Source of the DNA: an uncultured Candidatus Saccharibacteria bacterium | GTDB taxonomy: Bacteria; Patescibacteriota; Minisyncoccia; Minisyncoccales; MHMH01 | NCBI GenBank assembly: GCA_964469735.1 | Contig: CAYXYS010000001.1 | Coordinates: 1 to 30,074 of the forward strand | Length of the DNA: 30,074 bases | Direction of reading: 5' to 3' | Part shown: positions 1 to 30,074 of the stretch, piece by piece | How positions within the stretch are numbered: the stretch's first letter is position 1 | Layout of the letters: every line of letters begins with the position of its first letter | Translations under genes and position numbers: made by a program | Notes under the pieces: model-generated | What the model was told of the DNA's origin: nothing | The model's database searches: none | Seen by the model: the letters and a program-made list of their open reading frames with translations, nothing else

Positions 1-1188
1 GGGCTGAAAGGTGGCTCTGGTGCCGTCGCAGTCCCTGGGATCCAGACTCAAAAGCCGGTTCTGTTTTTCCAAATCTTCTCTTAGTTTGGTGCCCGGTAAG
101 GGGGCCAACACCCATATCTGAACGGAGTGGATGCCTTGTCTTCTGGCCCAGTCGGCCGTTTTCAGGGCGGTATACTTGTCGTCTGAGTCGAAACCGGATA
201 TAAAGGAGCCGTGAACCGCTCCCAACATTCTCTTTTTCTTAAAGAGAGAAAGATATCCCTCTATTTCCTCCAGGCTTTGGCCTTTGTGCATCTCTTTAAG
301 AGAATCGGCGTTGACCGATTCAAAACCGATGCAAAGGAACTGGCAACGGGTCAGCTTTGCCAGCCTCAGCCATTCTTCGTCTTTGGCAACGCTGGCTCTG
401 ACTTGGGCTCCCCATCTGGGCATTTTGTCGAGCTTTTGGAGCATTAAAGAAAGAATTTTTTTGCTCCTTTCCATGTCGATAGCGAAGTTGTCGTCGACGA
501 AAAAGATCGATTTCGGATTAGCCCTTTTTATTTCTTCAACTACGCTTTCCGGGCTGCGGAACCTCATTTCGGGAAACATTTTATGGACGCAGCAGAAAGT
601 GCAGCGATAAGGGCATCCTCTTGAAGTTTCCATAGGGAGCATATAGCTGTTCCGCCAACCTTCTATCAGAGAAAAGTCCGGGAAAGGATAGTCGTTTAGG
701 TTGATGGGCTTTCTAAAAACCGGATTCTCTCTGACGCGCCCATTTTTCAGGTAAATAAGGTTTTCTATATTTTCCAACCCTTCTTTTTTCTCGATGGCTT
801 TGATTAGTTTGGGAAAAACCGCTTCGCCTTCGAACCTGACGATATAATCTGCTCCGCGGTATAGAGCCTCCTGGCGGTCCTTTGCCAGGGAGACATGGGG
901 TCCTCCCATTACAACGGGGCCGTTTGTTTCTTCTTTGACAATTCTCGCCAGGTCCAGTCCCCGAGGATGGGTTCCAGACAAGGCGGATATGGCAATAAGA
1001 TCGGCCTTTTTAACTTCCTTTCGCAGCTCTTCTTCGTCGATGTTTTGGACTTCTTCCATAAACAGTTTTACCTGATGGCCCTTATTCCTCAGGTCGGTCA
1101 GCAGGCTGGGCAGTCCCACCCTGACAATGTGAAGATTGCTTAAATAATGGGGCTTTGGCAGTGCGGGCTCTATTCCTATTATGTACAT
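1..1188 (-). CDS. B12-binding domain radical SAM protein (partial, runs off the window start; absent from ORF track)
   Basis: Hand translation from ATG at 1188 gives MYIIGIEPALPKPHYLSNLHIVRVGLPSLL...VVMGGPHVS...EGE...METSRGCPYRCTFC...FFVDDNF...IGFESV..., open for 396 codons to position 1. Has a CxxxCxxC motif and an N-terminal cobalamin-binding-type region. SD-like GGGAGG lies upstream. Confidence 0.9.
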   Translation of the reverse strand, partial: MYIIGIEPALPKPHYLSNLHIVRVGLPSLLTDLRNKGHQVKLFMEEVQNIDEEELRKEVKKADLIAISALSGTHPRGLDLARIVKEETNGPVVMGGPHVSLAKDRQEALYRGADYIVRFEGEAVFPKLIKAIEKKEGLENIENLIYLKNGRVRENPVFRKPINLNDYPFPDFSLIEGWRNSYMLPMETSRGCPYRCTFCCVHKMFPEMRFRSPESVVEEIKRANPKSIFFVDDNFAIDMERSKKILSLMLQKLDKMPRWGAQVRASVAKDEEWLRLAKLTRCQFLCIGFESVNADSLKEMHKGQSLEEIEGYLSLFKKKRMLGAVHGSFISGFDSDDKYTALKTADWARRQGIHSVQIWVLAPLPGTKLREDLEKQNRLLSLDPRDCDGTRATFQP

Positions 1189-1233
1189 CTGTTCCCTCCC
1201 AATATTTTTTTAAAGATCTTTTTGGTTATCAGT

Positions 1234-1262
1234 AGAATACTCCCTTTGTCTTTCAAGGTCAA
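1234..1262 (-). promoter_or_regulatory. Putative sigma70 promoter for the radical SAM gene
   Basis: Minus strand reads TTGACC-N17-TATTCT; the -35 overlaps the uvrB stop codon. Confidence 0.5.
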
Positions 1263-3196
1263 TCGGCTTTCAGTTTGGCTATCATGTCCCTTAATTCGGC
1301 TGCTCTCTCAAAGTCTAGACTTTGGGCGGCTTTCTTCATTTCCTTTTCCAGGAGCTTTATATCGTTGACCGCTCCAAATTCCACTTCGGCTGTTTCTTTT
1401 TCTTTGGCTGAGGCAAAAGGCCAGTCCCTTATGGCTTTAACTATGGCTTCGGGAGTTATATTGTGGGCCTTGTTGTATTCTTCCTGAATTTTCCTTCTTC
1501 TGGTTATTTCCTTTATTGCCGTTTTCATAGACTTGGTCGTTTTGTCCGCGTACATTATGACGTGGCCCTTGGGATGGCGAGCTGCCCTTCCCATGGTTTG
1601 GATTAAAGTGGTTTCATTTCTTAGAAATCCCTCTTTGTCGGCGTCGAGGATGGCCACCAGCCCCACCTCCGGCAGGTCCAATCCCTCTCTTAAAAGATTT
1701 ATTCCTACCAAGACGCTGAATTTTCCTTCCCTGAGGTCTCTTAATATTTGGGGCCTCTTTAATGTTTTTACTTCCGCATGGAGCCATTGGGTCTTAATTC
1801 CCTCTTCAGTTAAATAGTCTGCCAAGGCTTCAGCCAGCCTTTTGGTTAAAGCAACAACCAGGATTCTCTGTTTGTTTTCTACTCTCTTTTTAACTTCGGC
1901 TATAAGATCTTTAACTTGGTTTTCCGTAGGGCGGATTTCAATGGAAGGCTCTATTAGCCCGGTTGGGCGGATGAGCTGTTCAACAATATTCTTCTCCCCG
2001 GCCTTTTCTTTTTCAAATTCGGAAGGAGTAGCCGAAACGTAAACCGCTTGGAGAATTCTTTTTTGAAACTCTTCAAAGGTTAAGGGCCTGTTATCCAAGG
2101 CCGAGGGCAGGCGGAAGCCGTATTCGATTAAAGTGTTTTTTCTGGCCTTATCCTGGACCGACATCGCCCTTATTTGGGGTATGGTCATATGAGACTCGTC
2201 GATGAAAATGAGAAAGTCTTTTTTGAAGTAGTCTAAAAGCGTGTAGGGAGCTTGGCCGGGCTTTCTGAATTCCAGCTGCCTGGAGTAGTTTTCTACTCCG
2301 TGGCAAAAGCCGGTTTCCTCTAGCATTTCCAGGTCGTACTTAGTTTTCCTTTCCAATCTTTGCGCTTCTAGTAGTTTGTTTTGTTTTTTTAATGCCTTCA
2401 GCTGGTTTTCCAGTTCCGATCGGATGTTTTCTAAGGCAACACCTATTTTATCCTGGGGCGTTATCCAAAAGTGGGCAGGGAAGATTCGACACTCACTAAT
2501 AAAACCATGGTTGCGATTTCGAGTTTTTGTTTGGGAAATTTGCTCAATTTTTTGTTCGGAAAACTCTATTTTTAGTATTTCTTGGCCGGTGACAGAAAAA
2601 ATTTCCACAATATCGCCTCTGACCCGGAAAGTACCCGGTTTAAAATTAATATCGTTTCTTTGATACTGGAGAGAAACCAGGTGATTGAGCAAATCCTTCC
2701 TTTTAATTTTCTTTCCCGGCTCCAGCTCCAGGGAAACTTTCTGATAGGCCTCGGGAGAGCCGATATTGTAGATGCAGGACACCGAAGCCACCACGATGAC
2801 ATCGTTTCTGTTCAACAGATCCTGGGTGGCAGCGTGCCTCAACCGGTCGATTTCCTCGTTGATCCTGGCATCCTTTTCTATATACGTATCCGACTGGGGG
2901 ATATATGCTTCGGGCTGGTAATAATCGTAATATGAGACGAAATAATGGACCGCGTTATTGGGAAAATATTCCTTGAACTCCTGGTAGAGCTGGGCAGCCA
3001 GAGTTTTATTGTGGGAGATTATCAGGGTGGGCTTATTTGTTTTTTCTATGACCTTGGCCATGGTGAAGGTTTTGCCGCTTCCTGTCACACCCAAAAGCAC
3101 CTGATGCTTTTGCCCCGCAGTCAGATTTTTGACCAGTTTTTCTATTGCCTGGGGCTGGTCTCCCCTAGGTTCGTAGTTCGAAGCCAGTTTAAACAT
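1259..3196 (-). CDS. uvrB: Excinuclease ABC subunit B
   Basis: GVTGSGKT Walker A, YFVSYYDYYQPEAY, DESH, LLREGLDLPEV, QTMGRAAR, and C-terminal UVR motif LDFERAAELRD. Confidence 0.98.
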   Translation of the reverse strand: MFKLASNYEPRGDQPQAIEKLVKNLTAGQKHQVLLGVTGSGKTFTMAKVIEKTNKPTLIISHNKTLAAQLYQEFKEYFPNNAVHYFVSYYDYYQPEAYIPQSDTYIEKDARINEEIDRLRHAATQDLLNRNDVIVVASVSCIYNIGSPEAYQKVSLELEPGKKIKRKDLLNHLVSLQYQRNDINFKPGTFRVRGDIVEIFSVTGQEILKIEFSEQKIEQISQTKTRNRNHGFISECRIFPAHFWITPQDKIGVALENIRSELENQLKALKKQNKLLEAQRLERKTKYDLEMLEETGFCHGVENYSRQLEFRKPGQAPYTLLDYFKKDFLIFIDESHMTIPQIRAMSVQDKARKNTLIEYGFRLPSALDNRPLTFEEFQKRILQAVYVSATPSEFEKEKAGEKNIVEQLIRPTGLIEPSIEIRPTENQVKDLIAEVKKRVENKQRILVVALTKRLAEALADYLTEEGIKTQWLHAEVKTLKRPQILRDLREGKFSVLVGINLLREGLDLPEVGLVAILDADKEGFLRNETTLIQTMGRAARHPKGHVIMYADKTTKSMKTAIKEITRRRKIQEEYNKAHNITPEAIVKAIRDWPFASAKEKETAEVEFGAVNDIKLLEKEMKKAAQSLDFERAAELRDMIAKLKAD

Positions 3197-3203
3197 GCAC
3201 CTT

Positions 3204-3267
3204 ATTATACATATATTTTTTTATTCCTCCAAGTCTTATTGTAGAAGGCGTATATAAAAGGTAAAAT
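3204..3267. promoter_or_regulatory. Divergent uvrB/ruvA promoters
   Basis: Minus: TTGGAG-N17-TATAAT(3204-3209)-N7-ATG. Plus: TTGTAG(3239-3244)-N17-TAAAAT(3262-3267)-N6-ATG. Confidence 0.55.
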
Positions 3268-3273
3268 ACAGTA

Positions 3274-3834
3274 ATGATTCACTATTTATCCGGAAAAATT
3301 AGGCTTAAAGACGATAAGATGGTTGTGCTTGAAGTGGGCGGAGTGGGTTACAAGATTTTCTGTTCCCCCGGCACATTAGGTAAGATAACGGAAGGGCAGG
3401 ACATAAAGTTATTTACCTACTTACATCTAAAAGAAGACGCAGCCGAGCTTTACGGATTTTTAACCCAAAAAGATCTGGAGCTCTTCGAGGTTCTCAATGA
3501 AATATCCGGCGTTGGCCCGAAAACGGCAATGATGCTGTCCTCATTAGGCTCTTTGGCTAAACTTAAGGAAGTGATAGAAAAAGGAGAGTTGCCCAAAGAG
3601 ATAAAAGGAATAGGAAGGAAGAAGTCCCAGAAGATACTTTTGGAGCTGACGGGGAAGATAAACGAGATCAAGGTGGCCAATAAAACTGCGGAGCCTGATG
3701 ACGCTTTGGCCGGGCTGGTTTCCCTGGGTTTTCCCAGGCAAAAAGCCAAAGAGGTTCTTTCTCAGATTCCAAGCGATATTCAAGATACCAACTCCAGGAT
3801 TAAAAAGGCTTTGGAAATTTTAGGGAAAAGATGA
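3274..3834 (+). CDS. ruvA: Holliday junction branch migration protein RuvA
   Basis: MIHYLSGK, VGGVGY, LYGF, HhH motifs SGVGPKTA and KGIGRKKSQKILLEL, C-terminal ALAGLVSLGF. Confidence 0.95.
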   Translation: MIHYLSGKIRLKDDKMVVLEVGGVGYKIFCSPGTLGKITEGQDIKLFTYLHLKEDAAELYGFLTQKDLELFEVLNEISGVGPKTAMMLSSLGSLAKLKEVIEKGELPKEIKGIGRKKSQKILLELTGKINEIKVANKTAEPDDALAGLVSLGFPRQKAKEVLSQIPSDIQDTNSRIKKALEILGKR

Positions 3835-5057
3835 TTAAAAATTTAATTAAAAAATTGCTGCCACCTTTTGTAATAAGCTGGTATCATTTTCTACTGGCTT
3901 TTTTTGGCGCCCTTATGTACGGCTTTCCCTCAAGAAAGCTTAAGGTAGTAGGAGTGACGGGCACCAACGGAAAGACTACGGTGGTTAATATGACTGCCGC
4001 TTGTTTGGAGGCGGGCGGATACAAGGTGGCCTCTCTTTCTTCTATTAAGTTCAAAATAAAGGAGAAAGAAAAGCCCAACCTGCTGAAAATGACAATGCCG
4101 GGCCGCTTTAAGATACAAAAGTTTTTAAGGCAAGCCGCTGATGCCGGGTGCCAGTACGCTGTTTTAGAGGTAAGTTCGGAAGGCATAAAGCAGCACAGGC
4201 ACGAGTTTATTGATTTTACCGTTGCCGTATTTACCAATCTTTCGCCCGAGCACATTGAGTCTCACGGAGGTTTTGAAAACTACAAAAAAGCCAAGGGAAA
4301 GTTATTTGAGGCCGTAAAGAAAATTCACGTTGTTAATATAGACGATAAAAGCGCGGAATACTTCCTCCAATTTCCCGCTTCCCAAAAATACGGCTATTCA
4401 AACAGCGAAAGTCCAAACGATGAAGGCTTAGCCTCCATTATTAAAGGAAGGGATATTGGTTTGAAATTGCAGATGCCGGGAGAGTTTAATATTTACAACG
4501 CCTTAGCGGCAATTGCCGTCGGCCTTTCCCAGGATATCCCTTTGGAAATTTGCAAGAAGGCAGTGGAGAGCATAAAGGGGATACCGGGCAGGATGGAAAT
4601 AGTTATTAAAGAGCCTTTTAAGGTTGTAGTTGATTACGCCGTTACCCCCGATGCTTTAGAAGGATTGTATAAAACTCTAAAAAAGGAATTTTCTCCCGAA
4701 AAACTCATTTGCGTTTTTGGGTCCTGTGGCGGAGGAAGGGACAAGTGGAGAAGGCCGGTCTTGGGAGAAATAGCCGAAAGATACTGCGATAGGATAATTC
4801 TTACCAACGAAGACCCGTATGACGAGAATCCGGAAAAAATCATTGAAGATATATCTAAAGGAATAAAAGGCGAGCCGGAGAAGATTTTGGACAGGGGCCG
4901 GGCCATAAGGAGAGCTTTGGAATTGGCGTCCCCCGGCGACGCAGTTGCCATTAGCGGAAAGGGTTCTGAGCCCCAAATGGCTCTTGCCAAAGGAAAAAAG
5001 ATTCCTTGGTCAGACAGAGAAGTTGTGCTGGAACAATTTAAAGAGCTAGGCCTATGA
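3831..5057 (+). CDS. murE: MurE-like UDP-N-acetylmuramyl-tripeptide synthetase
   Basis: VGVTGTNGKTT, LEVSSEG, FTNLSPEH, FNIYNALAA, PGRME, VDYA, VFGSCGGGRDKWRRP, TNEDP, GKG. Confidence 0.82.
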   Translation: MIKNLIKKLLPPFVISWYHFLLAFFGALMYGFPSRKLKVVGVTGTNGKTTVVNMTAACLEAGGYKVASLSSIKFKIKEKEKPNLLKMTMPGRFKIQKFLRQAADAGCQYAVLEVSSEGIKQHRHEFIDFTVAVFTNLSPEHIESHGGFENYKKAKGKLFEAVKKIHVVNIDDKSAEYFLQFPASQKYGYSNSESPNDEGLASIIKGRDIGLKLQMPGEFNIYNALAAIAVGLSQDIPLEICKKAVESIKGIPGRMEIVIKEPFKVVVDYAVTPDALEGLYKTLKKEFSPEKLICVFGSCGGGRDKWRRPVLGEIAERYCDRIILTNEDPYDENPEKIIEDISKGIKGEPEKILDRGRAIRRALELASPGDAVAISGKGSEPQMALAKGKKIPWSDREVVLEQFKELGL

Positions 5058-5452
5058 AATACGAAGTCCTTTCTCACACGGCCGACTTGAGGATAAAAGT
5101 CTACGGTAAAGACGAAAAAGAACTTTTTTCCAATGCTCTCCTGGCAATGTCAGAAAGCATGAAGCCGGAATTCACAGAAGAAAAAGCAAAAAGAGAAATA
5201 GAGGTCAATTCCTTGGATAAAGCCGCCTTATTGGTGGACTTTCTTAACGAAGTTATTTACCTTAGCCAAGCCAACAAGGAAGTTTTCTTCGACGTTGAAT
5301 TTTCTGAATTTTCCGAAACAGCCTTAAGAGCGAAGATTTCAGGGAAAAAGGCAAGAAGATTTGGTGAGGACATTAAAGCCGCTACTTACCATAATCTAAA
5401 AATAAAAAAGAAAGATGACTTTTTTGAGGCGGAAGTATTATTCGACATTTAA
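5054..5452 (+). CDS. Archease
   Basis: LSHTADL at the N-terminus, IKAATYHNL, C-terminal EVLFDI; lies directly upstream of rtcB. Confidence 0.93.
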   Translation: MKYEVLSHTADLRIKVYGKDEKELFSNALLAMSESMKPEFTEEKAKREIEVNSLDKAALLVDFLNEVIYLSQANKEVFFDVEFSEFSETALRAKISGKKARRFGEDIKAATYHNLKIKKKDDFFEAEVLFDI

Positions 5453-5454
5453 TT

Positions 5455-6894
5455 ATGATTAGCAAAAGAGATTTTAAAAAGATAAATGACTGGCTTTGGG
5501 AGGTACCCAAAGATTTTAGGAATGATATGAGAGTGCCCGCCCGCACCTATCTTTCCTTAGAAATGCTCGAAGACGCCTTCAGGGACAGATCGATAAGCCA
5601 GCTGGTCAACGTGGCTACTCTGCCCGGCATAGTCGGTTACAGCATAGCTATGCCCGATATGCACGAGGGATACGGCTTCCCAATCGGAGGAGTAGCCGCC
5701 ATGAAAATAGAAGACGGAGTGATTTCTCCCGGCGGTGTGGGATATGACATCAACTGCGGAATGAAGCTCTTAGCGTCAGAGTGCACAGAAAAAGAGCTAA
5801 AGCCCTACTTAGAAAAACTGGCTGCCAAAACACAAGAAGAGGTCCCCTCTGGATTAGGAAGAGGAAGAGAAAGGATGCTGGATATTTTTTATATTGAAAA
5901 AATATTAAAGGGAGGAGCCGGAGTAGTGGTAGAAGAAGGAGAAGGGGAAGAAGAAGACTTGAAAAACTGCGAATCTGGCGGAAATCTTTCCGGCGCCGAT
6001 CCTTCTCTGGTTTCAGACCATGCCAAAAGGAGGGGCAGAGACCAAGTGGGGACTCTTGGTTCGGGTAACCATTTCCTTGAAATACAAAAGGTCGCTGAAA
6101 TTTTTGACGAAGACATAGCCAATACTTTCGGCCTGTTTCGGGACCAGGTGGTAGTAATGATACATACCGGTTCCAGAGGTTTGGGACACCAGATAGCAAC
6201 CGATTACATTAAAGTGATGATGAAGGCCATGCCAAAATACGGCATTAAGCTGCCCGACAGAGAGCTGGCCGCCTGCCCCGTAAAATCGGCAGAAGGTCAA
6301 AGGTATTTATCCGCCATGGCTTGCGGAGCTAACTACGCTTGGGCTAACAGGCAGAGAATAGCTCATTTTGTAAGGAAGTCCTGGAAGGCCGTTCTGGGAG
6401 ATAAGCCCTTAAGGGCCGTTTACGATGTTGCTCACAATATTGCCAAAATAGAAAAGCATAAAATAAAAGGAAAAGAGAGGGAGCTCTGTCTGCACAGGAA
6501 AGGGGCCACCAGGGCCTTTCCTCCCAATCATCCCGAGATTCCGGAAAAGTACAAGAAATCCGGTCAGCCCGTTTTAGTGCCCGGCTCCATGGGAACAGCT
6601 TCGTATATATTAGCCGGAGTTGAAACGGGGAAAGACGCTTTCTATTCTACTAATCACGGAGCCGGAAGAAGAATGTCTAGGAAAGAAGCCGCTAGAAGGG
6701 TTTCTGGGCAGGAGGTGGTCAAAGAACTGAGGAAAAGAGGGATAATAGTAAAATGCCAGTCTTTCAGGGGGATAGCCGAAGAGGCCCCTCTGGCCTACAA
6801 GGACATAGGCAATGTGGTGGAAGTGGTCCATCAGGCCGGGCTGTCAAAAAAAGTGGCCAAGGTGGTTCCTTTAGCTGTAATAAAAGGAGAATAA
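5455..6894 (+). CDS. rtcB: RtcB RNA ligase
   Basis: PDMHEGYGFPIGG, GYDINCG, GTLGSGNHF, HTGSRG, YDVAHN, HRKGAT, PGSMG, HGAGR and EEAPLAYK all appear intact. Confidence 0.97.
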   Translation: MISKRDFKKINDWLWEVPKDFRNDMRVPARTYLSLEMLEDAFRDRSISQLVNVATLPGIVGYSIAMPDMHEGYGFPIGGVAAMKIEDGVISPGGVGYDINCGMKLLASECTEKELKPYLEKLAAKTQEEVPSGLGRGRERMLDIFYIEKILKGGAGVVVEEGEGEEEDLKNCESGGNLSGADPSLVSDHAKRRGRDQVGTLGSGNHFLEIQKVAEIFDEDIANTFGLFRDQVVVMIHTGSRGLGHQIATDYIKVMMKAMPKYGIKLPDRELAACPVKSAEGQRYLSAMACGANYAWANRQRIAHFVRKSWKAVLGDKPLRAVYDVAHNIAKIEKHKIKGKERELCLHRKGATRAFPPNHPEIPEKYKKSGQPVLVPGSMGTASYILAGVETGKDAFYSTNHGAGRRMSRKEAARRVSGQEVVKELRKRGIIVKCQSFRGIAEEAPLAYKDIGNVVEVVHQAGLSKKVAKVVPLAVIKGE

Positions 6895-6896
6895 AT

Positions 6897-7049
6897 ATGA
6901 CAAAAAGCAAACTACCACGGGGAATAAGGTTATATATAAGAAAGGAAAAGGCTCGAATCCGCAGAGAGATTTCTTCTCCCGAGGAAAGGGAAAAGCTTCT
7001 CCAAGAGATAAGCCGAAGATTTTTCAAAAAAGATGAAAAGAAAAAATAA
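6897..7049 (+). CDS. Small basic hypothetical protein (50 aa)
   Basis: ATG 2 nt after the rtcB stop with AAGGAG upstream; MTKSKLPRGIRLYIRKEKARIRREISSPEEREKLLQEISRRFFKKDEKKK. Confidence 0.65.
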   Translation: MTKSKLPRGIRLYIRKEKARIRREISSPEEREKLLQEISRRFFKKDEKKK

Positions 7050-7196
7050 AAAATCTGTTTTGCGGGAGCTCCGGGTGCGGGCAAAACGGTTTTGGCTCCT
7101 TAAATATCCAAGCGAATCAAAAGTTTTCTTATTAAGAACAAAATATCTTACTGCCAAATAAAGGAAAGCCCCGTAGAAAGAGTTAAAAAACCTTGA
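7033..7196 (+). pseudogene. Relic of a P-loop NTPase/kinase gene
   Basis: Frame starting 7050 reads KICFAGAPGAGKTVLAP*ISKRIKSFLIKNKISYCQIKESPVERVKKP*. The ATG at 7033 joins it only through a 1-nt shift in an A-run. Confidence 0.5.
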
Positions 7197-7245
7197 GAGC
7201 ACTGAAAGCTTGATCAAAAAGAATAATTTTGTTAAACTAAACCGT

Positions 7246-8190
7246 ATGAAGGTTTCAGAAATATTCAATCTGGCAATTAAAATGGGGATTGACGCCGACT
7301 TTAGAAGCAATGAAGCGGTGGAAAAATTCCTTAGAAGAAAAAAAGAAAAGTATGAAGATATGACCGCCGAGAAAAAGGCGGAGTTTGACGAGGAAGCTTT
7401 AGCCAATCCTTATTTGGATTCCAGAATTTTAAATTTAGCTGAAGATAAAGAGATCAGGAAGGTTTTCGTGGGTATTGATATAGACACGGCTGAGCTGATG
7501 CTGGCCAAAGACCTTGGGGCTGATTTAGTTATCGGCCACCACCCAAGAGGAAAATCCCTTGCCACACTTCATGAAGTGATGGAAATGCAGTGCGACGTTT
7601 TGAGTCAGTACGGAGTTCCCATCAACGTGGCTGAGGGCCTAATGAAAGAAAAGATATCGGAAGTCGGCAGGGGAGTAAGCTCGGCTAACCACCAAAGAGC
7701 GGTGGATTCAGCCAGGCTTCTCAATATGAACTTCATTAACTGCCATACTCCTTGCGATAATCTGGCAGCTAAATTTCTAAAAAATAAAATAGACGAAGAA
7801 CAGCCCGAAAGAATAGAGGATCTTTTGAGGGTTTTGAAAAACATTGAAGAATACAAGGAGGCTATAAAATTGGGTTCTGGTCCCAGAATATTCGTAGGTT
7901 CTCCCGAAAACAGATGCGGCAAGATAGCTATGACCGAAATAACCGGAGGAACGGAAGGGTCTCCAAAGCTTTACGAAAAAATGGCTCAAGCGGGCATAGG
8001 CACAGTAGTTTCCATGCATCAGTCGGAAGAGCACAGAAAGGAAGCGGAAGCAGCCAACATTAATGTTGTTATCGCCGGACACATGTCTTCAGATTCTTTG
8101 GGCGTAAATCTTTTTCTGGACGAGCTGGAAAAACAGGGAATAGAAATCATCCCTTATTCCGGGCTTATTCGCGTTTCCCGCAACAATTAA
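7246..8190 (+). CDS. NIF3-like (NGG1p interacting factor 3 family) metal-binding protein
   Basis: VGIDID, IGHHP, HTPCDN, MH, IAGHMSSDSLG motifs. Start moved to ATG 7246 because of TTGATC-N17-TAAACT-N7-ATG. Confidence 0.8.
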   Translation: MKVSEIFNLAIKMGIDADFRSNEAVEKFLRRKKEKYEDMTAEKKAEFDEEALANPYLDSRILNLAEDKEIRKVFVGIDIDTAELMLAKDLGADLVIGHHPRGKSLATLHEVMEMQCDVLSQYGVPINVAEGLMKEKISEVGRGVSSANHQRAVDSARLLNMNFINCHTPCDNLAAKFLKNKIDEEQPERIEDLLRVLKNIEEYKEAIKLGSGPRIFVGSPENRCGKIAMTEITGGTEGSPKLYEKMAQAGIGTVVSMHQSEEHRKEAEAANINVVIAGHMSSDSLGVNLFLDELEKQGIEIIPYSGLIRVSRNN

Positions 8191-8191
8191 A

Positions 8192-8216
8192 ATGAAAGAG
8201 GCTAAACCTCTTTCAT
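8192..8216 (+). terminator. Perfect 10-bp hairpin after the NIF3-like gene
   Basis: ATGAAAGAGG-CTAAA-CCTCTTTCAT followed by GTTT. Its core AGAGG-N5-CCTCT matches the motif inside elp3. Confidence 0.6.
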
Positions 8217-8247
8217 GTTTAGTAGTCGCTCAAGGCGGCTGCCTGCT

Positions 8248-8279
8248 CCGCACCGAACTTGTTCTGATGCGGGTTTTTT
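8248..8279 (+). terminator. Second hairpin with U-tract
   Basis: CCGCA-CC-GAAC-TT-GTTC-TGA-TGCGG followed by GTTTTTT. Confidence 0.45.
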
Positions 8280-8329
8280 GTTCCTTTTTCGCTCTTGTGA
8301 GCTTATGACAAACACAGTAAAATGAAGCA

Positions 8330-9436
8330 ATGAGAACAGGAATAGCCACAGTACCCCTGGATTACGGCCATTGTCCCAGATGGCTGTTTGAAAGGATGAA
8401 AAGGCTCGGCCGGGGGATCGCCACTGCCATTGTGGAAGAATACGGCCCGGACGAATTTTTAAAAAGACTCTCCAATCCGGTTTGGTTCCAGTCTTTGGGA
8501 TGTGTTTTGGGATTTGATTGGAACAGTTCTGGCCTTACCGTCACGACCCTCGGGGCATTGAAAGTGGGGCTGTTTGATATTCAGGATAGGTTAGGCATTT
8601 ACGTTTGCGGAGGCAAGAGGGAATCTAGAAAAACTCCCGACGAGATTACCGCTTACGGCATTTCCAGGCAGCTGGAATTTGCTCCCGATCTCGTTTATGC
8701 TTCCAAAATGGCAGCTAAAATAGATTCGTCCCTGATCCAAGACAAATACCAAATTTACCAGCACAATTTTCTTTTTACAAAATCGGGAAACTGGGCGGTC
8801 ATCCAGCAGGGAATGAACACCAACAATCAGACGGCTAGGAGGTATCACTGGCTTTCTTCCAGAGCTAAAGATTTTATCGAAGAACCCCATAGCGGCATAG
8901 TTTCTCAGGTTTTCGGGAAGCCCTTAAACCTTACCTCCAAAGACAGTTCGGAAAACAGGAATATAAGCTTGGCTCAAATTCAAGAGGAGCCCAAAACAAT
9001 TTTAAGAAATTTAGATTTAATACAAACCAAAACTTCGAGGAATCTTACTTTAATGGAGCTTTACGACAAGGAATTCCATTGGCATCCGGTAGCAGAAGAA
9101 AAGTTTGACTTAAAGCGCCTGCAAAAAACCATAGCAATAGCTTCTGACCGCTCCCCCAAAAAGTTCGAAGAGCTGGTTTCTTTGAGAGGCGTCGGTCCTA
9201 AAACGATAAGGGCCTTATCTTTGGTGGCGGAATTGATTTACGGAGCCAGGCCCTCTTACAAAGATCCGGCCAGATACAGTTTTGCCCATGGAGGAAAAGA
9301 CGGAACTCCTTACATGCCAGACCCTGCTGAGATGGATAAAACCATCGACATAATAGAAAAAGGGATTAAGATAAGCCAGGTATCCCTTAAAGAAAAAGAG
9401 GGCGCTCAAAAGAGATTGACTCAATTCGCGCTGTGA
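8330..9436 (+). CDS. DUF763 family protein
   Basis: LDYGHCPRWLFERM, NPVWFQSLGCVLGFDWNSSG, WAVIQQGMN, ARRYHW, HhH GVGPKTIRAL, DPARYSFAHGGKDG. Confidence 0.88.
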   Translation: MRTGIATVPLDYGHCPRWLFERMKRLGRGIATAIVEEYGPDEFLKRLSNPVWFQSLGCVLGFDWNSSGLTVTTLGALKVGLFDIQDRLGIYVCGGKRESRKTPDEITAYGISRQLEFAPDLVYASKMAAKIDSSLIQDKYQIYQHNFLFTKSGNWAVIQQGMNTNNQTARRYHWLSSRAKDFIEEPHSGIVSQVFGKPLNLTSKDSSENRNISLAQIQEEPKTILRNLDLIQTKTSRNLTLMELYDKEFHWHPVAEEKFDLKRLQKTIAIASDRSPKKFEELVSLRGVGPKTIRALSLVAELIYGARPSYKDPARYSFAHGGKDGTPYMPDPAEMDKTIDIIEKGIKISQVSLKEKEGAQKRLTQFAL

Positions 9437-9530
9437 AAAAATATTCTTCCAGAAAAGCCAAAAAAGGGAGAATCGCTTACCGAACTCCCAGTCTCGTGAG
9501 ATATAAATTAGTTTTGAAAAACAGAAAAAG

Positions 9531-9552
9531 AAAAGCGCGCTAAAGCGCTTTT
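9531..9552. terminator. Hairpin at the convergent DUF763/elp3 junction
   Basis: AAAAGCGC-GCTAAA-GCGCTTTT, overlapping the elp3 stop codon. Confidence 0.45.
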
Positions 9553-11156
9553 ACCATATAAGTGTTTTTCAGCCTGTATCCCAGTTTGCGGTAATAGTTC
9601 CTCACTCCGATGCCGGAAATTACGGCAACTTTATTTACTCCAAATTCTTTTTTAGCCATTTTCTCCGCTTCTTTAACAAGTTTTTTCCCTAGTCCCTTAT
9701 GCTGCGGCGATAGAGAAGCTGGAGAGGTTAGACCTCTCCAAGGTTGGAGAGGTCTAACCTCTAATGATTGGCCGTAGGTATGAACTTCCCTAATAATGGC
9801 TGTTTGAGGCGAAGCTTTAAATCTCTTTGGAGTCTTCGGCTGACTCTGTGAGGCCTCTTTCATGATGCGGAAACGCAGAAGGGCGTATAATTTCGTTCGG
9901 TTTTTGTTTTCAAAACTCAAAAAGACTTCCTTGCCGCCGGAGGCTTTGTAATTTTGGCGGAATAATTTCAGTTTTTCTTTAGGATTGTAATTTCCTCTTA
10001 CCTCGCGGCAGCGAATACAGCGGCACCTCCATCCTTCTTTTTTGGAATTGGCGGCCAGCAGTTGGCGGAGATTGGAAATTTTTGCCGGTCCCTCAACAAT
10101 GCTGGTAGAAGGGATGTCCCTGGTAATCCTTTGGATTCTTACGTAAGGAGGAACCGACTTCTTTATAGATTTTACCAAGCCAACCAGTTGTTTTTTAGTG
10201 TAGGGTTTGTATTTTTTCTTTTTCCACCAATCGTAAAGCGGAGCCTCCTTTAAAAGAGCGCAAGGGTATATTTTCAGCATATCCGGCTGGAAACGAGAAT
10301 CAGAGAACAGTTCTCTGAATGTTTTTATGTCTCTTTTAATGTTGGAGCCGGGGAGATTGGGCATCATTTGATAGCAAACCTTAAACCCGGCATCCTTTAG
10401 GAGTTTGGTGGCTTTAATAGTTTCTTTTCTGCCATGGCCTCTTTTGGTAAGTTTTAAAACATCATTATAAAGGCTCTGGACTCCCAGTTCAACCATAGTC
10501 ACCCCCAGTCTCCTCAATTCCTTAATTTCTTTTTCGGTAATGAAGTCCGGCCTGGTTTCAACGGATAAGCCGATGATTCTATGCTTTGCTTTTTCATTTA
10601 AGGACTGAGTTTTACTGAGAGAGGCCGAACTTCTTCCATTACAGGCCTCAAAACATCTTTTAACGAACCAGTTTTTGTATTTTTGGGGATAAAAAGACCA
10701 GGTTCCCCCGATAATTCTCAGCTCTATTTTATCTGTCGGATGGCCGGTCATTTCCAGGGCCCTTAGCCGCATTTTAATCTGGCCGAAGGGGTCGTACTTA
10801 TTGAGAATAGCCCTCATTACCGCCGGCTCATTATTAAGATAACTCTTTGGAGCTCCTTTTTGGGAAGGGCAGTAAACGCATTTTCCTGGGCAGGGGTAGG
10901 GCTTGGTAAGGACGGAGACGTTTATTATTCCCGACAGGGAGCGAACAGGCCTGGTAACTAGCAGCTTTTCTACCGTCCTCGACGGCTTTATTCTTTTATT
11001 TTTGACTAATTTATGATAGATTCTTAATAAGTCTATATTATTAGGACAGGGAGCTTTGGATTTTTTGGCAATCCTTCTTTTTACGGAAGCCAAATCCCCC
11101 GCGGTTTCAGCCGAAGTTTTGATTAACTCTTTAATTGTAGATTCCAAAACATTCAT
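9540..11156 (-). CDS. elp3: Elp3 family tRNA uridine(34) acetyltransferase (radical SAM + KAT domains)
   Basis: VRSLSG, TKPYPCPGKCVYCP, PKSY, HPTDKIELRIIGGTW, SVETRPD, ELGVQS, LKIYP, PPYVRIQRITRDIP, CRCIRCREV, IREVHTYG, QHKGLG, SGIGVRNYYRKLGY. Confidence 0.95.
   Translation of the reverse strand: MNVLESTIKELIKTSAETAGDLASVKRRIAKKSKAPCPNNIDLLRIYHKLVKNKRIKPSRTVEKLLVTRPVRSLSGIINVSVLTKPYPCPGKCVYCPSQKGAPKSYLNNEPAVMRAILNKYDPFGQIKMRLRALEMTGHPTDKIELRIIGGTWSFYPQKYKNWFVKRCFEACNGRSSASLSKTQSLNEKAKHRIIGLSVETRPDFITEKEIKELRRLGVTMVELGVQSLYNDVLKLTKRGHGRKETIKATKLLKDAGFKVCYQMMPNLPGSNIKRDIKTFRELFSDSRFQPDMLKIYPCALLKEAPLYDWWKKKKYKPYTKKQLVGLVKSIKKSVPPYVRIQRITRDIPSTSIVEGPAKISNLRQLLAANSKKEGWRCRCIRCREVRGNYNPKEKLKLFRQNYKASGGKEVFLSFENKNRTKLYALLRFRIMKEASQSQPKTPKRFKASPQTAIIREVHTYGQSLEVRPLQPWRGLTSPASLSPQHKGLGKKLVKEAEKMAKKEFGVNKVAVISGIGVRNYYRKLGYRLKNTYMVKAL
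9721..9762. repeat. Nested palindromic (REP-like) element in-frame within elp3
   Basis: AGAGGTTAGACCTCTCCA (9723-9740) - AGGT - TGGAGAGGTCTAACCTCT (9745-9762) is a perfect 18-bp inverted repeat, and each arm is itself a hairpin. Confidence 0.85.
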
Positions 11157-11853
11157 GAGGGAAGATTACGCAAAAAAACTATTAAAGGAAACAACCGAGA
11201 ATTATAACCTGATTGCCAAGGACTTTTCAAGGACCAGGCGTTTTATTTGGGAAGATATTAAGCCCTTAGCTGATTTTACCGTAACTGGCGAAAGAATTTT
11301 AGACATCGGCTGCGGCAACGGCCGCCTGCTTCAAGTTTTCAGGGACATAGATGTTGACTATACCGGTGTTGATATTTCAGAAAAACTGATAGAAGAAGCG
11401 AAAATCCATTACCCTAATTCCAGGTTTTACGTTTACGACGCGCTGAGATTGCCTTTGCCGACGAATCACTTTGACAAGGCTTACGCTGTTGCCGTGCTCC
11501 ACCATATTCCTTCCCGCGAATTAAGACTTAGGTTTTTAAAAGAGGCCAAGAGAGTGCTGCGGCAGGAAGGCCTTTTGATCCTTACGGTTTGGAACCTTTG
11601 GAGCTGGAGGGGGATAGGGTTGATTTTGAAAAATATTTTTTTGAAGCTGATTGGCCGGTCTAGGCTCGATTTTAAGGATGTTATGATTCCCTGGGGCAAG
11701 ACTTGCAATAGATACATTCATATTTTTACCCAAAGAGAGCTGAAAGATTTAGTAGAAGAAGCCGGATTTAGGGTAAAAGAAATCGGCGTTTTGGGAGCCG
11801 GAAGGAGAAAAAATAGGAATTACTACGTAGTTGCCGAAGACCCTACGCCTTGA
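11155..11853 (+). CDS. Class I SAM methyltransferase, Trm9/ALKBH8-like (candidate tRNA cm5U34 methyltransferase)
   Basis: YNLIAKDFSRTRRFIW, ILDIGCGNGR, DALRLP, AVAVLHHIPSRELR, LILTVW, DVMIPW, RYIHIFTQREL. The ORF-track start at 11056 overlaps elp3, so ATG 11155 is preferred. Confidence 0.8.
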   Translation: MREDYAKKLLKETTENYNLIAKDFSRTRRFIWEDIKPLADFTVTGERILDIGCGNGRLLQVFRDIDVDYTGVDISEKLIEEAKIHYPNSRFYVYDALRLPLPTNHFDKAYAVAVLHHIPSRELRLRFLKEAKRVLRQEGLLILTVWNLWSWRGIGLILKNIFLKLIGRSRLDFKDVMIPWGKTCNRYIHIFTQRELKDLVEEAGFRVKEIGVLGAGRRKNRNYYVVAEDPTP

Positions 11854-11878
11854 CAATACGTTAAAATTAAGCTATACT
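11850..11878 (+). promoter_or_regulatory. Near-consensus sigma70 promoter
   Basis: TTGACA(11850-11855)-N17-TATACT(11873-11878). Confidence 0.75.
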
Positions 11879-11905
11879 ATCTCAGTACATTGAAGGAGGA
11901 GTAGA

Positions 11906-12157
11906 TTGACTGAATCGCAGATATGGGCAGAAAACGTTGTCCGAAAAGATGGAGTGGCAATTAGGGCTGAAATGACCAACGGCAACGCTATAATCGCCTT
12001 TGAAAAAAGAAGCGGCAAAGTTAAAGAAGTGGACAGATTCCCTTTTTCGGGACGGAGAATTTCCTGCCGAGACGATCTCTGGATGCCCAGAAGCCATTAC
12101 AGCCAGGCTGTAAAAATGGCCAGAGGAATTCTCAACGAGAAAAGAAAAAAGCCCTAG
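11906..12157 (+). CDS. Hypothetical protein (83 aa)
   Basis: TTG start with AAGGAGGAG SD, its own promoter and a downstream terminator. Confidence 0.75.
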   Translation: MTESQIWAENVVRKDGVAIRAEMTNGNAIIAFEKRSGKVKEVDRFPFSGRRISCRDDLWMPRSHYSQAVKMARGILNEKRKKP

Positions 12158-12179
12158 GAGCAATCCCCCGGGCTTTTTT
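12145..12179. terminator. Bidirectional intrinsic terminator
   Basis: AAAAAAGCCC...GGGCTTTTTT between two convergent ORFs. Confidence 0.7.
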
Positions 12180-12181
12180 AT

Positions 12182-12520
12182 TTAGAAAACAATCAAAGCG
12201 ATAGCAAACGGCACTAGGAGGTGGAAAATCTGGTCGAACCCGAATGCTATCACGCTGTGGTTTTCATCGGCGAAGAAGCTCGCCGAGAACAGAGCGAATT
12301 TTCTGACAGGCCTGTCGATTATGATGTGGGAAACGAAGATAATCGCCAGCCACCACAGATCGACCTCGAACCAGATGAATAAGGGGATGAAGAATAGGGT
12401 GTACAGAAAGCAGTGTAGGAAGATAAGACGCCCCTTTTTCCATTTATGGCTCAGAAAATCGGCGATACAGTGCGTAGGTACGCAGCAGTATAAAAATACA
12501 GCCATCTTACACCAATCCAT
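12182..12520 (-). CDS. DUF3307-like membrane protein
   Basis: H-x-IADF, HCFLY, SHIIID and DQIFH pattern; hydrophobic; AAGGAG SD. Confidence 0.7.
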   Translation of the reverse strand: MDWCKMAVFLYCCVPTHCIADFLSHKWKKGRLIFLHCFLYTLFFIPLFIWFEVDLWWLAIIFVSHIIIDRPVRKFALFSASFFADENHSVIAFGFDQIFHLLVPFAIALIVF

Positions 12521-12566
12521 CGGACACTCCTTTCAAAAACAAGATTTTTAATATACAATATAATAG

Positions 12567-12595
12567 ATTATAGGCCGAAAAAGATCTCTGGTCAA
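12567..12595 (-). promoter_or_regulatory. sigma70 promoter for the DUF3307-like gene
   Basis: Minus strand reads TTGACC-N17-TATAAT. Confidence 0.7.
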
Positions 12596-12599
12596 TCCC

Positions 12600-12672
12600 G
12601 TCCTCATAGCTTAATTGGATAAAGCGCGACCCTCCGGAGGTTGAAATCTAGGTTCGAGTCCTAGTGAGGGCA
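12600..12672 (+). tRNA. tRNA-Arg(CCG), CCA not encoded
   Basis: Acceptor GTCCTCA/TGAGGGC, D-arm AGCTTAATTGGATAAAGC, anticodon arm CGACC-CTCCGGA-GGTTG, T-arm CTAGG-TTCGAGT-CCTAG. Confidence 0.95.
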
Positions 12673-12726
12673 CACTTAAAACGTGTTTTTAGCCATCTTA
12701 TTTGCTATAATAACTATATAAAGCAT

Positions 12727-13275
12727 ATGAAGTTTAAAATAGCCGTCAGCGGAGCCGCTGAGGTGGGGCATTGCGCCAAGAATATCAAAGAGCTCTCCCA
12801 AGAGGTGGGCAAGGAGATAGTTAAGCAAGGCGCCGTTCTGGTTACCGGGGCTACTACCGGCTGTCCGTATTATGCTGCCCAAGGGGCAAACAAGGCGGGG
12901 GGAATAAGCATTGGCTTCTCTCCGGCTGCTTCTGCGTTAGAACATAAGAAGGTCTATAAACTGCCCGATGACGAGTTTGATGTGATGGTTTACACCGGTT
13001 TTGATTATTCTGGCAGAAATCTTTTAATGACCAGAGCCGCTGACGGGGTAATTATTGTTTGCGGTCGGATGGGCACTCTAAATGAATTTACCATCGCTTA
13101 CGAGGACAAGACCCCCATTGGAGTGCTTTTGGGTTCGGGAGGAACAGCAGATCTTATTCAAGGACTGACCAGCCGTCCTCATAAGAAAAGGGGCATGATA
13201 GTTTATGACGCCGATCCCAAAAAATTGGTAAAAAAATTAATTAAGGAAATTAAAAAAGAAAAAGGCTATAAGTAA
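12727..13275 (+). CDS. LOG/SLOG superfamily (TIGR00725-like) protein
   Basis: IAVSGAA, VTGATTGCP, GGISIGFSP, GRNLLM, GRMGTLNEF. Start set at ATG 12727 because the longer ORF-track start overlaps the tRNA. Confidence 0.85.
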   Translation: MKFKIAVSGAAEVGHCAKNIKELSQEVGKEIVKQGAVLVTGATTGCPYYAAQGANKAGGISIGFSPAASALEHKKVYKLPDDEFDVMVYTGFDYSGRNLLMTRAADGVIIVCGRMGTLNEFTIAYEDKTPIGVLLGSGGTADLIQGLTSRPHKKRGMIVYDADPKKLVKKLIKEIKKEKGYK

Positions 13276-13371
13276 ACATTTTTAAATATGAAAAAATATT
13301 TTAATAACTATAATTTCATCTCTTTGGGTTTATGAAAAAAAAGCATTTAAAAGGTCGAGTTATTATAATAA

Positions 13372-13638
13372 ATGGATAAAATTATGGCAGACGAAGAAAA
13401 ACAAATAGGAGAAGTCAGCCATTACTTTGGCAATATTGGAGTAGCAGTCATCAATCTTACCGATTCGCTAAAGGAGGGGGATGAAGTCAGGATTGTCGGG
13501 GGAGATACTGATTTTACCCAAACGGTTAGTTCGATGGAAGTTGAACGAGAGAAAATCCAGGAAGCCAATAAGGGAGACAGCGTTGGATTGAAAGTTGGAC
13601 AGAAAGTACGACCCGGATACAAGGTTTATAAGATATAG
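13372..13638 (+). CDS. Small translation elongation factor-like beta-barrel protein (alternative start 13384)
   Basis: IGEVSHYFGNIGVAVI, LKEGDEVRIVG, TDFTQTVSSME, GDSVGLKV, VRPGYKVY. Confidence 0.75.
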   Translation: MDKIMADEEKQIGEVSHYFGNIGVAVINLTDSLKEGDEVRIVGGDTDFTQTVSSMEVEREKIQEANKGDSVGLKVGQKVRPGYKVYKI

Positions 13639-13700
13639 TACATATTTATCAATCGCCCCGAGCGGCCATCTCAGATGGCGTGCTTAATTGAATTTGAATA

Positions 13701-14258
13701 ATGAGCCAATATTATCCTCGCCAAAAAGAGCTGAATGAAATTAAAGGGCATTTTAAACCCCGGGGCCCGAAATCAAAAAAGATAGAGCAGGAATACGGGC
13801 CGGGAAAGACCGACGTTTTAGTCTGCAGGAAATGCAAAGCTTTTTATTGGTATAAATCCTGGCATCACAATTTATCCGATTACCCGGAATTAAATCAAAA
13901 AAAGAGAATAAAATTTACTATTTGTCCGGCCTGCCAGATGATAAAGAGCAATAAATACGAAGGAGAAATCCGCATTTATGGAGCGCCGACGGAAATAAAA
14001 AAAGGCATAAGGGATTTGGCGAGAAATTACGGGCAAAGAGCTTTTCGGAACGACCCTATGGACAGGGTGATTTCCATAGAGGACGCTGCTCTCCGGGGCC
14101 AAGGGAAAATTATGAGGATAAGGACAACGGAAAACCAACTTGCCCAGAGACTGGCCAAGAAAATCAGCGAAGTTTACAGGGGAAAGTTTGAGCTTTCCAT
14201 TAGCCATTCAAAGGAAGAGGATACGGTCAGGGCCACGTTAACTTTTAAAAAAAAATGA
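13701..14258 (+). CDS. NMD3-like/BCAM0308-like zinc-ribbon protein
   Basis: CxxC (CRKC) ... CPAC, YEGEI, DPMDRVISIE, TTENQLAQRLAKKI. Confidence 0.6.
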   Translation: MSQYYPRQKELNEIKGHFKPRGPKSKKIEQEYGPGKTDVLVCRKCKAFYWYKSWHHNLSDYPELNQKKRIKFTICPACQMIKSNKYEGEIRIYGAPTEIKKGIRDLARNYGQRAFRNDPMDRVISIEDAALRGQGKIMRIRTTENQLAQRLAKKISEVYRGKFELSISHSKEEDTVRATLTFKKK

Positions 14259-14554
14259 TTTCAATTTTTATTGCTGCCGTGGGTGGCGGAGTTTTAAGGG
14301 GACTGGTGGGATTTATTAAGCACCAGTTTTCATACAAAGACGTGGGTTTCAAACTCACTTATTTTTTAGCGATGATGTTTTTGTCCGGGGTGGTGGGCCT
14401 TCTGGCGGCTTTTGCCGTCAAAGAAACCGGGTTTACCCTTTTGGGTTCTTTTACGCCGGCCTTGGCTTTTATTATCGGCTATGCCGGAGGAGATTTTATT
14501 GAAAATATTTACAAAATAATCATTAAAAAGTCTTCATTCTATGAGTCTCTTTAG
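14255..14554 (+). CDS. Small membrane protein (about 3 TM)
   Basis: Hydrophobic Gly-rich helices; ATGA-type overlap with the upstream gene. Confidence 0.75.
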   Translation: MISIFIAAVGGGVLRGLVGFIKHQFSYKDVGFKLTYFLAMMFLSGVVGLLAAFAVKETGFTLLGSFTPALAFIIGYAGGDFIENIYKIIIKKSSFYESL

Positions 14555-14876
14555 GCAAATTTCAGGATGGGCCCTTCTCGTAGGAGGAGTGTTGGTTATA
14601 GTTTACGGACTTTACACTTCCTTCAATATCTTTACCGGCGAGACCGAAGCTCCGGAACTGTTCTCATCGGAAAAGGGAAGCGTTATTTCTTCTCAAGGGG
14701 TGGAGGGCATTGAAGGTCAGCTGCAGCAGATGATCCAGGAGCAGCTGGAGGGCTTTCTTCCGTCGGCTTCCATTTTCGGTTTGCTTAATTTAGTGGCTTG
14801 GTCTATTTTCGCCGGAATCCTTATTTTCGGCGGAGCTCAGATTTCAAGCTTGGGGATAAAATTAATTAAAAATTAA
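14541..14876 (+). CDS. Hypothetical 2-TM membrane protein
   Basis: Two hydrophobic segments flanking a polar loop; packed in an operon. Confidence 0.75.
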   Translation: MSLFRQISGWALLVGGVLVIVYGLYTSFNIFTGETEAPELFSSEKGSVISSQGVEGIEGQLQQMIQEQLEGFLPSASIFGLLNLVAWSIFAGILIFGGAQISSLGIKLIKN

Positions 14877-14880
14877 AAAT

Positions 14881-15312
14881 ATGGCTAAAAAGCATTCTTT
14901 AGTCAGGACGATTTATCTTTATCTTTTTACTATCGTGGGCCTTTCTTTGGTGGTTATAGGCACGGTGAGGTTTTTAGATATGGGGCTGAAGGCGTTTGTT
15001 TTTACCGGAGCTGAAGAACCCGAAAGAATCCAGCAGAAATACTACCAGGGATATTTGCCTTCCGCTGTTGAAAAGATAGCCACCCCGGAAGAAGTAGATG
15101 AGGTAGAGGGCCTAACCGACGCCGAAAAGGAATCTCTCAAAGATTTTATTAGAAGCTACGAGGCATGGCAGGAAGATAGAGGAAAAATAGATTACGTGTC
15201 TTCCAGAAGGCAGCAGGACGCTTCTGTAAATCTCTCAATGATTTTAGTAGGGTTGCCTTTATATCTTTACCACTGGAGGATAATAAGAAGGGAAACTAAA
15301 GACAACGGATAA
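14881..15312 (+). CDS. Membrane protein, DUF5671-like
   Basis: RTIYLYLFTIVGL at the N-terminus and GLPLYLYHW at the C-terminus. Confidence 0.6.
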   Translation: MAKKHSLVRTIYLYLFTIVGLSLVVIGTVRFLDMGLKAFVFTGAEEPERIQQKYYQGYLPSAVEKIATPEEVDEVEGLTDAEKESLKDFIRSYEAWQEDRGKIDYVSSRRQQDASVNLSMILVGLPLYLYHWRIIRRETKDNG

Positions 15313-15317
15313 TCGTT

Positions 15318-16313
15318 ATGGAGCTTATTTTTTGGATAGCAGTCTTTATAGTGGCTTTGGCTTTCTTGGTAAAGGGAGCGGATTGGTTCGTTGAAAGCTC
15401 TGAAGTTTTCGGATTGGTAATGGGCCTTTCTCCTTTTATAGTCGGAGTCACGATAGTGGCGATAGGCACGTCTTTTCCCGAGCTTTTGACTTCCATTTTC
15501 GCCATTCTCAACAATGCTTCAGAGATAGTCGTAGCAAACGCGGTCGGTTCCAATATTTCGAACATTCTTCTTATTCTCGGGATTTCCGCTCTGGTCGCCG
15601 GCCGGCTGATGATAACCAGAAGCCTTATCGACATTGACCTGCCTATTTTTTTCGTAGTTTCGATATTATTTTTGGGAGTGACTATAGACGGATTGGTAAC
15701 GTGGCAGGAAGCAATAATTCTTTTATTGGCTTTTTCCGTATATTTTATTTACTCCATCACTCAGCGGCAGGGGAAAGAAGAATCAAAAGAAGTTTCCATA
15801 CTGCCGACAAGAGATATGCGCCGCCACCAGATGAAAGAAATGAAAGATTTAAAGGAAAAGCCTCGGATCAACTGGAAAGTTTTCTTTTTTTTCATCCTGG
15901 GTATTGTTGGATTGTATATTGGTTCCAAATACGTTATTGAATCTACTCTCAAGATTTCAGAGATGGCCAATATTGCTCCGGCGATAGTGGCAATAACCGC
16001 CATAGCTATAGGCACCTCCCTTCCCGAGCTGATAGTTTCCGTTCAGGCGGCGAGAAAAGGAAAGCACGAAATCGCCATTGGAAACGTTTTCGGCTCTAAT
16101 ATTTTCAACATGCTGCTGGTGGTGGGAGTTCCCGCCCTGATAACCGACCTAACCGTGGAGTACAACACTTTAACTTTGGGAATTCCCGTTTTGATTTTCA
16201 CAAGCATGTTCTTTGTGATTTCCGGAATATCCCAAAGAATTCACAAATGGGAGGGAGCGATGTATTTGGTGGCTTACGCATTCTTCATCGGAAAACTATT
16301 TAAGATATTTTAA
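15318..16313 (+). CDS. Calcium/sodium antiporter (CaCA, YrbG-like)
   Basis: Two alpha repeats: GTSFPEL...GSNISN and GTSLPEL...GSNIFN. Confidence 0.93.
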   Translation: MELIFWIAVFIVALAFLVKGADWFVESSEVFGLVMGLSPFIVGVTIVAIGTSFPELLTSIFAILNNASEIVVANAVGSNISNILLILGISALVAGRLMITRSLIDIDLPIFFVVSILFLGVTIDGLVTWQEAIILLLAFSVYFIYSITQRQGKEESKEVSILPTRDMRRHQMKEMKDLKEKPRINWKVFFFFILGIVGLYIGSKYVIESTLKISEMANIAPAIVAITAIAIGTSLPELIVSVQAARKGKHEIAIGNVFGSNIFNMLLVVGVPALITDLTVEYNTLTLGIPVLIFTSMFFVISGISQRIHKWEGAMYLVAYAFFIGKLFKIF

Positions 16314-16314
16314 G

Positions 16315-17442
16315 ATGTTTAATTTTCTAAAAGGACTCTCCGTTTTTTCAGGAACGATTATAGGGGTAGGGATTTTCGGTCTTCCTTACGTAGCCTCAAA
16401 GGCGGGGTTCTCAGTGGTTTTGGCTTATTTCTTATTTTTGACCGTTATAGCTGTGGTTATTCATTTGATGTATGCCGAGGTTTCTTTGGGCATGGGGAAA
16501 ATTCACCAGTTTCCCGGAGCTGTGGGAATGCATTTAGGCCCCCGTTGGAAAAAGTTTACTTTTATTACAACCAGTCTGGGGTTGATAGGGGCTCTTTTGG
16601 CTTATTTAATAGTAGGCGGTAATTTTCTTTATTCTTTTTTTTCTCCGTCCTTTGGCGGAGGAGTTTTGCTTTATACTCTTTTGTTTTTTGCCGCCGGGGC
16701 CTTTTTTATTTTCAGGGGCGTTAAAAGCATTTCCCTCATAGAGCTGCTTCTCCTTTTGGTTTTCTTTGTAATTTTGGCGGCGTTTTTCATAAAATCAATG
16801 CCCCATATCGACGTTAACTATCTGAAGGGCATGGATTTGAGTTTTTTCGTTCTTCCTTATGGAGTAATACTTTTTGCTTTGTGGGGAAGCAATATTATTC
16901 CGGAGGTAAAAGATATTGTTAGGGGCAGCAGGAAAATGCTGCGGCGAGTGGTAATTTCGGGAACCTTGCTGGCTTCCGTTACTTATTTGTTTTTTATTTA
17001 CGTTATCTTGGGGGTTTCGGGGCCCGACACCTCAAAGGAAGCCATCTCCGGGCTGGTTCAGGCTTTGGATAATGGAATAGTCAGATTCGGTTTTATCTTC
17101 GGAGTGATAACCTGCTTTACTTCTTTTATAACGCTGGGGCTGTCGCTAAAAAACATTTTGTATCGCGATTTCGGAGTAAACAGGAAGCTTTCCTGGCTGA
17201 TAACCTGTTCTTTGCCCCTTTTACTTTTCTTTGCCGGAGCCAGGGAATTCATTGAAGTCATCGGTCTGACGGGAGCCGTGGCCGTGGGCATAATGGGAAT
17301 AATAATAGTCTTTCTTTATAAAGAGTTTATAGCCAGGAAATTCAGCCGCAAAATCAGCCGGTTTGCCTATATTCTGCCTGCCGTTTTCGTTTTGGGCGTG
17401 GTCCTCGAAATATTCTCTTTTTTCGCTAAAAATATTTCCTAA
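16315..17442 (+). CDS. Aromatic amino acid permease family (HAAAP, TyrP/Mtr-like)
   Basis: GTIIGVGIFGLPY, GALLAYL, PYGVILFALWG, TSFITLG; about 11 TM segments. Confidence 0.85.
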   Translation: MFNFLKGLSVFSGTIIGVGIFGLPYVASKAGFSVVLAYFLFLTVIAVVIHLMYAEVSLGMGKIHQFPGAVGMHLGPRWKKFTFITTSLGLIGALLAYLIVGGNFLYSFFSPSFGGGVLLYTLLFFAAGAFFIFRGVKSISLIELLLLLVFFVILAAFFIKSMPHIDVNYLKGMDLSFFVLPYGVILFALWGSNIIPEVKDIVRGSRKMLRRVVISGTLLASVTYLFFIYVILGVSGPDTSKEAISGLVQALDNGIVRFGFIFGVITCFTSFITLGLSLKNILYRDFGVNRKLSWLITCSLPLLLFFAGAREFIEVIGLTGAVAVGIMGIIIVFLYKEFIARKFSRKISRFAYILPAVFVLGVVLEIFSFFAKNIS

Positions 17443-17450
17443 TTCTGATT

Positions 17451-18695
17451 ATGCTGGTTGCCGACTTACATCTGCATTCTAAATATTCTCGAGCTACCTC
17501 CAAAGACATGGATTTGGAGAATCTGGACAAATGGGCCAAAGTCAAGGGGATAAAACTTTTGGGAACAGGCGACTTCACCCATCCCGAGTGGTTCAATAAT
17601 TTAAGAGAAAAATTGGAGCCAGCCGAAACCGGTTTGTTTAAATTAAAAGAGATGCCTAGCTCTACCCGCTTTATGCTGACGGCTGAGATAAGCTGCATTT
17701 ACAGCAAGGGCGGCAAGGTAAGGAAAATTCATATTATCGTGCTGGCCCCTTCCTTTGAAGCGGTTGAGAAAATAAACGCCAAATTGGGGCAGATAGGCAA
17801 CCTTAAAGCCGACGGCAGGCCAATTGTGGGATTGGATGCTTTGGAGCTGGCTAAAATATGCTGGGAGGCCTCTAAAGATTGCCTGGTTATTCCGGCTCAC
17901 GCTTGGACTCCGTGGTTCGGCATATTCGGTTCCAAGTCCGGCTTTGACTCGATGGAAGAGTGCTTCGGCGATTATTCAAAATATATTTATTCTATAGAAA
18001 CAGGACTGTCGTCGGATCCGGCCATGAATTGGCGGCTTTCAGCTCTAGACAGAATAACCTTGATTTCCAATTCCGATGCCCATTCCCCCCCGAAAATAGG
18101 CAGGGAGGCTAATGTTTTTGACGTGGGCTTGAGCTATCCCGAAATTACCGGAGCCATAAAAGAAGGAAGTCCGGATAAGTTTCTTTACACGGTGGAGTTT
18201 TTCCCGGAAGAGGGCAAATACCATTACGACGGCCATCGCGCCTGCGAAGTCAGCCTTTCTCCCAAAGAATCAAAAAAATACAACAATACCTGCCCGGTTT
18301 GCGGCAGGCCTTTAACTATAGGGGTGATGAACAGGGTGGAAGAGCTGGCTGACAGGCCCGAAGGATTTAAGCCGGAAGGAGCAGTTCCTTTTAAAAGTTT
18401 GGTTCCCCTAAAAGAAATTATTGCAGAAGCTCTTGGAGTCGGAGCCGGCAGCCTTAGGGTCGGAAAAGAATATGACAGCTTGATTAAAAATATCGGCAGC
18501 GAATTTGAAATATTGCTTTCGGCTGATAGAAAAGATTTGGCTGAGGCAGCCGGTCCGGAAATTGCCGAAGGGGTGGTCCGCGTTAGGGAGGGAAAAGTCC
18601 AAGTGGAGCCAGGCTACGACGGCGTCTACGGAAAAGTGAAGATATTCTCCAAAAACGAGGAGAGGGGTGAAATAAGGCAAAAGACTTTGTTTTGA
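17451..18695 (+). CDS. Endonuclease Q family protein (PHP domain + Zn ribbon)
   Basis: DLHLHSKYSRA, GTGDFTHP, PAHAWTPW, ETGLSSD, SNSDAHS, GKYHYDGHRAC...CPVCG, PGYDGVYG. Confidence 0.92.
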   Translation: MLVADLHLHSKYSRATSKDMDLENLDKWAKVKGIKLLGTGDFTHPEWFNNLREKLEPAETGLFKLKEMPSSTRFMLTAEISCIYSKGGKVRKIHIIVLAPSFEAVEKINAKLGQIGNLKADGRPIVGLDALELAKICWEASKDCLVIPAHAWTPWFGIFGSKSGFDSMEECFGDYSKYIYSIETGLSSDPAMNWRLSALDRITLISNSDAHSPPKIGREANVFDVGLSYPEITGAIKEGSPDKFLYTVEFFPEEGKYHYDGHRACEVSLSPKESKKYNNTCPVCGRPLTIGVMNRVEELADRPEGFKPEGAVPFKSLVPLKEIIAEALGVGAGSLRVGKEYDSLIKNIGSEFEILLSADRKDLAEAAGPEIAEGVVRVREGKVQVEPGYDGVYGKVKIFSKNEERGEIRQKTLF

Positions 18696-18698
18696 TTG

Positions 18699-18840
18699 TG
18701 CCCGGTAGTGAAAATTCGACAACCCTTAAAGTTGTGGATTAAACTACAGGGATGACATATTGTAAAAACGCAATTATTAATTAAATGCGGCAGTCAATTT
18801 GACCGAGTCAAAACAACTGCCGAATTTCTACTACCGGGTA
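18699..18840. mobile_element. MITE-like 142-bp element with terminal inverted repeats and a 6-bp flanking direct repeat
   Basis: Left end TGCCCGGTAGTGAAAATTCGACA vs reverse complement of right end TACCCGGTAGTAGAAATTCGGCA match at 19 of 23 positions. TGATTG flanks both sides (18693-18698 and 18841-18846). Confidence 0.7.
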
Positions 18841-19202
18841 TGATTGAAGAATATAAGCTCGGCCTTATTACAATCGACGGAGAAGACTATGACTGCGACG
18901 TGCAAGTCCGATGGGACGATGAGGTTTCGGAGTGGAAGAGAGACGAAGATTATAAAATAAAGTTGCAGGACGTTTTGCCGGCTTTGGAGCAAAACCCCGA
19001 AGTTATAGTAATCGGCAACGGAGAGGCGGGCATGTGCGAAGTAGAAGAGGAAGCTAAAAGAGCGATAGAAGAACGGGGGATTAAGCTCATTATCGACAAG
19101 ACCGAGCAGGCCACGAGAACTTTTAATATTCGCAAAGAGGATTCTCTGGAAGAAGAAGGGCGGTTGGAAAAAGTGATAGGGCTTTTTTGTTTAAATTACT
19201 AA
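18840..19202 (+). CDS. Mth938-like domain protein
   Basis: MIEEYKLGLITIDG, PEVIVIGNGEAG, IKLIIDKTEQATRTFN, VIGLF. Confidence 0.8.
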   Translation: MIEEYKLGLITIDGEDYDCDVQVRWDDEVSEWKRDEDYKIKLQDVLPALEQNPEVIVIGNGEAGMCEVEEEAKRAIEERGIKLIIDKTEQATRTFNIRKEDSLEEEGRLEKVIGLFCLNY

Positions 19203-19240
19203 GCTTCCATTTTTTCCTGTTTTGATTAAAATAACCGGTT

Positions 19241-20185
19241 ATGGAAAAGAAAGCCAAAATAAGGCCCTTTTCGGCGGCAGGCCAGTTCTACCCCGAAGAT
19301 AAAAAAGAATTGGAAGAAGAACTCAATAGATTGATGGCAGAATCTCCGTCTCCTCGGATAAACGGAGAAGTTTTTGGGTTGCTTCTGCCTCATGCCAGTT
19401 ACGTTTTTTCAGGAGCAGTTGCCGCTTTGGGGGTAAAAGCCGTTGAAGGGAATAAGTTTGATACCGTCATCGTTTTAGCCGATTCCCATTACGAGTATTT
19501 TGAGGGGGTTTCCGTATGGCCGGAAGGGGAGTGGGAGACTCCGCTTGGGAAGATAGAGGTGGACAAGGAAACGGCCGGTAAAATAATTTCTTCTTCGGAG
19601 AGATTTGTTTCCAGGCAATCTGCCCATCTTTTCGACCACACCATAGAAGTCCAGCTGCCCCTTGTCCAAAAAGCCTTGGGCCGGTTTAAGCTTGTTCCGA
19701 TAGTAATAGGCTCGGAGGATAGGGATTGGAAAAAACTGGCGGAAGCCATTTTCGGCATCATAAAAGGAAAAAAGGTTTTGATAATCGCTTCTTCGGATTT
19801 ATCCCATTATCCTCCCTACGAAGAGGCCAAGAAAGCCGACCAAGCTATCTTGAAGGCGATTGAAGGCTTGGATACGGAAATATTAGATAAGAACATAGCG
19901 GAATTGAAAAAAAAGAATATTCCCGATGCCCAGACTTTTTTGTGCTCCAGGGATTCGGTAAAAGCCTTAATGGAGATTACAAGAAATTTCGGCGGCAAGG
20001 CTCGGGTGTTGGGATACACTAACTCCGGGGATTTAAGAGGAGGCAAAGCGCGGGTAGTGGGATACGGTTCCGTAGCTTTTTTCAAAGAGGAAGGCTTGGC
20101 TCCGGAAGAAAAAAAAGAACTAATGGACATTGCCAAACCTCAATGGAGAGCATTATCGGGGGTAAATCGGTTGATAAGTTCATAG
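19241..20185 (+). CDS. amrB: AmmeMemoRadiSam system protein B (MEMO1 family) with a truncated protein-A stub
   Basis: AGQFYP, LPHASY, DSH, HTIEVQLP, SSDLSHYP, LC, YTNSGD, VVGY; tail LAPEEKKELMDIAK. Confidence 0.88.
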   Translation: MEKKAKIRPFSAAGQFYPEDKKELEEELNRLMAESPSPRINGEVFGLLLPHASYVFSGAVAALGVKAVEGNKFDTVIVLADSHYEYFEGVSVWPEGEWETPLGKIEVDKETAGKIISSSERFVSRQSAHLFDHTIEVQLPLVQKALGRFKLVPIVIGSEDRDWKKLAEAIFGIIKGKKVLIIASSDLSHYPPYEEAKKADQAILKAIEGLDTEILDKNIAELKKKNIPDAQTFLCSRDSVKALMEITRNFGGKARVLGYTNSGDLRGGKARVVGYGSVAFFKEEGLAPEEKKELMDIAKPQWRALSGVNRLISS

Positions 20186-20206
20186 AAGATAGGCCATAAT
20201 AGTTCA

Positions 20207-20992
20207 ATGAAGAAAGTAAAAGCTTTGGCATTCATTTTATCCTGCCTTTTCATATGGTGGAACTTTTTGTCTTGGCTGAGCAGCGTCATGCCCGTATTCA
20301 AAAGAAAGAAAGAATATCAATTCCGGAATTTTGTGGAAATTACTCCTCTTCCCGACTGCATAATCGTTTTCAATTCCGGAGGATGGGGATATACATCCCT
20401 GGAAAAGGAAACCGATTTTCGCACCATTGTTTTGGGAATCCAGGAGCAGCTGAATAATTGGGGGTATAAGTCAGCCGTTATCCCTTATCAGCGGGCAAAA
20501 GAAACCATATTAGGAAAATTAAGCGGAACCAGAGAGATAATTAATTATTTTAGTTCGCAGTCTAAACATTTGGCCAGGCAGATTAACGAATTCTTAAAAG
20601 AGAATCCAGACAAAAAAGTAATACTGGCCGGCCTTTCGATGGGAGCTTTTTTTGTAGACGAAACATTAAAGCACATCGAAAACAGGTCGTCTGTTTTGGC
20701 TATAAAGGTGGGAGTTCCTTTTTATTCCGATCATTTTCATTCTGACAAAACCATTGATATTAACAACGAAAGAGACGTCCTGGTTTATTGCAATAGCAAG
20801 CTGTTGTTCGGAGCTTTTTTCCGCGGGCTGGGGAAATGGATGCTATCCAGACTGAAAGGCCGGCCAATGCCTTTAGGAAAAGCTATAGTGGTTCCCGGGC
20901 ACAATAATTCCTACAGATGGGATTCTCCGAAAATAAAGGCGCAAGTAATCAGTTTTTTGGAAAAACAGTTTTCTAAAGATGGAATTTCTTAA
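20207..20992 (+). CDS. Putative membrane-anchored alpha/beta hydrolase
   Basis: N-terminal TM segment, SGGWG, nucleophile elbow GLSMG, later Asp (RD) and His (PGH) candidates. Confidence 0.6.
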   Translation: MKKVKALAFILSCLFIWWNFLSWLSSVMPVFKRKKEYQFRNFVEITPLPDCIIVFNSGGWGYTSLEKETDFRTIVLGIQEQLNNWGYKSAVIPYQRAKETILGKLSGTREIINYFSSQSKHLARQINEFLKENPDKKVILAGLSMGAFFVDETLKHIENRSSVLAIKVGVPFYSDHFHSDKTIDINNERDVLVYCNSKLLFGAFFRGLGKWMLSRLKGRPMPLGKAIVVPGHNNSYRWDSPKIKAQVISFLEKQFSKDGIS

Positions 20993-21614
20993 AAAATTAT
21001 TAAAACCTTTGATTGAGGTTTTCAAACAGCCGATAAACCGAATGGTTCATCGGAAAGAATTGCCGCCTTTATTTTCGCTTTTAGGTTCTCTCCCGCCATT
21101 TCCGAAGGTCCTTGAAGTCGGCTGCGGCAGGGGATATTCATTGCCGATTATTATTGAGCATTTTCATCCGCGAAAGATAGTGGCTTTTGATTTGGACGAT
21201 GAAGAGCTGGAAGAAGCGAAGAAATTAGCCGAAAAGGAAGGATTGGATAGCGTTGAAATAAGGAAGCTAGATGCCGCCTCCCTGCCTTTCCCCGGCAGCT
21301 CTTTTAACGTGGTGCTGGTGTCCGCTGTTTTACATCACATAAAAGAGTGGCAGAAAGCGGTGAGCGAGGCTTCTCGGATTTTGGCTCCCGGAGGATATTT
21401 AATATTAAAAGAACCCCTTGGGAAGTCTTTTAAGATAATTCCCATGAATCCCTTTTATAGATGGTACGATAATCCGGCCAGCTTATTAGAAGAGGAAGAT
21501 ATTAGGGATAATCTAAAGAAAAACGCTTTGTCAGTGAAATTCTGGGAATGGCGGGGACTGTACGGAAGGATTTTTAAGTGTTCCTTCAGGGCGGTATGCC
21601 GCAAGGATTCTTAG
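20979..21614 (+). CDS. Class I SAM-dependent methyltransferase
   Basis: VLEVGCGRG, AFDLD, DAASLPF, VLHHI, RILAPGG. Confidence 0.9.
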   Translation: MEFLKKLLKPLIEVFKQPINRMVHRKELPPLFSLLGSLPPFPKVLEVGCGRGYSLPIIIEHFHPRKIVAFDLDDEELEEAKKLAEKEGLDSVEIRKLDAASLPFPGSSFNVVLVSAVLHHIKEWQKAVSEASRILAPGGYLILKEPLGKSFKIIPMNPFYRWYDNPASLLEEEDIRDNLKKNALSVKFWEWRGLYGRIFKCSFRAVCRKDS

Positions 21615-21615
21615 C

Positions 21616-21644
21616 TTGACAGAGGCCCTATTTTCTATTAATAT
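21616..21644 (+). promoter_or_regulatory. Putative sigma70 promoter
   Basis: TTGACA(21616-21621)-N17-TAATAT. Confidence 0.5.
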
Positions 21645-21756
21645 TATATCTGAAGCAATTTTTTTTCGCTTCTCTGCACCTTATTTTTTAAAGAAGGAGG
21701 TTTGAAGAATTGAGCTGATTTAACCACAAGCGAACACCAAGAAAATAAAAGGAGGA

Positions 21757-22431
21757 ATGAAAATGAAAAAGGTATTCTTTCTCGCAGGAGTACTTGCGTT
21801 GATCATCGCCCTGTTCGCGGCGCCGGCCTCCGCGGCCAGCCCCAATAAAGACTTCGTCAGCATCCAAGACGGCGTGCTGACCTACTCTGCCGGCCACTAT
21901 CTGGAAGGGGAACCCCTCCAGGTGGGCTACGACCCCTACGGTTACAACTACCAGGGCCATATGTTCAGGGGATCTTACGCCAACGTTTACCTCGGCGCCG
22001 CTGGATTTCCGCCCTACGATGGCGATACCGAAGCGTACTTAGCCGAAAATCCCGGAGCTGAAAGCCACTTTGCCTGGCCGTACAGGGACGACCAGCTCGT
22101 CATGAAATGGAATGACGCCTGGTTAAGTAACAAGGATCGCGACGGTGACGGTAAGCTCGACCGGCATTACGGCTACGACAGCTACATCGGTTCCGGCGCC
22201 TGGGAAACCAACCATCAGAGCGGCGGCCAGGGCAAAGATCACTGGACTTATTTCTGTAAGATCGTCGCCGCCCCGGCCGATGCCTACGCCGATAACGGAA
22301 TATGGTATACTGCCGACGGCATCGAGATCGGCCCGGTTATCTGGTCCGCTTTCGCCATCATCCAGGAAGTGGAGAGTGGCTCGGGAGCTACCTATATCAG
22401 TCCGGCTGGCCCCGGAGTCGGAAAGTGGTGA
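21757..22431 (+). CDS. Secreted hypothetical protein with a DxDxDG motif
   Basis: Signal peptide MKMKKVFFLAGVLALIIALFAAPASA, AAAGGAGG SD, DRDGDGKLD motif, locally higher GC. Confidence 0.8.
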   Translation: MKMKKVFFLAGVLALIIALFAAPASAASPNKDFVSIQDGVLTYSAGHYLEGEPLQVGYDPYGYNYQGHMFRGSYANVYLGAAGFPPYDGDTEAYLAENPGAESHFAWPYRDDQLVMKWNDAWLSNKDRDGDGKLDRHYGYDSYIGSGAWETNHQSGGQGKDHWTYFCKIVAAPADAYADNGIWYTADGIEIGPVIWSAFAIIQEVESGSGATYISPAGPGVGKW

Positions 22432-22497
22432 CCTAGACAACGGCCGCAAACTCAATCTCATCTGTAAGGAAGAGATAATTCTTCAAAACTTTAACAA

Positions 22498-22525
22498 AAA
22501 AGGGACTGCTTCGGCGGTCCCTTTT
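22498..22525. terminator. Intrinsic terminator with C(UUCG)G loop
   Basis: AAAAGGGACTGC-TTCG-GCGGTCCCTTTT. Confidence 0.8.
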
Positions 22526-22562
22526 AATTTGTATTTTTTAACCGTTGGGCTACAATATATTC

Positions 22563-22772
22563 ATGGAAAAAGAAGTCAAAATTACCAAGGATATGACCAT
22601 TAACGAGGTCATCCAAAAGTATCCGAAAAGCGCTGTGGTCTTTATGGAGCACGGTTTTTACTGCATAGGCTGTCCGGCCTCTCAGGCAGAAACTATTGAG
22701 CAGGGAGCCGAACTCCACCAGGTCGATTTAAATAAGCTCTTAGACGACCTCAATAAAGCGGCGGAACAATGA
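22563..22772 (+). CDS. DUF1858 / hybrid-cluster-associated redox disulfide domain protein
   Basis: ITKDMTINEVIQKYP, GFYCIGCPASQAETIEQGAELH. Start at ATG 22563, 6 nt after TACAAT. Confidence 0.88.
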   Translation: MEKEVKITKDMTINEVIQKYPKSAVVFMEHGFYCIGCPASQAETIEQGAELHQVDLNKLLDDLNKAAEQ

Positions 22773-23776
22773 AAAAGATTCTATTATTCTTTCTTTTCCT
22801 AATAGTCGGGATCGCTCTTTTGGTCGGAGTGGTCAGATTCGTTGGTTGGGAAGAAATTTGGTCCGCTTTTTATTTGTTTACAGGCTGGAAGGGAGTAGCC
22901 ATCCTTTCACTTACCGCTCTGATGCTTTTTTTTGGAATGTGGAAGTGGAAGGTCATCCTTAAAAGCCAAGGATATAATATTTCCAACAGAGAATTAACTG
23001 CCCCCTATTTGGCGGGCTTTTCTCTGGTTTATTTATTCCCTATGCTGGTTTTCGGGGGAGAAATCTTCAGAGGATATATTCTCAAAGAAAAGTTCGGGGT
23101 TCCTTGGAAAAAAGGGATAGTTTCGGTTGTAATAGACAAGGTTTTGGAAGGAACCTCTTTTTTGATAGTGATACTGGCCGGTGTGGCCTATTTTCTTTTA
23201 AAGATAGGATTGCCTCCGAAAAACATGGCCGTTATACTTGGTTCCGTCATTTTAGGCCTTACCTTGATTACGGGTTTTTTCTATCTTCAAAGCTTTAGAA
23301 AAAAAAGCATTGCCAGGTTTTTCTCGGGGATAATAAGTAAGGGGAAGTTTTTAAACGGAGAGGTCTTGGAGATAGAAAAGGAAATATTCAGTTTTTTCCG
23401 CCTTAACAAAAAAGCTTTTTGGAAGGGACTGGCCTTGGCTTTTTTAAGAGTGGGGGTGACCTGGCTCAGATGCTGGCTGCTGATTCTGTTTTTGGGAAAA
23501 ACTATCGGCATTTTGCCGGCCCTTTCCATTCTCGGCTTTTATTACATAGCGCTCTTTATCCCTATTCCCGCGGCTCTGGGAACCCACGAAGTTATTCAGG
23601 CTTTTTCCTTTTCATCCTTGGGCATTGGGGCTGGAATGGCCCCCGCGTTCACTATGATCCAAAGGGGGTCTGAAATTATTCTCGCCATCGTGGGGCTGAT
23701 AATTTTCTTGAGGCTGGGAATCGGGCTCTTGCAAACCTTTTTATTTAAGAAGATAGAAAATTTAGTGGGGAAATAA
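22769..23776 (+). CDS. Lysylphosphatidylglycerol synthase TM / flippase-like membrane protein
   Basis: WKWKVIL, GGEIFRGYIL, SVVIDK, PIPAALGTHE; multi-TM. Confidence 0.82.
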   Translation: MKKILLFFLFLIVGIALLVGVVRFVGWEEIWSAFYLFTGWKGVAILSLTALMLFFGMWKWKVILKSQGYNISNRELTAPYLAGFSLVYLFPMLVFGGEIFRGYILKEKFGVPWKKGIVSVVIDKVLEGTSFLIVILAGVAYFLLKIGLPPKNMAVILGSVILGLTLITGFFYLQSFRKKSIARFFSGIISKGKFLNGEVLEIEKEIFSFFRLNKKAFWKGLALAFLRVGVTWLRCWLLILFLGKTIGILPALSILGFYYIALFIPIPAALGTHEVIQAFSFSSLGIGAGMAPAFTMIQRGSEIILAIVGLIIFLRLGIGLLQTFLFKKIENLVGK

Positions 23777-23820
23777 CCTCTGCGCTTTTAGAAATATTCC
23801 GCAAGAAGTATCATTAAGCA

Positions 23821-24444
23821 ATGATAGGAATCAATAAGGTTATAAGAATACTAATAGTCTCCGAGTTCCTTCTTCAAGCCGGATGGGGGTTGATAGGCCC
23901 GATATTCGCAATTTTCATAACCCAGCATATCAGCGGCGGGTCTTTGGCGGTGGTAGGATTTATCGCCGCAACTTATTGGGTGACAAAATCCGTCGCCCAG
24001 CTGTTTATCGGCCATTTTGTCGACGTAAAAAAAGGAGAGGAAGACGACTTTAAGTTTATGATAATAGGAATGTTCGTTGCCAACCTGATTCCTCTCGGCT
24101 ATCTCATATCCACCGAAATAGTTCATATTTTTATGCTTGAGTTTGTAAGGGGCCTGGCTATGGCTTGCGTGATTCCCTCCTGGGCCGGCATTTTTACGCG
24201 CCACATCGACAAGGGATGGGAAGCTTTTTCTTGGAGCGTTAACAGCACGGGAATCGGTCTTGCCTTCGGTTTTGCAGCCGCTTTCGGCGGCTTTTTAGCC
24301 ATGATTTTGGGGTTCAAGGTGCTTTTCGTTTTGGTAAGCGTTCTTGGTTTGGCCTCTACTTTCACCTTGCTGCTGATTCGCAAGCATCTTTTCGAAAAGA
24401 ACCATTTTATCCCAACGGTCCCCTCGAAAGAGGAGCCATTCTAA
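23821..24444 (+). CDS. Half-size MFS-like transporter (about 6 TM)
   Basis: GLIGPIFAIF, GHFVD, RGLAMA, FTRHIDKG, GGFLA; only 207 aa. Confidence 0.75.
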   Translation: MIGINKVIRILIVSEFLLQAGWGLIGPIFAIFITQHISGGSLAVVGFIAATYWVTKSVAQLFIGHFVDVKKGEEDDFKFMIIGMFVANLIPLGYLISTEIVHIFMLEFVRGLAMACVIPSWAGIFTRHIDKGWEAFSWSVNSTGIGLAFGFAAAFGGFLAMILGFKVLFVLVSVLGLASTFTLLLIRKHLFEKNHFIPTVPSKEEPF

Positions 24445-24448
24445 AATT

Positions 24449-26173
24449 ATGAAAAATCAGGAAATAGCAGACATCCTATACAAAATGGCCGAGCTTTTGG
24501 AAATGCAGGATGTGCAATTTAAGCCCTACGCTTATCAAAAAGCGGCGGGGATGTTAGAAGGTCTCGAAGAAGATATTGAGGATATTTACAGTAAAGGGGG
24601 GCATAAATCCTTAAAAGCATTGCCTGGCATAGGGGAGAGCATAGCCCGGCATATAGAGGAATATCTTAAAAAAGGGGAAATAAAAGAATATGAGAAGCTG
24701 AAAAAGAGGTTTCCTTTTGATATAGGAGAAATTGTTCGAATCGAGGGTATGGGCCCCAAAAAAGCCAAGAAACTATGGAAAGAATTGGGGATAAAGAACG
24801 TTAAAGAACTGGAAAAGGCGGCAAAAGCTCATAAGATTGCCGGCCTGGAGGGGTTTGGAGAAAAGACGGAGCAGAACATCCTTGAGGGAATAGAGTTTTT
24901 AAAAAGGGGCAAGGGCCGTTTTCTGTTAAATGAGATTATTCCCAGAATCAGGATAATAGAAGATAAACTTAAAAAATTCAAAGAAGTTGAAAGGTTGGCT
25001 GTCGCCGGCTCTGCCAGGAGAATGAAAGAAACTATCGGGGACGCCGATTTACTGGCGATATCTTCGAACCCGAAAAAAGTGATGAATTTTTTTACCTCTC
25101 AGCCGGAAGTGGCAAGGATTTGGGGAAAGGGAAATACCAAGTCTTCGGTAAGAGTAAAAGAGGGTTTTGATATAGATTTGAGGGTTGTTAAAAAAGATCA
25201 GTTCGGCTCGGCTCTTCAGTATTTCACAGGCTCCAAAGAGCACAATATCGCCGTCCGCAGAGTGGCCATGGAAAAAGGCATGAAGCTTTCAGAGTATGGG
25301 CTCTTCAAGGGGAAAAAGAGAATAGCCGGGGAAACGGAAGAAAGCATATACAAGGCGCTGGGAATGGAAATGATGCCTCCTGAAATAAGAGAAGGCCAAG
25401 GAGAAGTGGAGGCCTCTCTCAAAGCCGAGCTTCCCAAAGTGATAGGCTATGGCGATATTAAAGGCGATCTTCACATTCATTCCAATTGGGACGGAGGAAC
25501 CGATTCCATTGAGGATATTGCCAGGGTCGCTCAAAAAATGGGTTATCGGTATGCGGGGATTGCCGACCACACTAAATTCCTTAAAATCGAAAACGGATTG
25601 GACGAAAAAGAGCTGGAAAAACGCAATAAAGAAATAGATAAACTCAATCGTATCCAGAAAAACTTCCGCATTTTAAAGGGAGCGGAAACCAATATTCTCA
25701 AAGACGGCTCAATAGATATCAGAGACGATTCTTTGGGGAAGCTGGATTTTGTCATCGCCGGAATTCATTCCAACTTCAAGATGTCGAAGGAAGAAATGAC
25801 TGAAAGGATAATTAAAGCAATTAAAAATCCCAATGTCGATATTATTTCCCATCCGACCGGCAGGATTCTCAAAAGAAGGGATGAGTACGAAATAGATTTC
25901 GACAAAATATTGAGAGCGGCCAAGGAGTTCAATGTGGCCTTGGAAATAAATTCGCATCCTGAAAGACTGGACTTGAACGACCAGAATATCCGCCGGGCCA
26001 AAGAGGCAGGGGTGAAAATGGTTATCAATACCGATGCCCATTTTATCGGCCATTTGGGATATATGGAATTCGGGATAGCTCAGGCCAGGAGGGGATGGGC
26101 GGAAAAAGAAGACATTCTTAATGTTAGGCCGGTGGCCGAACTTCTTAATTTTTTTAATAAAACATGCCTATAG
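24449..26173 (+). CDS. polX: DNA polymerase X / PHP 3'-5' exonuclease
   Basis: LPGIGESIA, AGSARR, GDAD, DLR, YFTGSKEHN, SEYG; PHP motifs DLHIHSNW, ADH, HPTGR, NTDAH. Confidence 0.96.
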   Translation: MKNQEIADILYKMAELLEMQDVQFKPYAYQKAAGMLEGLEEDIEDIYSKGGHKSLKALPGIGESIARHIEEYLKKGEIKEYEKLKKRFPFDIGEIVRIEGMGPKKAKKLWKELGIKNVKELEKAAKAHKIAGLEGFGEKTEQNILEGIEFLKRGKGRFLLNEIIPRIRIIEDKLKKFKEVERLAVAGSARRMKETIGDADLLAISSNPKKVMNFFTSQPEVARIWGKGNTKSSVRVKEGFDIDLRVVKKDQFGSALQYFTGSKEHNIAVRRVAMEKGMKLSEYGLFKGKKRIAGETEESIYKALGMEMMPPEIREGQGEVEASLKAELPKVIGYGDIKGDLHIHSNWDGGTDSIEDIARVAQKMGYRYAGIADHTKFLKIENGLDEKELEKRNKEIDKLNRIQKNFRILKGAETNILKDGSIDIRDDSLGKLDFVIAGIHSNFKMSKEEMTERIIKAIKNPNVDIISHPTGRILKRRDEYEIDFDKILRAAKEFNVALEINSHPERLDLNDQNIRRAKEAGVKMVINTDAHFIGHLGYMEFGIAQARRGWAEKEDILNVRPVAELLNFFNKTCL

Positions 26174-26601
26174 AAAAATCTGCCGGAGCGATTGTTTTTA
26201 GAAAAGAAGAAGGTAAAATATACTATCTTCTTTTGCATTACCCAGGATTCCGGGGGGACCGGACCCATTGGGATTTTCCAAAAGGGCAGATAGAAAAAGG
26301 GGAGAGTATAGTGGATACCGCCAAAAGGGAGGTCAAAGAAGAAACCGGAATAAGGGAATTGCGCATTTCGCCCGGTTTCAAAGAAACGATGAAGTATTTT
26401 TTTAAATTCAAAGGAAAAAACATAATGAAATTTGTTACTTTCTTTTTGGCCGAAAGCAAAAGAAAATCGGTAAAGCTGTCTTGCGAGCACATCGGTTTCA
26501 AGTGGCTTCCATATGAAGATGCGATAGAGCAATTAACATATAATAATGCCAAAGAAATCCTCAAAAAAGCAGATAGATTCCTTTCAAGAAAGAGTGTATA
26601 A
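26164..26601 (+). CDS. Nudix hydrolase (Ap4A hydrolase-like)
   Basis: SAGAIVF, WDFPKG, Nudix box GQIEKGESIVDTAKREVKEETG, SCEHIGFKW. Confidence 0.9.
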   Translation: MPIEKSAGAIVFRKEEGKIYYLLLHYPGFRGDRTHWDFPKGQIEKGESIVDTAKREVKEETGIRELRISPGFKETMKYFFKFKGKNIMKFVTFFLAESKRKSVKLSCEHIGFKWLPYEDAIEQLTYNNAKEILKKADRFLSRKSV

Positions 26602-26851
26602 AGTAGTGAGGGGTATTCCCAAAGGAGAGGTTATGACTTACCGCCAAGTAGCCAAGCTGGCCGGGAAACCCAGGGCTTGCCGAGCAGTCGGCAACATTTT
26701 GAATAAAAATAAAGATTTAAGGAATATACCTTGCTATCGGGTAATCATGTCCGACGGCAGGGTCGGGAGCTATCGGGGTGGACAAAAGAAAAAAATCGCG
26801 CTACTAAAAAGAGACGGCGTTTCAGTTAAAAACGCCAGAATTGTTCTTTAA
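26546..26851 (+). CDS. MGMT/Ogt family DNA-binding domain protein
   Basis: FQERVYKVVRGIPKGEVMTY, RAVGNIL, IPCYRVI. Confidence 0.85.
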   Translation: MPKKSSKKQIDSFQERVYKVVRGIPKGEVMTYRQVAKLAGKPRACRAVGNILNKNKDLRNIPCYRVIMSDGRVGSYRGGQKKKIALLKRDGVSVKNARIVL

Positions 26852-26874
26852 ATACTAAAAAGAGGAGGCAGAAA

Positions 26875-28218
26875 ATGTCAGGAGTGCTTGGAATTGAGGT
26901 TAATAAGAATTGCTGGAGCGAGATGACGGACGCCATAGGTATTATCCAGCCGAGAGGAGACGAATGGGGCGGATTTGCTGTCATCCAAGGCGATGAAATT
27001 ATCAGGGAGGCCGACAGGGGAAAAATAACGCCTTTTTTGGAAAAGGAAGGGCTGAAATTGAAAGACCCCAAAAAGATTATCGCCCAGGTCAGCCAGTACA
27101 ACCCCCAACCCGCCAGAATTGAAGAAACCAAGATGGGCCCCATTGCTCTGGCCTTTGACGGGAAGATCGCCAACAGGGAAGAGCTCCAGAGAAAATCTCC
27201 CTATTTGGTTGGATCCGATGTTAGTATTTTTGCTAGAATCATTGCTTCCGCAGACAATCCCTTAGAAGGACTGAAGAAAGTCTACCAGAATATCAAAGGC
27301 CCCTTTAGTCTGGTATTGCTGACTATGGAAGGAGTTTTTGCAGCCAGGGATATTTTGGGAGTTAGGCCGATGATCGCAGGCCGTTTTCTCGAAGACGAGA
27401 GAATGGGCTGCGCCGTTGCTTCCGAATCAGCCAGCTTGGAGCACATTGGCATGGAGTTGATCCGGGATATTCGCCCCGGAGAAATAGTTTCCGTGGGAGT
27501 AAACGGTTTTAAAACGTTGGAGCAAATTCCCAGTCCCGGTCTTAAAATTTGCAGTTTCGAATACGGATACTGGGCAAGGCCGTCTTCAATTATGGAAGAC
27601 ATCTGGGTGGGAGAAAGCAGAAATGTCGCCGGCAGGAAGCTGGCTCCGTTTTGCCCCGAAGCCGACATTATTTCCGGCTTTCCCATGTCGGGAAATTCGG
27701 CTGCCGAAGGCCTTCACCAGGCATCTGGGATTCTCTACCAAAGCGTTTTCGATTTTAACCTATCGGCAGGCGGCCGAAGCTTTCTTCCCTTCAAATCTGA
27801 AGAAAGAGCCAAAAGGGCGAGAAACAAGCTTTTGATAATGCCGTGGGCGGTCAAAGGGAAAAAGATAGCGATGGTGGACGATTCAGTGGTCGAGGGCAAC
27901 CAGACTCTGGCCAGGATATTCATAATCAAGAAAGCCGGAGCGGAAGAAGTCCATCTCATGATAGAAACGCCTTTAATCAAGCATCCCTGCCCGTTCGACA
28001 TTACCCGGCGGGGCGAATTGATCGCCGCTACCCATTCTGTCGATGAAATAAGAAAAATACTAGGGGTCAAAACATTGGCCTTCAATGGCGTCGAGGATTT
28101 TGCCGAAGCGATAGTATCGATACAGAACGCCAAGAGAAGAGAAGAAAGTCCCATAAGGATAGAAAATCTCTGCCTCGGCTGCTTTACCGGAGAATGTCCG
28201 CAATACCCCTCTTTTTAA
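26875..28218 (+). CDS. purF: Amidophosphoribosyltransferase (PurF)-like protein with a degenerate glutaminase site
   Basis: RDILGVRP, VASES, IRDIRPGE, CSFEYGY, VDDSVV, PC, LCLGCFTGE; N-terminus is MSGVLG; GAGGAGG SD. Confidence 0.85.
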   Translation: MSGVLGIEVNKNCWSEMTDAIGIIQPRGDEWGGFAVIQGDEIIREADRGKITPFLEKEGLKLKDPKKIIAQVSQYNPQPARIEETKMGPIALAFDGKIANREELQRKSPYLVGSDVSIFARIIASADNPLEGLKKVYQNIKGPFSLVLLTMEGVFAARDILGVRPMIAGRFLEDERMGCAVASESASLEHIGMELIRDIRPGEIVSVGVNGFKTLEQIPSPGLKICSFEYGYWARPSSIMEDIWVGESRNVAGRKLAPFCPEADIISGFPMSGNSAAEGLHQASGILYQSVFDFNLSAGGRSFLPFKSEERAKRARNKLLIMPWAVKGKKIAMVDDSVVEGNQTLARIFIIKKAGAEEVHLMIETPLIKHPCPFDITRRGELIAATHSVDEIRKILGVKTLAFNGVEDFAEAIVSIQNAKRREESPIRIENLCLGCFTGECPQYPSF

Positions 28219-28225
28219 GAAAAAT

Positions 28226-28256
28226 AAAATCTCCATCCTGTAAAGATGGAGATTTT
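28226..28256. terminator. Bidirectional intrinsic terminator
   Basis: AAAATCTCCATC-CTGTAAA-GATGGAGATTTT between convergent purF-like and rplT. Confidence 0.85.
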
Positions 28257-28271
28257 TATTGATGTAAAGTT

Positions 28272-28619
28272 TTATCCTTTTGCTTTTTCCACTATCTTGG
28301 CGAAGATTTCGGGTTTGTTTTCAGCCAAGTTGGCCATTATCTTTCTATCCAGCTCGATTTTGTTTTTCTTTAGGGCGTTGATGAATCTGCTGTAAGAAAT
28401 TCCCTGGGCTCTGCAGGCAGCGTTAATTTTAGTTTGCCAGAGTCGCCTTTTATCCCTCTTTTTGGTTTTTCTATCGCGGTAAGCATATTCCCAGGCGTGG
28501 CGCAGGGCGTCTTTGGCCAATTTGTATTTATTCTTTCTGCCCCACTTAAAACCCTTAGCATGCTTTAAAAGATGCTTTTTATGCTTTTTGGCTTGTTTTC
28601 CTCTTTTTACTCTAACCAT
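28272..28619 (-). CDS. rplT: 50S ribosomal protein L20
   Basis: MVRVKRG, AYRDRK, RRLWQTKINAA, SYSRFI, LDRK. Confidence 0.98.
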   Translation of the reverse strand: MVRVKRGKQAKKHKKHLLKHAKGFKWGRKNKYKLAKDALRHAWEYAYRDRKTKKRDKRRLWQTKINAACRAQGISYSRFINALKKNKIELDRKIMANLAENKPEIFAKIVEKAKG

Positions 28620-28800
28620 GAATTAGCTTTTTTATCTTTTTAGCTTCGACTGCGGGGACCTCTATCCATTTTCTGAGGTTCCTTTTAAACTGCCCGCTTT
28701 TTTTGGAAAGCAGGTGGTCTTGTCCCGTCGGCCTTCGAAGCACTTTGCCGTTCTTTGTTATCTTAAACCTTTTTGTTATCGATTTTCTTGTTTTTCCCAT
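28612..28800 (-). CDS. rpmI: 50S ribosomal protein L35
   Basis: KTRKSITKRFKITKNGKV, H..SKK; lies between infC and rplT. Confidence 0.95.
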   Translation of the reverse strand: MGKTRKSITKRFKITKNGKVLRRPTGQDHLLSKKSGQFKRNLRKWIEVPAVEAKKIKKLIHG

Positions 28801-28803
28801 GAT

Positions 28804-28846
28804 TAATTCAAGATTATATATCTTTTCCTTAGCGAATCAAGGTTCT
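28804..28846 (-). repeat. 43-bp direct repeat, copy upstream of rpmI (promoter TTGATT-N16-TATAAT)
   Basis: TAATTCAAGATTATATATCTTTTCCTTAGCGAATCAAGGTTCT, identical to 29832-29874. Confidence 0.9.
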
Positions 28847-28864
28847 CGCCGATAGGCGAGGTTA

Positions 28865-29368
28865 TTATTTTTTGGAAATAATCATTGACATTCCTCTCGG
28901 CTCTCTCTTCAATTCTCTTTCCACCTTGTGGGGGATAACAGCCTGAAGGATTTCCAGAAACTTATTAACCTTACTTTTAGCGTGGTCTCCCAGGGCTTTT
29001 TCCCTGCCCCTTAATCTGACTTCGATTCTGACTTTGTCGCCTTCTTTCAGGAATTTTTCCGCTTGCCTTGCCCGCATTTGCATGTCGTGTTCGGAAATAT
29101 TAAAACTCAACCTAATCCCTTTTATTTCCCCTCCCTTCGGCCTGGCACCCTTATCTTTCTTTTTCTGCTGGTAGAGGTATTTGCCGTAGTCCATTATTTT
29201 GCATACCGGGGGATCTACTTTTTCGGTTACTTGTATTAAATCTAAATTGCGCTCCCGGGATTTCAAGAGCGCATCTTCCAGCCTCACGACTCCCAGTTGC
29301 TGCCCGGTTTCGTCTATCAGCCTTACCTCTTTAGCCCTTATTTGGTTGTTTATTAATGGTTTTTGCAA
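28865..29368 (-). CDS. infC: Translation initiation factor IF-3 (TTG start)
   Basis: INNQIRAKEVRLID, DPPVCKIMDYGKY, FLKEGDKV, LRGRE; GGAGG-N7-TTG. Confidence 0.97.
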   Translation of the reverse strand: MQKPLINNQIRAKEVRLIDETGQQLGVVRLEDALLKSRERNLDLIQVTEKVDPPVCKIMDYGKYLYQQKKKDKGARPKGGEIKGIRLSFNISEHDMQMRARQAEKFLKEGDKVRIEVRLRGREKALGDHAKSKVNKFLEILQAVIPHKVERELKREPRGMSMIISKK

Positions 29369-29393
29369 ATTGTGGCCTCCGAAAATTACGGTG

Positions 29394-29713
29394 TGGAGAT
29401 GGGGAGTAATGAGCTCCCGTCTGAAAGGTTTTTAAGACAGTTCTACAGGCTTAGTTTGTTTAATGGCTTCGGAAAGATGAATACCAAACAAACAAAATTT
29501 CATTTTTCCTAGCCTCGATTGTTTTACCGGTTCTTTTGAGGCGAAAAGGACCGGCTATCTCGATAATATGGCACCCTTATTACCTATCGAGAGTCGGTAA
29601 TTCGGATGGCTTTAAGCTACTGCTAAAGCGGGTTGTTTGAACATCTTGCCAGATATTCTAAAGTTTGCCTGCCCTGTTTTAAAGAATCCCTCCATCGAAT
29701 CGGGTTCATCCCC
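29394..29713 (-). ncRNA. ssrA: tmRNA (SsrA), tag (A)GKMFKQPALAVA
   Basis: 5' GGGGATGAACCCGATTCGA; 3' GACGGGAG-CTCATTA-CTCCC-CATCTCC-A. The acceptor stem has the G3:U alanine determinant. The tag frame 29650-29612 reads GGC AAG ATG TTC AAA CAA CCC GCT TTA GCA GTA GCT TAA. Adjacent to smpB. Confidence 0.93.
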
Positions 29714-29719
29714 TTGCTA

Positions 29720-29806
29720 AAAATTCCCCCGACCCCCCTGCGCCTTAGACACCTTCGGTTTCTAACGCGAGCAAGGCTCGCTGTTTTTCCAAAACGGGGG
29801 AATTTT
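29720..29806. repeat. 87-bp palindromic element in the ssrA leader
   Basis: AAAATTCCCCCG (29720-29731) pairs with CGGGGGAATTTT (29795-29806); internal hairpin GCGAGC-AAG-GCTCGC. Confidence 0.7.
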
Positions 29807-29831
29807 ATCCTCTGGCCTTCAATTCTCTGTC

Positions 29832-29874
29832 TAATTCAAGATTATATATCTTTTCCTTAGCGAATCAAGGTTCT
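29832..29874 (-). repeat. 43-bp direct repeat, copy upstream of ssrA (promoter TTGATT-N16-TATAAT)
   Basis: Identical to 28804-28846; begins within the smpB stop codon. Confidence 0.9.
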
Positions 29875-30074
29875 ATAAACTGCGCTTGTAGGTTCTTATT
29901 TCTCTGTCTATGTCCCTCTTTTTGAGGATTTCCTTTTTACTGGCTTTTTTCATTCCTCTTGCCACTCCGACTTCCAGCTTTATTTTACCCCCCTTAGTAT
30001 ACATCCTCAAGGGTACCAGAGTCAAGCCTTTCTGCTGGGATTTGCCTATAAGATACTTTATTTCATCTTTATTC
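29873..30074 (-). CDS. smpB: SsrA-binding protein SmpB (3' part; absent from ORF track)
   Basis: Hand translation: NKDEIKYLIGKSQQKGLTLVPLRMYTKGGKIKLEVGVARGMKKASKKEILKKRDIDREIRTYKRSL*. Confidence 0.93.
   Translation of the reverse strand, partial: NKDEIKYLIGKSQQKGLTLVPLRMYTKGGKIKLEVGVARGMKKASKKEILKKRDIDREIRTYKRSL

Follow-up and report, generated by a model that had tools for sequence, protein, structure and literature searches.

What lies between the EndoQ gene and the DUF498/Mth938-like gene that follows it, and where does the start codon of the second gene come from? Within the window, by which we mean the whole 30,074-nucleotide stretch that was analysed, the junction had initially been annotated as a non-autonomous mobile element of 142 bp with 23-bp imperfect inverted ends, three internal hairpins and TGATTG on both flanks, and these structural features are borne out. 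Positions 18699-18721 (TGCCCGGTAGTGAAAATTCGACA) and 18818-18840 form inverted repeats that match at 19 of 23 positions, with all four mismatches being transitions, and a repeat search of the segment scored the inverted ends as 21 nt at 86%. All three inner hairpins (ACAAC/GTTGT, TTGAC-CGA-GTCAA and CGGCAGT/ACTGCCG) are recovered in the minimum-energy fold of the segment, and TGATTG is present at 18693-18698 and again at 18841-18846. The segment folds as RNA at -52.5 kcal/mol versus -26.8 +/- 3.7 kcal/mol for shuffled sequences (z = -6.9), with the opposite strand behaving similarly. A 19-nt arm has two matches in the window when up to 3 mismatches are allowed, with a chance expectation of 0.02. 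The EndoQ stop codon TGA occupies 18693-18695 and the left arm begins 5 nt downstream.

We propose, at a probability of roughly 0.8, that a gene-less MITE copy inserted at the start-codon TATG of DUF498, in a family that would be mobilised by a nuclease and at a site where pairing of its two arms would make the insertion tolerable. The features on which this reading is built are as follows.

17451-18695, + strand: EndoQ gene (ORF list; PDB PfuEndoQ 5zb8, E = 1.8e-56; TIGR00375, E = 1e-53)
18697-18700, + strand: 5' copy of the target duplication, TGTG, evidently decayed from TATG (G012 empty site and five other filled/empty pairs)
18701-18720, + strand: left terminal inverted repeat, CCCGGTAGTGAAAATTCGAC (the same arm stands at 8 genomic sites and is present in many MAGs of Patescibacteria)
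18721-18818, + strand: non-coding interior with three hairpins in the fold (about 18720-18754, 18769-18789 and 18790-18820)
18819-18838, + strand: right terminal inverted repeat, GCCGAATTTCTACTACCGGG (family consensus GTCGAA...; T>C at 18820 in this copy)
18839-18842, + strand: 3' copy of the target duplication, TATG, whose ATG at 18840-18842 is the DUF498 start codon
18840-19202, + strand: DUF498/Mth938-like host gene (PF04430, E = 1.4e-15)
18690-18849, + strand: base of the full predicted RNA helix, in which 18690-18710 pairs with 18829-18849 (-58.4 kcal/mol, z = -7.6)

The element proper thus spans 18701-18838 of the window and is 138 bp long. Both further copies in the genome and an empty site in relatives, for which the initial annotation had suggested looking, were found. 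The element is one of 8-9 copies in its 533-kb genome. A BLAST search of that genome returned full-length copies on C5, C25 and C35, half copies where contigs C23 and C45 end, and short variants on C19 and C30. Every copy directly precedes the ATG of a gene in the same orientation and in a fixed register to the start codon, such that its 3' end reads ...CTACTACCnGrTATG and is followed by an ORF. The products of these ORFs are FtsZ, L32, RNaseH_like, FtsH, a deacetylase and Wzy_C. The half copy on C45 was placed at trmD by synteny, and the contig that would complete it is absent from the assembly. The ORF list shows none of 50 aa or longer within the 138-bp element, tblastn detected no GIY-YIG remnant in its interior, and a single promoter-like match within it is no more than shuffled sequence would give. 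In tblastn and blastn searches the interior matches only other copies of the long subfamily of the same genome, and the idea that it is a decayed nuclease ORF was dropped for want of any similarity beyond these copies.

The order EndoQ-DUF498 is conserved in 14 genomes of the family, with the element at the junction only in the genome studied here; it is missing from the junction in a genome of the same genus (G012) and in 13 further family members. All six sites that can be compared in G012 (DUF498, ftsZ, rpmF, RNaseH_like, ftsH and trmD) are empty and carry a single TATG each, with flanks that are 83-96% identical, and the site at the DUF498 junction reads ...tttTAAataTATGattg. In G011, a congener at greater distance, both sites checked are empty. 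The G012 ortholog of DUF498 is 96% identical and also begins ATG ATT GAA GAA, and the gene starts with ATG AT(T/A/C) in all 15 family genomes that hold it. These comparisons show that the insertion at DUF498 evidently postdates the split of this species from its sequenced congener and is recent. Although the minimal genomes of Patescibacteria have hardly any DNA to spare, this 533-kb genome contains at least three families of hairpin elements; as the six comparable insertions all postdate divergence from the congener, such genomes are still actively invaded.

The empty sites also define the target. Among 76 distinct copies of the element, 45 have the same 4-mer on both sides and another 17 show a difference at a single position, and flanks other than TATG are likewise direct repeats (for example CTTG/CTTG, CATA/CATA, CGTG/CGTG and AAAA/AAAA). 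Both the six empty sites and the 76 copies place this 4-bp duplication next to CCNGG...CCNGG. Filled and empty sites together show that the element evidently inserts at TATG with a 4-bp duplication, the ATG being the start codon of the host gene. The copy studied here is flanked by TGTG on the left and TATG on the right, and because the left repeat does not read TATG we infer its 4-bp duplication from the family. Comparison with the empty sites shows that the left TATG has evidently decayed to TGTG and that the right one supplies the working ATG of DUF498. As the ancestral start was ATG and the target TATG was duplicated, the working ATG was not created by the element. Gene-less copies favour one orientation to their host gene by roughly 8:1, a bias that a symmetric TIR/TSD mechanism does not account for.

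The initial annotation had arranged the same letters differently. In its model an element reading TGCCCGG...CCGGGTA entered an overlap of the EndoQ TGA with an ancestral TTG start, duplicated 6 bp (TGATTG) and created the ATG with its last A; a matching empty junction in a close relative would then read ...TTTTGATTGAAGAA. The TGATTG on both sides of the segment fits this model, as does the restored stop/start geometry xTGA, which equals the ATGA overlap of G002, G009 and G010. However, the 6-bp repeat occurs at no other copy, the duplication is 4 bp beside CCNGG throughout the family, all 15 orthologs start with ATG, and the ftsZ and RNaseH_like empty sites already have ATT ahead of GTR-CCCGG. 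Since ATT is also found in the empty sites of these two other copies, the ATT of the left TGATTG is flank. The empty sites thus already contradict this model in its exact form, and we consider it close to untenable; the 6-bp duplication, the TTG start and the element-made ATG are replaced by a 4-bp duplication of a target that already contained the start codon. The alternative that had been offered to a mobile element, a structured ncRNA, fares little better when taken as a conserved structured 5'-leader RNA serving as a cis-regulator or processing signal before many genes. It would agree with the very stable fold, the compensatory changes at 6 of 20 stem pairs across genomes, the fixed register and orientation to the start codon in this genome, the many G.U pairs at the base of the stem and the presence of an RNase III gene. 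Yet a leader RNA would not be expected to be empty at six orthologous sites in a congener with flanks this similar, to be bounded by 4-bp direct repeats, to exist in ORF-carrying versions, or to be patchy in distribution and non-conserved in its interior, and transposon inverted repeats co-vary without any RNA function. Selection at the RNA level would leave more G.U than A.C mismatches in the sense strand; the counts, 31 versus 19, are unconvincing as an RNA-type bias. A search of Rfam 15 at gathering and permissive thresholds (E up to 10) gave no family match, only chance matches to a plant miRNA precursor (20.6 bits versus a gathering score of 113). With empty sites, direct repeats and a non-conserved interior set against it, the leader RNA is very improbable.

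The MITE reading is strengthened by relatives in other genomes. The arms are nearly invariant across the 76 copies and vary little among the many Patescibacteria lineages that carry them, and the element is patchy, being multi-copy in 4 of 401 sampled genomes of the phylum and present in 7 of 19 family genomes. At two loci (L154 and L160) the same arms and TATG repeats enclose a single 88-aa ORF that matches PF01541 GIY-YIG with E of about 1e-15. Such coding versions, all in other genomes, are about 315 bp long and have the GIY-YIG nuclease as their only ORF, and another locus outside this genome (L091) is an internal-deletion derivative of a nuclease-bearing copy. The nuclease ORF lies between arms of the family in 4 of 5 copy-rich genomes examined, and the arms flank GIY-YIG ORFs at no fewer than seven loci. 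Multiple copies, empty sites and the same ends around a nuclease gene elsewhere thus uphold the annotated mobile element and show 18701-18838 to be, as judged from sequence, a non-autonomous copy in a Patescibacteria family of very small mobile elements with inverted repeats of about 20 bp. Because the GIY-YIG nuclease is the sole ORF between identical arms and TATG repeats in the versions of about 315 bp, this single-domain protein of about 88 residues would be the candidate mobiliser of the family. Small GIY-YIG ORFs also occur with other ends, at least 12 of 30 being bounded by a TIR pair of their own with a different sequence. A nuclease gene between cognate repeats, with further copies scattered, is found at L200-L205, L209, L229 and on contig C12 of this genome. 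The best solved relatives of the 88-aa nuclease are UPF0213 structures (1zg2, E = 8e-4; 1ywl), followed by SLX1. To our knowledge, the GIY-YIG fold is used by no described prokaryotic DNA transposase.

The search for a transposase with the same ends, also suggested by the initial annotation, led to the nuclease gene, not a recognised transposase, between the same ends in other genomes. This assembly contains no nuclease-bearing copy with these arms, so the copy at DUF498 is perhaps stranded, or was moved in trans. The two GIY-YIG genes of this genome are only 49-51% identical to the cognate type and one of them bears different arms; in G005-G007 short copies are present and a GIY-YIG gene is absent. 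The two transposase families searched, rve and DDE_Tnp_1, are both absent from this genome. A nuclease by itself is unable to join DNA, and host repair or another factor would therefore be needed.

A different mobiliser would be a Y1 HUH transposase of the IS200/RAYT type, with the element being a REPIN-like pair of inverted arms that moves as single-stranded hairpins, and the GIY-YIG ORFs being either cargo or a Ssn-like nuclease that recognises the same hairpins and is otherwise unrelated. The genome does encode one 233-aa Y1_Tnp-like protein (C8:8232-8969), genomes of the family carry 0-15 such genes, the arms contain GTAG, a tetranucleotide conserved in REPs, and both the long hairpin that the element can form in ssDNA and the orientation bias would suit a strand-specific mechanism. 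On the other hand, no arms lie near the Y1 gene on C8, and among 19 genomes a Y1 gene is found in 6 of 7 with the element and 8 of 12 without it, so that the two do not track each other. Insertion of the IS200/IS605 type gives no target duplication, yet even the non-TATG flanks are direct repeats, and the arms are found around GIY-YIG ORFs at the loci noted above. The Y1 transposase was set aside as the mobiliser for want of any association with the element, and we regard this reading as unlikely.

Compared with known systems, the element is a MITE, a known kind, with an unusual target (the start-codon TATG) and an unusual partner (a GIY-YIG nuclease). It is non-coding and shorter than 500 bp, with TIRs of 20-23 nt, a 4-bp duplication, dispersed copies and insertion polymorphism, and in place of a longer relative coding for a recognised transposase it has the nuclease-encoding versions of about 315 bp. 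The Correia/NEMIS elements of Neisseria are prokaryotic MITEs of 70-155 bp with TIRs of about 20-26 bp, occurring in many copies and in long and short forms that are co-transcribed with their neighbours and form long hairpins in mRNA. Our element resembles them in gene-less size, TIR length, short target duplication, long and short forms, copy number, the long hairpin in RNA and, presumably, transcription together with the adjacent genes. Correia elements duplicate TA and insert in either orientation, whereas this family duplicates 4 bp, usually at a start-codon TATG, with the bias of about 8:1. We know of no coding partner of Correia elements; unlike them, this family has a nuclease-bearing version with the same ends. 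REPIN/REP-BIME elements with RAYT, and IS200/IS605 with PATE derivatives, are likewise short extragenic hairpin-forming doublets and are thought to be mobile as ssDNA. REPIN/RAYT and IS200/IS605 produce no target duplication, and a RAYT gene usually lies between its REPs; in this family, in contrast, most copies have 4-bp duplications, while the Y1 gene lacks arms and is uncorrelated with the element. Free-standing GIY-YIG homing endonuclease genes such as T4 Seg are also selfish and located between host genes. They differ in having extra DNA-binding domains and in relying on homology-driven repair to reach cognate alleles, and they have neither TIRs nor duplications nor miniature derivatives.

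On the protein side there is a likeness to the Ssn enzymes, single-domain GIY-YIG ssDNA nucleases whose genes are flanked by NTS/SRM hairpin repeats (Chenal et al. 2025, PMC11893778). These repeats are also scattered in the genome, repeat and nuclease co-vary, and the authors note an IS-like NTS-ssnA-NTS layout (PMC11893778). Shared with our family are the single-domain GIY-YIG protein of about 90 residues and a gene flanked on both sides by cognate repeats that are scattered elsewhere in the genome. Each SRM is, however, a 20-50-nt hairpin on its own (PMC11893778), whereas a single arm of this family (CCAGGTAGTGAAAATTCGAC) is not self-complementary, lacks the Ssn-type layout of a hairpin unit with an oriented flanking motif, and forms a hairpin only with its partner. 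The study of Ssn reports neither TIR pairing nor target duplication, empty sites or start-codon targeting, and the enzymes belong to CDD cd10448 and are mostly from Pseudomonadati, with Patescibacteria unmentioned (PMC11893778); the protein here matches UPF0213 structures best and SLX1 next. A full-text search of open-access papers and bioRxiv found no description of this family.

A bolder reading, which we hold only tentatively and think distinctly less probable than its negation, is that the element of about 315 bp is a self-sufficient transposon, the smallest known and with a nuclease fold new to such transposases, whose miniatures survive on start codons and whose hairpin keeps the host gene translated. 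Two 20-bp arms and one 88-residue GIY-YIG gene would then suffice for transposition, and the element and its miniatures would persist in 0.5-Mb genomes by inserting precisely at start codons, with a stop codon, or an upstream reading frame, held opposite the start codon across the stem. If the 88-residue protein does mobilise the family, it would stand for a class of transposon that is both new and exceptionally small, and would be a hairpin-specific nuclease that could become a tool, as with the Ssn enzymes. A start-codon TATG target with a duplication that restores the ATG would in any case be a neat route for a parasite into those places alone where it causes no damage, and for annotation such elements would account for many "structured leaders" and odd spacers in CPR genomes.

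How the host gene continues to be translated is suggested by the RNA fold. In the predicted extended helix the EndoQ stop codon lies opposite codon 2 of DUF498 and the AUG is sequestered. The initial annotation had proposed that the insertion uncoupled the two genes, but by this fold the coupling may survive. Arm pairing in the mRNA may keep EndoQ and DUF498 translationally coupled: the stop codon and the AUG would face one another at the foot of a single helix, and a ribosome that terminates on EndoQ would have to melt the helix base, which would expose the AUG. Such pairing would then explain why the insertion is tolerated. An alternative in which the stem rejoins a Shine-Dalgarno sequence to the AUG, as a split ribosome-binding site, was dropped because the genome has no Shine-Dalgarno enrichment (14% of ORF starts versus 14% in a control window). 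The strong helix predicted around the AUG of essential genes such as ftsZ and ftsH is puzzling in cases in which no ORF upstream stops close by.

The 138-bp segment at 18701-18838, between the EndoQ and DUF498/Mth938-like genes, is a miniature copy, inserted recently, of an apparently undescribed element family that targets start codons and is associated with a GIY-YIG nuclease. The initial annotation had described inverted ends, inner hairpins and a TGATTG on both sides, and this matches the spacer from the EndoQ TGA to the DUF498 ATG. The inverted repeats, at 18699-18721 and 18818-18840, agree at 19/23 positions, all four mismatches being transitions, and a repeat search of the window returned a 21-nt core at 86%. 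The three inner hairpins are present in the minimum-energy fold of the spacer, and the TGATTG at 18693-18698 recurs at 18841-18846. The arm sequence (the terminal inverted repeat) occurs twice in the window versus 0.02 times expected by chance. As RNA the spacer folds at -52.5 kcal/mol compared with -26.8 +/- 3.7 for shuffles (z = -6.9), and its opposite strand folds about equally well.

Features of the window
18693-18695 (+), EndoQ stop codon TGA (upstream gene identified by PDB 5zb8, E = 1.8e-56)
18840 (+), start ATG of the downstream gene, encoding a DUF498/Mth938-like protein
12600-12672 (+), tRNA gene
29391-29713 (-), tmRNA gene, 96.6 bits; with the tRNA gene, the window's only Rfam matches

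We searched the window's own genome (G000, 533 kb in 60 contigs) with the element. The search recovered full-length copies (75-79% identity) on contigs C5, C25 and C35, two short variants of ~75 nt with the same arms on C19 and C30, and a lone 3' arm on C42. Identical 5' halves sit at the ends of C23 and C45, which shows that the assembly is broken at the repeat. Identity is 99% between the C25 and C35 copies, and 75-77% between the window copy and the others. All copies in this genome end ...CTACTACCnGrTATG, and that ATG is the first codon of an ORF, the products being FtsZ, ribosomal protein L32, RNaseH_like, FtsH, a polysaccharide deacetylase and a Wzy_C membrane protein. The FtsZ that lies directly behind its element copy (C5:15814 onward) has a very lysine-rich N-terminal extension of ~75 residues before the tubulin domain, which is conserved in the sister genome G012.

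The order EndoQ-then-DUF498 is conserved in 14 family genomes, with the element at the junction only in G000. The junction is empty in G012, a genome of the same genus, whose DUF498 protein is 96% identical to that of the window. Using a chimeric query built from the flanks of the other copies, we located five further orthologous sites in G012, and 5/5 were empty; the more distant congener G011 is also empty at rpmF and RNaseH_like. Comparison of the RNaseH_like site with G012 joined contigs C23 and C35 through one element copy.

Empty sites in G012 and filled sites in G000 (element in square brackets)
EndoQ/DUF498: empty ...ACTTTGTTT TAA ATA TATG ATTGAAG; filled ...ACTTTGTTT TGA T TGTG [CCCGG...CCGGG] TATG ATTGAAG
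ftsZ: empty gaaatTATGgcc; filled gagatTGTA[...]TATGgcc
rpmF: empty gtcagTATGgca; filled gtcagCATG[...]TATGgca
RNaseH_like: empty ggttatTATGcaa; filled ggttatTGTG[...]TATGcag
ftsH: empty atgggTATGaaa; filled ataggTATG[...]TATGaaa
trmD: empty ataaTATGctt; filled ataaTATG[CCCGG... (5' half only)

These empty and filled pairs demonstrate that the insertion target is TATG, the ATG of which is the host start codon, and that the filled site holds two copies of it. In the filled sites compared the 3' copy is always TATG and the 5' copy, which is free to decay, is variable. Position -1 in G000 is most often T, which precedes 46% of ORF starts (gene starts being called crudely), so that TATG at 6/6 sites (0.46^6 ~ 0.01) reflects a real, if modest, preference. 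The window insertion is a recent, lineage-specific one at TATG with a 4-bp duplication. The multiple copies in G000 and the empty allele in G012 uphold the core of the initial annotation, a non-autonomous mobile insertion, but not two of its details. The duplication is the 4 bp adjoining the arms and not a 6-bp TGATTG. Within the left TGATTG, the "ATT" belongs to the flank, as the empty ftsZ and RNaseH_like sites have it too; three things together make up the TGATTG repeat, namely the EndoQ TGA with TT behind it, an A>G substitution in the left-hand TATG, and the DUF498 ATG ATT G. The proposed ancestral TTG start is likewise contradicted, as 15/15 orthologs begin ATG AT(T/A/C). The classic ATGA stop/start overlap is seen at EndoQ/DUF498 in three relatives.

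The family extends beyond this genome. We scanned one genome per species for exact matches to GGTAGTGAAAATTNGAC. Among the matches listed, those outside Patescibacteria lack a second arm and are therefore chance 16-mers, and many copies occur in Patescibacteria MAGs, including Parcubacteria GW2011_GWB1_40_14, a Portnoybacteria MAG and Saccharibacteria. The consensus is tATG CCAGGTAGTGAAAATTCGAC, 35-110 variable nt, GTCGAATTTCTACTACCTGG TATG and then an ORF. From the listed matches we took 61 distinct complete copies: at least 37 adjoin, in forward orientation, the ATG of an ORF of at least 60 aa; five have the opposite orientation and CATA at either end, where CAT is the start codon of a gene running leftward; and about a dozen sit elsewhere. 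When the copies from G000 and its family are added (76 distinct copies), 45 copies have the same 4-mer on both sides and in 17 the two 4-mers differ by one base. Flanks other than TATG are likewise direct repeats (CTTG, AATG, CCCG, CGTG, AATA, TATA, AAAA), and the 4-bp repeats are thus a true target duplication beyond mere extension of the palindrome. Stem position 10 is G.T in 76/76 copies and position 11 is A.C in 75/76, a pairing for which the search pattern partly selects; the two arms have thus been conserved as ends that differ from each other. The family has a patchy distribution: the element is found in 7/19 family genomes, with none in G012, and is multi-copy in only 4 of 401 sampled phylum genomes, a reversed control pattern giving as many single matches as most of the remaining genomes show.

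A coding partner is found at two loci, one in a Parcubacteria MAG (L154) and one in a Saccharibacteria MAG (L160), where the same arms and TATG repeats surround ~315 bp containing a single ORF of 88 residues (PF01541 GIY-YIG, E ~ 1e-15). Its nearest solved relatives are the UPF0213 single-domain proteins 1zg2 and 1ywl, followed by SLX1. Each of four copy-rich genomes (G419, G420, G098 and G259) has a nuclease ORF between family arms; in G005-G007, with few short copies only, we sought a GIY-YIG gene and found none. MITEs usually originate by internal deletion, and locus L091 is an internal-deletion derivative of a nuclease-bearing copy. We inspected 30 small GIY-YIG ORFs, and at least 12 of them lie between inverted repeats of 16-22 nt that are their own and differ in sequence; nuclease and ends therefore co-vary. 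At two loci (L202, L209) the ORF and its arms have the opposite relative orientation. The G000 assembly contains no nuclease with the window element's arms; its two small GIY-YIG genes share 49-51% identity with the cognate type.

Small GIY-YIG genes of G000
C12:2405-2715, second-family element with a 99-aa GIY-YIG ORF, arms TATG/CCCCGTACCACAGC...GCTGTGGTACGGGG/TATG, then an ORF
C4:20079-20309, small GIY-YIG ORF without arms, among tRNA genes

The C12 ORF shares its frame with the left ATG and terminates 18 nt short of the host ATG, and a miniature second-family copy of ~67 bp lies at a stop/start junction on C47 (about 2279-2345). The C4 ORF is directly upstream of a tRNA gene, and in front of it lie a GC-rich hairpin and a duplicate of a tRNA 5' segment (ATTGCGGGGTCG). 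G011 (L212) and G419 (L228) share this layout, which may reflect a nuclease gene that has settled within or next to a tRNA gene.

A regulatory RNA, the alternative raised in the initial annotation, is disfavored. Compensatory changes do exist in the arm stem, but these are expected of co-evolving transposon ends, and the stem mismatches (31 G.U versus 19 A.C) have no RNA-type bias. Rfam gave no relevant match, the interior of the element is not conserved and the orthologous sites are empty. Mobilization by a Y1 (IS200-like) transposase was also considered, as G000 encodes one such gene (C8:8232-8969, minus strand). This gene lacks the arms, however, and Y1 presence does not correlate with the element, being found in 6/7 element-bearing and 8/12 element-free genomes (0-15 genes per relative). 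Furthermore, Y1 insertion creates no target duplication. Y1 proteins (PF01797, ~240 aa) are encoded by 14/19 genomes of the family, reaching 15 paralogues in a 0.8-Mb genome. For classical transposases, the rve and DDE_Tnp_1 profiles both had no match in G000.

The inserted segment is in every structural respect a MITE, except that its coding partner, a GIY-YIG nuclease, does not count among recognised transposases. Among published systems the Ssn family comes closest: single-domain GIY-YIG nucleases acting on ssDNA, with hairpin repeats that flank their genes and are also scattered; its authors remarked on the IS-like layout, with mobility not shown there (PMC11893778). Unlike for the present family, that paper reports no pairing of terminal inverted repeats, duplications, empty sites or start-codon targeting, and Patescibacteria go unmentioned (PMC11893778). 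Our full-text search of open-access papers and bioRxiv found no description of the element family.

We propose that the nuclease recognises the paired arms and cuts, with host functions finishing the reaction, and that the conserved tandem G.T/A.C mismatch could mark strand or end. In a genome that is nearly all coding, a start-codon TATG would be among the few targets where duplication spares the gene, and selection alone could therefore yield much of the start-codon association (G000 has 3,123 TATG sites); a symmetric mechanism of inverted ends and target duplication does not account for the orientation bias of copies without a gene relative to the host gene. An extended fold of -58.4 kcal/mol is predicted to pair 18690-18710 with 18829-18849, placing the EndoQ UGA opposite DUF498 codon 2 and the AUG against 18697-18699. 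A ribosome terminating at this UGA would have unwound the lower stem and freed the AUG, and the original close coupling of the two genes may for this reason persist across 142 nt. Alternatively, RNase III, which G000 encodes, could process the stem as it does that of Correia elements. Shine-Dalgarno-like motifs were no more frequent upstream of G000 ORF starts (crudely called) than in a control window (14% at -18 to -4 versus 14%).

A third, more abundant hairpin family in G000 has arms CCCCGTTAGAAGTC...GACTTCTAACGGGG, with 15 paired copies of 80-131 bp on contigs C2, C5, C8, C9, C12, C17, C19, C24, C27, C29 and C32 (for example C24:2697-2825), flanked by 4-bp direct repeats (TCAA, TGAA, TCCA, TTCA, CAAA, TTTA). 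Several copies lie only a few bases from a gene's ATG, and some would form a GTG start from the final G of the element and the duplicated TGAA. These arms are also present at many other Patescibacteria loci. In G003, of another genus, a different element, 131 bp long and with CCCCGTTAGAAGTC arms, occupies the EndoQ/DUF498 junction (L069:1369-1499), flanked on both sides by TATGA, the left copy keeping the EndoQ TGA and the right the DUF498 ATG; this is an independent strike on the orthologous start codon. The corresponding spacers at L059 (G017), L061 (G008), L066 (G016) and L065 (G005) are 0-200 nt with other hairpin repeats upstream of DUF498, such as cgatgaactgaagttcatc and aacgttaaacattacgtt...aacgtaatgtttaacgtt, and the junction seems to collect small palindromic insertions.
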